A DNA stretch of 64,000 nucleotides from Candidatus Nomurabacteria bacterium RIFCSPLOWO2_01_FULL_39_18. GTDB taxonomy: Bacteria; Patescibacteriota; Minisyncoccia; Phycocordibacterales; UBA9973. How positions within the stretch are numbered: position 1 is the stretch's first letter; each line of letters starts with the position of its first letter. Shown here piece by piece: positions 1 through 64,000 of the stretch. Under the pieces are notes generated by a model that searched no databases, was not told where the DNA came from, and was given only the letters and a program-made list of their open reading frames with translations. The stretch lies in the NCBI GenBank assembly GCA_001787005.1, contig MFUV01000010.1, positions 9,955-73,954 on the forward strand, given 5' to 3'. The translations under genes were made by a program, and so were the position numbers.

Positions 1-528
<528 letters not shown>

Positions 529-639
529 AAATTCAAAATAGCTTCTCTTGAAAAGCAATCTATCTAGCAAAGCTTTGCTAGCGAACTGCTCGGCGCGTCC
601 GCCTGCGCAAGGCTTTTCTCAAGAACTATTTTGAATTTT
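529..639. repeat. ~110-bp imperfect palindromic element in the atpD-atpC spacer
   Basis: Outer arms aaaattcaaaatagcttctcttgaaaagc / gcttttctcaagaactattttgaatttt are reverse complements with 3 mismatches; internal perfect 18-bp palindrome ctagcaaagctttgctag plus GC-rich core cgcctgcgca. Confidence 0.5.
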
Positions 640-647
640 AAAAATAT

Positions 648-1094
648 ATGTCTAAGCAATTAAAATTAAAAATAATCACTCCAGAAAGATTAGTTTTAGA
701 GGAAATGGTGGATCAAGTGAGCTTGCCCACGACCTTGGGCGAAATCACCGTTTTGCCTGACCATATTCCTCTCATTACGGGCTTGACCTCGGGGGATGTT
801 GTTGCTCTTGTAAATGGTGAACATGTGCCGATGGCAGTCGTAGGGGGGTTCATCGAAGTAAAATCGAACAAAAAAAATATCACAGAAGTCGCTATTCTTG
901 CTGATTTTGCCGAGCATGTGTCAGAACTAACGGAAGAAAAGATTGAACAAGCGAAAACTCGCGCGGAAGAATTAAAAAAACAAGCAGAAAACAAAGAAGT
1001 AGTGGACTTTGAACATTTTGAAGCCGAGCTAGAACGTTCTCTCACTCGAGTAAAAATCGCAGACAAGTGGCGAACTAAGAAATACAGGAAGTAA
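648..1094 (+). CDS. atpC: F0F1 ATP synthase epsilon subunit
   Basis: 148 aa, directly after atpD, N-terminal beta-sandwich sequence IITPERLVLEEMVDQVSLPT..GEITVLPDH typical of epsilon. Confidence 0.85.
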   Translation: MSKQLKLKIITPERLVLEEMVDQVSLPTTLGEITVLPDHIPLITGLTSGDVVALVNGEHVPMAVVGGFIEVKSNKKNITEVAILADFAEHVSELTEEKIEQAKTRAEELKKQAENKEVVDFEHFEAELERSLTRVKIADKWRTKKYRK

Positions 1095-1101
1095 TATCAC
1101 G

Positions 1102-1782
1102 ATGTCTAAATTTTATGTAGTTGCCACGCCGATAGGGAACATGGGAGATATCACACTCCGAGCAATTGAGACGCTGAAAAGTGTGGATTTGATTTTGTGT
1201 GAAGATACGCGAGAGACAAAAAAGATTCTAGAGAAATATAATATAAATAAGCCCACGATGAGCTACCACGCTCAAAGTAAACTTGCAAAAGTAGATAAAA
1301 TTTTTGCGCTTCTAAAAGAAGGGAAAGATTTGGCGCTTGTTTCTGACGCTGGCACGCCAGGTATTTCTGATCCAGGGGCACTGTTGATTTCAAGAATTAA
1401 AGAAGACACACATTTACGCGATAGCGTAAATGTGATTCCTGTACCAGGACCCACTGCTCTTGTAGCTGCGCTGTCAGCATCGGGTTTACCTACACACGAA
1501 TTTACTTTCCTTGGTTTTTTACCACACAAGAAAGGGCGAGAAACTTTATTTAAAGAAATTGCGCAAGCAAAAAGAACGATAGTATTTTATGAATCTCCGC
1601 ACCGAATTTTAAAAACTCTCGAATCATTAGTTAATTTTTGTCCAAACAAAAAAATCTGTATAGCCAGAGAGCTGACAAAAATTTATGAAGAATTCAAAAC
1701 CGGCTCACCGGAGGAAATTCTAGAATATTTAAATAGAAATAAAGAAAAACAAAGAGGGGAGTTTACGGTAATAGTTGCCTAA
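1102..1782 (+). CDS. rsmI: 16S rRNA (cytidine1402-2'-O)-methyltransferase, tetrapyrrole-methylase fold
   Basis: YVVATPIGNMGDITLRAIETLKSVDLILCEDTR motif typical of RsmI. Confidence 0.8.
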   Translation: MSKFYVVATPIGNMGDITLRAIETLKSVDLILCEDTRETKKILEKYNINKPTMSYHAQSKLAKVDKIFALLKEGKDLALVSDAGTPGISDPGALLISRIKEDTHLRDSVNVIPVPGPTALVAALSASGLPTHEFTFLGFLPHKKGRETLFKEIAQAKRTIVFYESPHRILKTLESLVNFCPNKKICIARELTKIYEEFKTGSPEEILEYLNRNKEKQRGEFTVIVA

Positions 1783-1787
1783 CTCAT

Positions 1788-1817
1788 TATTCTAGTCTTT
1801 TGCAAAACACTAGAATA
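1788..1817. promoter_or_regulatory. 30-bp palindrome tattctagtcttttgcaaaacactagaata between the convergent rsmI and lysA genes; member of the TTCTAGTGTTTTGCAAAA motif family
   Basis: Near-perfect inverted repeat with one mismatch, centred on TTTTGCAAAA; related copies at 39838 and 56897. Confidence 0.45.
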
Positions 1818-1855
1818 GCAAAATGCAAAGAGAAAACCCGTCCGGAGGCATAATA

Positions 1856-3010
1856 TCAAATTTTTATAATTTTATTTTGTATAATCATAAATTCTTCTGG
1901 TTTCGGACGAGAGTTATATTCTGAAGACATTACATAGCCATAAGCTCCGACATTTTTGATTGCTAAAATATCTCCAATTTTGGGTTTTGCAATCATTCTG
2001 TTTTTTGCGAAGACGTCTCCCGATTCGCAAATATTTCCTGCGATAGTGACTTTCTCTTTTTTGCTCCCAGCGTTGCTAGTATTTAATATTTCATGATATG
2101 AACCATACATCGCCGGGCGGATTAGATGATTCAATCCTGAATCCACACCCACGAAAGTTTTAGTTGGATTCTTTTTAATGTCAGTTACTTTCACAAGTAA
2201 ATATCCCGCCTCGGCAACTAAATATCTTCCGGGTTCAAAAGAGAACTTAATTTTTCTTCCGTACTTTTGTATAAAATTTAAAATTGTCTTTTTTATTTTA
2301 ATCCCAAGTATCTTTATATCCAGCCTTCTTTCTTTTGGTTTATAAGGTATGCCAAATCCTCCACCAAAATCCAGGTGTTTCAAATCAGGGAAAAGCAAGG
2401 CAGTTTTAAAGAGTGCATCTATTGCTCTTAGAAATATAGGAACACTTAAAATATTTGAGCCAATATGCTGATGGAGTCCCGTAATGCGAAGTTTATATTT
2501 TTCCGCCAATCTTTTGAGTTGTTTAATCTGGGATATATCAATCCCAAATTTACTATCGGGTCCTTCTGTAATAACATGCGAATGATACCCCGCACCAATA
2601 TTTAGATTTAGCCTTACTGAGATTTCTTTTCCAGGAAAGTTTTGACCGAAAATTTCTACTTGATGTAGAGAATCAAGGTGAACCCTAATTCCTTGTTTTA
2701 CAACAGATACAAGCTCTTTCTCATCAATACTTCCGCATGTAAATGTGATTTTTGAAATCGGTATTCCCGCCTTATGAGCTATCTTAATTTCTCCCGGACT
2801 GACTGTTTCTATCCCAAAACCTTCATTGTAGATAAGCTTTATAATTTCAGGATTCGTGTTTGCTTTGCATGCATAGTACAAATTTACCCCAGGCAAATTT
2901 TTCTTCAATTCTCTGCATTTTTCTTTTATTATTTTGCTGTCGTAGATGTATACAGGAGTTCCGAGTTTTATTCCTGTGGCTTTTAACAGTAACCGCCTTT
3001 TCTTTTCCAT
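1856..3010 (-). CDS. lysA: PLP-dependent fold-III decarboxylase, most likely diaminopimelate decarboxylase
   Basis: YYACKANTNPEI..GFGIETVSPGE and C-terminal ESGD, AYG motifs of Orn/DAP/Arg decarboxylase family. Confidence 0.7.
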   Translation of the reverse strand: MEKKRRLLLKATGIKLGTPVYIYDSKIIKEKCRELKKNLPGVNLYYACKANTNPEIIKLIYNEGFGIETVSPGEIKIAHKAGIPISKITFTCGSIDEKELVSVVKQGIRVHLDSLHQVEIFGQNFPGKEISVRLNLNIGAGYHSHVITEGPDSKFGIDISQIKQLKRLAEKYKLRITGLHQHIGSNILSVPIFLRAIDALFKTALLFPDLKHLDFGGGFGIPYKPKERRLDIKILGIKIKKTILNFIQKYGRKIKFSFEPGRYLVAEAGYLLVKVTDIKKNPTKTFVGVDSGLNHLIRPAMYGSYHEILNTSNAGSKKEKVTIAGNICESGDVFAKNRMIAKPKIGDILAIKNVGAYGYVMSSEYNSRPKPEEFMIIQNKIIKI

Positions 3011-3013
3011 ACT

Positions 3014-3400
3014 TTATATTTTTATCCTTGGTGGAACAAATTTATCTCTTATGAATGCTGGGATAGATTCGGCAAATAACGCTAAACTTCCCGCTAAGAT
3101 TGCAATGTCTCGCACAGTTACATCATTAATCCCGCTTACTACGAGAACCATGACCAGGTGGCCAGCAGCCAATATTGCCCCTAGCCAAACTAACACGTCG
3201 AACAGAAGTAGTGCACCGATTATTATATCGAGCCAGGCTGTTGCGACCATCATTTGCTCGACGGGCGCAGGCATTAGCTTCATCGCCCAGGGTGCGATGA
3301 ATCCTCCCCAGGCTCCCGGATTTTTTAATATCAAAATACCAATCCATAAAAATGTTATAGCCAACCCGACCCTTAAAACATGAAATGAAGTTCTATTCAT
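3014..3400 (-). CDS. DoxX-family membrane protein
   Basis: 128 aa, four hydrophobic segments, LRVGLAITFLWIGILIL..G pattern resembling DoxX. Confidence 0.5.
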   Translation of the reverse strand: MNRTSFHVLRVGLAITFLWIGILILKNPGAWGGFIAPWAMKLMPAPVEQMMVATAWLDIIIGALLLFDVLVWLGAILAAGHLVMVLVVSGINDVTVRDIAILAGSLALFAESIPAFIRDKFVPPRIKI

Positions 3401-3404
3401 AAAA

Positions 3405-3851
3405 TTAAATATTTTTACTTACTAATAATATCACCAACATAAGCCAAATAGTAGAGGCCGACATCAAACACCAGAAACACCAAGCTCGAATGACGCGCCA
3501 CTGAAGGTAAGTGAAGAAAAATGACACAAGCGACATGGCGATAATCATAATTATCAAGAAAACTTTCCAGAAACCCTGTGGTCCAACTTCAACAACCAAA
3601 AAAGCTGAAATTATAGAAAGAATAATATAAGCAAAGAGTCCAAGCAAGTCGTTAGGAATCAAAAAAATCTTGCTGTATCTGCTACTTAGAACAACGGCGC
3701 AATCTTTACCGATAGGGCACAGAGGTTGCTCCAAGGCAACTCTCTTCCTTATGAGATACATCGTCTCGCTGATGCCAATTGCTGAAAGTGTAAAAATTAA
3801 AGCAAGCGCTGTCATAGAGAGTATTGTATCAAAATAAAAAATTTGCGACAA
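3405..3851 (-). CDS. Vitamin K epoxide reductase (VKOR) family membrane protein, a DsbB analogue
   Basis: Loop cysteines CPIGKDC and CFWC (CxxC active site) in a polytopic membrane protein. Confidence 0.65.
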   Translation of the reverse strand: MSQIFYFDTILSMTALALIFTLSAIGISETMYLIRKRVALEQPLCPIGKDCAVVLSSRYSKIFLIPNDLLGLFAYIILSIISAFLVVEVGPQGFWKVFLIIMIIAMSLVSFFFTYLQWRVIRAWCFWCLMSASTIWLMLVILLVSKNI

Positions 3852-3868
3852 TTCATTCTTTATACAGA

Positions 3869-4195
3869 CTACAAACTTAATTTATGTTTCAAGCAAGTAA
3901 TAATAGACCAGTCGAACCCTCCTTTTTCGGCGAGGTATTTCATTTTGTCCAGCGCCCAGATGCAGTCGTCTAGGACTTCATTACAGGCCGTGTAGAGCAT
4001 TTTGGCTTCCTTGGCGAGCTTGTTGTAGGCGTATCTTCCCGTATAAAATTCTTTCGGCATTTTTTCCCAGCCATTCATTTTGTAGTAGCAGTTTACTATT
4101 TCATGTACCGGATTTACAGCCTGTTTATGCTTTTTCAGATTCGCAAGATATCCCTTAAATGGATTTTGTAAAGCATTTTCTTCGCTGTCTCGCAT
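3869..4195 (-). CDS. hypothetical protein (108 aa, 5 Cys)
   Basis: ORF only; no recognised motif. Confidence 0.35.
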   Translation of the reverse strand: MRDSEENALQNPFKGYLANLKKHKQAVNPVHEIVNCYYKMNGWEKMPKEFYTGRYAYNKLAKEAKMLYTACNEVLDDCIWALDKMKYLAEKGGFDWSIITCLKHKLSL

Positions 4196-4231
4196 GCTTT
4201 TATTTTAGCATAAATGTGATATATTTCTTTA

Positions 4232-5245
4232 ATGTCATTGTTTACGAGGAAATTGGGAATTGATCTGGGCACTGCCAATACTTTGGTGTTTTTACCAGGG
4301 AAAGGAGTAGTCTTAAATGAGCCTTCAGTGGTGGCAGTTTCTGAGCAAGACAACAAGATTGTAGCTATCGGCTTCGACGCTAAAGGCATGATAGGCAAGA
4401 CGCCAGAATCTATTATTACCTACTGTCCAATGAAAGATGGAGTGATTGCTGACTATCGCGTGACAGAGGCCATGCTTCGTTATTTTATAAATAAAGCCTT
4501 GGGAAAATTTAATATTTTTAAACCCGACGTGATGGTTTCGGTGCCGGCGGGAGTGACGAGTACAGAGAGGAGGGCAGTCGTAGAAGCAGCCATACGCGCG
4601 GGCGCGAAGAATGCCTACGTGGTGAAAGAGCCTATACTCGCCGCTATCGGCGCGGGGATTCCAATTTATGAATCGAAAGGCCATATGATCGTCGACATAG
4701 GCGGAGGTACGACAGATGTGGCGGTGATATCTCTGGGTGGAATCGTGGCTTCGACTTCAGTTAAATGCGCTGGAAATAAAATTGATCAAGCCATAGCGGA
4801 CTACATCAAGAAAACTTTTAATTTAGCGATAGGGGACCGAACAGCCGAAGAAGTAAAAATAAAAATCGGCGCAGCAGTAGCGCTCGAGGAAGAACTGCAT
4901 GTAACGATAAAGGGCAGGGATTACATTCAAGGACTACCGAGATCAGCACAAGTTTCAACCAACGAAATAGTGCGCGCAATCGATGGAGAATTAAAGCGAA
5001 TAATTAAGGCAATCAAAGAAGTGTTACAAGAAACTCCCCCAGAACTTGCTTCTGACATTATGGACTATGGCATTATTATGACCGGAGGCTCTTCGCTTCT
5101 GCGTAATTTCCCTGATTTGGTGTATAGGAAGACTGGAGTAAAAGCGAGCTTGGCGGAAGACCCTCTTTTTTGTGTAGTGAAGGGTACAGGTCTTGCGCTC
5201 GAACACCTGGATGTGTATAAAAAGACAGTTTTAAGTAAGAAGTAA
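4232..5245 (+). CDS. mreB: rod shape-determining actin homologue MreB
   Basis: LGIDLGTANTLVF..DIGGGTTDVAVISLGG actin-fold phosphate motifs. Confidence 0.9.
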   Translation: MSLFTRKLGIDLGTANTLVFLPGKGVVLNEPSVVAVSEQDNKIVAIGFDAKGMIGKTPESIITYCPMKDGVIADYRVTEAMLRYFINKALGKFNIFKPDVMVSVPAGVTSTERRAVVEAAIRAGAKNAYVVKEPILAAIGAGIPIYESKGHMIVDIGGGTTDVAVISLGGIVASTSVKCAGNKIDQAIADYIKKTFNLAIGDRTAEEVKIKIGAAVALEEELHVTIKGRDYIQGLPRSAQVSTNEIVRAIDGELKRIIKAIKEVLQETPPELASDIMDYGIIMTGGSSLLRNFPDLVYRKTGVKASLAEDPLFCVVKGTGLALEHLDVYKKTVLSKK

Positions 5246-5247
5246 TT

Positions 5248-5964
5248 ATGATTTTAAAGTATTTAGACAAAAACAATTTACACCACGCATATTTGATAGA
5301 AGGTTCTGGACTTGAGATTGTTCCGGAAATTTTAAAATTTATAAGAAGTTTGGGCATTGAGACAATCGGCAATGCGGATGTTTCTCACATAATGCTCGAC
5401 TCCTTTAAAATTGAAGATGCGCGCAATTTGAAATCTTACGCAGGAGAGAGAGGGACAACATCCGGTAAAAAAATATTTATAATTTCCACCAATAGCTTTT
5501 TATTAGAGGCGCAAAACAGCTTGCTCAAAATGTTCGAAGAGCCGATAGAGAACACGCATTTTTTCTTGGTTGTGCCGGATGTAAATGCCTTCCTCCCAAC
5601 CTTTATTTCAAGATTTTATTTAATTAAACCTGAAGCGGAATCCAGCCGTGAATTAGAAGAAGCGGAGAAATTTATCAGTATGCCATTGAAAGCTAGAATT
5701 GATTTCATTAAGGAATTATTGACTGAAGCGGAGGAACAAGACGAAGAAGGAAACGAAATTACTACTCTTGACTCTGCTCGATCTAGAGCCCTTAATTTTT
5801 TAAATGCTGTTGAATCTACCTTGCATAAAAAGACTATGTCAAAGACGGTCTTTGACATTGATTCTTTCGAGCAAATTTTTAAAGTTCGTGAATTTCTCCG
5901 CATGCCTGGAAGCTCTACAAAAACCCTTATGGAGTCGGTGGCATTGGCAATACCTGTGCTATAA
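5248..5964 (+). CDS. holB: DNA polymerase III delta-prime subunit-like AAA+ protein
   Basis: HAYLIEG..KKIFIIS..FEEP motif pattern of delta'. Confidence 0.6.
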   Translation: MILKYLDKNNLHHAYLIEGSGLEIVPEILKFIRSLGIETIGNADVSHIMLDSFKIEDARNLKSYAGERGTTSGKKIFIISTNSFLLEAQNSLLKMFEEPIENTHFFLVVPDVNAFLPTFISRFYLIKPEAESSRELEEAEKFISMPLKARIDFIKELLTEAEEQDEEGNEITTLDSARSRALNFLNAVESTLHKKTMSKTVFDIDSFEQIFKVREFLRMPGSSTKTLMESVALAIPVL

Positions 5965-5972
5965 TAGTGATT

Positions 5973-6062
5973 ATGCAATCCCGTACGAAATCTTATTAAA
6001 TTAGTTTCGTGTAAGGGATAAGTCAGTTTATAAATTTAATGAAATTTCGTACGGGATGCAAT
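5973..6062. promoter_or_regulatory. Inverted-repeat pair whose downstream arm overlaps the frr start codon
   Basis: Arms 5973-5991 (tgcaatcccgtacgaaat) and 6044-6062 (atttcgtacgggatgcaat) are complementary with a 1-nt bulge. Confidence 0.5.
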
Positions 6063-6607
6063 ACAACTTTTCAAATCTTAAAACGGAACTTAAAAAAGTG
6101 GAAGAATTCTTGGGTAAAGAATACAGCCAGCTTAATATTGGACGTGCCTCACCGATGGTTTTGGATGGGGTTTCGGTAGAGTCCTATGGCGCGCGGATGC
6201 CACTGAAGAATGTCGCTTCCATTTCTATCGAAGATCCGAAGACTCTGCGAATCGCACCTTGGGACAAGAACCAGATAAAAGATATTGAGAAGGCAGTTAA
6301 TGCTTGCAATTTAGGCTTATCTCTCGCAACCGATGATTTGGGCATAAGGGTTATTTTTCCTCAATTAACAACAGAGTCGAGACAAACCCTTATAAAAGTT
6401 CTAAAAGAAAAATTGGAAGAAGCAAGAATTACGGTTCGTCGAGAGAGAGAAATAGTTTGGAAGGACGTGGAGACAAAAGAAAAAGAGGGGAAACTAACAG
6501 AAGATGAAAAATTCCGCGCCAAAGATGAATTACAGAAAATTATTGATGAAGTGAATAAGAATTTAGAAACGAACTTTGAGAAAAAAGAGAGGGAAGTAAT
6601 AGGATGA
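6056..6607 (+). CDS. frr: ribosome recycling factor
   Basis: 183 aa; IGRASPMVLDGVSVESYGARMPL..TLRIAPWD hallmark sequence. Confidence 0.9.
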   Translation: MQYNFSNLKTELKKVEEFLGKEYSQLNIGRASPMVLDGVSVESYGARMPLKNVASISIEDPKTLRIAPWDKNQIKDIEKAVNACNLGLSLATDDLGIRVIFPQLTTESRQTLIKVLKEKLEEARITVRREREIVWKDVETKEKEGKLTEDEKFRAKDELQKIIDEVNKNLETNFEKKEREVIG

Positions 6608-7695
6608 ATATATTGATTTTTTTGATAATACTATTAGTGCTGGTTCTTGTCCACGAGTTTGGGCATTTTTTTACAGCAAAAAGATTTGGTATCAGAGTTG
6701 ATGAATTCGGATTCGGTTTCCCGCCAAAATTATTTGGGATAAAAAAAGGAGAAACAGAGTATACTTTCAACCTTCTACCTTTGGGTGGTTTTGTTAAAAT
6801 TTTTGGTGAGAACCCAAACGAAGAGAACACAAATGGACCAGATGCGGATAGAAGCTTTATCAATAAACCTAAATGGAAGCAAGCAGTAGTCCTCTTTGCC
6901 GGAGTGCTGATGAATTTTTTATTGGCATGGGTGTTGTTTTCTTTTGGATTTATGTCTGGACTTCCAACTTCAGTCGGAAGCGGAGTTGGGAATGGAGAAC
7001 TCACAGATGTGAACTTGGTGGTAGTCTCTGTTTCACCGAATTCTCCCGCAGAAACTTCCGGACTAAAATCTGGCGATAAAATAGTTTTTATCGGGAAGGG
7101 TGGTCTTTCTACAACCTTTATTAGCCCAGAAACAGTGCGGTCTTTCGTAGCAGGAGGCGGAGAAATAGAAATAGGATACTTGCGTGGAGGAAATAAAACA
7201 GAAAATTTTACTAAAATTTATCCAAAAAAAAATGGGGGCGAGGAATATGTCATCGGAATAGCCATGGATCAAATAGGCATAGCCAGATTACCTGTTTTTA
7301 CCGCACTTTGGGAAGGAATGAAGTTAACCCTGCTTTTAACCAAAAGCACTGCGGTGGGGCTCTATACGCTTGTTGTGGAAGGATTGAAGGGCCAAGGAAG
7401 CCTAGATAGTATTACCGGTCCGATAGGTATGGTGGGGATTGTAGGGGATGCTTATGAATTTGGTTTTGTTTACCTGTTGTCTTTCGCGGCGCTAATTTCT
7501 ATTAATTTATCAATCATAAATCTTGTTCCATTTCCAGCGCTTGATGGCGGACGACTTTTCTTTTTGCTGATTGAAAAAATAAAAGGTTCACGGATCAATC
7601 CAAAAGTCACCAACATGACCAACATGATTGGTTTCGGTATTTTAATACTCTTAATGCTTGTTGTGACTTATCATGATGTGGTGAAGTTGTTTTAA
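6604..7695 (+). CDS. rseP: RIP site-2 zinc metalloprotease with PDZ domain
   Basis: HEFGHFF zinc motif, PDZ segment, C-terminal LDGG motif, multiple TM segments. Confidence 0.85.
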   Translation: MNILIFLIILLVLVLVHEFGHFFTAKRFGIRVDEFGFGFPPKLFGIKKGETEYTFNLLPLGGFVKIFGENPNEENTNGPDADRSFINKPKWKQAVVLFAGVLMNFLLAWVLFSFGFMSGLPTSVGSGVGNGELTDVNLVVVSVSPNSPAETSGLKSGDKIVFIGKGGLSTTFISPETVRSFVAGGGEIEIGYLRGGNKTENFTKIYPKKNGGEEYVIGIAMDQIGIARLPVFTALWEGMKLTLLLTKSTAVGLYTLVVEGLKGQGSLDSITGPIGMVGIVGDAYEFGFVYLLSFAALISINLSIINLVPFPALDGGRLFFLLIEKIKGSRINPKVTNMTNMIGFGILILLMLVVTYHDVVKLF

Positions 7696-7698
7696 AGC

Positions 7699-7742
7699 AC
7701 ATAAGTCAGACATGTGGGAACTCCCACATGTCTGACTTATGT
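7699..7742. repeat. 44-bp near-perfect palindrome; ACATGTGG palindromic-element family
   Basis: 20-bp arms cataagtcagacatgtggga / tcccacatgtctgacttatg; related copy in-frame inside topA at 22052. Confidence 0.6.
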
Positions 7743-7753
7743 AGTATAAAAGT

Positions 7754-8506
7754 ATGAAAACGAAGTTAATTCACGAAATCAGGGCGGTCAAAACAAAAAA
7801 AGAACTCGCTAATATAATAAAAGCGCAGAGAATCAGCGAGAAGGTGCTCCAGGATACTTTAGTAAAATTAAAAACTGGGATGACAGAATTTGCGGCCGCA
7901 AAATTTATCACTAAAAGATTTATAAAATACGGCGCGTCGATTTTAGCCTTTCCGCCAATAGTCGCTTTCGGTAAAAATACTGCAAATATTCACCACCAAC
8001 CAGGTAAAACAAAATTAAAAAGAGGAAACGCAGTCATGTTTGATTTTGGATGTACGGTTCATCACTATTGTTCAGATATGACTCGCACTTATTTCTGGGG
8101 AAAGCCGAGCGCTAAGCAAAAGAAGGTTTATCTAGCAGTACTAGAGGCTCAAAATCGCGCGCTAAAAAAATTACAAAAAGGGGAGAAAAGGGCCAGGATA
8201 ATAGATAAAGTTGCGCGAGAATTTTTAACTAGAAAGTTTAAAAATAATCCTGCCCGGCCTTTGGACGGGTTCAAGCATGGACTTGGTCATGGTGTTGGCA
8301 CTGCCATTCACGAGTGGCCAAATTTTAAGCCTAAAAGCGAAGATATTTTGCCGGTAGGTTGTGTGATGACTGTGGAGCCTGGGCTATATTTTAAAGGTTT
8401 CGGCGGAGTTCGTATTGAAGACATGGTTTTAATCACCAAGAGTGGCTGTAAAAATTTGACGAATACCCCTAAAAACTTAAAAAACGTAATATTACAGTCT
8501 AGATAA
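7754..8506 (+). CDS. map: M24-family metallopeptidase, probably methionine aminopeptidase
   Basis: 250 aa; DFGCTVHHYCSDMTRT, HGLGHGVGTAIHEWP, TVEPG and RIEDMV metal-ligand motifs in MetAP spacing. Confidence 0.6.
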   Translation: MKTKLIHEIRAVKTKKELANIIKAQRISEKVLQDTLVKLKTGMTEFAAAKFITKRFIKYGASILAFPPIVAFGKNTANIHHQPGKTKLKRGNAVMFDFGCTVHHYCSDMTRTYFWGKPSAKQKKVYLAVLEAQNRALKKLQKGEKRARIIDKVAREFLTRKFKNNPARPLDGFKHGLGHGVGTAIHEWPNFKPKSEDILPVGCVMTVEPGLYFKGFGGVRIEDMVLITKSGCKNLTNTPKNLKNVILQSR

Positions 8507-8603
8507 ATTTTTGCAAAAAATTTAGAGTTATCCACAGTTTTTTTGACTTTGTGATTTTTATCCTTTAGAATAAAGGGTAGGTTAAGAATAATTTTTTGCA
8601 AAA

Positions 8604-11006
8604 ATGACTATAAAAATTTATAAAAATAAAACCAGAGTGGCGTTGCTCTGTGGCGGACCATCGCTTGAGCGAGGGATATCATTGAACTCTGCTCGAAGCT
8701 TACTTGATCATTTGGGCAGTTTAGACGTGGATATTATTCCTATTTATTTCAACGAACAAAAAAAGCCATACAAAATATCTACTGCACAACTTTACTCTAA
8801 CACCCCGAGCGATTTTGATTTCAAGCTGGGCGGAACAAGCAAGGAACTTTCTCTGTCTGCTCTAGTTCGTATCTTGAAAAATGTTGACATTGTTTTTCCA
8901 TGTATGCACGGCAGTTTCGGTGAAGATGGGAGAGTTCAAAGTTTTCTTGAGAAATATGATATTCCATTTATTGGTTCTTCCTCAAAATCTTGCAAAATGG
9001 CTTTTGATAAATATAAAGCCAATGAATATATCCGTTCACTTGGATTTTATGCGCCCAATTCTATTGTTATTAAAATTACCGACACAAAAAAAGAAATTGA
9101 GAAAAAAGTAAAACAGTTTTGGAAAACTGAAAGAATCACTCGCGCCATAGTGAAGCCTGCTTCTGGTGGCTCAAGTATCGGCGTGTTTTCTGTGGCAAAT
9201 GAAAAGGACGCAATGGAAGCTATCGAGAAATTATTTAGCAAACGCATGGACACTCGAGTGGTAGTGGAACATTTTGCGAAAGGCAAAGAATTCACGGTGA
9301 TTATTTTACAAAACAGATTCAATATGCCCGTCGCTATTTTGCCGACAGAAATGGAAATGGATTACGAGAAACATCAGTTTTTTGATTTTCGAAAAAAATA
9401 TTTACCGACCAGACAGGTAACCCATCATTGTCCACCAAGATTCAAAAACGAAATAATCGAAAAAATACAGATAGAAGCGGAGCAACTCTTCTCCGTCCTG
9501 GGAATGCGGGACTTCGCCCGCTTCGATGGCTTCTTAATGCCTGACGGCAATATCTGGTTTTCTGATTTTAATCCGATTTCTGGCATGGAACAAAATAGTT
9601 TTTTATTTCAACAAGCTTCCAGAATCGGCTTTTCCCACCAAGATCTTTTTCGCTTTATAATGAATAACGCATGTCTTCGACGAAATATTCCCATACAAAT
9701 TAAAAATAAATTTACAAGTGGGAAACGCAAGTCTGTTGCAGTAATTTTTGGTGGGGAAACGGCAGAAAAACAAGTCTCACTGATGAGCGGAACAAATGTT
9801 TGGTTAAAATTGCGCGGGTCGGAGATTTATAAACCTTTTCCTTATTTATTAACGAAGAATAAAGAAGTCTGGGAGCTCCCGTATTCTTATATCCTCAATC
9901 ACACTGTTGAAGAAATAGTTGAAAATGCTCAGAATGCCAAAAGAGATATCGAGAGACTTTTTTTCTTAATTGAAAAGGTAAAAATTAAATTATTTTTAAA
10001 TCAATCCGATACTACTGAAGAGTTTTTTATGCCAAAGAAATTTCAACTAAATCAGATATTAAAAAAGCACCCGTTTATTTTCCTTGCTTTGCATGGCGGA
10101 GTTGGTGAAGATGGTACCTTACAAAAAGTTCTAGAGAACAAAAAAATAAAATTTAATGGTTCGGGAAGTGTTGCGTCTCATTTGTGTATGGATAAATGGG
10201 AAACAAATGAAACGATTGGACAAGCCGAAATAAAAGGGGTGGGCGTGGTAAAACATGTATTATTTAAAATAAAAGATGTTCCTGAAAATTTTAATAATGA
10301 ACTCTTAGAAGCACACTGGAGAATGTTGATGCAGCGATTGGACGCAAAAACCATAATCGGTAAACCCCGGGGCGATGGCTGCTCGGCTGGCGTAGTCAGA
10401 CTTTTTAATAGAAAGGATTTAGCTACTTATATAACTCTGATCAGAAAAAAAGTTCCAGTAGCACTTCCAAATACTTTTACCAATCAGATGAACAGTATTG
10501 ATATGCCAGAAGGAGAAGTGCAGGATATAATTTTTGAATCCTTCGTCGAGACAGACAGATTAAAAGTTCATGGCAGTAAAATTATGTATACTCTAAAAAG
10601 TGGATATGTAGAAATGACTGTTGGCGTGTTGGAAGATCATGGACGAATCAAATCTTTCTCACCTTCAATTACTGTGGCAGAAATGGCGATACTTTCTGTG
10701 GAAGAAAAATTTCAAGGCGGCACGGGAGTTAATATTACGCCACCACCTCATGAAATTGTTTCCAATAAAAGTCTCAATAAGATAAAGAGTTTAGTCGAAA
10801 AAGTTAGCGAATGTGTCGGTATTCGTGGCTATGCGAGGATAGACATATTTGCTCATGTTAAAACCGGTAATATTATTGTGATTGAAATCAACACCTTGCC
10901 GGGGCTTACCCCTTCAACTGTGCTCTTTCATCAGGCATTAGCAGAAAATCCGCCAATTTATCCATTACAACTATTTGAGAAAATTATAAAAAATGCTAGA
11001 TATTAA
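8604..11006 (+). CDS. ddl: tandem-duplicated D-alanine--D-alanine ligase-like ATP-grasp protein (Ddl-Ddl fusion)
   Basis: 800 aa; N-half has the Ddl N-domain and ATP-grasp (IVKPASGGSSIGV..). C-half repeats the N-domain (KRKSVAVIFGGETAEKQVSLMSG) and has a second grasp core (KPRGDGCSAGV..ARIDIF..EINTLPGLTP). Confidence 0.7.
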   Translation: MTIKIYKNKTRVALLCGGPSLERGISLNSARSLLDHLGSLDVDIIPIYFNEQKKPYKISTAQLYSNTPSDFDFKLGGTSKELSLSALVRILKNVDIVFPCMHGSFGEDGRVQSFLEKYDIPFIGSSSKSCKMAFDKYKANEYIRSLGFYAPNSIVIKITDTKKEIEKKVKQFWKTERITRAIVKPASGGSSIGVFSVANEKDAMEAIEKLFSKRMDTRVVVEHFAKGKEFTVIILQNRFNMPVAILPTEMEMDYEKHQFFDFRKKYLPTRQVTHHCPPRFKNEIIEKIQIEAEQLFSVLGMRDFARFDGFLMPDGNIWFSDFNPISGMEQNSFLFQQASRIGFSHQDLFRFIMNNACLRRNIPIQIKNKFTSGKRKSVAVIFGGETAEKQVSLMSGTNVWLKLRGSEIYKPFPYLLTKNKEVWELPYSYILNHTVEEIVENAQNAKRDIERLFFLIEKVKIKLFLNQSDTTEEFFMPKKFQLNQILKKHPFIFLALHGGVGEDGTLQKVLENKKIKFNGSGSVASHLCMDKWETNETIGQAEIKGVGVVKHVLFKIKDVPENFNNELLEAHWRMLMQRLDAKTIIGKPRGDGCSAGVVRLFNRKDLATYITLIRKKVPVALPNTFTNQMNSIDMPEGEVQDIIFESFVETDRLKVHGSKIMYTLKSGYVEMTVGVLEDHGRIKSFSPSITVAEMAILSVEEKFQGGTGVNITPPPHEIVSNKSLNKIKSLVEKVSECVGIRGYARIDIFAHVKTGNIIVIEINTLPGLTPSTVLFHQALAENPPIYPLQLFEKIIKNARY

Positions 11007-11805
11007 GAAAAAAAAGATAAATAATAGACCAATAGGTGTCTTTGATTCGGGGGTCGGGGGGCTCTCCATTTTTGTTGAACTAAAAAAACTTCTTCCTCAT
11101 GAGAATTTTGTATTTTTTGCAGATCAAAAAAATGTGCCTTATGGGGAAAAAAGCAAAAAAGAACTAGTTGGTTTTATGTACAAAGTAGTTGATTACCTGA
11201 AAGATAAGCATGACATCAAGATGTTTGTCATCGCCTGTAACACCGCTACCTGCTTTACAATAAAAGGACTTAGAGCAAGATATGCTATGCCTATGGTCGG
11301 CACAGAGCCTGCCGTTAAACCAGCCTCACAGGGTACCAAGACAGGCACAATCGCCATTATCTCAACCCCCGCTACATCAAAAAGTAAGACTGTAAAAAAA
11401 CTCATTAATGATTACGGAAATGGGATTACTGTATTGAATATCGGCTGTAAGAATCTAGAAAATACGGTAGAAAAGGGGAATCTCGAAAACCCCGAAGTCA
11501 ATAAATTACTCAGGAAATATCTAAAAGAAGTCAAAAATTCTAATACCGATCAGCTCGTCCTGGGCTGCACACATTATCCATTTCTTAAAATAGCGATAGA
11601 AAAAATTCTTGGCCCAAGCGTTAAGCTAGTTGATTCAGGTCAGGCAATTGCTCGACATACGAGGAGCTTATTGCAAACCCATAAAATTTTAAGTAAGGGA
11701 AAAGGTACAACGGCCTACTTTACTACTGGCAGTGCAAAAAAATTCTCAAAAGTCGCAAGTGAATTATTAAAGCATAAAATTAAAGCAAATAAGATCAAGC
11801 TTTAA
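10993..11805 (+). CDS. murI: glutamate racemase
   Basis: IGVFDSGVGGLSIF..ACNTAT..GCTHYP catalytic Cys motifs. Confidence 0.85.
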   Translation: MLDIKKKKINNRPIGVFDSGVGGLSIFVELKKLLPHENFVFFADQKNVPYGEKSKKELVGFMYKVVDYLKDKHDIKMFVIACNTATCFTIKGLRARYAMPMVGTEPAVKPASQGTKTGTIAIISTPATSKSKTVKKLINDYGNGITVLNIGCKNLENTVEKGNLENPEVNKLLRKYLKEVKNSNTDQLVLGCTHYPFLKIAIEKILGPSVKLVDSGQAIARHTRSLLQTHKILSKGKGTTAYFTTGSAKKFSKVASELLKHKIKANKIKL

Positions 11806-11810
11806 TTATA

Positions 11811-11830
11811 ATCTACGCCATGGCGTAGAT
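11811..11830. terminator. perfect 20-bp palindrome after murI
   Basis: atctacgcca/tggcgtagat immediately 3' of the murI stop; no T-tract. Confidence 0.4.
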
Positions 11831-11886
11831 GAATAGAATGTAAATTCATGATTGCTTTTTGGGAGTTTTTAATATAATATCATCCT

Positions 11887-12045
11887 ATGTCACAAGATAG
11901 ACTTATAAAACTTGCCTGCGGAACGTGCAAACGGATAAATTACTGGTCCAGTAAAAATAAAAAACTTGTAACTCAAAAAATTGAGCTCAAAAAATTCTGC
12001 AAATGGTGCAGGAAGCAGACAAAACATAAGGAAATCAGGAAGTAG
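11887..12045 (+). CDS. rpmG: 50S ribosomal protein L33 (52 aa; absent from the >=60-aa ORF track)
   Basis: MSQDRLIKLACGTCKRINYWSSKNKKLVTQKIELKKFCKWCRKQTKHKEIRK has the C-x2-C...C-x2-C zinc ribbon and L33 consensus. Confidence 0.75.
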   Translation: MSQDRLIKLACGTCKRINYWSSKNKKLVTQKIELKKFCKWCRKQTKHKEIRK

Positions 12046-12058
12046 GTAGATGTTATTG

Positions 12059-12086
12059 AAAATCCCCAGTTGGGGATTTTCTTTTT
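12059..12086 (+). terminator. rho-independent terminator after rpmG
   Basis: aaaatcccc-agtt-ggggatttt stem-loop followed by cttttt. Confidence 0.65.
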
Positions 12087-12134
12087 CTCCTTATATAGTA
12101 TAATAGTCATGTAACTTAATATATAGGTTCTATT

Positions 12135-12791
12135 ATGAAAAAGGATCTAGAGATAAAAGCTAAAAAATTACGCATAAAAGGATATTCAGTTAAAGAACTT
12201 CATCAAATACTTGGAGTATCAAAGAGCACGGTTTCTGGGTGGATTCAAGGTGTTAAACTTTCAGAAAAAGCTCAAATGCGTTTGAGGAAAAATTATACAA
12301 ATGGTCAACTTGCTTCTCAAAAAACTATAAAAGAAAAAACTCACCAGAAAAATATTATTGCCGATAATTTTGCTAGGGAAATCTTAAGTAAGATGAATTA
12401 CACAACAGCAGATCTAGCATTATTGTGCTCCATGATATATTTTTGTGAAGGAAATAAATCATTAAAAAGTCTTGTAACTTTTACAAATTCTGATCCTGAT
12501 CTAATTACTACTTTTATTTTTTTATTCAGAAACTCTTTCAAATTAGATGAATCGAAATTTAGAGTTTTAATGCACTTACATAAGTATCATAATGAAAAAA
12601 CAGAAAAAGATTTTTGGTCGAAAATTACAAAAATTCCACAAAATCAATTTAATAAAACTTATCTTAAACAAAATAGTGGAAAATATAAAAAAGAAGGATA
12701 TCAAGGTTGCATTAAAATATATTACGGAGATGTTTCTATTGCCAGAAAATTAAGGTCTATTGCAAAAATGTTCATGGAAAGGTATAAATAG
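12135..12791 (+). CDS. hypothetical protein with an N-terminal helix-turn-helix and a degenerate LAGLIDADG-like motif (possible homing-endonuclease relic)
   Basis: N-terminal YSVKELHQILGVSKSTVSGW resembles an HTH; IYFCEGNKS resembles a decayed LAGLIDADG; inserted between rpmG and tRNA-Trp. Confidence 0.3.
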   Translation: MKKDLEIKAKKLRIKGYSVKELHQILGVSKSTVSGWIQGVKLSEKAQMRLRKNYTNGQLASQKTIKEKTHQKNIIADNFAREILSKMNYTTADLALLCSMIYFCEGNKSLKSLVTFTNSDPDLITTFIFLFRNSFKLDESKFRVLMHLHKYHNEKTEKDFWSKITKIPQNQFNKTYLKQNSGKYKKEGYQGCIKIYYGDVSIARKLRSIAKMFMERYK

Positions 12792-12797
12792 AGTAAC

Positions 12798-12868
12798 GGG
12801 TGATTAGTTTAGTGGTAGAACGAAGGCCTCCAAATCCTTTGGCGGGGGTTCGATTCCCTCATCACCCG
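12798..12868 (+). tRNA. tRNA-Trp (anticodon CCA)
   Basis: Manual fold: acceptor gggtgat/atcaccc, T-loop ttcgatt, anticodon loop ctCCAaa; 71 nt to the discriminator, no encoded CCA. Confidence 0.8.
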
Positions 12869-12901
12869 CAGTTGATATTAGAAATTATAATTAAAAAATT
12901 T

Positions 12902-13243
12902 ATGGGAAAAACAGGTAACCCAACATTTGGAATAGATGAAAAACTGCCTCGCCCCAAGTCTCTCAGGGAGTTTTATAATTTAGTAATTAAGATATGTCCA
13001 GATGCCAATCATAGTGAAGATAAATTTTTTGATTTTGTGATAGAGTCTCTTAAAAAACCTCATATTGAATTACAATATAGAGCGCAGAGACAAGAAATAG
13101 AAAGTGAGAGGTTTGAATATAAATTTGGTAACAGATCTCTTAATGAATATTGGAGCGCCGCAGAAGAATATCTTAAAGGTCTTGGTGTCCAGAAAGAAAA
13201 AATTGATGGATTTAATATAATTATGAGTCGTGGTTTTAGATAA
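12902..13243 (+). CDS. hypothetical protein (113 aa)
   Basis: ORF starting MGKTGNPTFG; the longer track ORF from 12800 would overlap tRNA-Trp, so this shorter start is preferred. Confidence 0.4.
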   Translation: MGKTGNPTFGIDEKLPRPKSLREFYNLVIKICPDANHSEDKFFDFVIESLKKPHIELQYRAQRQEIESERFEYKFGNRSLNEYWSAAEEYLKGLGVQKEKIDGFNIIMSRGFR

Positions 13244-13254
13244 AAGTACAAAAA

Positions 13255-13524
13255 ATGGAAGAACGCATAAAAAATTTAGAGAAAGAAGTAGAGGAAATAA
13301 AAGAACGAAATGCTCGAGTGGAAGATGATAAGGGCTGGGAAATCAGCTACACCAGGTGGCTATTTATAGCCGTAAGTACTTACATTGTCGCTGGTGTTTG
13401 GCTTGTTGTAATTCATGACAGCTTTCCTTGGCTAAAGGCATTTGTGCCATCGGCTGGATATTTACTCTCAACTCAATCCCTTCCATTCATCAAAAAGTGG
13501 TGGAAAAAGAATCACAACAAATAG
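13255..13524 (+). CDS. hypothetical membrane protein with N-terminal coiled-coil
   Basis: EERIKNLEKEVEEIKERNARVEDDK followed by hydrophobic segments. Confidence 0.35.
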   Translation: MEERIKNLEKEVEEIKERNARVEDDKGWEISYTRWLFIAVSTYIVAGVWLVVIHDSFPWLKAFVPSAGYLLSTQSLPFIKKWWKKNHNK

Positions 13525-13527
13525 TTT

Positions 13528-13869
13528 TTATTCCTCCTTTTCAAAGGAGTGAAGTACGGCGCCTACTATTGCAAGCACGATACCGAAGAGCAGTGCCCAC
13601 CAGAAGCTAGCTACGGTAAATCCAGGTACGATGTATGAGGCCAGGAGAACAAGAAGTGCGTTGATAACTAATACAAAAAGTCCAAGAGTTAATACAGTGA
13701 TAGGCAGGGTGAGGATCACCAGAATCGGGCGCAGAAACATGTTTATGGCGCCGAGGACCACGGCGAGGATAAGTGCCGCAACAAAACCATCCACATGTAC
13801 TCCCGGCAAAATGTACGCAGTGATTAAAATAGCAAGAGCCGAAATAATCCAATGTATTATCATTCTCAT
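13528..13869 (-). CDS. DUF360/YvlD-like (holin superfamily IV-like) membrane protein
   Basis: 113 aa, 4 TM; ILPGVHVDGF..LRPILVILTLPITVLTLGLF..VIN pattern typical of the family. Confidence 0.5.
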   Translation of the reverse strand: MRMIIHWIISALAILITAYILPGVHVDGFVAALILAVVLGAINMFLRPILVILTLPITVLTLGLFVLVINALLVLLASYIVPGFTVASFWWALLFGIVLAIVGAVLHSFEKEE

Positions 13870-13972
13870 ATTTTTTTTTGTTAAACTAATAATCTATATA
13901 TGATACACTATTTATACCTATAATGTCGAAAGAGAGAAATTATTATTACACAATAAATTATAAACTATAATA

Positions 13973-14626
13973 ATGTCTAAGCCTAAATACAAAGCTGTTA
14001 TCTTTGATTTTGACGATACACTTGTGGAAACTCGTCTGATTAAAATGGCGCATCACATAGCAGTCGCTAAAAAGTTTTATGACATTAATTTAACTGAAGA
14101 AGTATTTTTAGAGCATTATGGTAAACCCTTTAATACTTTAATAAAGACACTTTATCAGGATTCTGACACTCTAGAAAACATGATTGCAGCGAATGTTACG
14201 ATGAGAAATGATTTTTTGAAAAAAGTGTATCCAGCATCGGTAGATGTAGTAAAAACACTTCTGGATCATGACATAAAAATAGGAATACTATCAGCAACCA
14301 ATAGAGATTTTGTCATGAATGATTTGAATAGACTTAATTTTCCTGTCGATCGTATGAGTGTAGTACAAGGTGCAGACGAGACAGAAGTACATAAACCAGA
14401 TCCAAATGTTTTTATGCCCATTTTGGATAAATTAAAAAAGCAGGGGATTGAAAAAGAGGATATAGTTTACGTTGGAGATTCTTTAAGCGATCTTAAAGCA
14501 ACGACCGCAGCCGGTATTGATTTTATTGCAGTTACGACTGGATTGTACTCACAAGAAGATTTCAAAAACAATGGAGCGGAGGTTATAATAAAAGAGATAA
14601 AAGAGGTTGTAGAGAAAATAATATGA
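13973..14626 (+). CDS. HAD-superfamily hydrolase
   Basis: VIFDFDDTLVET (DxDxT motif I), ILSATN motif II, YVGDSLSD motif IV. Confidence 0.7.
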   Translation: MSKPKYKAVIFDFDDTLVETRLIKMAHHIAVAKKFYDINLTEEVFLEHYGKPFNTLIKTLYQDSDTLENMIAANVTMRNDFLKKVYPASVDVVKTLLDHDIKIGILSATNRDFVMNDLNRLNFPVDRMSVVQGADETEVHKPDPNVFMPILDKLKKQGIEKEDIVYVGDSLSDLKATTAAGIDFIAVTTGLYSQEDFKNNGAEVIIKEIKEVVEKII

Positions 14627-15267
14627 AAAAACTAATTAAAAATTTAATAAACTTTCATAAAAAAGCGGAAAAGTTGAAAACTACCACTCGGCATTCTTGG
14701 CTGAGTGATTCTAAAAGGCAAGAAAGTGTGGCTGAACATTCTTGGATGTTATGTCTTCTTGCAGTTATTCTGGAAGACAAATTGAAAAAGAAAGTAAATT
14801 TGCTGAAAATTTTAAAAATGTTACTTATTCACGATCTTGCGGAGTCGGTTACAGGAGATATTCCAGTGCATGAGGTTTCTGCTCGTCAGAATAGGAAATA
14901 TGAATCAGAAAAAAAAGTTTTTAAAAAGCTCGTCAAAAACCTACCCAATAAAAATGCAAAAGAAATTATTTCCTTGTGGGAAGAATTTGAGGAGAACAAA
15001 ACCAAAGAAGCTAAGTTTGCTAACTCACTAGACAAAATGGAAGCAATCATGCAGCATAACCTGGCCGATATCAGCACATTTGATCAAGGGGATTTCGATG
15101 TCCATCCGTATTATAAAGATGAGTACTTTTATTATGACAGTTTCATTAGAGCTTTTAAGGACGTAGTTGATATTCAGTCAATGGAAAAGATAATAGAGGC
15201 AAAAGCCGCACACAGAATAGAAGCAAAACATTTAGAAAAATATAGAAGATTAAAAAATAAAAAATAA
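14623..15267 (+). CDS. HD-domain phosphohydrolase, YfbR-like 5'-deoxynucleotidase
   Basis: HSWMLC..LLIHDLAESVTGDIP H...HD...D signature. Confidence 0.65.
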   Translation: MKKLIKNLINFHKKAEKLKTTTRHSWLSDSKRQESVAEHSWMLCLLAVILEDKLKKKVNLLKILKMLLIHDLAESVTGDIPVHEVSARQNRKYESEKKVFKKLVKNLPNKNAKEIISLWEEFEENKTKEAKFANSLDKMEAIMQHNLADISTFDQGDFDVHPYYKDEYFYYDSFIRAFKDVVDIQSMEKIIEAKAAHRIEAKHLEKYRRLKNKK

Positions 15268-15268
15268 T

Positions 15269-15520
15269 ATGAAAAAATATCTAACATTTAATAATATTGC
15301 CCAGGTTAGCCTCGTAACTTTTACAATACTGGGATTTTTGCTGACTTCATTAAAACTCCCTCAATATGGATTACTTTCGAATTTAATTGGTCAGGTTTTC
15401 TGGTTTTATAGCGCATATAAGGCATGGAAAGAGGCAAATCAGATCGGTATTTTCATAACCACAACCATAATTGCTTTTATATTAATATTCGGCGTCATTA
15501 ACTATTGGTTTTTACAATAA
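15269..15520 (+). CDS. small membrane protein (83 aa)
   Basis: ORF with two hydrophobic helices. Confidence 0.3.
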   Translation: MKKYLTFNNIAQVSLVTFTILGFLLTSLKLPQYGLLSNLIGQVFWFYSAYKAWKEANQIGIFITTTIIAFILIFGVINYWFLQ

Positions 15521-16116
15521 TGACCCAACTTTTTGACATTCCATATTTGATTACTACCTATGGATACCTAGGTATTTTTATTATTGTCTTTTTGGAGTCT
15601 GGAATTTTCTTTGCCTTACCAGGAGACAGCTTGCTTTTCACTGCCGGGCTTTTTGCTTCTATTTTTAGTTTACAAATTTACTTTTTGATACCTTTAATAT
15701 TTTTTGCCACTTTTTTAGGGGGATTGGCGGGTTATGAAATAGGCGCTAATTTAGAGAGACTGAAAAGGTATTCCATTTTTAGAAAAATTCTAAAGGAAGA
15801 GTACGTAGCAAGGACGCATGAATTCTTCGATCGGCATGGAAAATTTACAATTATACTTTCTCGTTTTGTCCCTATCGTGCGGACTTTTGTCCCAATAGTG
15901 GCGGGAGTGGCTCAGATGCCATATAAATTATTTGTGAAATATAGCTTAGTCAGTTCAATTTTATGGTCGACGATTGTAACACTATCGGGGTATTTTTTAG
16001 GGCAGATTTTCCCTCATATTAAAGACTACATGTCGATTGTTATCCTACTAATTGTGGTTATTTCTACTTTGCCAATTGTTTTTGAAGCCATGCGAAAGCA
16101 GAAGAAGGACTTGTAA
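15505..16116 (+). CDS. DedA/SNARE-associated family membrane protein
   Basis: GYLGIFIIVFLESGIFFALPGDSLLF motif of DedA. Confidence 0.7.
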   Translation: MVFTIMTQLFDIPYLITTYGYLGIFIIVFLESGIFFALPGDSLLFTAGLFASIFSLQIYFLIPLIFFATFLGGLAGYEIGANLERLKRYSIFRKILKEEYVARTHEFFDRHGKFTIILSRFVPIVRTFVPIVAGVAQMPYKLFVKYSLVSSILWSTIVTLSGYFLGQIFPHIKDYMSIVILLIVVISTLPIVFEAMRKQKKDL

Positions 16117-16912
16117 ACCATCTAATTTTTTTGTCCCGTTTAAACCAAGTCATTTGTCGTTTGGCGTACTTTAGAGTTTGGCTCACCACCTTTTCATAAG
16201 TTGGGTTGAAGTATTCAAAGCCGAGCTTTTCTAGCCTCTTGTTAGAAACCCCAGCTTTTTTTAAATTTTTAATTTCATTAAGCAGTCCATCCTGAAACAT
16301 TTTTTTGACTCTTTTTTCTATTCTTTTCTTTAATTTATCTGCCGGTAAATACAAACCAGTTTTTATAAATTTATAATTTTGCGGGAAGATCTTCGGACGG
16401 GGGACTTTGCCTAGGGCTTTGGCGATTTCGATTGCCCGAATTAAGCGTACACCATTTTTTGAATCAATATTTTTTGCGCGAGCGGAGTCAAGTTTTTTAA
16501 GTATGACGAATAATGCGGCCGCTGATTTCGTCATCAGCTGGCGGCGTAGTTTCTGGTTGAGCGGAACTTCTGGGAGAATAATACCATTTACCACTGTATC
16601 AATATAGAATCCCGTTCCTCCACAAATTATTGGAATTTTTCCTCTTTTAATAATCTCCGCCATGGCGGAGATTGCGTGTTTTTGGTACTCGGCCACAGAA
16701 AACCCCCTTTTCGGATTCACAACATCAAGCAGATGATGCGGTATGCCCCGCATTTCTTTTTGAGTAATTTTCCCCGTGCCAATATCAAGACCTTTATAGA
16801 CCTGCCTAGAATCAGCAGAAATTATTTCTCCATTTATTTTCTTAGCAATTTTTACCGCTAGATCACTTTTCCCTGTGGCAGTTTGACCAAGAATCAAGAT
16901 AACTTTTTTCAT
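16064..16912 (-). CDS. miaA: tRNA dimethylallyltransferase
   Basis: ILGQTATGKSDLAV P-loop, ISADSRQVYKGLDIGTGK. Confidence 0.85.
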   Translation of the reverse strand: MKKVILILGQTATGKSDLAVKIAKKINGEIISADSRQVYKGLDIGTGKITQKEMRGIPHHLLDVVNPKRGFSVAEYQKHAISAMAEIIKRGKIPIICGGTGFYIDTVVNGIILPEVPLNQKLRRQLMTKSAAALFVILKKLDSARAKNIDSKNGVRLIRAIEIAKALGKVPRPKIFPQNYKFIKTGLYLPADKLKKRIEKRVKKMFQDGLLNEIKNLKKAGVSNKRLEKLGFEYFNPTYEKVVSQTLKYAKRQMTWFKRDKKIRWFTSPSSAFAWLQKQLAK

Positions 16913-16918
16913 TATTAA

Positions 16919-18247
16919 TTATAGTCTTTTAATATTCGCACCAAGATCAGTGAGTTTCTCAACAATATTCTCATAACCCCTGTCTATGTGATTTTGTGGG
17001 TCATTAATTATGGTTTTTCCTGGAGCCACCAATCCCGCAAGAAGCATATCAATTCCGGCTCTTACATCATGCGAATTCATTTCTGCCGGCTTAAATTTTG
17101 TGGGACCATAGATTGTAACAGCGTAAGATCCGCTCGGCTGGTACTCTGAATTATTAAAATTGTAAAAATCAGCGGTGTGGTTTTTAGGGTGAAAAAGAGT
17201 ATATTTTACACCTATTTTTTTTAGTTCATCTAGATATCTCCAGCGAGTTTCAAAAATTCGCTCATGAATAATTGATTTTCCCTTTGACATGTATGCTAAC
17301 AATAAAGTAAAGATGGGTTGCCAATCTGTCATAAATCCTGGATGCACATTGGTTGTGATATTTGTAGTCTTCAGCGGATTTCTAATTTTAGTTATGCTCG
17401 CAATTTTATTTTTAAATCTTACTTCCACTCCGACATCATTAAGCGCATCCGTAAATTTTTCTAAAAGCTTTGGCATTGCGTTTTTCACACGGATATTTCC
17501 TCCCATCATTGCTGATAGTATCAGGGCCGTGGCAGCTTCAAGACGATCAGGAATTCCCGTTATCTCTACTCCAGAGAGGAGTGGCTTTACTCCAATAATC
17601 TCGATTGTACGCGGGGCAACTCTTTTTATTTTTGCGCCCATGTTATTGAGGCAGTCAATCAGATTATCCACCTCGGGCTCTTCGGCGGCGTTTTTAAGGA
17701 TAACCTTGCCTCGATTAAAAACAGAAGCAAGAATTAAATTTTCTGTGCCACAGTGAGTATTTTTTTCAAAAGTATAGGTCATTGAACGAGGACGCTTCGG
17801 CATAAATATTTCTAAGCGATTATTGTTTTTTTTGACGATTTTTCCGCCGAGAGCTTCGATTCCAAGCAGGTGTCGATTGATGGGGCGTTTACCAATAGTG
17901 TCGCCTTTCGGAGGATAGAGAATGACATGCCCAGTGCGAGCTAAAGTCGCGCCAATAAATATCACCGACTGCCGAGCGGACATTGCTTCCAAAGGAATTT
18001 CTGAAGAATAAATATCAGAACAATCTACCACAACTGAATTTTTTTTAATAAATTGTACTTTAGCTCCGAGAGAGGCGAGAGCATCGATGCTCCGATAGGT
18101 GTCAGAAAGTCTGGCTATGTTATGGAAAACGCACTTCTTTTTTGTTAAAAGAGAAGCTATCAGTAATTTTGGAGACGCATTTTTTGCACCAGAGACCGTA
18201 TAGGTACCTCTTAATTTTTTCCCACCCTGAATAATAAATTTACTCAT
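16919..18247 (-). CDS. murA: UDP-N-acetylglucosamine 1-carboxyvinyltransferase
   Basis: MSKFIIQGGKKLRGTYTVSGAKNA.. EPSP/MurA fold; start set at Met36 of the track ORF because the longer ORF overlaps tRNA-Leu. Confidence 0.85.
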   Translation of the reverse strand: MSKFIIQGGKKLRGTYTVSGAKNASPKLLIASLLTKKKCVFHNIARLSDTYRSIDALASLGAKVQFIKKNSVVVDCSDIYSSEIPLEAMSARQSVIFIGATLARTGHVILYPPKGDTIGKRPINRHLLGIEALGGKIVKKNNNRLEIFMPKRPRSMTYTFEKNTHCGTENLILASVFNRGKVILKNAAEEPEVDNLIDCLNNMGAKIKRVAPRTIEIIGVKPLLSGVEITGIPDRLEAATALILSAMMGGNIRVKNAMPKLLEKFTDALNDVGVEVRFKNKIASITKIRNPLKTTNITTNVHPGFMTDWQPIFTLLLAYMSKGKSIIHERIFETRWRYLDELKKIGVKYTLFHPKNHTADFYNFNNSEYQPSGSYAVTIYGPTKFKPAEMNSHDVRAGIDMLLAGLVAPGKTIINDPQNHIDRGYENIVEKLTDLGANIKRL

Positions 18248-18262
18248 AAATATTTTTCTATG

Positions 18263-18346
18263 TGCCCAGGGAGAGAATCGAACTCTCATGATGTTGCCAT
18301 CAATAGATTTTGAGTCTATCGCGTCTACCAATTCCGCCACCTGGGC
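18263..18346 (-). tRNA. tRNA-Leu (anticodon CAA), type II with long variable arm
   Basis: Reverse complement folds as gcccagg..ggaattggtaga..atagaCTCAAAAtctat..long variable arm..gagagttcgattctctc..cctgggc+a. Confidence 0.8.
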
Positions 18347-18419
18347 AGTCAATACAATATACTAGGAAATTAACACTAAATCAACATTTTGTTTTTTAAA
18401 AATATGTTAGAATAAGCTT

Positions 18420-19421
18420 ATGTCTAATTTATATTCCAATTCAATTTTTTGGATTGACACCGATAAAATAAAACCAAATCCATTCCAACCCAGACGAGAC
18501 TTCGACGAAGCGCGTCTTTCTGACTTAGCTATGTCGATCAAGCAATATGGAGTCCTCCAGCCGCTCACGGTCTCTCGAGTAGAAGTAGAGAAAGAGGGCG
18601 GGGGCCTCGTAACAGAATATGAATTAATCGCTGGAGAACGCAGACTTCGCGCGTCTCGGCTGGCGGGAGTCTCGCAAGTACCAGTAATAATTCGTACCGG
18701 GGATACAGCTACTATGAAGCTCGAACTCGCTATTATAGAAAATTTACAAAGAGAGGACCTAAATGTTGTAGACCGCGCGAGGGCATTCTTGCGACTAGTA
18801 AATGAATTTAAATTTACCCATAATGAAGTCGCGAAGAAGATTGGCAGAAGCAGAGAATATGTAACAAATTCTTTGCGAATTTTAACTTTGCCAGAAGAAA
18901 TAATTATTGGGTTATCGGAAGGCAAAATTACTGACGGCCATACTCGGCCACTTCTAATGCTCGCGGATCATCCGGAAGAGCAATTAGTGTTGTTTAAAGA
19001 AATTGTTTACAAAAAAATAACTGTACGCGAGGCAGAGAGGCTGGCCAGGCGGATAGCTTTCGATCGTGTTCGCAAAAAGGAGTTTATGCCTGACCCAGAA
19101 ATCACCGAGCTGGAAGAAGAATTTCAAGAGAAATTGGGAACCAGAGTCCACATAGACAGAAGCGAGCTAGGTGGACAGATTAAAATTGATTTTTTTTCTA
19201 CTGAAGACTTACGTTCTATTCTTGATTTAATTAAAAAATCAGAATTAAGTGGAAAACCCAGCCTACCTGCTCAAGCGGAAATGCTTGAAAAACACATTGC
19301 TAGTATGTCGGCGCAAGCGGGTAAGGAAGAAGATGACATACCTCTAGACGATCGAACAAAAGACGAAATCCAAAAGGCTGATGAGGCAGATCTGTATAAT
19401 ATTTCCAATTTTACCGTTTAA
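18420..19421 (+). CDS. parB: ParB/Spo0J-family partition protein (no adjacent parA)
   Basis: PNPFQPRRDFD, LIAGERRLRAS, HTH region NEVAKKIGRSREYVTN. Confidence 0.8.
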   Translation: MSNLYSNSIFWIDTDKIKPNPFQPRRDFDEARLSDLAMSIKQYGVLQPLTVSRVEVEKEGGGLVTEYELIAGERRLRASRLAGVSQVPVIIRTGDTATMKLELAIIENLQREDLNVVDRARAFLRLVNEFKFTHNEVAKKIGRSREYVTNSLRILTLPEEIIIGLSEGKITDGHTRPLLMLADHPEEQLVLFKEIVYKKITVREAERLARRIAFDRVRKKEFMPDPEITELEEEFQEKLGTRVHIDRSELGGQIKIDFFSTEDLRSILDLIKKSELSGKPSLPAQAEMLEKHIASMSAQAGKEEDDIPLDDRTKDEIQKADEADLYNISNFTV

Positions 19422-19422
19422 A

Positions 19423-19449
19423 CTGAGAAGCTAAGCTTCTCAGTTTTTT
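19423..19449. terminator. bidirectional rho-independent terminator between the convergent parB and rel genes
   Basis: ctgagaagc-taa-gcttctcag followed by tttttt. Confidence 0.65.
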
Positions 19450-20959
19450 AAGAACGACCAAAGGATTTTAGCTTAGAAAGCAGGCTGTTTTTTTCTAGGT
19501 ATGATTTAATATGTTTCTTAGCGATAGTCGTCTTGACGTATTCCAGCCATTTTGAAGAGGGGTGAGAATCTTTCTTCTTTATTATCTCAACTATGTCTCC
19601 ATTCTTTAGTTTCGAAAAAATTTGCGACATTTTTCCATTTATTTTTGCTCCAGCGGTATGATATCCAATATCAGAGTGGATAGAATAAGCGAAATCAATC
19701 GGACATGAGCCGTCCGGCAAATCAATAACATCTCCCTTTGGAGTAAAAATAAAAATTCGATCATTAAAGAAGTCTGTTTTTAAATGCTCGATAAATTTCT
19801 TTGGTTCTTCTTGGGTACGATGCAAGTCTTGCAACTCTTCTATCCACTTGAACTTTGATTGGTCATCTTTCGCTTTTTTCCCCTCACTTTCTTTATAAGC
19901 AAAATGCGCGGTGATACCATAAGCCGCTTCCGCATGCATTTCTTTAGTTCTTATCTGAATTTCCGCAATTCCGCCAAAGCCGGTAAAAATGGTGGTGTGG
20001 ATGGAACGATAGCCATTGGGTTTCGGTACGGCAATATAATCCTTTATTCGCCCAGGAAGAGGCTTCCAGACAGAGTGGATGATACCCAGAACTCTATAGC
20101 AATCCTCAATACTTTCCACCACCACACGAAGCGCCACGATATCATAAATCTTCTCTATATCCATATCGCGCTTTGTAAGCTTTTTCCATAAGCTATATTT
20201 ATGCTTCATCCGAGAATCTATTTCGACAACTTTTACTTTATTCTTTTTTAACTCTTTTTCTAACTCTTTTTGCACTTGAGCTAAATTTTCTTGGTATGAT
20301 CTTTTTTTCTCTTTTATTATTTCTTCAATTTGAGCATGCTCCTTCGGATAAACATAAGGGAAAGCCGCGTCTTCTATCTCGCTTTTTAGCTTCCCCATAC
20401 CAAGGCGGTTCGCTAGCGGCGCGTAGACTTCAATGGATTCCATCGCTATCCTACGCCTTTTATCTTCTCTAACAAACTGCAATGTTTGCAAATTGTGCAA
20501 TCTGTCGGCAAATTTTATAATAACTACGCGCAAATCATTAGTCATTGCCACAAAGAATTTCCTCAAACTCTCCACATGCCTTTCGTGTCCGCGATATTTT
20601 AAAGTTCCAAGCTTCGTTACTCCTTTTACTAAAAACAAAATGTTCCCGCCGAATTCTTTTTCCACAACTTCTTCTTTGATTTCGGTATCTTCTAAAATGT
20701 CATGCAGAAGCCCCGCGGCAATGGTCTCTGTGTCCATCCCAAGTTTGGCAAGAATTTTCGCAGTTTCAAATACATGAAAAAAGTACGGGTCCCCATTCAT
20801 TCTCTTTTGATTCAAATGCCCGCGCAGAGCAAAATCATAGGCTTTTAATATAAGCTCCTCGTCCTTCTTGTTTATTTTGCCCATTATATCCAGTAATTCT
20901 CGAACATTTGCCATAATGGGATTATAGCAATAAACGAGAGGCGTATACAAACCTGTCAT
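19448..20959 (-). CDS. rel: bifunctional (p)ppGpp synthetase/hydrolase, short HD-Synth-TGS form
   Basis: HD domain (HDILED), synthetase domain (YRSIHTTI), TGS domain; 503 aa, lacks an ACT/CC tail. Confidence 0.85.
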   Translation of the reverse strand: MTGLYTPLVYCYNPIMANVRELLDIMGKINKKDEELILKAYDFALRGHLNQKRMNGDPYFFHVFETAKILAKLGMDTETIAAGLLHDILEDTEIKEEVVEKEFGGNILFLVKGVTKLGTLKYRGHERHVESLRKFFVAMTNDLRVVIIKFADRLHNLQTLQFVREDKRRRIAMESIEVYAPLANRLGMGKLKSEIEDAAFPYVYPKEHAQIEEIIKEKKRSYQENLAQVQKELEKELKKNKVKVVEIDSRMKHKYSLWKKLTKRDMDIEKIYDIVALRVVVESIEDCYRVLGIIHSVWKPLPGRIKDYIAVPKPNGYRSIHTTIFTGFGGIAEIQIRTKEMHAEAAYGITAHFAYKESEGKKAKDDQSKFKWIEELQDLHRTQEEPKKFIEHLKTDFFNDRIFIFTPKGDVIDLPDGSCPIDFAYSIHSDIGYHTAGAKINGKMSQIFSKLKNGDIVEIIKKKDSHPSSKWLEYVKTTIAKKHIKSYLEKNSLLSKLKSFGRS

Positions 20960-23269
20960 TTAGTCTGCGATCTTTTTCATTTTATCTGGTCGAAAGTTGG
21001 GACACGCCTTATTTGAACAGCGTTCAGGAATGGTTTTCGTGCCCTCCATCATTAGGCTTCCGCATTTGTCGCAGATTTTGCCGGTTGGCTTAGCTTTGAT
21101 TGCAAATTTACAATTTGGATAATTTGAACAGGAATAAAAAATTCCAAACCTGCCGCGACGTTCCGAGATGTCGCCCTTCTTGCAAGTGGGACAAATTACC
21201 CCTGTTCTTTTTTTAGCCTCTTCGGCTTCGTCTTTTTTAATAAATTTACATTTCGGATAACGCGAGCAAGAGATGAACGAGCCCGTGCCATCGCGCCTTT
21301 CTTTTACTACCAATTTTCCTCCATATACTTTTTTCTTTTTTTCGCCTGCCTGCGCAGGCAGACCACAGTCTGGGCACGTTTCGCCGGTTTCTTCTGGACC
21401 TTTTAGTTCCGTACCGTCTAGCATTAACGCGCCATTACATTCTGGAAACTTTTCACAAGAATAGAATTTGCCCCCACGAGAAAGTTTGATAATCATTTTT
21501 GCCCCGCATTTCGGACATTTTATATTCTCTGGAGCATTGCCCAGATTTGTGGCCTTTTCCAATTTTTCCTTTGATTTAACATCTTTGGAAAATGGTCCAT
21601 AGAAGTCTCGCAGGGTCTTTTCATATTCTCTTTCGCCTCGAGCTATCTCGTCTAGTTCATCTTCCATCTCGGCCGTGAAAGTGTCAGAGATATAATTTGC
21701 AAAATGTTTTTCTAAAAAGTCTGACACAACTTCTCCCACGTCGGTGGGGAACAAGGTCTTGCCTTCTTTCTTGACATAATCCCTCTCTTCAATCGTTCTC
21801 ATAATAGACGCATAGGTACTGGGTCTGCCGATGCCCCTTTGCTCCAATTCTTTAATAAGTCCCGCTTCACTATATCTGCCTGGCGGCTCGGTGAACTTCT
21901 CTTCGCTGGTTAAATCAAGCAACTTTAATTTCTCTCCCGCCTTACATAGAGGTAGTTCAACATCCTCACCCCGAGCTCCAGTGTCTACCGCAAGCCACCC
22001 TCCAAAAAGAAGTCGTGAACCAGTGGCAGAAAAATTCGGAAAGTCAAAGTCCCCACATGTCGGACATGTGGAGTCCACATGTCCGACATGTGGGACAACA
22101 TTTGCCGTAATTTTGGTCTTTAGTAATTTAGCATCAGTCATTTGAGAAGATACAGCACGCTCCCAGATGAGCCGGTAGAGCCTATCTTGGTCATCGCTCC
22201 CTGTGTGTAACTTTTCAACATGCGTCGGACGGATAGCTTCGTGCGCTTCCTGGGCATTTTTTGACTTAGTTTTATAAATTCTATTATGTGCATATTTGTC
22301 ACTGTATTCTTTTTTTATAAAAGATAATATTTGGTTTTGGGCGACAACGCCAAGATTCGTACTGTCCGTACGCATGTAGGTAATATGCCCCGCTTCGTAA
22401 AGTTTCTGCGCTATCTGCATTGTCCGCGAAGGAGAGTAGCCAAGCCGTGAACTGGCGGTTTGTTGAAGTGTTGAAGTAGTAAAGGGCGCACGAGGAACTC
22501 TTTTTTGTTCTGATTCTTTCACGTCTTTAACTACCCAATTTCCATTTTCCCCCGTCTCTAAAATCTTTTCAACCAATTTCTGATCACGAGGCTCTTCGGA
22601 ACATTCCAAAGTAATTTTTTCCCCTCCTGCCTGAGGAGGGGTGCCCTTTAGGGTGGGGTGGTGGGAGGTCTCGAAAAGTCCTAATATTTTCCAATATTTT
22701 TCTGGAACAAAAGCGCGGATTTCTCGTTCACGTTCCATTATTATGCGAAGCGCAGGGGATTGCACACGCCCGGCCGAGAGTCCATAACGAACTTTTTTCC
22801 AAATCAACCCAGAAAGATCGTAGCCAACCAATCGGTCTAAGACTCGCCGCGCTTCTTGTGCTTTGCGTAAATTTGTGTCAATTTTCCTCGGATTCTTTAG
22901 CGCTTCTTCTACAGCTTCTTTTGTAATCTCATGAAAGGCGACTCTTTCTATCGGCGCCTTAACCTTCTTATCTTCATCCAGAAGCGTTTCTATGTGCCAG
23001 GCAATAGCCTCTCCTTCACGGTCGGGATCTGTTGCTAAGATTATTTCACTTGCTTTCTCTGCCAAGACTCTCAAATCGTGAACAACTTTTTCTTTTCCCT
23101 TGGAAATTTCATAATGCGGAATAAAACCTCCTTCAATATTGATCGCTTGTTTGTTTGATTTCGGCAAATCGCGAATATGCCCGACTGACGCACGCACGGC
23201 AAATGCGCCCTCGAGATATTTTTCAATAGTCTTTGCTTTTGATGGTGATTCAACAATTAATAATTTCAT
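20960..23269 (-). CDS. topA: DNA topoisomerase I with C-terminal zinc ribbons
   Basis: Toprim MKLLIVESPSKAKTI, catalytic Tyr region GHITYMRTDS, multiple CPxCG ribbons. Confidence 0.9.
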   Translation of the reverse strand: MKLLIVESPSKAKTIEKYLEGAFAVRASVGHIRDLPKSNKQAINIEGGFIPHYEISKGKEKVVHDLRVLAEKASEIILATDPDREGEAIAWHIETLLDEDKKVKAPIERVAFHEITKEAVEEALKNPRKIDTNLRKAQEARRVLDRLVGYDLSGLIWKKVRYGLSAGRVQSPALRIIMEREREIRAFVPEKYWKILGLFETSHHPTLKGTPPQAGGEKITLECSEEPRDQKLVEKILETGENGNWVVKDVKESEQKRVPRAPFTTSTLQQTASSRLGYSPSRTMQIAQKLYEAGHITYMRTDSTNLGVVAQNQILSFIKKEYSDKYAHNRIYKTKSKNAQEAHEAIRPTHVEKLHTGSDDQDRLYRLIWERAVSSQMTDAKLLKTKITANVVPHVGHVDSTCPTCGDFDFPNFSATGSRLLFGGWLAVDTGARGEDVELPLCKAGEKLKLLDLTSEEKFTEPPGRYSEAGLIKELEQRGIGRPSTYASIMRTIEERDYVKKEGKTLFPTDVGEVVSDFLEKHFANYISDTFTAEMEDELDEIARGEREYEKTLRDFYGPFSKDVKSKEKLEKATNLGNAPENIKCPKCGAKMIIKLSRGGKFYSCEKFPECNGALMLDGTELKGPEETGETCPDCGLPAQAGEKKKKVYGGKLVVKERRDGTGSFISCSRYPKCKFIKKDEAEEAKKRTGVICPTCKKGDISERRGRFGIFYSCSNYPNCKFAIKAKPTGKICDKCGSLMMEGTKTIPERCSNKACPNFRPDKMKKIAD
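21347..21360. repeat. 14-bp perfect palindrome tgcctgcgcaggca inside a topA zinc-ribbon loop (encodes LPAQAGEKK)
   Basis: Self-complementary; sequence context ttttttcgcctgcctg resembles the element at 22621. Confidence 0.4.
22052..22094. repeat. 43-bp perfect palindrome embedded in-frame in topA; ACATGTGG element family
   Basis: cccacatgtcggacatgtgga-g-tccacatgtccgacatgtggg; encodes the symmetric peptide PHVGHVDSTCPTCG. Confidence 0.6.
22621..22670. repeat. GC-rich palindromic element embedded in-frame in topA
   Basis: cccctcct-gcc-tgaggagggg tgcc... closely resembles the dus insertion cccctctcct-tgaca-aggagagggg tgcc; encodes GTPPQAGGEKI. Confidence 0.5.
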
Positions 23270-23331
23270 AGAGTGTTAAGTATTACATGAAATAGTTTTC
23301 AAAAGCAAACATAAGAGCAAATTTATTAAAA

Positions 23332-24192
23332 TTATACTAATCTAATTTCGCCGAGCTCTTCTTTAATTAATTCTTTTATTTCCATCACAGAAAGTATGGC
23401 ATTGGCTGTCGGGATTGGCATCTTCATGGCACGAATCAAATCATCTCGCGGTATTGGTTCCCGCAATAAATTTGCCACCATTTTTTCCTCCGGTGATAAA
23501 TCAATAACAAGTTTTTGCTGTTTTTCTTCATCTTTTTCTATTTCAAAACCAAGCGCCTCGAGAACGTCTTCAGCGGACGTGACTGGAGTTGCTCCTTGTC
23601 GGAGTAATTTATTAGTGCCCTTAGAATTTGGAGAGAAAATTGAACCAGGCACAACCAATAAATCCCTATTGTATTCTGCTGTGAGCCGGGCAGTGATGAG
23701 CGTCCCCGATCTTTCGCTGGCTTCTATTACAAGCGTTGCCTTGGAAATTCCAGCCATTAGGCGATTTCTCATCGGGAAACTCCACAGGGTTGCTCTGAAA
23801 TTTGGTTCAAATTCTGAGATTAAGCCTCCGCCCTGTCGCACGACTTCTTCCGCTAATTTCACGTTTGTTTTCGGATACATTGCTTCTTTAGACAGCCCTG
23901 ATCCAGGAAAAACTAAAGTTTTCAAGCCGACAGAGAGCGCCTTTTGGTGCGCTATTGCATCAATGCCCATTGCAAGTCCAGAAACTATTACTATCGGATA
24001 GCCCTTAAGTCCAGCAATTATTTTTTCACATGCTTCCTTACCGTAAGAAGTAAACTTACGCGGGCCTACCACGCATAGATGTACCAGTTTTTCATCCGGC
24101 ATTTCACCCGTAATCCATAAATCAAGAGGTGGCTGTGGAATCTCTAGTAGCGCTTTGGGAAATTTATTTTTTGGTAATTTTTTAATTTGCAT
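23332..24192 (-). CDS. dprA: DNA-processing protein A (Smf)
   Basis: VVGPRKFTSYG..VSGLAMGIDAIAHQ Rossmann-like DprA core. Confidence 0.85.
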   Translation of the reverse strand: MQIKKLPKNKFPKALLEIPQPPLDLWITGEMPDEKLVHLCVVGPRKFTSYGKEACEKIIAGLKGYPIVIVSGLAMGIDAIAHQKALSVGLKTLVFPGSGLSKEAMYPKTNVKLAEEVVRQGGGLISEFEPNFRATLWSFPMRNRLMAGISKATLVIEASERSGTLITARLTAEYNRDLLVVPGSIFSPNSKGTNKLLRQGATPVTSAEDVLEALGFEIEKDEEKQQKLVIDLSPEEKMVANLLREPIPRDDLIRAMKMPIPTANAILSVMEIKELIKEELGEIRLV

Positions 24193-24344
24193 ACATAGCA
24201 GTTACGGAAAGAATTTTTTAAAAGCATTGCGCAGGCTGACGAGCCGAGCATAGCAAATTTTCAGCAGAAAATTATGTGCGGTTTTAAAAAGTTACTTTCC
24301 GCAACTGCTTCACATTATAGCAACTTTCATATATAATATAAAAC

Positions 24345-25610
24345 ATGCTGGATATAAAATTCATCCGTGAAAATAAGGACATTGTGCAGGGAGGCGCAAA
24401 GCAAAAACATGTTGAAATAGACATCGAAAAGCTCACCGCGGTGGATGATGAGCGTCTGAAAATATTGAAAGAGGTAGAAGAGCTTCGTGGTGAAATAAAT
24501 AAAGTTTCAAATAATATTGCTCGCGACCAAAATCCGGCATTAAAGCTCCAATTGATTGAGGAAATGCGCGTAGTTAAAGAAGATTTAAAAACCAAAGAAG
24601 AAAAATTGAAAACGATTATGGATGAATGGCGACAGATGATGCTCCAAGTGCCCAACGTCCCAGACATGACAGTGCCAGAAGGGAAGGGGGAAGAAGATAA
24701 CAAGGAAGTTCTCACCTGGGGAGAAAAAACAAAATTTGATTTTACTCCTAAAGATCATGTGGAATTGATGTTGAAACTAAATATGGTTGATTTCGAAAGA
24801 GGTGTAAAGGTTCATGGTTTTAGAGGATATTTTTTGAAGCAGGACGGAGCGGAGCTGTCATGGGCGATTTGGAACTACGCGCGTGATTTTTTTGGAGCAA
24901 AAAACTTCATTCCGTTTATCGCCCCAGCTGTCGTGCATAAGCAACATTTATATGGTACGGGGCATTTACCAGGAGGTGCGGAAGATATTTACCAAACCCA
25001 AGACGGAGATTATTTGTCTGGTACGGCGGAAATTCCAATGATGGGATACCACAGCGGAGAAATTATTCCTCGAGAGGAATTACCCAAGCGCTATCTGGCA
25101 TTTTCCCCATGTTTCAGACGAGAAGCGGGCGCGCACGGAAAAGATACAAAAGGGCTCATACGAGTACAAGAATTTTTTAAATTGGAGCAACTCATACTCT
25201 GCGAAGCAAGCCATGAGGAATCGGTAAAATATCACGAAGAAATAAACAAAAATTACGAAGAATTCATCGAGTCGCTTGGCATTCCTTATCGCAGATTAGA
25301 AATTTGCACCGGGGATTTAAAATCTGCTCATGTAAAAAGCTATGACACCGAAGCCTGGATTCCATCGCAGAATCAATATCGTGAGCTATCCAGCGCATCA
25401 TACTATCATGACTTTCAATCAAGGCGTTTTAATATTCGTTACAAAGACAAAGAGGGAAATTCTCTTTTTGTTCATTCATTGAATAGCACCGCGGTAGCAA
25501 CTCCGAGAATTTTAGTGGCAATAGTGGAAAATTTCCAGCAAACCGACGGTTCGGTTAAGATTCCAGAAGTTTTAAGGAAATACATGGGAGGTAAGGAATT
25601 TATTACCTAG
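24345..25610 (+). CDS. serS: seryl-tRNA synthetase
   Basis: N-terminal coiled coil, class II motifs (FRREAG, GTGHLPGGAED). Confidence 0.9.
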   Translation: MLDIKFIRENKDIVQGGAKQKHVEIDIEKLTAVDDERLKILKEVEELRGEINKVSNNIARDQNPALKLQLIEEMRVVKEDLKTKEEKLKTIMDEWRQMMLQVPNVPDMTVPEGKGEEDNKEVLTWGEKTKFDFTPKDHVELMLKLNMVDFERGVKVHGFRGYFLKQDGAELSWAIWNYARDFFGAKNFIPFIAPAVVHKQHLYGTGHLPGGAEDIYQTQDGDYLSGTAEIPMMGYHSGEIIPREELPKRYLAFSPCFRREAGAHGKDTKGLIRVQEFFKLEQLILCEASHEESVKYHEEINKNYEEFIESLGIPYRRLEICTGDLKSAHVKSYDTEAWIPSQNQYRELSSASYYHDFQSRRFNIRYKDKEGNSLFVHSLNSTAVATPRILVAIVENFQQTDGSVKIPEVLRKYMGGKEFIT

Positions 25611-25632
25611 CCATTAATTCTACCAAATAAAT

Positions 25633-26523
25633 ATGATACAGAAACGAGATCTTTTAAATTCCCCCCGTCTTTTAGAATTAGATAAGAAAAGGCGAAAAAT
25701 TTTTCTCAAGAAATTTTCTATCTTGATGCTTGGATTGTTGGTGACCCTCATTTGCTTGGCTTATGTTTCCCGTATTGAAAAATTAAATATCAGTGGAGTA
25801 GAAATTTCAGGTAATAAAATAATTGATACGCAGGCAATAAAAGATGCAGTGGATGGGAAGCTTGCTGAAAAGTATTTGTGGTTTTTTCCAAAAACAAATA
25901 TATTCTTCTACCCTAAAAATGATATAAAAAATAATTTATCTGGTGAATTTAAGAGACTTGAAGATATAGAACTTTCCGTAAAAGAAGACAGGGTTCTCCA
26001 TATTTCCCTAACTGAACGAAGAGCTTTGTATACTTGGTGCGGAGAAAAAATTGATTTAAAAGAAGAGCCTGTATTTGAAAACGGAGCTCCGATAAATAAA
26101 TGCTATTTCTTAGACAAAAATGGATTCATTTTCGACGAGGCTCCATATTTTTCTGGAGAAGTTTATTTTAAGTTTTACGGAAAACTGCAATCAGATCCGC
26201 CTCTGGGGTCGTTCTTTTCAGAAACGAATTTTGGGAATTTAATTTTATTTAAAGAAACACTAGAGGATATGGGGTTACGGCCAGTAGCAATATATATTAT
26301 AGAAAATGAAACTATAAAAATATATCTCTCTAATGAATCTCAGCTATCGATGGGACCAGAAATTATATTAAAATCAAATGCCAATTTTCAAAAAGTGGCG
26401 GAAAATTTACAAGCGGCGCTAGCGACAGAACCTTTGCAGTCAGATTTTAAAAATAAATATTCATCCCTCTTGTATATAAACCTCCAATTTGGGAATAAGG
26501 TGTATTATAAGTTTCGCCAATGA
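25633..26523 (+). CDS. ftsQ: FtsQ/DivIB-like cell-division protein (TM + POTRA)
   Basis: Single N-terminal TM, then IEKLNISGVEISGNKIIDTQAIKDAV POTRA-like start. Confidence 0.45.
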   Translation: MIQKRDLLNSPRLLELDKKRRKIFLKKFSILMLGLLVTLICLAYVSRIEKLNISGVEISGNKIIDTQAIKDAVDGKLAEKYLWFFPKTNIFFYPKNDIKNNLSGEFKRLEDIELSVKEDRVLHISLTERRALYTWCGEKIDLKEEPVFENGAPINKCYFLDKNGFIFDEAPYFSGEVYFKFYGKLQSDPPLGSFFSETNFGNLILFKETLEDMGLRPVAIYIIENETIKIYLSNESQLSMGPEIILKSNANFQKVAENLQAALATEPLQSDFKNKYSSLLYINLQFGNKVYYKFRQ

Positions 26524-27572
26524 AAAGTTTTTGGGCAAAACTTAGCAGACCTATCTTCTGCTTGGCGCCGATGGCAGATGTAACGGACTGCGCCTTCAGG
26601 CAAATAATTGCGAAGTATAGCGCAGATACCCGCCCGACCGAACGGTCGTTCGGGCGGGTTTTTTTTACTGAATTTGTCTCAGCAGATGGATTAGCCCATC
26701 CCATAGCCAGAGAGAAACTTTTAATTGATTTAAAATATGGGCAAAACGAGCATCCAATAGTGGCGCAAATTTTTGGCGGGAAACCAGAAAATATAAAAAT
26801 AGCTTCTACGCTATGCAAGAATCTTGGCTTTGATGGCATCGATATCAATATGGGCTGTCCGGATAAATCTGTAGAAAAACAATGCGCTGGCGCCGCGTTG
26901 ATGAAAGATCCCATGCTTGCAAGAGAAATAATCCGCGTGGCCAAGGAGGGCGGGGGTGGACTACCCATTTCAGTAAAAACTCGTGTTGGCTACAACCCGC
27001 CCGGCGGATATGCCAGTCGGGCAGGCAAAAATGAAATGGAATCATGGGTAAAAACACTTCTCTCTGAAGATTTGGCGGCGTTAACTATACATTTACGCAC
27101 TCGCAAAGAGATGAGTCTCGTTCCCGCGCATTGGGATCTAATGAAGAGGATAGTTGAGATTAGAAATGAAATGAAGGTAGAAACTTTAATAATTGGTAAT
27201 GGTGACGTCATGGACACTGACGAAGCAAGGAGGAAGTGTGAAGAAACTGGGTGCGATGGGGTAATGTTGGGTAGAGCGATGTTTGGGAATCCGTGGCTGT
27301 TCACCTCACCCCCAACCCCTCTCCTTGACAAGGAGAGGGGTGCCAAAGGCGAGGTGAGGTCAATCCAGGAAAAGCTACAAGTCATGCTTGAGCACACCAA
27401 ACTTTTTGAAGAAATGCTGGGAAAGCACAAAAATTTCGCTATAATGAAAAAACATTTTAAGGCGTATGTCAGTGGCTGGGATGGCGCTAAAGAACTTCGA
27501 ATGAAGCTAATGGAGACAGAAAATGCCTCGCGGGTAGAAGCCATAGTTAATGATTTTTTAAGTAAAACCTGA
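26520..27572 (+). CDS. dus: tRNA-dihydrouridine synthase (carries two in-frame palindromic insertions)
   Basis: LAPMADVTDCAFR, IDINMGCPDKSVEKQCAGAALM catalytic Cys region, GRAMFGNPWLF. Confidence 0.8.
   Translation: MKSFWAKLSRPIFCLAPMADVTDCAFRQIIAKYSADTRPTERSFGRVFFTEFVSADGLAHPIAREKLLIDLKYGQNEHPIVAQIFGGKPENIKIASTLCKNLGFDGIDINMGCPDKSVEKQCAGAALMKDPMLAREIIRVAKEGGGGLPISVKTRVGYNPPGGYASRAGKNEMESWVKTLLSEDLAALTIHLRTRKEMSLVPAHWDLMKRIVEIRNEMKVETLIIGNGDVMDTDEARRKCEETGCDGVMLGRAMFGNPWLFTSPPTPLLDKERGAKGEVRSIQEKLQVMLEHTKLFEEMLGKHKNFAIMKKHFKAYVSGWDGAKELRMKLMETENASRVEAIVNDFLSKT
26628..26666. repeat. GC-rich hairpin followed by a T8 run, embedded in-frame in dus
   Basis: acccgcccg..cgaacg-gt-cgttcg..gggcgggt then tttttttt; encodes ADTRPTERSFGRV, which sits where Dus proteins normally have a short loop. 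Confidence 0.45.
27301..27362. repeat. 62-bp nested GC-rich palindromic element embedded in-frame in dus
   Basis: Outer stem acctcacc/ggtgaggt, inner stem cccctctcctt-gac-aaggagagggg; encodes the extra peptide TSPPTPLLDKERGAKGEVRS between the conserved PWLF and IQEKL. Confidence 0.55.
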
Positions 27573-27650
27573 TAGAATATTTTTATGCACGATTTAGCTT
27601 TACCCCGAACTAAAGCAGAGCTTAGTACGGGGCAGGTATCGTAAATATTT

Positions 27651-28718
27651 ATGGAACAACATTTAGCATTATATAGGAAGTATCGCCCCAAGACTTTCAG
27701 TGAAGTCTTGGGACAAGACCATATTGTCAAAGTTTTAGAGAGCTCGATTGATACCAAAAAGGTCTCACATGCATACCTTTTTGTTGGCTCTCGTGGCACA
27801 GGTAAGACTTCTGTCGCCAGGATTTTCGCCTCTGAAATCGGTGTATCTCCAAACGATCTCTATGAAATAGACGCGGCTTCAAATAGGGGAATTGAAGATA
27901 TAAAATTACTGCGCGATGGTGTGCGTGTTTTACCTTTTGATTCAAAATATAAAGTCTACATCATTGATGAAGTCCATATGCTTTCCAAGGATGCTTGGGG
28001 GGCGCTTTTAAAAACTCTCGAGGAGCCGCCCAAGCACGTCATCTTTATTCTTGCTACCACCGAATTTCACAAAGTTCCCGAGACTATCATTTCTCGCTGC
28101 CAAGTTTTTACTTTTAGGAAAGCTTCGGATGCTGTAAATAAAAAAATGCTCCTGGATGTGGCAAAAAAAGAAGGTTTTGAATTAGAAAGTAGCGGGGCTG
28201 AACTTTTAGCAATTCTAGGAGATGGATCTTTCCGTGATGCGCAGGGTGAGCTTCAGAAGGTATTAAATTTTTCCCTCGGCCATAGACCTACGGGCGAGGC
28301 AAAAGGTAAGAAAATAAATAGAGAAGATGTAGAGAAAATAACCGGCGCTCCTAAAACAACCCTGGTGAATAATTTTATTTCTGCTATCGCTGAGAAAGAT
28401 TTAGAGAAGGGAATTTCAGCGGTAAAAGTGGCAGTGCAAGAGAACTTAGATATGAAGCTTTATTTAAAACTCATTATTGAAAAGCTACGAATCGTAATAA
28501 TTCTAAAATATGCACCAAAAATAAAAGACGAAATGGCGGGGGACTTAAGTGGAACGGATTTAGAATTTTTGAAGGGTTTGGTAAAAGAAGATAAAACCGG
28601 CATGCTCCGCTCCCAAGCACTTGCTACTCTGCTTGAAGCATATCAAAACATGGATAATGCGTTTATCACGGAATTGCCACTCGAACTTGCGTTGGTGAAA
28701 ATAATAAGTAAAGAATAA
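27651..28718 (+). CDS. dnaX: DNA polymerase III gamma/tau subunit (short form)
   Basis: YRPKTFSEVLGQ, GSRGTGKTS Walker A, DEVHML, SRC sensor motifs. Confidence 0.85.
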   Translation: MEQHLALYRKYRPKTFSEVLGQDHIVKVLESSIDTKKVSHAYLFVGSRGTGKTSVARIFASEIGVSPNDLYEIDAASNRGIEDIKLLRDGVRVLPFDSKYKVYIIDEVHMLSKDAWGALLKTLEEPPKHVIFILATTEFHKVPETIISRCQVFTFRKASDAVNKKMLLDVAKKEGFELESSGAELLAILGDGSFRDAQGELQKVLNFSLGHRPTGEAKGKKINREDVEKITGAPKTTLVNNFISAIAEKDLEKGISAVKVAVQENLDMKLYLKLIIEKLRIVIILKYAPKIKDEMAGDLSGTDLEFLKGLVKEDKTGMLRSQALATLLEAYQNMDNAFITELPLELALVKIISKE

Positions 28719-28728
28719 ATTTTTTTTG

Positions 28729-28799
28729 CTGGGAGACTTGGAATCGAACCAAAATTTTCTGCTTCAAAGGCAGACGTCCTACCGTTAGACGATCTCCCA
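28729..28799 (-). tRNA. tRNA-Gln (anticodon TTG)
   Basis: Reverse complement folds: acceptor tgggaga/tctccca, anticodon stem tctgc/gcaga, loop cTTTGaa, T-loop ttcgatt. Confidence 0.75.
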
Positions 28800-28888
28800 A
28801 TATTCTTACAGAGTATAGCAGTTTTACTTAATTTTGAGAATAGTCCCATACTTTGCAAATTTTTCAGTAATAGAATACTATTGCGTAT

Positions 28889-29329
28889 ATGAAGGAATCA
28901 CGATCTCGGATAGAACAAAAGAAATTAATAGAAGTTGTCGGGGATCTCAATTTGACTAGAAGAAAATTAACAGAAAAACCAGGGCTTGCTGTTGCGTTTT
29001 TGTTATCTGATAAAGACTTTAAGGTTTACGTTTCTCCAGATAATTCTCATGAAAAAGCAGCAAAAATGGCAGGATTACCAAGTAATAACTCAAAAGAGGT
29101 TTTAATAAAGGGCCGTATTTCACCAAAAATTTCGGCTTTTTTATTTGAAGAAAAAGGAAAAAACCCTGGAGATTTTTTAAGAGGAGATGTAGATTCAAAT
29201 TTAATTAATGCTCTTGTTCCTGGAGTAGCATCTGCCTTGAAGGAGTGGTTGGGAAAAGATTTTGAGAATTACAGCACCAGCTATAAAAATAGATCTAGCC
29301 CAACTAGACCCCCACAATCTATTGCTTAA
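28889..29329 (+). CDS. hypothetical protein (146 aa)
   Basis: ORF only; a decayed copy of its internal segment recurs at 31102. Confidence 0.4.
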   Translation: MKESRSRIEQKKLIEVVGDLNLTRRKLTEKPGLAVAFLLSDKDFKVYVSPDNSHEKAAKMAGLPSNNSKEVLIKGRISPKISAFLFEEKGKNPGDFLRGDVDSNLINALVPGVASALKEWLGKDFENYSTSYKNRSSPTRPPQSIA

Positions 29330-29352
29330 TTTTCTGTTATACTAGTTTATAC

Positions 29353-30180
29353 ATGAAAAAATTATTTTATATTTTTTTTATAATATTTATTTTATTTCCT
29401 CCCACATTCAGGGCCTTTGCGCAGTCGGGTGGCTCCGCAACGCCCCCTCTAGAACCTGCAACAGGGGGGTCAGTACCCACCCCAACACCAACTCCTTCTC
29501 CTACAACACCGAAGTCTATAACCCCTGCACCCACCCCGAAACCAATCTTGCCAGTTACCGCCGAATCTCTTAATGGCCCGATACCTAGAGCACCTTCTTC
29601 TAATAGTTCTAATCTTTTTATTTTCGTCGTAGCAGTTGCTTTAGGCATCTTTGGATTTTTTGTGTCGAAGATAAGAAAGAATAAAAAAGATAATCCTTGC
29701 GGGGAAATCAAGAAGCAGTGTGATAAAAAAAGTGTAGAACTTAATGACGTTAGAAACAAATTTTCTTTACAAGAAGCATTGGTTCTCAAAATTAAGCAAG
29801 AGATAGAGGAGGCAAAGGGAGAAATGGAAAAATATCTGGAGCAGGAGCTAAAAGATGAAATGCTTAAAACAATGGGAAGCAATGCCGTATCCGAAGCGGT
29901 AAAATTATTTGAGAAAGCGAAAAAAGAATATGATGATTTTACGGAAAAATATGAAAAAGCAAAAAATTTACTAGAAATCTTGCGAAAGAAAAAAGGAAGA
30001 CTAGCGGGTGAATTAGAAACTTTGGAATTGAATTATCGACAATGTGTATTAAATACAGTCGGTGAAACTGTAACTTTAAAGGATGAAGTAAAGTTAGCAT
30101 TTCCAAATGGAGAAAATACGCAAGAAACTACTCTCCTTTATCTTTATAAACCACAGGAAAAGAAAATCCTTTTGGGATGA
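29353..30180 (+). CDS. secreted/membrane-anchored protein: signal peptide, Pro/Thr-rich linker, TM helix, coiled-coil tail
   Basis: N-terminal hydrophobic signal then AQSGG, TPTPTPSPTTPKSITPAPTPKP linker, TM FIFVVAVALGIFGFFV, K/E-rich heptad region. Confidence 0.45.
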   Translation: MKKLFYIFFIIFILFPPTFRAFAQSGGSATPPLEPATGGSVPTPTPTPSPTTPKSITPAPTPKPILPVTAESLNGPIPRAPSSNSSNLFIFVVAVALGIFGFFVSKIRKNKKDNPCGEIKKQCDKKSVELNDVRNKFSLQEALVLKIKQEIEEAKGEMEKYLEQELKDEMLKTMGSNAVSEAVKLFEKAKKEYDDFTEKYEKAKNLLEILRKKKGRLAGELETLELNYRQCVLNTVGETVTLKDEVKLAFPNGENTQETTLLYLYKPQEKKILLG

Positions 30181-30587
30181 AAAAACGTCGTTTTGGCACA
30201 GGAAAGTGGAATGGAATCGGAGGAAAATTAAAAAGGGGAGAAATCATCGCAGAGGCTTTAGTGAGAGAAACAAAAGAAGAAATAAATGTAGTGATAAGCG
30301 GGGATGATTTAGTTCAAGTGGCAACTTTAAATTTCTCCTTTAAAGACAACCCAGACTGGGATCAGCAAGTCCATGCATTCATCATAGAAAAATGGAAAGG
30401 GGAGCCAAAGGAAACCGAAGAAATGAGTCCCAGATGGTATCCAATTAAAAAACTCCCCTTTGAGGATATGTGGATTGACGATATTCATTGGTTGCCGTTG
30501 GTGCTGGAGGGCAAAAAAATAAATGCTTCATTTAATTTCGACAAAACAGGCGACAAAATTTTAAATATGAAAGTTGAAGAAATATGA
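30177..30587 (+). CDS. NUDIX hydrolase
   Basis: Nudix box GGKLKRGEIIAEALVRETKEEINV. Confidence 0.7.
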   Translation: MKKRRFGTGKWNGIGGKLKRGEIIAEALVRETKEEINVVISGDDLVQVATLNFSFKDNPDWDQQVHAFIIEKWKGEPKETEEMSPRWYPIKKLPFEDMWIDDIHWLPLVLEGKKINASFNFDKTGDKILNMKVEEI

Positions 30588-30598
30588 TAAAATAGTAT

Positions 30599-30632
30599 AC
30601 ATACTAACATACTGGAGTTTGTAAGAATATTA
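30599..30632. promoter_or_regulatory. 34-bp conserved motif ACATACTAACATACTGGAGTTTGTAAGAATATTA ending 17 bp upstream of the ArsR-family gene
   Basis: Near-identical copy at 41623-41656 upstream of purQ; inverted partial copy at 30946-30966 downstream of the same gene. Confidence 0.5.
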
Positions 30633-30648
30633 TGTAATAATAAATAAA

Positions 30649-30939
30649 ATGACAAAAAATATAAAAACAGCAAGACAGATGGAACGACATTTGAAGGGGA
30701 TAGCAAATCACCATCGCATCGCAATTATTTTATTGATTGATAAATGTAGTGGTATCACCTTAGATCAAATCATCACTACACTTAATGCGAATGCGAAAAC
30801 TTTAGGTGAACACACAAGGAGGCTTTGCCAAGCAGGATTAGTTAATAAAAGATACAGGGGAAAATTTGTAGAACATACTTTATCACCATATGGAAAAATG
30901 TTTGCACGTTTTTTAAAATCTTTCCAATCCATTAAATGA
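30649..30939 (+). CDS. ArsR/SmtB-family winged-helix transcriptional regulator
   Basis: 96 aa; HRIAIILLIDKCSGITLDQIITTLNANAKTLGEHTRRLCQAGLV HTH pattern. Confidence 0.55.
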   Translation: MTKNIKTARQMERHLKGIANHHRIAIILLIDKCSGITLDQIITTLNANAKTLGEHTRRLCQAGLVNKRYRGKFVEHTLSPYGKMFARFLKSFQSIK

Positions 30940-30945
30940 CAATAT

Positions 30946-30966
30946 CATACTTACAAACTCCAGTAT
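30946..30966. promoter_or_regulatory. inverted partial copy (17 nt) of the ACTGGAGTTTGTAAG motif downstream of the ArsR-family gene
   Basis: catacttacaaactccagtat is the reverse complement of atactggagtttgtaag. Confidence 0.45.
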
Positions 30967-31101
30967 TTAAGGGTAAGTTACGATTGTAAATTGTTTATGC
31001 AAAAAATTAAAAGGAACAGATTTTCAGAAGCTTTCCGTCGCAAGGACGGAGAAATGAGCGACACTAAAAAACCAAAAATGATATAATGGAACTGGCTCAT
31101 T

Positions 31102-31156
31102 ACCAGGGTTTAGTGTTGCGTTTTTGTTGTCCGAAATGGCAAGATTACCAAGCAAT
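31102..31156. pseudogene. decayed duplicated fragment of the 28889-29329 gene
   Basis: accagggtttagtgttgcgtttttgtt..aatggcaagattaccaagcaat matches 28978-29011 and 29064-29086 at about 85% identity, with about 55 bp deleted between the two pieces. Confidence 0.4.
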
Positions 31157-31562
31157 GTCTAGAACATTTAAAATAAATCAAATAAATTCAAACCTGATTT
31201 TCTTTTTTCCAATAATCACAAGCTATTTGGATGGGGATGCCATTTATTGTTTTTTATCAATAATAATGATTATATGCGCTAGCACCTTCTACCACTTTTT
31301 TAGAGAGAAAAAACACAGTAATTTTTTTATAAAATTCCTGAGATATGCAGATGTGTGCATCGCTTCGATGTCTTATCTTTATATGTTTTATTTCGTGCAC
31401 AGTTCCAATGGTAACAGTAAATTTTTTCTATATTTTTTGCTCGCACTAAGTATATTTACTTATATTTTAGGGGAAAAAAGATTCGCAGAAAAATACAACA
31501 TTCATTCTTATTTTCATTTATTTATAGGTATAATTGCAGGAATAATTCCTATTTTTGCATAA
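31155..31562 (+). CDS. hypothetical polytopic membrane protein (start uncertain; the track ORF begins at 31086)
   Basis: Hydrophobic segments; the N-terminal extension from 31086 derives from the duplicated fragment. Confidence 0.3.
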   Translation: MSRTFKINQINSNLIFFFPIITSYLDGDAIYCFLSIIMIICASTFYHFFREKKHSNFFIKFLRYADVCIASMSYLYMFYFVHSSNGNSKFFLYFLLALSIFTYILGEKRFAEKYNIHSYFHLFIGIIAGIIPIFA

Positions 31563-31611
31563 AATTCTAGAAATTAAGATGATCGGCATGTAATTTTGAT
31601 ATAATAAATTT

Positions 31612-31983
31612 ATGGAAAAAATATACATCGATAAACTAGCTTTTATTGAACTTAAGAATAGAAAAGTTTTAGAAACAAAAAGTAAGGGGAAGGACATTTG
31701 GTATATTCCGGGCGGTAAGCGCAATGCTGGAGAAAGTGACGAGCAAGCTCTTGTTCGGGAGGTAAAGGAAGAATTAAATATAAACTTTGAGGCTCAAGCA
31801 CACGGCAAGCCAGAAGGTATTATGGTTAGAATGACTTGCTATCGAGCAAAATATCGAGGAGAATTAATTTCAAACGCAGAAGTTGAAAAAATAGATTGGT
31901 TTAATTACTCCCAAAAAGAACTCACCTCTCCCGTGGATCATCTTATTTTCGAGGATCTGAAAGCTAAGAATTTGATTGATTAA
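31612..31983 (+). CDS. NUDIX hydrolase
   Basis: Nudix box GGKRNAGESDEQALVREVKEELNI. Confidence 0.7.
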   Translation: MEKIYIDKLAFIELKNRKVLETKSKGKDIWYIPGGKRNAGESDEQALVREVKEELNINFEAQAHGKPEGIMVRMTCYRAKYRGELISNAEVEKIDWFNYSQKELTSPVDHLIFEDLKAKNLID

Positions 31984-32025
31984 GAGTTAAGATGGTCCCA
32001 GCATTGTACTAAACAGCCAGTAATC

Positions 32026-32316
32026 ATGAAAAAAATTAATATTGAAAAATTAGATGGTACAGCTTTTCAGAAAAAGGTCTGGAGGGAAATTTGTAAAATT
32101 CCAAAGGGTAAAACTATCACATATCAAGAGCTAGCTAAGAAGATAGGTAAACCCAAAGCTGTAAGGGCAGTAGGGAATGCTGTGGGAGCGAATCCTCTGG
32201 CTGTTATAATCCCTTGCCATAGGGTAGTGCGGAGCGACGGCTCCCTTGGTGGATATTCTGGAAAGGGTGGAATGAGAACAAAAAGAATTCTTTTGAAAAA
32301 AGAAGGAGCTTTGTAA
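32026..32316 (+). CDS. ogt: methylated-DNA--protein-cysteine methyltransferase, C-terminal DNA-binding/active-site domain only
   Basis: TYQELAKKIGKPKAVRAVGNAVGANPLAVIIPCHRVV with the PCHR active site. Confidence 0.75.
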   Translation: MKKINIEKLDGTAFQKKVWREICKIPKGKTITYQELAKKIGKPKAVRAVGNAVGANPLAVIIPCHRVVRSDGSLGGYSGKGGMRTKRILLKKEGAL

Positions 32317-32348
32317 AAGAATTTTTTATGTTATAGTGTATCTAAATT

Positions 32349-33833
32349 ATGGCAGTTAAAAAGTCGACAACTAAAAACACTCCAAGGAACTTGGGGCAGG
32401 GGCTCACTTTTGACGATGTCCTGCTGGTGCCGAATTACAGCGAAGTTCTGCCGAAAAACGTCACCACCAAGACCCGTCTGACAAAAAACATCTCTTTAAA
32501 TATTCCCTTTATGTCAGCGCCAATGGACACAGTGACAGAAGCCCCGATGGCAATAGCCATGGCGCAACAAGGTGGTATCGGTATTATTCACAAAAATTTA
32601 TCGATTGTTGATCAAGCGAAAGAAGTAGAGCGCGTAAAGAGGTACGAAGCTGGACGAATTGCCAATCCCGTTACCCTTAGCGTTGGTCAAACAGTAGGCG
32701 ATGCATTTGCCATACAAAAAAAATATCATTTCGGCGGTTTTCCTGTTTTAAATAAAAATGGCGTTTTGGTGGGAATTGTTACAAATCGCGATCTCCGTTT
32801 TCAGAAAAACGAATCTACTCCGATAGAGGAAGTTATGACTACTAAATTAATAACTGGAGGACCAAATACATCTATTGAAGAAGCAAATGATCTGTTTAAT
32901 AAACACGCCATAGAAAAGCTCCCATTGGTTGATAAAAATAATAAATTAGTAGGACTCATCACTTATCGTGATATCGCAAAGTCGAAAGAATATCCAAATG
33001 CTACCAAAGATACCTTAGGTAGGCTTCGTGTTGGAGCTACGGTGGGAGTTGGGAAAGATGTTTTACAGCATGTTAAGGCATTAGTTAACAGTAATGTTGA
33101 TATAGTCTGTGTTGAGACCGCTCATGGACATTCGCGAGGCGTACTGGACGCCGTAAAAAGAATTCGTAAAGCATATCCGAAGTTAGATATTATTGCTGGA
33201 AATATTGCAACAGGTGAGGCGGCAAGGACTCTTATAGACGCTGGAACCAATGCAGTAAAAGTCGGCATCGGACCCGGCTCAATATGCACGACACGAGTTG
33301 TCTCAGGCGTTGGCGTGCCACAGCTCTCTGCGGTTTCTGCCGTTTATGAAGTTTGTAAAAAACTTAACATTCCAGTTATTGCCGACGGTGGAATCAAACA
33401 TAGCGGAGATGTAGTGAAAGCTCTCGTCTTTGGGGCTGATGTTGTAATGGGCGGATCAATGTTCGCCGGCACCGATGAATCCCCGGGAGACACCATTGCA
33501 ATGAATGATCAGAAATTTAAAAAATACCGAGGCATGGGTAGTTTAGGCGCAATGCAGAGGGGATCTAAGGATCGTTATTTTCAAGGTGATGAATATGACA
33601 TGACCAAGTTGGTTCCCGAAGGTGTTTCGGGACATGTAGCTTATAAGGGCGCGCTTTCTGAAGTGATTCATCAATTCGTCGGCGGACTCCGAGCGGGTAT
33701 GGGCTATCTAGGAGCAGAGACTATTTCAAAATTACGAAATGCTTCGTATTATACAATTACATCTGCCGGATTAAATGAAAGTCATATCCATGATATTTTC
33801 ATGGTTAAACCTTCGCCCAACTACAAAAAATGA
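32349..33833 (+). CDS. guaB: inosine-5'-monophosphate dehydrogenase
   Basis: [14 protein letters not shown] pair, catalytic [11 protein letters not shown] loop. Confidence 0.9.
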
Positions 33834-35218
33834 AATTAAAAAATAAATCAAAAATCACTCCTCTCATTGGCTTACAGTGGGGCGACGAGGGGAAGGGCAA
33901 GGGCGTCGCCCGAATCGCTTCTAGCTTGTCTAAAAATGATTTAATCGTGCGTTTCCAGGGTGGAAATAATGCCGGACACACCATTTGGCAAGGAGGCAAG
34001 TCTTATGTTTTTAAGCTGATTCCTTCGGGAATTTTTGGGAGGGCGCAAATTCACCTAGGCGCTGGCATGGTGGTCAATCCAAGCGCGTTTTTTAATGAAA
34101 CTAAAACCATCCCAAAAAATATTTCTTTTTTAAAAAGGTTGTCAGTTTCCCCTCATGCCGTATTGATTTTACCTACACACGTTTTGCTTGACTCTGTTTC
34201 AGAAACAAAAAAGGGTGACAAGAAGATTGGCTCGACAGGCAGAGGCATAGCGCCTGCATATACTGACCTGGTGTCGAGAAATGCCTTGCGAGTTGGCGAT
34301 ATATTTCAAAAAGATTTTAAAAAACGTTACCAAGTATTGTGCGACCAGCATAAAAAAATCCTTCTTAATTTATATAAATATAAAGTTAGCAGTGAGAAAT
34401 TTAAAAAAAGCGAAGGAAACTTTTTCTCTGGAATTAAATTTTTAAAGTCATTAACAATAAAAAATTCTGCTGATTTGGTTGCAGAAATATTGGCAAAGGG
34501 AGGGAAGATAATTGCCGAGGGGGCACAGGGCACATTTCATGATATTAGATTTGGCAATTACCCATTTGTCACATCTTCACATACTATTGCGGGCGGTGTG
34601 GCTACGGGTTTGGGCATACCTCCGTCCTGGATTGGTGGAGCAATTGGAATTTGTAAAGCCTATGCCACCAAGGTAGGCGAAGGACCTTTCCCGACGGAGC
34701 TTGGGGGAGAGAGGTCCGCTGTCTGGTGCCGAGATAAAAAATTCAATTATGAAAAAGAAAAATTCCCCAACCCCGGCCCGAACAGTAAGGATGAATTTAG
34801 GCAAGGAGTGGCGCTTCGCCGGCTTGGAAATGAAATTGGTGCAGTTACGGGGCGGCTTCGCCGCACCGGCTGGCTAGACATCCCGCTTATAAAATATGCG
34901 ATAAAAATAAACAACGCGACAGAGCTTGTATTAACGAAGCTGGATGTGTTGGATAATTTTAAAAAAATAAAAGTCTGCACTCACTATATTATCAACGGCA
35001 GAAGAACGACAGATATTCCATTTGATCTTTCTCGAGAGAAAATAAAATGCGTGTATAAATCTTTTCCTGTCTGGAGAGGGAAGTTGGAAGATTATGATAA
35101 TAAGCTTCCAAGAGAAGCACTTGATTATGTCCGATATTTAGAAAAAACTCTCGGCGTAAAAATTATCTACGTCGGCACCGGTCCCGAAGAGCATCATGTG
35201 GTAGAGCGATATTGGTAA
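33830..35218 (+). CDS. purA: adenylosuccinate synthetase
   Basis: GLQWGDEGKGK P-loop, GNNAGHT, TKLDVLD motifs. Confidence 0.9.
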   Translation: MKLKNKSKITPLIGLQWGDEGKGKGVARIASSLSKNDLIVRFQGGNNAGHTIWQGGKSYVFKLIPSGIFGRAQIHLGAGMVVNPSAFFNETKTIPKNISFLKRLSVSPHAVLILPTHVLLDSVSETKKGDKKIGSTGRGIAPAYTDLVSRNALRVGDIFQKDFKKRYQVLCDQHKKILLNLYKYKVSSEKFKKSEGNFFSGIKFLKSLTIKNSADLVAEILAKGGKIIAEGAQGTFHDIRFGNYPFVTSSHTIAGGVATGLGIPPSWIGGAIGICKAYATKVGEGPFPTELGGERSAVWCRDKKFNYEKEKFPNPGPNSKDEFRQGVALRRLGNEIGAVTGRLRRTGWLDIPLIKYAIKINNATELVLTKLDVLDNFKKIKVCTHYIINGRRTTDIPFDLSREKIKCVYKSFPVWRGKLEDYDNKLPREALDYVRYLEKTLGVKIIYVGTGPEEHHVVERYW

Positions 35219-35247
35219 AAAAGCTAATTTTATATTAATATAGTTAT

Positions 35248-38145
35248 ATGATTTCCCGAATATTCGTAATGCTGAAAAATGGGGCGACGAGAGCAGATTC
35301 TTATCTTATCGATTCTAAATTCTTGAAAAAAGAGTTAATCAAACTTGCGGAAGCGCTGACTAATCCGATCCTAGAAAATTTCTCTATCAACAACTTGGAG
35401 GTCTTGCCTCCAAATGGAGGCAAGACCTCCAAGTTTACTTATGCGATTGAAATTGGTTTCAAGCCTGGGGTGACCGATAATGTTGGACACACCGTCGAGG
35501 AAATTGCCAGAGATCTGCTTGGTGTAAAAAAGAATCCTGACTTCCACGTGTATACTTCAAAAATTGTTTTCATCTCTCTTTCAAAAAAAGATGCGGAAAA
35601 ATACGCTCTTACTTTGTATAACCCACTAATTGAAAAATCACTGATAGTACCAGTGAAGAACAAAAAGATAAGTTTGCCTAAAAAAGTGCCAAAGGTTGTC
35701 CTTAAAAAAAGAAAACCGGTTATAAATGTTTCTCTTAAGGTTTCTGATGAAGAACTCATTAAAATCGGCAAAGAGGGAATAAAGGATGGAGACGGCACAC
35801 GCAGAGGGCCATTGGCGCTCGACCTGGCATCTATGAAAACCATTCAGGGATATTTTAAAAAATTAAAAAGAAGTCCGACAGATATAGAACTTGAGTCCCT
35901 GGCGCAAACTTGGTCGGAACATTGCAAACATACCATTTTCGCCAATCCGATTGATAATATAAAAGATGGCTTATATAAAACTTATATAAAAGGCGCAACC
36001 AATTTAATACGCAAACAAAAAGGTAAAAATGATTTCTGCGTTTCTGTTTTCTCTGACAACTCTGGTGGAATTATTTTTGATAAGGACTATTTAATCACAC
36101 ATAAGGTTGAGACGCACAACAGCCCCTCGGCACTTGACCCGTTTGGCGGAGCTATTACCGGCATCGGAGGGGTAAATCGTGATGCCATTGGCTTCGGACT
36201 TGGCGCCAAACCAGTTGCGAATACTTATGGATTCTGCCTCGCTCCACCAGATGAAAAAAGAAAATTATTTAGGGATAAAGACAGAACTCAAGCCTTGCTA
36301 CCCGCAAAAAGAATTATGGAAGGAGTAATAAAGGGGATTAATGTCGGAGGAAATTGTTCCGGTATTCCGACTCTTTCCGGATTTATTAAATTCGATGACA
36401 GATTTAGAGGCAAACCTTTAGTTTTCGCTGGAACAGTTGGATTAATCCCGAGAAAGAATGGTAGTAAACTTCTACACGAGAAGAAGGCAAGGGTGGGGGA
36501 CTATATTGTGATGGTTGGCGGAAAGGTAGGGCTTGATGGTATACATGGAGCGACTTTTTCTTCGGTAACTCTTGATTCAACTTCGCCCGCAACCGCAGTG
36601 CAAATTGGCGACCCCATAACTCAAAAAAAGTTAAGCGATGCGATAGTCAAAGAAGCCAGGGGATTAAATTTATACAACAGCATCACGGACGACGGCGCGG
36701 GAGGACTGTCTTGTTCCGTGGCAGAAATGGCAAAAGAATGTGGTGGAGCAAAAGTAATGCTTGAAAAGGTGCCCTTGAAATACCCAGGACTGCGCCCTTG
36801 GGAAATCTGGATTTCGGAATCCCAGGAGCGGATGACACTCTCTGTGCCAAAAAAAAAGTGGAAGAAGTTTAATGAATTGATGAAAAGTCGGGGAGTAGAA
36901 GCTACGGTGATAGGAAAATTCACAAATTCAGGGAATTGTGTTGTGAATTATAAAGGCAAAAAGATAATGGACCTAGATATGGAATTCCTGCATAATGGAC
37001 TTCCCAAACAGCATTTAACCACGATTCCATATTTACAAAATAATAAAGAGCCTCAAATTCCCAAAAATTCATCACTTACAAAAACTTTGGAAAATTTGCT
37101 GGGAAATAATAACATCAGCGGTTTTTCTTATATCTCACAACAATATGACCATGAGGTGCAAGCGTCTTCTGTATTAAAACCTCTCTCGGGCAGGGGTCGC
37201 ATCAACACCGATGCGCAAGTTTTCCGGCCAGTTCTAAGTTCGGAAAAGGGCGTTATTCTGTCTACCGGAGTTTATCCTTCATATGGAGACATCAATACTT
37301 ATTACATGGCGGCTTGCGCGTTAGATACAGCAATTCGAAATATTATTGCTTCTGGTGGGTCACTATCTAATCTTGCGATCTTGGATAATTTCTGTTGGTG
37401 CTCGTCGTATGATAAAACTCGCTTGGCACAGCTTGTGGACGCAGTAAAGGCATGCTACGACTACGGAGTGGGCTACGGCACGCCTTTTATATCCGGTAAG
37501 GACAGCATGTTTAATGATTTTAGGGGTTATGATGAGAAGGGTAATCCTATCGCTATTTCTATCCCGCCAACACTGCTCATCTCGGCAATTGGAGTGGTGC
37601 CTGATATTTATAAAATAATTTCTCCTGAATTTAAAAATGTTGGAGACGTGATTTACTTGCTCGGAAAGACGGATGATGAGCTTGGTGGAAGTGAGTACTA
37701 TAAATCACTAAAGGCGGTTGGGAATGATGTGCCGAAAGTTAATTTGGAAAAAAATTTAAAAACATATTTAGCGCTTGAAAGGGCTATCCAGAAAGAATTG
37801 GTTGCTTCTTCGATTTCTGTAACTTCTGGGGGACTGGCAATAGCGCTGGCTAAGACATGTGTCGGTGGAATGCTCGGATGTAATATTAGCGTCAGGGGCA
37901 TGCCTGGAAGTTCAAAATCGGCCGATGCGAAGCTTTTTTCCGAAAGCCAGGGAAGGATTCTGGTATCTATATCGCCCCAAAATATAAGCGCATTTGAAAA
38001 AATCATAAAAAATATTCCTTATGCTAAAATGGGGAAAGTTGTAAAAGACGGAAAATTCACAATTACAGACAAAACAAAAATAGTTAAAACCGATGTTAAA
38101 AAACTGTACAAAATTTATCACAGATTTTCAGAAAAAATGAAATGA
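35248..38145 (+). CDS. purL: phosphoribosylformylglycinamidine synthase subunit PurL with N-terminal PurS-like domain
   Basis: 965 aa; N-terminal segment FKPGVTDNVGHTVEEIARDLLG resembles PurS; AIR-synthase-related repeats follow (ETHNSPSALDPFGGAITGIGG). Confidence 0.85.
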   Translation: MISRIFVMLKNGATRADSYLIDSKFLKKELIKLAEALTNPILENFSINNLEVLPPNGGKTSKFTYAIEIGFKPGVTDNVGHTVEEIARDLLGVKKNPDFHVYTSKIVFISLSKKDAEKYALTLYNPLIEKSLIVPVKNKKISLPKKVPKVVLKKRKPVINVSLKVSDEELIKIGKEGIKDGDGTRRGPLALDLASMKTIQGYFKKLKRSPTDIELESLAQTWSEHCKHTIFANPIDNIKDGLYKTYIKGATNLIRKQKGKNDFCVSVFSDNSGGIIFDKDYLITHKVETHNSPSALDPFGGAITGIGGVNRDAIGFGLGAKPVANTYGFCLAPPDEKRKLFRDKDRTQALLPAKRIMEGVIKGINVGGNCSGIPTLSGFIKFDDRFRGKPLVFAGTVGLIPRKNGSKLLHEKKARVGDYIVMVGGKVGLDGIHGATFSSVTLDSTSPATAVQIGDPITQKKLSDAIVKEARGLNLYNSITDDGAGGLSCSVAEMAKECGGAKVMLEKVPLKYPGLRPWEIWISESQERMTLSVPKKKWKKFNELMKSRGVEATVIGKFTNSGNCVVNYKGKKIMDLDMEFLHNGLPKQHLTTIPYLQNNKEPQIPKNSSLTKTLENLLGNNNISGFSYISQQYDHEVQASSVLKPLSGRGRINTDAQVFRPVLSSEKGVILSTGVYPSYGDINTYYMAACALDTAIRNIIASGGSLSNLAILDNFCWCSSYDKTRLAQLVDAVKACYDYGVGYGTPFISGKDSMFNDFRGYDEKGNPIAISIPPTLLISAIGVVPDIYKIISPEFKNVGDVIYLLGKTDDELGGSEYYKSLKAVGNDVPKVNLEKNLKTYLALERAIQKELVASSISVTSGGLAIALAKTCVGGMLGCNISVRGMPGSSKSADAKLFSESQGRILVSISPQNISAFEKIIKNIPYAKMGKVVKDGKFTITDKTKIVKTDVKKLYKIYHRFSEKMK

Positions 38146-39833
38146 AAACTGAAAATAAAAAATGCGAAAGTTGTAAAAAGGATTTCACTATCGAGCCGGA
38201 TGATTTTGGATTCTATGAACAAATGAAGGTCCCGCCGCCGGTCTGGTGTCCGCATTGCAGACTTCTGCGACGAATGGCTTGGTATGGCTACCGAATTTTA
38301 TATAAGCGCAAATGCGATTTCACCGGAGAAAATATTATCACGTTTTACCATCCGGATTTACCAGTCAAAGTCTACAAGCAAGATGTTTGGTGGGGCGATG
38401 GCTGGGATCCAAAAAGTTATGGGTGTGACTATGATTTCAATAGGCCTTTTTTCGAGCAGTATAAAGAATTATTGGATGAAGTGCCGAAGGCATCGCTCCA
38501 CACAGAATACAGCACTATGATAAACAGTGAATACTGCAACGCCGCCAGCTTTCAGAAAAATGGCTACTTGTGTTTCAAACATATTACCGGTGAAGATTCC
38601 GCATATACAAATGTTGCCTTAAATACGAAAGATTCTCTCGACCTGGCTTATTCCGCCGATCCTGAGCTTTGTTATGAAATTGTTGACGTGCGGAAGTGTT
38701 TTCAGACATTTTTTTCTCAGGATTGCGAGAATTGCCAAAATGTTTATTTTTCTCGAGACTTAGTGAATTGCGGCGATTGCTTTGGATGCACTTCTCTAAG
38801 AAATAAAAATTATTATATCTTTAACGAACAATATACACGAGAAGAATATATGAAAAAACTCAAGGAATTTAATCTTGGTTCAATGAAAAATGTACAGAAG
38901 TTCAAAAAGCAGGCATATGCCCTCTCGTTAAACTTTCCTCGTCGTTCCACGATGGGTCGTAATAATACAAATGTTTCTGGTGAATATATTTATAATTCTA
39001 AAAATACTCATGATTCATACTTCATTGCAGATTCAGAAAACGTCAGATATTGTCAATTGTTTTTAAAAGGCGGGGTGCATAACTGCTATGATTTCACGGC
39101 TTTTGGCTCTGCTTCAGAATGGGTTTACGAAGCGACGTGGACTGGGCTTAATACCTCCAATGTAAAATTCAGTATTTGGAATTATCGCAATCATGATACT
39201 GAATATACCTTTGGTTGCCATGGATGCGCTTATTTATTTGGTTGTGTCGGACTCCGAAAGGCGGAATATTGCATTTTCAACAAGCAATACACTAAGGAAG
39301 AATATTTTCCACTGGTTGAGAAAATAAAAAAGCAGATGGATGACATGCCATTCGTGGACAGAAGGGGATTAGAACATAGATATGGCGGGCAAATGCCTAT
39401 AGATCTTTGTCCTTGGGCATACAATGAAACTACCGCTTACGAATTTTTTCCACTCACCAAAGAAGAAGCATTGGCAAAAGGCTTTGCCTGGCGCGACCCT
39501 GACGAACGAGAATATCTTCCAGCCACCATTGTCGTGCCTGACCATATTAAAGATGTAACAGATGATATAACAAAAGAAGTTTTGAAGTGCGAAGCTTGTG
39601 GCAAAAATTATCAAATTATTCAAAAAGAACTTCAATTTTTGAAACGATTTAATCTTCCCATCCCTATCCATTGCCCGCTTTGTCGTGACAGGGCCCGCAT
39701 TAAACAATTAAACCCAATACAAAGCTATAATCGCAAATGTGATAAGTGCGATGTGACCATCCAAACTTCCTACGCTCCCGACCGACCAGAAATAGTGTAT
39801 TGCGAGAATTGTTACAAACAAGAAGTATATTAA
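38142..39833 (+). CDS. large cysteine-rich protein of unknown function, paralog 1 (zinc-ribbon-like modules at both termini)
   Basis: 563 aa, >35 Cys; N-terminal CESCKK..FYEQMKVPPPVWCPHCRLLRR, C-terminal CEACGK..IHCPLCRDRAR..YCENCYKQEVY; two internal C-x2-C..FGC..FN.QYT.EEY repeats; overlaps the purL stop by 4 nt. Confidence 0.5.
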   Translation: MKTENKKCESCKKDFTIEPDDFGFYEQMKVPPPVWCPHCRLLRRMAWYGYRILYKRKCDFTGENIITFYHPDLPVKVYKQDVWWGDGWDPKSYGCDYDFNRPFFEQYKELLDEVPKASLHTEYSTMINSEYCNAASFQKNGYLCFKHITGEDSAYTNVALNTKDSLDLAYSADPELCYEIVDVRKCFQTFFSQDCENCQNVYFSRDLVNCGDCFGCTSLRNKNYYIFNEQYTREEYMKKLKEFNLGSMKNVQKFKKQAYALSLNFPRRSTMGRNNTNVSGEYIYNSKNTHDSYFIADSENVRYCQLFLKGGVHNCYDFTAFGSASEWVYEATWTGLNTSNVKFSIWNYRNHDTEYTFGCHGCAYLFGCVGLRKAEYCIFNKQYTKEEYFPLVEKIKKQMDDMPFVDRRGLEHRYGGQMPIDLCPWAYNETTAYEFFPLTKEEALAKGFAWRDPDEREYLPATIVVPDHIKDVTDDITKEVLKCEACGKNYQIIQKELQFLKRFNLPIPIHCPLCRDRARIKQLNPIQSYNRKCDKCDVTIQTSYAPDRPEIVYCENCYKQEVY

Positions 39834-39837
39834 AATG

Positions 39838-39874
39838 CTATTCTAGTGTTTTGCAAAAAACTGAAATAAGAAAA
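39838..39874. promoter_or_regulatory. copy of the TTCTAGTGTTTTGCAAAA-ACTGAAATA motif between the two Cys-rich paralogs
   Basis: ctattctagtgttttgcaaaaaactgaaataagaaaa; about 95% identical to 56897-56934 and related to the palindrome at 1788. Confidence 0.45.
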
Positions 39875-41619
39875 TGGAGAATAAAAAAGAAAACAAAATA
39901 TGCCAGAATTGTAAAAAGAATTTCGTCATTGAACCGGATGATTTTTCTTTTTATGAAAAGATGCGGGTACCGCCGCCGACCTTTTGCCCGGAGTGCAGAT
40001 TTCAAAGAAGACTATTGTTCAGAAATAATCGGGTTTTTTATAGGCGAGAGTGCGCTTTATGTAATAAATCAATATTGAGTGTGTACAACAAGAAAAAGTC
40101 TTACACTATTTTTTGTCATGAATGTTGGCTTTCTGATAAATGGGATCCAATGGACTATGGCCGCGAATATGATTTTTCCATTCCATTTTTCAGCCAATTT
40201 CGCTCACTGCAATCAAAAGTCCCCAGGGCGAATTTATATAGAGAAAATTTTATATTAAGTGATTACTGCAACTACGGTCTTGATTTTAAAGAATGCTATT
40301 TATTGTTTGGTGGACAAAATAACGAAAGAGTATATTTTGGAAACCAAATTTTTGATTCACACGATTCTTTTGATATAGCTTTTTCTGAAAAAGTAGAATT
40401 CAGTTATGAAATTTTTGAATGCGCCAGAACCAATCTTTTGTTCTTCAGCCACCATTCAAATGACTGCATTGATAGTTTTTATTTAGCAGACTGTAGAAAC
40501 TGCATGAATTGTTTTGGTTGTGTTGGGTTAGTGAACAAACAATATTATGTTTTTAATAAACCATACACCAAAGAACAATATCAAAAATTTATAAAATCAA
40601 ATAATATTGGAAGTTTCAAAAATCATCAGGAATTCCTTAAAAAACTCAAAGAATTAGAATCAAAAATACCTCATCGTTATGCTCGTATTTATAAATCAGT
40701 GAATTCTGACGGTGACGACTTGTCAGAAGCTAGAAGTACTCATAACTCTTTTAGCTCTCGCCAAGCTGAAGATTCTAAATATTTATTTTTCTGCAGGCAT
40801 AGGTCAAAAGATTGCTATGATAATTCGTTTAATGGCGTAAACGCTGAACTTCTTTATGAGATTGCTCATGGTTTTGGAGGATCAAATGGAGCCTTCAGCA
40901 TGAGAAATTTTGATAACCAAGATTTTTTCTATAACGAAGAATGCCATAACTGCCATAATATTTTCGGATGTGAAGGTCTACGCAAGAAACAGTACTGTAT
41001 TTTAAATAAACAATACAACAAAAAAGAATATGGAGAGATTTTGCCAAAAATAATCAAGCACATGAATGATATGCCGTATCATGACCAGAAAGGAAGAACC
41101 TATAAATACGGAGAGTTTTTCCCGGCGGAACTTTCGCCTTTTGCTTATAATGAAAGTATCGCTCAAGAATATTTCCCCTTAACAAAGGAAGAAGCTTTAG
41201 AACAAGAATATAAATGGGAAGATGGAGAAACGAGGAATTATAAAATTGATATAGATAGTAAAGATATCCCAGACCACATAAAAGATGTTGGGGAGGATAT
41301 TGTGGGTAAAGTTATCGCTTGTGAACATGCGGGAGGATGCAAAGACCAATGCACTGAAGCATTTAAGATTGTTCCAGAAGAATATAAATTTTATAAAAGA
41401 TTCAACTTGCCACTACCCAGGTTGTGTTCAAATTGCCGGCATTATCAGCGAATCGGATTAAGAAATCCACTAAAGCTCTGGGATAGAAAGTGCATGTGTG
41501 ATAAAGAAGGTCATTTCCATGAAAAAGAAAAATGTGTAGTAGAATTCAAAACAAGTTACGCTCCCGATCGACCAGAAATCATTTTTTGTGAAAAATGTTA
41601 CCAGCAAGAAATTTATTAG
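39874..41619 (+). CDS. large cysteine-rich protein of unknown function, paralog 2
   Basis: 581 aa; same architecture as paralog 1 and roughly 40-45% identical by eye (CQNCKKNF..FYEKMRVPPPTFCPECRFQRR .. FCEKCYQQEIY). Confidence 0.5.
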   Translation: MENKKENKICQNCKKNFVIEPDDFSFYEKMRVPPPTFCPECRFQRRLLFRNNRVFYRRECALCNKSILSVYNKKKSYTIFCHECWLSDKWDPMDYGREYDFSIPFFSQFRSLQSKVPRANLYRENFILSDYCNYGLDFKECYLLFGGQNNERVYFGNQIFDSHDSFDIAFSEKVEFSYEIFECARTNLLFFSHHSNDCIDSFYLADCRNCMNCFGCVGLVNKQYYVFNKPYTKEQYQKFIKSNNIGSFKNHQEFLKKLKELESKIPHRYARIYKSVNSDGDDLSEARSTHNSFSSRQAEDSKYLFFCRHRSKDCYDNSFNGVNAELLYEIAHGFGGSNGAFSMRNFDNQDFFYNEECHNCHNIFGCEGLRKKQYCILNKQYNKKEYGEILPKIIKHMNDMPYHDQKGRTYKYGEFFPAELSPFAYNESIAQEYFPLTKEEALEQEYKWEDGETRNYKIDIDSKDIPDHIKDVGEDIVGKVIACEHAGGCKDQCTEAFKIVPEEYKFYKRFNLPLPRLCSNCRHYQRIGLRNPLKLWDRKCMCDKEGHFHEKEKCVVEFKTSYAPDRPEIIFCEKCYQQEIY

Positions 41620-41622
41620 TAC

Positions 41623-41656
41623 ACATACCAACATACTGGAGTTTGTAAGGATATTA
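41623..41656. promoter_or_regulatory. second copy of the 34-bp ACATAC-AACATACTGGAGTTTGTAAG-ATATTA motif, ending 5 bp upstream of the purQ ATG
   Basis: 32/34 identical to 30599-30632. Confidence 0.5.
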
Positions 41657-41661
41657 AAATT

Positions 41662-42477
41662 ATGGAAAAGAAAAATAAATCAAAAAATAAAAAACCGAAA
41701 ATCATTGTCCTCTCTGGGTATGGACTTAATTGCGAAGAAGAAACGAAGTTTGCTTTTGAGTCTGCGGGTGCAAAAAAAAATGTAAGAGCGGACATCGTGC
41801 ACATCAATGACTTGATTGCTAAACCGAGAATGTTGCAGAAGTATGACGTCATGGCTTTTCCAGGTGGATTTTCTTATGGTGATGATACGGGAAGCGGGAA
41901 AGCTTATGCTAATAAATTCAAAAATTATTTAGCAAAAGAACTGGAAGAATTTTTAGCGCGTGATACTCTTGTTATTGGCATTTGTAATGGATTTCAAATA
42001 ATCACAAACTTAGGAATTCTGCCCGGAGCGCTAACATATAATAAAAATGGAAGATATCTTGATCGTTGGGTTGATTTGAAAGTAACGGGACGAAGTCCTT
42101 GGCTCAAGGATATTAAAAAAATATCTCTTCCCATAGCGCACGGTGAGGGACATTATGTTATTTCACCTAAAGAATACAAAAAAATACAAAAGGATAAACA
42201 AATAGCATTTAAATATATAAAAGGGGAAATCTGTAAATTCCAAAATTTGGAACATAACCCAAATGGATCAGACTATGACATTGCGGGTGTTTTGGCTTAT
42301 AATGGAAGGGTTCTTGGATTGATGCCTCACCCTGAGCGAGCAATGTTTTCTCATCAAAACCCTTTGTGGCATATAAATAAAAACACACCAAAAGAAGGGA
42401 GGGGATTGCAGGTTTTTAAAAATGCTATAAATTATTTTTCCGCCCGAGGCGGATCCGCCTATGGCGGAAAGAAATAA
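41662..42477 (+). CDS. purQ: phosphoribosylformylglycinamidine synthase glutamine amidotransferase subunit
   Basis: Class I GATase: GICNGFQI catalytic Cys, HPE at the C-terminus. Confidence 0.85.
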   Translation: MEKKNKSKNKKPKIIVLSGYGLNCEEETKFAFESAGAKKNVRADIVHINDLIAKPRMLQKYDVMAFPGGFSYGDDTGSGKAYANKFKNYLAKELEEFLARDTLVIGICNGFQIITNLGILPGALTYNKNGRYLDRWVDLKVTGRSPWLKDIKKISLPIAHGEGHYVISPKEYKKIQKDKQIAFKYIKGEICKFQNLEHNPNGSDYDIAGVLAYNGRVLGLMPHPERAMFSHQNPLWHINKNTPKEGRGLQVFKNAINYFSARGGSAYGGKK

Positions 42478-43885
42478 ACCACGAAACATGAGCGACCTTA
42501 AAGAAAAATGCGGGATTGTTGGTATTTATGGCAAAGGTTTGCCGGTTTCAAGGCTTGCCTTTTTTTCTTTATTTGCTCTCCAGCATAGAGGCCAGGAAGC
42601 TTCTGGCATAACAACCAATGATGATGACAAACTTCACACACACAAGGGCGTAGGACTTGTGGCCCAAGTTTATAAAGAGAAGGATATAGAAAAATTACAC
42701 GGATATATCGGGATAGGACATAACAGGTACTCCACTTCAGGCGGAGGAGCGTTAGATCATGCTCAACCAGTTCTAAATAGTGATTTTTCTTTCGCTCTTG
42801 CCCATAACGGAAATTTGCCGAGTGTTAAAGCGCTAGAAAAATTTCTTTCATCCAAAAAAAAATTAAAAAGGGATCGTTCAGATTCAGAGCTTATTGCTGA
42901 TGCTATTGATTTCTATATTAAAAAAGGGAACTCGGTATCAGAAGCAGTTAAAAAAATTTTTCCGCTTATTACTGGAGCCTTTGCCCTAGTAATGATGGAT
43001 AAAGATACGCTGGTTGCGGTACGAGATATTTATGGTATGAGGCCGCTTTCGCTCGGAAAGATAGGCGGGGGATATATCTTCGCATCAGAGACATGCGCTA
43101 TTTCTACTGTCGGGGCAAAGTTTGTTCGGGATGTAAATCCGGGAGAAATGATTGTTATAAATAAAAATGGCATAAAAAGTATAACATTGGCAAAGGCAAA
43201 TCCAAAACATGATATTTTTGAATATGTATATTTCGCTCGACCCGATAGTACGATGAATGGAAAATTAATTTACCAAGTTAGGAAAAATTTCGGCAAGGAG
43301 CTAGCGCATGAATTTAATTTAAATGTTGACACAGTGGTGCCGGTGCCGGACACGGCAATGCCCGTTGCCTTGGGTTATAGCGAAGTTTCTGGCATTCCCA
43401 TGGAAATGGCATTAGTGAAGAATCGTTACGTGCATCGGACATTCATTGAACCGGATCAAAAATCTCGTCGGAATAGCGTCGCCCTTAAATTAATACCCCT
43501 AAGGGAAATATTAAAAGGGAAAAAAATCGCAGTCATTGATGATTCTATTGTTCGTGGTAACACAAGCAGAAAATTAGTCAAGACATTGTTTAAATCCGGG
43601 GCAAAAGAAGTGCATTTATTGATTTCCTCGCCGCCTATCCGCTATCCAGACTTTTATGGAATCGACACCCCAAAACAAAAAGAATTGATCGCTTCAAGTA
43701 AAACAGTCGAGCAAATTAGGAAATTTTTAGGTGCTACTTCACTACATTTTTTATCTCTTGATGGCTTAATAAAGTCCATTGGCTTGCCAAAAGACAAGCT
43801 TTGCACTTCATTCTTTACCGGCGTTTATCCGATTGATCTAAAAGAACGAAAAAAAGAAATAAATTATGACGTCCCAAAAACCTAA
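42461..43885 (+). CDS. purF: amidophosphoribosyltransferase
   Basis: N-terminal CGIVGIYG Ntn nucleophile, PRTase motif VIDDSIVRGNT. Confidence 0.9.
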   Translation: MAERNKPRNMSDLKEKCGIVGIYGKGLPVSRLAFFSLFALQHRGQEASGITTNDDDKLHTHKGVGLVAQVYKEKDIEKLHGYIGIGHNRYSTSGGGALDHAQPVLNSDFSFALAHNGNLPSVKALEKFLSSKKKLKRDRSDSELIADAIDFYIKKGNSVSEAVKKIFPLITGAFALVMMDKDTLVAVRDIYGMRPLSLGKIGGGYIFASETCAISTVGAKFVRDVNPGEMIVINKNGIKSITLAKANPKHDIFEYVYFARPDSTMNGKLIYQVRKNFGKELAHEFNLNVDTVVPVPDTAMPVALGYSEVSGIPMEMALVKNRYVHRTFIEPDQKSRRNSVALKLIPLREILKGKKIAVIDDSIVRGNTSRKLVKTLFKSGAKEVHLLISSPPIRYPDFYGIDTPKQKELIASSKTVEQIRKFLGATSLHFLSLDGLIKSIGLPKDKLCTSFFTGVYPIDLKERKKEINYDVPKT

Positions 43886-44507
43886 AATAAAGTTGGCGAT
43901 TCTTATTTCTGATGCTGGCACTGGCACGAACTTGAAAGCAATAATCGATGGGGTTAATGCGGGAACAATTAACGCAGAAATTGTCGCAGTAATTTCTGAT
44001 ACAATAGAGGCGCTAGGATTAGAATATGCTAGAAAAAATAATTTAAGAATCGAAATTTGCGGAAAAAAAGAAGTCCTACTCTCGATTTTACAAAAATTAA
44101 ATCCCGATTATGTTTGTTTGGCTGGCTGGAAGCAAATAATTCTTAACGAAGTTATACTTGCATATCCAAACAAAATTCTGAATCTACACCCCGGACTGGT
44201 TCCTGATACAATCAATGGAAGCCTGCCTGCGCAGACAGGTGTAAAAAACCCTGATGGTACAAACGCGCTTTGGAATAAGGGAATGCTAACCACAAAAGCT
44301 ATCAGAAATTTCTTAGACCAGAAAAAAACTTATGCTGGGTCATCTATTCACTTTTTAACCTTGGATTTCGACTTTGGACCGGTTTTAGGCAGAACTTTTG
44401 AAAAAGTTGAACCCCATGATAATGTTGAATCATTGTATTCAAGACTTAAGAAAAAAGAAAATCAGCTGTATGTCGAAGTTTTAGAAAAATTATGTAAAAA
44501 ATTATAA
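43866..44507 (+). CDS. purN: phosphoribosylglycinamide formyltransferase
   Basis: KLAILISDAGTGTNLKAII, NLHPGLVP motif (formyl transferase His/Asp region). Confidence 0.8.
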   Translation: MTSQKPKIKLAILISDAGTGTNLKAIIDGVNAGTINAEIVAVISDTIEALGLEYARKNNLRIEICGKKEVLLSILQKLNPDYVCLAGWKQIILNEVILAYPNKILNLHPGLVPDTINGSLPAQTGVKNPDGTNALWNKGMLTTKAIRNFLDQKKTYAGSSIHFLTLDFDFGPVLGRTFEKVEPHDNVESLYSRLKKKENQLYVEVLEKLCKKL

Positions 44508-44511
44508 TCGA

Positions 44512-45234
44512 ATGGGTAATGCGATAGAAAACAAAAATATTACTTTCAAAAAAGATACTGGAAGAGAAACAGTTGTTGGAGTAATCAGTGAGATACAAAT
44601 TAACCAGGGATCATATAGCACAATATTTGATAGTATTGTCGATGTTGCTGGACATAAAAAGAGATTTATAATAAAGAAATATAAAGATACTATGGGAGCC
44701 TCCGCGGCCAAAAATGCTGATAAGGCGTTTAAAAATTATTCTTTAGCCAAAAAAGCCGGGTTGAAAATTTTTCCTACTTTTAGGGTAAGTGAAAATAAAA
44801 AAAACATATTGATGACTACTGGTTTTTCTAATGGTCAGATATGTGTAGGAAGTAATAATGACATTACTGTAACTGAACTTGGACGACCACTTATTTGTGA
44901 AATACAAAATGTTGATAAATTTTTATCAGATTTTTTTAATGAACATCTTAAGGCGGCTAAACACGGGATCCGATTTTGGATTGATGTTTTCTTTTTTATT
45001 CTTAGTAGAAACGAACCCACTAAAATAGATTTCGTTGTAGGTGATTTAGATAACTCAGCAGAAATGGAACCTTCAAAATCAATAGGACTTCGCAATATGG
45101 AATATGCAAGAACAACCCTTATTGCATTTTGTGAAAAGAATATAAACACAAATTTTGCATACAAATTCAGAGAAAAAGTTGAAGCTTATTACGAACAAGG
45201 TGTTAATGCTGTAAATGCGAGTGAGCTAAATTAA
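44512..45234 (+). CDS. hypothetical protein inside the purine operon, possibly protein-kinase-like fold
   Basis: 240 aa; glycine-rich stretch INQGSYSTIF followed by FIIKKYK (VAIK-like lysine) and VVGDLDNS (DFG-like); weak, motif-level only. Confidence 0.3.
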   Translation: MGNAIENKNITFKKDTGRETVVGVISEIQINQGSYSTIFDSIVDVAGHKKRFIIKKYKDTMGASAAKNADKAFKNYSLAKKAGLKIFPTFRVSENKKNILMTTGFSNGQICVGSNNDITVTELGRPLICEIQNVDKFLSDFFNEHLKAAKHGIRFWIDVFFFILSRNEPTKIDFVVGDLDNSAEMEPSKSIGLRNMEYARTTLIAFCEKNINTNFAYKFREKVEAYYEQGVNAVNASELN

Positions 45235-45243
45235 AATAATAAT

Positions 45244-46539
45244 ATGCAGAAACAAAAAATTTTAATAGTTGGCTCGGGTGGAGGCAGAGAACATGCAATA
45301 GGGTGGAAACTGGCGCAGTCGCCCAATGCCGGTGAAATATTCTTTGCTTCTGGAAATGCAGGTACAGCAAAAATGGGAACAAACCTTGAAATAAAAGCAG
45401 ACGACATCACCAGCCTGATAGAATTTGCCAAAAAAGAAAGTATTAACTTGACACTCGCTACATCAGATAATGTTCTGGCTTCCGGTGTGGTAGATGAATT
45501 TAAAAAAGTAGGATTGAAAATTTGGGGTCCGACGAAGGCTGCGAGCCAGATTGAATGGTCGAAAACATTTTCGAAGGATTTCATGCGCAGGCATAACTTG
45601 CCTACGGCAAAATTTGAAACTTTTAATGATTATGGGCAAGCAAAAAAATATATTGCGAATCATTCCTTACCGATAGTTATCAAAGCAGATGGTCTAGCTT
45701 TCGGTAAAGGAGTTGTAATTTGTCAAAGTCAAAAAGAAGCAGAAAAAACACTTGAAGATATCATGGTGAAAAAAATATTCGGGGATTCGGGGAATGAAGT
45801 GGTAATAGAAGAATTTCTCATAGGCCCGGAGATTTCAATTCACGCGCTTTCGGACGGGAAGAGTTACAAAATCTTTCCGAGCTCGCAAGATCACAAGAGA
45901 ATTGGTGACGGAGATAAAGGACTAAATACTGGCGGGATGGGGGTAATTGGTCCGCTTCCGTTTGTGAGTAAAGAAATGATGGAAAGAATTGAAAAAGAAA
46001 TTGTCGCTCCGGCACTAAAAGGAATGTCAGATGATGGAACCCCATTTGAAGGAATTTTATATCCAAGTTTGATGCTGACTGCAGATGGGCCGAAGATTAT
46101 TGAGTTCAACGCGCGCTTTGGTGACCCAGAGTGCCAGGTTTATATGCGCCTACTTGACTCAGATTTACTAGAAATTATAAATGCCTGCGTTGATAAAAAA
46201 TTAGAAAAAGTAGAGATTGAATGGAAAAATGTTTTCGCCTGTAACATTGCGCTTGCTTCCGGCGGTTACCCCGGAAATTATGAAAAGGGGAGATTAATCT
46301 CGGGGATCGATAAGGCAGGTCTTGAGCAAGAGATTGTTGTATTTCATGCTGGTACAACTATCAAAGACGGAAAAACAGTTACCAACGGCGGACGAGTCTT
46401 GGGGGTCAGCGCAACAGGGAACACTCTAGAGAAAACGCTTGGAAAAGCTTATAAAGCCATTGAGAAGATTTCTTTTGAGGGAATGCAGTACAGGAAAGAT
46501 ATAGGCAAGAAAGCCCTTTCATTAAAAAAACAAAGGTGA
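45244..46539 (+). CDS. purD: phosphoribosylamine--glycine ligase
   Basis: KILIVGSGGGREHAIGWKL, ATP-grasp core. Confidence 0.9.
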   Translation: MQKQKILIVGSGGGREHAIGWKLAQSPNAGEIFFASGNAGTAKMGTNLEIKADDITSLIEFAKKESINLTLATSDNVLASGVVDEFKKVGLKIWGPTKAASQIEWSKTFSKDFMRRHNLPTAKFETFNDYGQAKKYIANHSLPIVIKADGLAFGKGVVICQSQKEAEKTLEDIMVKKIFGDSGNEVVIEEFLIGPEISIHALSDGKSYKIFPSSQDHKRIGDGDKGLNTGGMGVIGPLPFVSKEMMERIEKEIVAPALKGMSDDGTPFEGILYPSLMLTADGPKIIEFNARFGDPECQVYMRLLDSDLLEIINACVDKKLEKVEIEWKNVFACNIALASGGYPGNYEKGRLISGIDKAGLEQEIVVFHAGTTIKDGKTVTNGGRVLGVSATGNTLEKTLGKAYKAIEKISFEGMQYRKDIGKKALSLKKQR

Positions 46540-46551
46540 TAGTATGAATTC

Positions 46552-47100
46552 ATGAAAAAGACTATCTCGGTGGGAATAATCATGGGTTCGGATTCAGATT
46601 TGGCGGTTATGGCTGAAGCTGGTACGGTTATAGAAGAATTTGACATATCATATGAAATTACCGTGGCTTCAGCCCATCGTAGTCCAGAGTTGGTGCATAA
46701 ATATGTAACTACCGCCAAAGAACGGGGAATAAAAGTTATTATCGCCGGAGCAGGCGGAGCAGCACATTTGGCAGGAGTAGCGGCCTCGCTCACTACACTT
46801 CCGGTTATCGGTATACCAATAAAAACAAAAAGTTTGGACGGGCTTGATTCACTTCTGTCCACCATAAGTATGCCTCCGGGGGTGCCGGTGGCAACCGTTG
46901 GTATCAATGCCGGCAAAAATGCCGGACTCCTTGCGGTGCAAATCCTTGCAATAGGTAATAAAAATTTGGAAAGTAAATTAATTGCCTACAAAGAAAAAAT
47001 GAATATTGAGATAAAGATAAAGGGTGAAAAGCTTTCCGAAATCGGATATAAAAAATATTTGGCCTCGCCCGTGGACGACCTACGGCCGAGGGAGAAATAA
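46552..47100 (+). CDS. purE: (N5-carboxy)aminoimidazole ribonucleotide mutase/carboxylase PurE
   Basis: [26 protein letters not shown] motifs. Confidence 0.85.
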
Positions 47101-47102
47101 AA

Positions 47103-47945
47103 ATGTTAGAATTGATTGATGCAATAATTAAAACAAGAGAAACGGTGGCCGACATTTTTGTGAAGTCGTTGGTCAACCTTGAAGGAAATTCAGAGGTTGA
47201 AATTGTGAAAAAAATCCTTACTGAAATTAAAAATCACAACGAAATATTCCCCGAAGGGTGGTACAGTCCTCCACCAGCGGGAGTTGCAGTCTTGCTAGAC
47301 CAAAAACCATTTGAACGCTTGAAATATGACTCATTACGAAATCCTGATTTTTGGCCAAAAGAAAACTTGCGTCTGGAGAAAGAGACTGTCGGACTAATTT
47401 TTTTCTCACCAATTGATCGGAAAACAAATATGATAGGAGACATTGGTTTTACTCTATATAGAGGAAATAATGAAGAAATAAAACAACATCTAAGAAAAGC
47501 TTATAAAAATATATTGGAAGTTGCGAAACATGCGGAAGTTGGAATGAGGTTTTCTGATTTGTGTATGTTTGCCATTAATTTGTTTCAAGACAAATTTAAG
47601 ATAACTAGATGGGCCTCAATAAGTTCCGACCCAAATGTATCTATAAACATCGGACATTCAGTTCCGGGGTCTTTTGAAAATAATCCTACTTTTGGAAATA
47701 CTTTTGAAAAAATAAAAGAAAGTATTAGAACAAAACGAGTTCATCTTATTGGGACTGAAAATTTTTATATTCCAAAGACATGTGCGTTTACCGTTGAATC
47801 AAGATTGGAAAATTTCGATAATCCAAACCTACCAAGTACCTATTTTCATTTTATCGTGTGTTTCGATAATGGCAAGAAAACAATTTTAGAAAATTATAGT
47901 GAAATTTTTAAAACAGTCGGAATGGATTATATGAACGTAAAATAA
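47103..47945 (+). CDS. hypothetical protein inside the purine operon with an M24 'pita-bread'-like motif pattern (possibly non-peptidase)
   Basis: 280 aa; motif order resembles the map gene at 7754 (IDRKTNMIGDIG, INIGHSVPG, FTVESR, FIVCFDNG) but the metal ligands are partly substituted. Confidence 0.35.
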   Translation: MLELIDAIIKTRETVADIFVKSLVNLEGNSEVEIVKKILTEIKNHNEIFPEGWYSPPPAGVAVLLDQKPFERLKYDSLRNPDFWPKENLRLEKETVGLIFFSPIDRKTNMIGDIGFTLYRGNNEEIKQHLRKAYKNILEVAKHAEVGMRFSDLCMFAINLFQDKFKITRWASISSDPNVSINIGHSVPGSFENNPTFGNTFEKIKESIRTKRVHLIGTENFYIPKTCAFTVESRLENFDNPNLPSTYFHFIVCFDNGKKTILENYSEIFKTVGMDYMNVK

Positions 47946-47949
47946 TCAC

Positions 47950-49110
47950 ATGAGCAAATCATCAAAAAAGAAAATTTATTCTCAAGATGGTGTTGATGTG
48001 GAAGAAGAAGCTTCGTTTAGTAGTTTCGCCGGGTCAATTTGCAAGAAAAGTTATAAGAATTCACCCTTTGTTAAAGTTCATGATTTCTCGGGCGGAGGAT
48101 TTCGTGGTCCTCGGCCTTTTACTCTGAAGAATCTTCCGAAAGGATATTTTATTGAAGCTTCAACAGACAGCATCGGTACCAAAGGTATTTTGATCGATGC
48201 AGCAAAAACTCATCATCTAGCGGCTCACGACCTCATCGCCATGACCGCAAGCGACATCACTCGCTTTGGTGGAGTGCCTTTAGTTGTGGTAAATATACTT
48301 GATGTTGATTCGGTAGGAACGAAAGGAGACAAAGTTAGTAAAATATGTAAAAGCGCAATTTCTGGACTGGGTGAAGTTGCAAAAAAATCTAAAATTGTGG
48401 TATTAAAAGGAGAGACTGCTCAGATGGGCAATGCCTTGGGTGGGGAGGATGCACATTCGAAAACAAAGTTGAATTGGGGAGCCACTATGATTGGCGCTTA
48501 TCATAAAAATAAAATGATTACCGGGGAAAATTTATCAGCCGGACAGGTTATTATTGCGCTTAAAGAAAACGGTTTCCGATGCAATGGCATAAGCTCAGTG
48601 CGTAAAGCATTGAAACAAAAATTTGGTAAAAGTTGGTGGAAAAATCCTAGAGCAAAAGAAAGCATAAAACAAGCGGCAACTCCTTCGATGCTCTATGACA
48701 TGTTCATAAACACTCTGCATGGCTGGTTTAGTAAGAACTTTAAGCCAGAAATTCCTATCCATGCTATCGTTCATTTATCCGGCGGAGCTTTTAAGGAAAA
48801 ATTGGCAAAAGATATTCTTTTTCCAAAAAAACTTTCCGCAGAACTTTTTGATTTATGGGAACCACTCCAAATTATGAGAGAATGCGCAGAATGGCGAAAA
48901 ATTAATGATGAAGAATTCTATGAAGTTTGGCATGGAGGGCAAGGTATGTTATTGGTTATAAATGCGAAAGATGCCCCATACTGCATAAAGAGGGCGAAAG
49001 ATTTTGGGATTAAAGCAAAAATTGCAGGTAAAATTACTAAAACAAAAAATTCAAAAGTTACTATAATTTCTAAATTAACAAAAAATAAAAAAATAATATA
49101 TAATCAATGA
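47950..49110 (+). CDS. purM: phosphoribosylformylglycinamidine cyclo-ligase (AIR synthase)
   Basis: PurM-like N- and C-domains; position between purE and purC. Confidence 0.75.
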   Translation: MSKSSKKKIYSQDGVDVEEEASFSSFAGSICKKSYKNSPFVKVHDFSGGGFRGPRPFTLKNLPKGYFIEASTDSIGTKGILIDAAKTHHLAAHDLIAMTASDITRFGGVPLVVVNILDVDSVGTKGDKVSKICKSAISGLGEVAKKSKIVVLKGETAQMGNALGGEDAHSKTKLNWGATMIGAYHKNKMITGENLSAGQVIIALKENGFRCNGISSVRKALKQKFGKSWWKNPRAKESIKQAATPSMLYDMFINTLHGWFSKNFKPEIPIHAIVHLSGGAFKEKLAKDILFPKKLSAELFDLWEPLQIMRECAEWRKINDEEFYEVWHGGQGMLLVINAKDAPYCIKRAKDFGIKAKIAGKITKTKNSKVTIISKLTKNKKIIYNQ

Positions 49111-49113
49111 TGT

Positions 49114-50049
49114 ATGAACATCCTAGAAAAAACGGATTTTAAAAACTTAGGAGAGAAGTATGTCGGCAAGGTACGCGATGTTTATATTCAGCCCGATAGA
49201 GTCATTATGGTCTCCACCGACAGGTACTCCGCTTTTGACCGCAACTTAGCACTAATACCTTGCAAGGGCCAAGTGCTGACACAAGTCAGTAAATTCTGGT
49301 TCGAGCAAACGAAGGATATTGTGCCAAATCATGTCATTGATTTTCCTGATCCAAATGTGGTGGTGGGAAAGAAATGCGAAGTTTTGCCGGTAGAAATAGT
49401 GCCTCGAGGCTACATTACCGGAGTTACCGGAACTTCGTTGTGGACCTTATATCAGAAAGGCCAGAGAGATTTCGGTGACTTTACTTTACCGGATGGAATG
49501 AAAAAAAATCAGAAACTGGAAAAAGTTGTGCTTACGCCTACTACTAAACACGAAACGCACGATCGACCCCTCTCCAGCAAAGAAGTTGTTGACGGTGGCT
49601 ATATGACCAAAGATCAATGGGAAAGAGTTTCTGATATCTCTTTGAAATTATTCAAGCGAGGGCAAGAAATCGCCCTACAAAAGGGATTAATCTTAGTAGA
49701 TTGTAAGTACGAATTTGGAATAGACGAAAAGGGTGAATTAATGCTAATAGATGAATTGCACACCCCGGATTCTTCCCGTTATTGGCAAGCTAATTCTTAT
49801 CAAGCAAGGATAGAACAGGGGCTTGAGCCGGAAAATTTTGATAAAGAGTTTTTACGTCTGTGGTTTAAAGACAACTGCGATCCGTACAAAGATGAAAAGC
49901 TGCCAGAAGCTCCGGCGGAAATGGTAAATGAGCTTTCTCGAAGATATGTAAAAATTTGCGAGCAAATCACCGGAATGCCTTTTGAGGTAGAATCAGGCGA
50001 TATTGAAAAAAGAATCGAAAATAATCTAAAAAAATACGAATTAAAATAA
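49114..50049 (+). CDS. purC: phosphoribosylaminoimidazole-succinocarboxamide synthase
   Basis: SAICAR synthetase motifs (GKVRDVY, LILVDCKYEFG). Confidence 0.85.
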   Translation: MNILEKTDFKNLGEKYVGKVRDVYIQPDRVIMVSTDRYSAFDRNLALIPCKGQVLTQVSKFWFEQTKDIVPNHVIDFPDPNVVVGKKCEVLPVEIVPRGYITGVTGTSLWTLYQKGQRDFGDFTLPDGMKKNQKLEKVVLTPTTKHETHDRPLSSKEVVDGGYMTKDQWERVSDISLKLFKRGQEIALQKGLILVDCKYEFGIDEKGELMLIDELHTPDSSRYWQANSYQARIEQGLEPENFDKEFLRLWFKDNCDPYKDEKLPEAPAEMVNELSRRYVKICEQITGMPFEVESGDIEKRIENNLKKYELK

Positions 50050-50050
50050 T

Positions 50051-51439
50051 ATGCCCCTAAATTCGATCTCTCCAATAGACGGACGATATGAGAAATACAC
50101 CAAACCTCTGGTGCCATATTTTAGCGAATCTGCCTCGATGAAATACAAAATCCTTATGGAGTGTGAATATTTAATTGCTCTATCAGAAACCAAGGGAGTA
50201 AGATTGCGAAAATTGAGCGCAAAAGAAAAAAGTTTGATAAGAAATGTCTATGAAAAGTTTTCATTAATAGACGCGCAAATTATTACCGATATCGAATTAA
50301 AGGGTTACAAAAACATCAAAGCCACCAATCATGATTTTAAGGCGATAGAATATTTCACGAAAGATAAGTTAAAAACAACAAGTTTAAAAAACTGCTTAGA
50401 ATGGGTCCATTTTGCATTAACTAGCGAAGATGCAAGTAATATTGCCTATGCCCTGATGTTAAGTGAAGGCTTGCGAGATGTATTCTTGCCAGCCCTGGAG
50501 GAAGTTATAAAAAAAATTGGACAGTTGGCTAAAACAAATAAAAATATGCCTATATTGGCTCGTACACATGGTCAACCAGCTTCTCCGACTACTTTTGGCA
50601 AGGAATTTAAAATTTTTTATTCGAGACTCAACAGACAGCTAGGACAATTAAAGAAATATCGCCCGCAAGCAAAGTTAAACGGGGCTACTGGCAATTATAA
50701 TGCCTTGGCTGTGGCATATCCCCGTATTGACTGGGTAAAATTTTCTGAAAAATTTATTAGACAGATAAATAAACAAAGGAAAAACAATTTAGAAGCGAGC
50801 TTGCTAACAACCCAAATAGAATCAAGTGATAGTTATGCAGAACTTTTTGACATTATCCGTCGTGTAAACACTATTCTAATTGATTTCAACCAAGATGTCT
50901 GGCGTTACATTAGCGACGATTGGATTGGTCAGAAATTAAAAGAGGGAGAAGTAGGTTCATCTACCATGCCCCATAAGGTAAACCCTTGGTTTTTGGAAAA
51001 TAGTGAGGGAAATTTAGGTATAGCTAATTCGCTATTTGAATTTTTTAGCAGAAAATTACCAGTATCTCGATTGCAAAGAGATCTGTCAAATTCCACAGTG
51101 TTGCGAAATATTGGTACCGCATTCGGACATTCTTTGATTGGATATAAATATCTTATAAATCAACTTGGCAGGCTTCAGATAAACAAACAAAAAACTTTGG
51201 AAGACTTAAAAAAACACCCGGAAATAATCGCGGAAGCTATTCAGACCATTTTGCGTAGAGAGGGCGTAAAAATGCCTTATGAAAAATTAAAGGAACTAAC
51301 TCGGGGCAAACAAGTTACGCTAGATGATATTCATAATTTTATAAATTCTTTAGACATCAATAAAAAAATTAAAAAAGAATTATTGAAAATTACTCCAGAG
51401 AATTACATAGGGCTGGCGTCAAAACTCGCTTCAATGTAA
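50051..51439 (+). CDS. purB: adenylosuccinate lyase
   Basis: Fumarase/ASL family signature GSSTMPHKVNP. Confidence 0.85.
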   Translation: MPLNSISPIDGRYEKYTKPLVPYFSESASMKYKILMECEYLIALSETKGVRLRKLSAKEKSLIRNVYEKFSLIDAQIITDIELKGYKNIKATNHDFKAIEYFTKDKLKTTSLKNCLEWVHFALTSEDASNIAYALMLSEGLRDVFLPALEEVIKKIGQLAKTNKNMPILARTHGQPASPTTFGKEFKIFYSRLNRQLGQLKKYRPQAKLNGATGNYNALAVAYPRIDWVKFSEKFIRQINKQRKNNLEASLLTTQIESSDSYAELFDIIRRVNTILIDFNQDVWRYISDDWIGQKLKEGEVGSSTMPHKVNPWFLENSEGNLGIANSLFEFFSRKLPVSRLQRDLSNSTVLRNIGTAFGHSLIGYKYLINQLGRLQINKQKTLEDLKKHPEIIAEAIQTILRREGVKMPYEKLKELTRGKQVTLDDIHNFINSLDINKKIKKELLKITPENYIGLASKLASM

Positions 51440-51448
51440 GATAAGAAG

Positions 51449-51712
51449 ATGGTTAAGAGAATTCTGGCTTTTATGATACTTTTGCTTTCCATACTTTTTA
51501 TGCCCTTTTGGGTGTCTGCCATATTGGCATTTGCGGGCATGGTATATTTTTCTTTCTTTGCGGAGGCTGTTGTTCTGTTTTTCTTATCTGATTTGCTTTA
51601 TGGAGCAAGAGAGGCAAAATTTTTTAATATAGTTTTTGTTTCTTTAATCATTTCGGTTTTAACCCTATTTGTCTTAGAATTTTTAAAGAAAAAAATTAAA
51701 TTTTACCCATAA
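51449..51712 (+). CDS. small membrane protein (87 aa)
   Basis: ORF with 3 hydrophobic segments immediately upstream of mrdA (MreD-like position; speculative). Confidence 0.3.
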   Translation: MVKRILAFMILLLSILFMPFWVSAILAFAGMVYFSFFAEAVVLFFLSDLLYGAREAKFFNIVFVSLIISVLTLFVLEFLKKKIKFYP

Positions 51713-53445
51713 TGATATTGCGAATTTTTAAAAAAAGAAAACGGAAAAATACCGAAGTTGCTCCTGATGAGATTTTTCTTGATTCAGAAAATCAGCAGAA
51801 TTTCGACCGTCAGCAATTCGAGGGCCGGATAGAAAAACCGATTTCTAAAAAAAATATTTTGTTTCTCGGTGTTTTGTTTTTTATATTTGCCGGGTTGTTC
51901 GGGGGACGTCTTGCATATCTGCAAATACATAAGGGAGAAGCCTACTTAGAAAGGAGCGAAAATAATATTCTAGAAAAAGTAATTATTTTCACTGAAAGGG
52001 GAATAATTAATGACCGTAACAACAAAGAATTAGCTTGGAATGAGCCTGTGCGCAACTCTGAAGATACCGTAACGATGGATGGTAAAAAAGAATTACCGGA
52101 AACACTTTCTAATCGTATCTATTTATCACCTGGATTTTCGCATTTATTAGGATATGTAAGTTATCCAGCCAAAGATAAAGATGGGAATTTTTGGCAGAGT
52201 GAATTCATGGGCAAGGACGGACTTGAAAAAGAGTATGATAATAAAATCAAGGGTGAAAATGGATCGAAGATAATAGAAACCGACGCATTGGGAGAAATTG
52301 TTTCAGAAAATGTTGTAAATACTCCCAAACGTGGTCCAGATCTGAAAACAACGATTGACTCGCAAGTCCAGAAAGAATTATTCACCTTGATAAAAAATTT
52401 ATCAGAAAATAACTCATTTACTGGCGGAGCGGGAATATTAATGGATATTCAAAATGGCGAAATAATAGCCTCCACCAGCTTCCCGGAATATGATGCGGAA
52501 ATTCTTTCGTTGGGAGATGATACGGTAAAAATTAATAATTATATAAATAATGAAAGAAAATTTTTTCTAGACAGAACAATCTCTGGACTTTATACTCCAG
52601 GTTCAATCGTAAAGCCATTTCTCGCAATGGGAGCTTTGACGGAAGGTATTATCGACCCTTATAAAAAAATTCTTTCTACGGGATCAATTTCAATTCCGAA
52701 TCCATATTTTAAAGATCAGGAGAGCATTTTCAAAGACTGGAGAGCGCACGGCTGGACGGATATGGCGCAAGCTCTTGCCGTCTCGAGCGACGTCTATTTT
52801 TATTCAATCGGAGGAGGCTTTGAAGATCAGACGGGTCTTGGAATCTCAAATATTGAAAGGTATGCTCGACTTTTCGGAGTTGGAGAGAAAACAGGAATTG
52901 ACTTGCCAGATGAAAAAGCGGGCATTATCCCAAATCCAAAATGGAAAGAAGAAAATTTTAATGGGGATCCATGGCGTCTCGGAGATACTTATCATACCGC
53001 TATCGGACAATACGGATTCCAGGTTACTCCAATCCAAATGGCACGTGCTGTATCAGCCATAGGAAATTACGGAAAACTTGTAACCCCGCATTTTATATTA
53101 GGTGATATGGAAAAGGAAAATCAAATTTTAATGACAGATTTTCCAAAAGAAAATTTCGATGTTATTCATGAAGGGATGAGGCAAGCTGTTACTTATGGCA
53201 CAGCGGTAACTCTAAATGTGCCTTATGTAAAAGTTGCCGCAAAAACTGGTACAGCTCAACTTGGCGTAAATAAAAATAAGGTTAACTCGTGGGTTATTGG
53301 TTTTTTCCCATATGAAAATCCGCGATATGCTTTCACCGTAATGATGGAAGCCGGTCCTTCGGCCAACAGCGCCAGCGCTTCATCTGTTATGCGAGGACTG
53401 TTAGACTGGATGTATATCTACACTCCAGAGTACTTCAGCCAGTAA
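51712..53445 (+). CDS. mrdA: penicillin-binding protein 2-type peptidoglycan transpeptidase
   Basis: N-terminal TM, dimerisation domain, transpeptidase SIVKPF (SxxK), SSD (SxN), KTGT (KTG) motifs. Confidence 0.8.
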   Translation: MILRIFKKRKRKNTEVAPDEIFLDSENQQNFDRQQFEGRIEKPISKKNILFLGVLFFIFAGLFGGRLAYLQIHKGEAYLERSENNILEKVIIFTERGIINDRNNKELAWNEPVRNSEDTVTMDGKKELPETLSNRIYLSPGFSHLLGYVSYPAKDKDGNFWQSEFMGKDGLEKEYDNKIKGENGSKIIETDALGEIVSENVVNTPKRGPDLKTTIDSQVQKELFTLIKNLSENNSFTGGAGILMDIQNGEIIASTSFPEYDAEILSLGDDTVKINNYINNERKFFLDRTISGLYTPGSIVKPFLAMGALTEGIIDPYKKILSTGSISIPNPYFKDQESIFKDWRAHGWTDMAQALAVSSDVYFYSIGGGFEDQTGLGISNIERYARLFGVGEKTGIDLPDEKAGIIPNPKWKEENFNGDPWRLGDTYHTAIGQYGFQVTPIQMARAVSAIGNYGKLVTPHFILGDMEKENQILMTDFPKENFDVIHEGMRQAVTYGTAVTLNVPYVKVAAKTGTAQLGVNKNKVNSWVIGFFPYENPRYAFTVMMEAGPSANSASASSVMRGLLDWMYIYTPEYFSQ

Positions 53446-53485
53446 GATTTGTAGTGAATTCGCGGTATTTGCATTTTTTGTCTCC

Positions 53486-53752
53486 ATGAAATACAATATA
53501 ACTATGCGTAGAGCATATATATTTTTGTTTTTAGGCATTTGGGTGGCGATTCTGCCATATTTGGGTTTTCCGCATTCTTGGAAGAATATCTTATTTACTA
53601 TCTCTGGTTTAGGAATTATTTACTTCAGTTTTATATTGTACGGAGAATACAAAGGTAAGGAAAAACAAGTAAAAACCTTTGATAATTTTTCAGAAAACAA
53701 TAACTTTGGTGAAAAAGAAAAGGGTGGCGAAGAAAAATCAGAAGAAAAATAA
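53486..53752 (+). CDS. small membrane protein with acidic tail (88 aa)
   Basis: ORF only. Confidence 0.3.
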   Translation: MKYNITMRRAYIFLFLGIWVAILPYLGFPHSWKNILFTISGLGIIYFSFILYGEYKGKEKQVKTFDNFSENNNFGEKEKGGEEKSEEK

Positions 53753-53758
53753 TACAAA

Positions 53759-54985
53759 ATGTCAGAATTTTTTAAAACAAGATATGTCACTGGTGTTGTT
53801 TTATTTATAACTCTCTTTTTCATTCTGGGTGTTTATGTGGGCTTCAACCATCGCTCCGAGATAGAAAAAGTTGCAAACCTTTCTGGAAAAGAAACTGCGG
53901 TAGCGACAGAAGCCGATTTTTCTCCTTTTTGGAAAGTTTGGAATCTTATAAATGAAAAATATCCAAGTGTCAGCGAAGTAACAGACCAGGAGCGGATTTA
54001 CGGCGCGATTTCGGGCTTAATGAGCTCCCTTGATGACCCTTACAGCGTATTTTTTGATCCAGAAGAAGCAAAAATGTTTCAAGATGAAATAGCCGGCAAT
54101 TTTAGTGGAGTTGGCATGGAAGTAGGCAAAAAAGATGGAGTGCTCACCGTCATAGCACCCCTGAAAGACACTCCAGCTTATCGAGCCGGCATAAAATCAG
54201 GAGATAAAATTTTAAAAATTGATCAAGTCATTACTATCGATTTCACTGTCGAGCAAGCTGTTAGATTAATAAGAGGGGAGAAAGGTACGGAGGTCACGCT
54301 CACCATACTACACGATGGAGAGAGAGAACCGGTAGAAATAAAAATTGTCCGGGATGTCATCAATCTGCCGACCCTAGACACAGAATTACGTCCTGATGGA
54401 ATTTTTGTAATAAAACTTTATAGTTTTTCGGCTATTTCCACTCCTTTGTTTCGTAATGCTATGAAAGAATTTGCTTCAGCGAAAACTGACAGACTTGTGC
54501 TTGACTTGAGGGGGAATCCCGGCGGATACTTGAGCGCCGCTGTGAATATAGCCAGCTGGTTCCTGCCAGAAGGAAAGATTGTTGTAACGGAAGATTATGG
54601 AAACAATAAAGATCCAGTAGTATTCAGAAGCAGGGGTTATGGCATATTTAGCGATAAATTTAAATTCGTAGTCCTAATAGATGGTGGATCCGCTTCAGCG
54701 TCTGAGATCGTAGCGGGCGCATTGCAAGATCATAAACAAGCAATTCTCGTGGGCGATAAGAGCTTCGGTAAAGGCTCTGTACAGGAAGTTGAAGATGTGA
54801 CGGCCGACACGATTTTGAAAATTACGGTTGCTAAGTGGCTTACACCTAATGATCATTTAATTGCTGAGACGGGCCTCACTCCAGACTATCCGGTTAAATT
54901 TACCAGAGAAGACGCAAATGCAAAGAAGGACCCTCAAATGGATAAAGCGGTAGAGTTGTTAAATAGTTGGCCGGGTATAAAATAA
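53759..54985 (+). CDS. ctpA: carboxy-terminal processing protease (S41) with PDZ
   Basis: GVGMEVG PDZ start, S41 catalytic GGSASASEI..K dyad region. Confidence 0.8.
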   Translation: MSEFFKTRYVTGVVLFITLFFILGVYVGFNHRSEIEKVANLSGKETAVATEADFSPFWKVWNLINEKYPSVSEVTDQERIYGAISGLMSSLDDPYSVFFDPEEAKMFQDEIAGNFSGVGMEVGKKDGVLTVIAPLKDTPAYRAGIKSGDKILKIDQVITIDFTVEQAVRLIRGEKGTEVTLTILHDGEREPVEIKIVRDVINLPTLDTELRPDGIFVIKLYSFSAISTPLFRNAMKEFASAKTDRLVLDLRGNPGGYLSAAVNIASWFLPEGKIVVTEDYGNNKDPVVFRSRGYGIFSDKFKFVVLIDGGSASASEIVAGALQDHKQAILVGDKSFGKGSVQEVEDVTADTILKITVAKWLTPNDHLIAETGLTPDYPVKFTREDANAKKDPQMDKAVELLNSWPGIK

Positions 54986-54993
54986 AAAATATG

Positions 54994-55102
54994 AATCCCG
55001 TTAGAAATTTACAAAACGGGATGAGATTATAAGATTAACAATAATCATCTATCTTTATTTATAAAAATATAAGTACGAATAGTATGATTTCTAAACGGGA
55101 TG
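54994..55102 (+). promoter_or_regulatory. inverted-repeat module AATCCCGTTAGAAAT ... ATTTCTAAACGGGATG; downstream arm contains the rplI start codon
   Basis: Arms 54994-55008 and 55087-55102 are complementary and separated by 78 nt; the first arm also forms a local hairpin atcccgtt/aacgggat after ctpA. Confidence 0.55.
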
Positions 55103-55564
55103 AAAGTGATATTTCTGCGCGATGTGCCCAGAGTTGGGAAAAAATATGATGTCAAAGAAGTCAATGACGGCTACGCCATGAATTTTTTATTTCCTAGAAA
55201 ATTAGCGCAAAATGCCACACCAAAGGCGCTAGCAGAACTTGAAACCCGAAAAAAAGATATCATATTAGAAAGGGAAGTGCAGGCAGACCTTTTAATGAAA
55301 AATTTGGAAGAAATAAAAGGAAAAGTCCTGCATATTAAAGCCAAGGCAGATGATAAGGGTCATTTATATTCCCAAATCCATGAAAAAGAAATCGTGGAAG
55401 CAATGAAGAGCGAACACCGGGCTGACATTACGGAAGAATTTATTGTATTAGAAAAACCGATTAAAGAAGTAGGGGAGTTCGAAATTCCGATAGAAATCAA
55501 GACCGCCGCCGGTGGCGAGGTAAGCAAAAAATCTTCGTTTAAACTCGTGGTGGAGGGAAATTAA
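55100..55564 (+). CDS. rplI: 50S ribosomal protein L9
   Basis: [36 protein letters not shown]. Confidence 0.85.
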
Positions 55565-55566
55565 AT

Positions 55567-64000: not shown

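Follow-up and report, generated by a model that had tools for sequence, protein, structure and literature searches.

Three inverted-repeat modules at gene starts

Within the 64-kb window, i.e. the whole stretch of 64,000 nucleotides that was analysed, the start codon of the ribosomal protein L9 gene rplI (55100..55564, plus strand; Ribosomal_L9_N and Ribosomal_L9_C) is overlapped by one arm of an inverted repeat. This raises the question whether the repeat is a small mobile insertion that has donated the start codon or a translational control element shared by several genes, both of which had been put forward in the preliminary description. All coordinates and sequences given there for three such modules, at frr, rplI and murG, were verified. 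The upstream arm at rplI (AATCCCGTTAGAAAT, 54994-55008) lies 8 nt past the stop codon (54983-54985) of a ctpA-like ORF with Peptidase_S41/PDZ domains, and the complementary arm (ATTTCTAAACGGGATG, 55087-55102) follows 78 nt further on and ends in the rplI ATG. The same arm and arrangement are present at murG (ATCCCGTTAGAAA...CTTCTAACGGGAT-G, 62002..61882, minus strand) and a variant at frr (ATCCCGTACGAAAT...ATTTCGTACGGGAT-G, 5978-6057). The 3′ end of each module reads ...ACGGGAT, and the G that follows makes the ATG of the downstream gene. A search of the window for the paired-arm pattern returned these copies only, with 0 expected from 100 shuffles, which rules out a chance origin of the repeat; the motif ACGGGAT alone occurred 12 times versus 5.1 expected. 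Long hairpins were predicted at all three regions (-26 to -32 kcal/mol, z-scores -3.5 to -6.4). The interiors of the three copies are mutually unalignable, and the copies represent three separate subfamilies. The inverted repeat at rplI is best read as one copy of a MITE-like element with start-codon specificity.

The rplI copy comprises 107 bp (54995..55101, plus strand) and belongs to a subfamily with an internal partial copy of the right arm; over its full length it is about 80% identical to a copy located before a different gene in the Nomurabacteria genome L011. Its left terminal inverted repeat, ATCCCGTTAGAAA (54995..55007), perfectly matches the consensus arm in reverse complement, and the right one, TTTCTAAACGGGAT (55088..55101), carries a 1-nt insertion, one extra A compared with the perfect complement. 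The last two bases of the right arm, AT, are bases 1-2 of the start codon, and the rplI ATG at 55100 is composed of this AT and a duplicated G. A relic of the pre-insertion rplI start, the old ATG (54991-54993) followed by A, is retained at 54991..54994, and the dinucleotide GA is duplicated on the left (54993-54994) and on the right (55102-55103). A short ORF, MNPVRNLQNGMRL* (54991..55032), runs from the old ATG across the left arm to a stop inside the element. An internal sense copy of the right-arm end, AACGGGAT (55015..55022), is able to pair with the left arm in an alternative short 5′ hairpin.

The frr copy (80 bp, 5978..6057, plus strand) shows the CGTACG arm variant as a matched change in both arms, which can be extended to 25 nt with 92% complementarity. 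The old frr ATG (5973-5975, plus strand, region 5973..5977) is preserved, the 3-nt sequence GCA is duplicated (left 5975-5977, right 6058-6060) and the present start ATG is located at 6056-6058. At frr of locus L071, a different subfamily lies inside identical ATGCA...GCA flanks.

The murG copy (121 bp, 61882..62002, minus strand) belongs to subfamily A and folds into helix 1 (14 bp), a 4-nt bulge and helix 2, which contains GCGATCGC. A cyanobacterial HIP1 context was considered for this sequence and rejected, as it occurs once in the window, in helix 2 of this copy, and does not represent a genome-wide HIP1 signal. The ATG of murG (61883..61881; gene at 60741..61883, minus strand, Glyco_transf_28) again consists of the AT of the element and a G, and the old ATG is no longer present. 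The stop codon of ftsW (TAG, 61993..61995, minus strand) lies within the left arm (...CAG CAA TCC CGT TAG), as do upstream stops in 8 copies from other genomes. A small ORF, MKPRFKDISNIKYQKRELIAICF* (61888..61959, minus strand), extends from the apical loop across the 3′ half of the stem to a TAA in the right arm, 4 nt ahead of the murG ATG. Homologues of this ORF were found in the murG copy of L053 and in L111, and homologous small ORFs were also read from the sequences of L173, L193 and L200.

A dispersed family located on start codons

The preliminary description had called for a search for further copies, and a scan of species genomes yielded at least 119 loci. Counts given below refer to 126 copies among the matches listed, 106 of which were oriented. 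Among the matches listed, most derived from Patescibacteria (CPR bacteria) of many classes, together with two Planctomycetota contigs with biosynthetic genes, where copies are likewise found at gene starts; 59 of 80 listed record titles named Patescibacteria lineages, and the GC content among the listed loci ranged from 28% to 63%. DNA that had not been chosen for the element contained 17 copies in 295 kb, and sampled Nomurabacteria-like genomes carried one copy per ~17-21 kb, corresponding to roughly 5% of genes. Carriage by phages was rejected, since a single match was obtained among 2.9 million viral contigs.

Copies are 65-124 bp long, with common ends and interiors that vary by subfamily. 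The terminal inverted repeats of 12-13 bp read ATCCCGT(TA/AC)GAA(R) ... (Y)TTC(TA/GT)ACGGGAT, and the ends ATCCCGTNNGAA(R) and (Y)TTCNNACGGGAT were found in 126 copies. The variable dinucleotide was complementary between the arms in 101/106 copies, and the AC/GT variant in 5/5 such copies (of the 106 oriented ones, that of frr included). All ORFs within copies are at most 40 codons long and no transposase gene is present. At gathering thresholds, Rfam gave no match in the 64-kb window but three tRNAs, and around the murG and rplI copies it gave chance-level matches only (E >= 0.35). Hammerhead-like cores were rejected as well, CUGANGA being absent from the sequences checked by eye. No description of the element sequence, or of any start-codon-specific MITE, was found in the literature searched.

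In at least 106 of the 126 copies, the AT of the element together with the next G opens an ORF of at least 40 aa, and about 85-90% of copies lie exactly on the start codon. The repeat is thus tightly tied to start sites, in contrast to the generic repeat unrelated to them that the preliminary description had considered. Consensus flanks are ATGR on the left and GRA on the right. The left flank is ATGN in 80/106 copies, with N the same as in the right flank in 78 of these 80; A occupies the third right-flank position in 97/106, and the two bordering bases are identical on both sides in 84/106. The duplication varies from 1 to 3 bp (G, GR, GCA or GGA), GR (2 bp) being usual. The pattern fits a 2-bp duplication in which the old ATG stays upstream. 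The coding sequence after the new ATG is unchanged, and the original ATG persists in its native context on the upstream side of the element. Four copies have GTGA...GA flanks, i.e. the former start was GTG and the present start is ATG, which shows the element to be the source of the AT in the new start. Among non-intragenic ATGRA sites, called starts make up only about 34%, versus ~90% among copies, and the ATGRA motif alone does not explain the share of start codons. A further target signal beyond ATGRA was not visible at the copies, and guide-like complementarity between the interior and the target flanks was rejected, none being observed. Intragenic copies, each of which adds a multiple of 3 nt and leaves the frame open, are limited to 7/126, the start codon being the dominant location.

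Filled and empty sites could be compared at murG. In the metagenome scan, 73 of 79 murG orthologue loci were empty and 6 were filled; counting the window and L053 as well, 8/81 were filled. For each filled locus the nearest relative, at 82-97% MurG identity, was empty, and the empty loci include one in a 95%-identical relative. A clean pair is formed by L130 ('...aaatttATGAAAATAG') and L185 ('...aaatttATGA[69-bp element]GAAAATAG'), in which the duplication is directly visible. Locus L072 carries two copies 6 kb apart that are identical at 110/114 positions (96%), and tandem, nested and solo-arm forms of the element are also present. The idea that filled murG alleles had been imported through recombination was rejected, as the 5′ flank of murG tracks the nearest empty relative. 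The murG copies of five scattered lineages share a common interior that is more conserved than the murG DNA, and ftsW copies share an interior of their own, distinct from the murG type. Simple random transposition does not predict such gene-specific interiors.

Terminal inverted repeats, flanking duplication, filled and empty sites, paralogues and the terminal AT of the ATG together bear out the first proposal of the preliminary description, MITE-like insertions that donate start codons. Movement would depend on a transposase or recombinase acting in trans, probably with a staggered cut of roughly 2 bp and a preference for AT/NN/A. The ~1.3 Mb of DNA examined yielded neither an autonomous element nor a transposase with these ends, and no arm pairs 0.3-3 kb apart enclosing a transposase were seen in the loci examined; this search returned only composites of ~320 nt (L124, 510-829, and L077, from 7263). 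Overall, the observations are probably best explained by a non-autonomous palindromic MITE-like family located at start codons, with mobility putatively provided in trans and with putative translational coupling of the tagged genes. A more far-reaching possibility is active homing, by a hitherto undescribed mechanism, to true translation starts or even to particular genes, together with co-option across Patescibacteria as a portable coupling module. The excess of real starts (~90% versus ~34% expected from ATGRA), the gene-specific sub-lineages, with the murG type scattered over five lineages that each have empty nearest relatives, and the fixed polarity together with small ORFs ending at the AUG of the gene all point in this direction; we nevertheless consider it doubtful.

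The hairpin and translation of the downstream gene

Folding of the family gave a mean minimum free energy of -33 kcal/mol and a probability of 0.08 for the right arm to be unpaired, in sense and antisense alike, in line with the earlier proposal that the arms bury the start AUG. Covariation of the arms, for which a check had been proposed as well, was evident in the subfamily A/B stem, where 95% of cells were paired and 9 of 22 pairs showed compensatory changes (equalled in 0/500 shuffles). G-U pairs exceeded A-C pairs weakly (28 to 13 in subfamily A, 49 to 36 overall), so that constraint at the RNA level and at the DNA level is not separated by this measure. An internal GGGA, 22-42 nt from the 5′ end, was present on the sense strand of 43/106 copies, versus TCCC (antisense) in 4/106. 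A decoy hairpin that frees the AUG at equilibrium was rejected as thermodynamically unsupported, the right arm being unpaired with a probability of 0.08 on both strands; of this idea a kinetic version only is possible.

In classical translational coupling, as in RNA phage MS2 and at overlapping ATGA junctions, upstream translation opens a stem-locked downstream AUG. A similar mechanism may apply to the element: in the mRNA the arms would pair and hide the new AUG, and the gene would be expressed by coupling when the stem is melted by ribosomes that run into either its left arm or its 3′ half. Such ribosomes could be finishing the upstream gene, starting at the old ATG or translating the small ORF in the loop, and any reading frame of the right arm could bring them to the gene. 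One frame would end at a UAA stop 4 nt ahead of the AUG; another would end at the UGA in AUGA if the second codon begins with A, there being no such stop in ATGG, ATGC and ATGT copies; the remaining one would continue in frame into the gene. In the rplI copy, the AUG could be freed by translation of the 13-codon ORF that opens at the old ATG and crosses the left arm, or by AACGGGAT keeping that arm engaged in a short hairpin. The stem begins 5 nt past the old AUG and should also hinder initiation there.

Several counts agree with this proposal. ORFs from the old ATG traverse the entire element, reaching UAA(-7) or UGA(+1) or continuing in frame, in 34/92 copies, versus 13.5 +/- 3.2 with shuffled interiors. 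An ATG-started ORF of at least 15 codons that would deliver ribosomes to the start was present in 59/106 copies versus 28 +/- 4 in shuffled ones, and such ORFs were far rarer on the antisense strand. Overall, frames leading through the element to the right-arm stops occur at about twice the chance level; this enrichment suggests a dependence of gene expression on translation further upstream. The end of a co-directional upstream gene lies at most 30 nt from the element in 56/106 copies. The upstream gene ends at the left-arm TAG in 8/106 copies and exactly in the old ATGA in 13/106, i.e. on former stop/start overlaps like those of classical coupling; unlike there, the stem derives from a mobile insertion and is found at many unrelated junctions, where coupling is the presumed mechanism. 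Only some one third to one half of copies have through-reading frames; the rplI and frr copies lack them, since the ORFs upstream terminate early. A Shine-Dalgarno sequence provided from the old site was rejected, as its core was present in only 14/106 left flanks and 17/106 3′ parts of the element; hosts of the element mostly do not use Shine-Dalgarno sequences.

The second proposal of the preliminary description, a shared translational control element, did not hold in the sense of a gene-specific regulator: the genes downstream of 105 copies fall into 134 Pfam families, the commonest of which occurs 4 times, and a gene-specific cis-regulator is therefore not supported. The same diversity weighs against a vertically inherited cis-regulatory RNA of the host, such as an operator or riboswitch-like leader over a housekeeping regulon. 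Conservation of the arms across phylum-level lineages, the covarying stem, the sequestered AUG and the recurrence of certain downstream genes (SSB four times, a hibernation factor three times, RRF, L9 and TopA twice each) would agree with such an RNA. It is nevertheless very unlikely, given that one start codon may be filled or empty between relatives at 95-97% protein identity, that the start codon is duplicated at the flanks, that the same site is occupied by different subfamilies (L185 and L173 at murG, the window and L071 at frr), that some copies are intragenic and in frame, and that Rfam gave no match. Less improbable, but still unlikely, is a mobile element whose RNA hairpin acts as an RNase III processing or stability site between cistrons and not as a coupling device. 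Helix 1 (14 bp), the bulge and helix 2 (8-10 bp) would form a duplex of ~22-24 bp, matching an RNase III substrate in size, most copies are operon-internal, and RNase III is documented to cleave Correia elements at their inverted repeats (PMC10969869). Such a site would, however, not account for the excess on the sense strand of both through-reading frames and internal GGGA, and copies of 65-80 bp have shorter stems.

That the gene is transcribed from an outward promoter inside the element, giving an mRNA without the left arm, was judged quite unlikely. Interiors are AT-rich, an exact TATAAT occurs in 20 sense versus 7 antisense interiors, and five copies outside start codons fuse ...GGGAT to TGAC, generating TTGAC. 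Paired -35/-10 patterns, however, showed no sense excess (4 sense versus 10 antisense), no motif was found at a constant distance from the right arm across subfamilies, and the majority of copies lie within operons, which makes a promoter of their own unnecessary. Scarcely credible is a site for site-specific recombination (attC-like, Xer-type) or a REPIN moved by a RAYT, in place of a cut-and-paste MITE. The range of 65-124 bp resembles that of attC sites, as does the build of conserved basal helix, unpaired spacer, second helix and variable tip; the arm motifs GTTAGAA and TTCTAAC recall attC core motifs, and the 2-bp flank identity would also be compatible with a serine-recombinase crossover. 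On both strands, however, the order of the core motifs (5′-GTTRRR...YYYAAC-3′) is opposite to that of attC (5′-RYYYAAC...GTTRRRY-3′), as is directly apparent from the sequence, and attC identity was rejected on this ground; the neighbours are syntenic housekeeping genes (ftsW-murG, holB-frr, ctpA-rplI) and not cassettes, and no integrase gene was seen. REP/REPIN identity was rejected on account of the arms, which begin with ATCCCGT and lack the GTAG or CGTC head that tags REP sequences (PMC3733652).

Relation to known elements and significance

Hallmarks of MITEs are terminal inverted repeats, a short target duplication, the lack of a transposase of their own and dispersed copies (PMC3184786, PMC10969869). 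Like the bacterial MITEs Correia of Neisseria, Nezha and MITEAba12, the element described here is shorter than 200 bp, has terminal inverted repeats and a short duplication, lacks a transposase gene, occurs in many dispersed copies with filled and empty sites and would form a stable RNA hairpin if co-transcribed. Unlike them, it sits on the start codon in about 85-90% of copies and rebuilds the ATG, has one 13-bp end across a superphylum with differing interiors, keeps a fixed polarity relative to the gene and has no known parent insertion sequence. A 2024 review of MITEs in prokaryotes (PMC10969869) mentions neither 'start codon' nor 'Patescibacteria' in its text.

Functionally, the through-reading ORFs have their nearest parallel in mycobacterial interspersed repetitive units (MIRUs), units of 40-100 bp between operon genes with short direct repeats at filled sites, which contain small ORFs and overlap adjacent genes of the polycistron with their ends (PMC3184786). 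MIRUs differ in being confined to Mycobacterium, in their imperfect inverted repeats and in having no sequence relation to the element, and regeneration of a start codon has not been reported for them. The dispersed repeat REP2 of Neisseria lies immediately upstream of genes and provides their ATG initiation codon (PMC3184786), but has no terminal inverted repeats, brings a promoter and ribosome-binding site along with the ATG and marks a set of co-regulated genes, whereas the element donates AT only, to unrelated genes. Rickettsia palindromic elements (RPEs) are mobile elements that are tolerated in coding sequences by in-frame, translated insertion (PMC10969869), and the 7 intragenic copies found here, which keep the frame open in multiples of 3 nt, resemble them in this respect. 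RPEs, however, are ~150 bp long, show no sequence relation to the element, and nearly half of those first reported lie inside ORFs, while intragenic copies are a minority here.

The genomes of Patescibacteria are very small and gene-dense, with little space for selfish DNA. The element shows one route open to a transposon there, namely to insert at codon 1, so that the ATG is restored by the AT at the end of the element and the protein remains intact. Tagged genes include the essential murG, ftsW, frr, rplI, ssb and topA. Because of this, and because of the frequency of the element, gene calling is affected by the presence of two ATGs 70-125 nt apart, annotation by 'MNPVR...' peptides that might spuriously be called proteins, and there are consequences for the interpretation of operons and for the expression of CPR genes from native sequence. 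The conserved 13-bp ends (ATCCCGTTAGAA...TTCTAACGGGAT) can serve as a simple probe in the search for the mobilising enzyme, and they also allow DNA exchange to be tracked among CPR lineages and with Planctomycetota. If the coupling proposal is true, the element would be a natural portable device that ties initiation at a gene to translation upstream of it.

The copies at rplI, murG and frr and the structure of the element

Re-reading of the window sequence confirmed the coordinates and arm sequences of the rplI module in the preliminary description. On the forward strand, the ctpA-like ORF (Peptidase_S41/PDZ by domain matches) ends at 54985, the left arm AATCCCGTTAGAAAT starts at 54994, 8 nt past its stop, and the right arm ATTTCTAAACGGGATG occupies 55087-55102, its final bases being the ATG of the L9 gene. 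The same layout, claimed for murG, was present on the reverse strand (element 62002..61882, ATG 61883..61881), and the variant claimed for frr was found on the forward strand (5978-6057, ATG at 6056) with a CGTACG arm. Within the window the pattern of both arms matched these three copies only, with no match in 100 shuffles, and a search beside long ORFs of the window found no more copies. The predicted hairpins of the three regions ranged from -26 to -32 kcal/mol (z-scores -3.5 to -6.4), while the interiors of the copies were mutually unalignable. The rplI copy is flanked by ATGA and GA and the frr copy by ATGCA and GCA; at murG the old ATG is gone, and ftsW extends into the left arm, where it ends at the arm's TAG. 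The rplI copy was about 80% identical to a copy preceding an unrelated gene (locus L011). The genome is a Nomurabacteria-like one within Patescibacteria. L9 genes identical to that of the window were found on groundwater metagenome contigs, and the window MurG was 74% identical to MurG of a named Nomurabacteria MAG. On one metagenome contig (L009, JGI 3300025311) the identical L9 gene was preceded by the element's right half; in place of the left half and ctpA, some 160 nt before rplI, stood a methyltransferase gene in divergent orientation. This junction reflects either a rearrangement that broke within the element or a chimeric assembly.

In 106 of the 126 copies, the terminal AT of the element and the next base, G, opened an ORF of 40 aa or more. 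Flanks were counted in 106 copies, each read in the direction of its gene. On the left, 80 of them had ATGN, and in 78 of the 80 this N recurred as base 2 of the right flank; the left flank was ATG in 7 copies and ATGNN in 5. The right flank was G-R-A, its third base being A in 97/106. Judged from these flanks, the simplest description is a target AT/GR/A with a duplication of 2 bp, occasionally 1 or 3, AT being part of the element at both ends. Since four copies had GTGA on the left and ATGA on the right, the AT of the new start is supplied by the element.

Subfamilies had the 13-bp ends in common and differed in their interiors. In the subfamily of 113-124 bp, to which the window murG copy belongs, the stem crosses a 4-nt bulge and goes on as a second helix (GCCGCGATCGC / GATCGCGATCTGC and variants). 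Other types had a small local hairpin adjoining one arm, and there were also types of 65-85 bp and 103-110 bp. The arms covary, as the preliminary description had proposed to examine: a change of TA to AC in one arm was met by TA to GT in the other in 5/5 cases, and over 22 pairs of the A/B type 95% of cells were paired, 9 of the pairs with compensatory changes (0/500 shuffles as good; slid registers only about 35% paired). The second helix of the largest subfamily is centred on GCGATCGC (61980-61987), the octamer named HIP1 in cyanobacteria; because it occurs only once in the window, the likeness is probably a coincidence.

Distribution and mobility

A scan of 185,579 species genomes with the pattern ATCCCGTNNGAA-N40-100-TTCNNACGGGAT matched at least 119 loci, adding many further arm pairs to those of the window. 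Among the matches listed, 59 of 80 titles were Patescibacteria lineages (including Saccharibacteria, Nomura-, Kaiser-, Kerfeld-, Levyi-, Moran-, Yanofsky-, Taylor-, Jorgensen- and Vogelbacteria and Paceibacteria), 15 were unclassified 'bacterium' and 6 belonged to other phyla. Two of these six, L082 and L089, are from Planctomycetota; on these long contigs, which include genes for the biosynthesis of histidine and cysteine, there are several copies, and these also lie at gene starts. GC content of the loci ranged from 28% to 63%. DNA not chosen for the element held 17 copies per 295 kb, similar to the window (3 per 64 kb), and one viral contig in 2.9 million had a copy.

A metagenome scan with the window MurG yielded 80 loci at 70-95% identity, 79 of them with a readable murG start, which was empty in 73 and filled in 6. 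The nearest relative of every filled locus was empty (82-97% identity), as was L130, whose MurG is 95% identical to that of the window. A clean pair was formed by L130, reading ...aaatttATGAAAATAG, and L185, reading ...aaatttATGA, a 69-bp element and GAAAATAG. At least two unrelated subfamilies were found at the murG start and, among about ten of these loci, at least four forms at that of ftsW; the frr start of L071 carried a different subfamily from that of the window, with identical ATGCA...GCA flanks. Two copies 6 kb apart in L072 were identical at 110/114 positions, tandem copies with a common GA occurred in L024, L087 and L102, a solo right arm lay on a start codon in L085 and a nested form was found in L124. 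In all seven copies within long ORFs, element length plus 2 was divisible by 3 and the reading frame was still open. Otherwise matching filled sites at ftsW had the relic ATG intact in one locus (ATGA, L164) and mutated in the other (ATAA, L169), showing that the old start is able to decay.

The element has these characters of MITEs: terminal repeats, a duplication, small size, dispersed copies, and filled and empty sites. The start-donating insertion family suggested in the preliminary description is supported. It is very probable that this is a mobile palindromic element situated at start codons. A transposase, or an autonomous element with these ends, was looked for and not found in about 1.3 Mb of DNA from matched loci.

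Composites of about 320 nt (L124, 510-829; L077, 7263-7430) consisted of a subfamily-A left part, a common ...GATCGCGATCCCGA(Y)ACC...ACGGGACAAGT... with a degenerate inner element, and the right arm; the L124 composite was flanked by ATGG...ATGG.

The sole visible target signal was ATGRA. In comparable DNA, called starts accounted for only about 34% of non-intragenic ATGRA sites, versus about 90% of copies; on these counts, ATGRA alone leaves the start-codon share of copies unexplained. Copies at murG from five scattered lineages had interiors 74-87% identical, the murG DNA being 71-76% identical; the two were uncorrelated (r = 0.07), and the 5' flank of murG tracked the nearest empty relative. 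Copies at ftsW had one interior in common, unlike that at murG. Guide-like complementarity to the flanks was looked for and not found. Old insertions that are under selection and often precisely lost, spread of alleles by short tracts, and gene-specific homing are candidate histories.

Predicted burial of the start codon and putative translational coupling

The preliminary description had offered a shared translational control element as the other reading. A gene-specific regulator or leader is not supported: the 105 downstream proteins match 134 Pfam families, the commonest being SSB and sugar epimerases (4 each) and hibernation factor and T2SS-F (3 each). No Rfam family was matched. The burial of the start codon held in predicted folding, right arm and AUG being paired at equilibrium (unpaired probability 0.08; mean MFE of the elements -33 kcal/mol). 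Shine-Dalgarno motifs were mostly absent at tagged genes of these hosts.

Three features of the sense strand suggest expression by a stem that ribosomes coming from upstream would open, freeing the new AUG. One is the make-up of the arms. Read from the old ATG, the left arm has no stop (M-N/D-P-V-R), and translation that reaches the right arm would stop at UAA 4 nt before the AUG, stop at the UGA of AUGA or carry on in frame. Another is an excess of through-frames. Those from the old ATG passed through the element in 34/92 copies (13.5 +/- 3.2 with shuffled interiors). ATG-started ORFs of at least 15 codons ending at the gene start were present in 59/106 copies versus 28 +/- 4 after shuffling, the antisense strand having 7; in the murG copy such a small ORF, MKPRFKDISNIKYQKRELIAICF and stop (61959..61888, reverse strand), ends 4 nt before murG. 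The third is position, most copies lying at tight operon junctions: a co-directional upstream ORF ended within 30 nt in 56/106, exactly in the old ATGA in 13 copies and at the left-arm TAG in 8. A further feature is an internal sense GGGA(T), often AACGGGAT, 22-42 nt from the 5' end in 43/106 copies (antisense equivalent in 4; 55015-55022, forward strand, in the rplI copy), which could trap the left arm during transcription. These features also show a fixed polarity of the element relative to the gene. Only between a third and a half of copies had through-frames, and the upstream ORFs of the rplI and frr copies stop early. As a mechanism, translational coupling is plausible, at slightly less than even chances.

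Neighbouring palindromes and known repeat families

Other palindromes were observed. Two near-perfect ones in the window (7690-7751, directly past the stop of an ORF ending at 7695, and 22052-22094) have a common core CCCACATGTC(G/T)GAC...GTC...ACATGTGGG and may represent either terminator hairpins or a second family of small repeats. Perfect inverted repeats of 21 and 17 nt with loops of 2-3 nt lie at 35392-35435 (AACTTGGAGGTCTTGCCTCCA/...) and 57198-57234 (GTGGATTGTGCGACATT/...). In the ftsW-murG spacer of L187, L196, L197 and L202, about 100 nt upstream of murG, another palindromic insert, TACCCTGTTAAAT...ATTTAACAGGGTGA, had arms similar to those of the element (CCC-GTTA-A) and a different sequence, and may represent a sister family. 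In the same spacer, many empty sites, such as those of L133, L151, L156 and L162, had a recurrent AT-rich motif, ...AAAGTTCATAAAGTTATAAAGTAT, right before the murG ATG, and L146 had yet another palindrome of the form CCCTACCCCGGGGATAGGGG. Directly downstream of murG, a 136-aa ORF with a TTG start (60249-60659, reverse strand) looks by eye like a small endonuclease-type (DUF559/Vsr-like) protein.

REP/REPIN sequences were rejected, the arms having no GTAG or CGTC head, as were attC sites by reversed core order and the housekeeping context. Functionally closest are MIRUs, which likewise contain small ORFs and overlap neighbouring operon genes with their ends; Neisseria REP2 resembles the element in supplying the ATG and RPEs in being translated in frame (PMC3184786; PMC10969869). 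The literature, searched with the arm sequence included, yielded no start-codon-specific MITE and no element with these ends, an earlier description elsewhere being possible; the text of a 2024 review of prokaryotic MITEs (PMC10969869) contains neither 'start codon' nor 'Patescibacteria'. What sets the element apart is its start-codon specificity, its wide spread across the CPR and its features suggestive of translational coupling.
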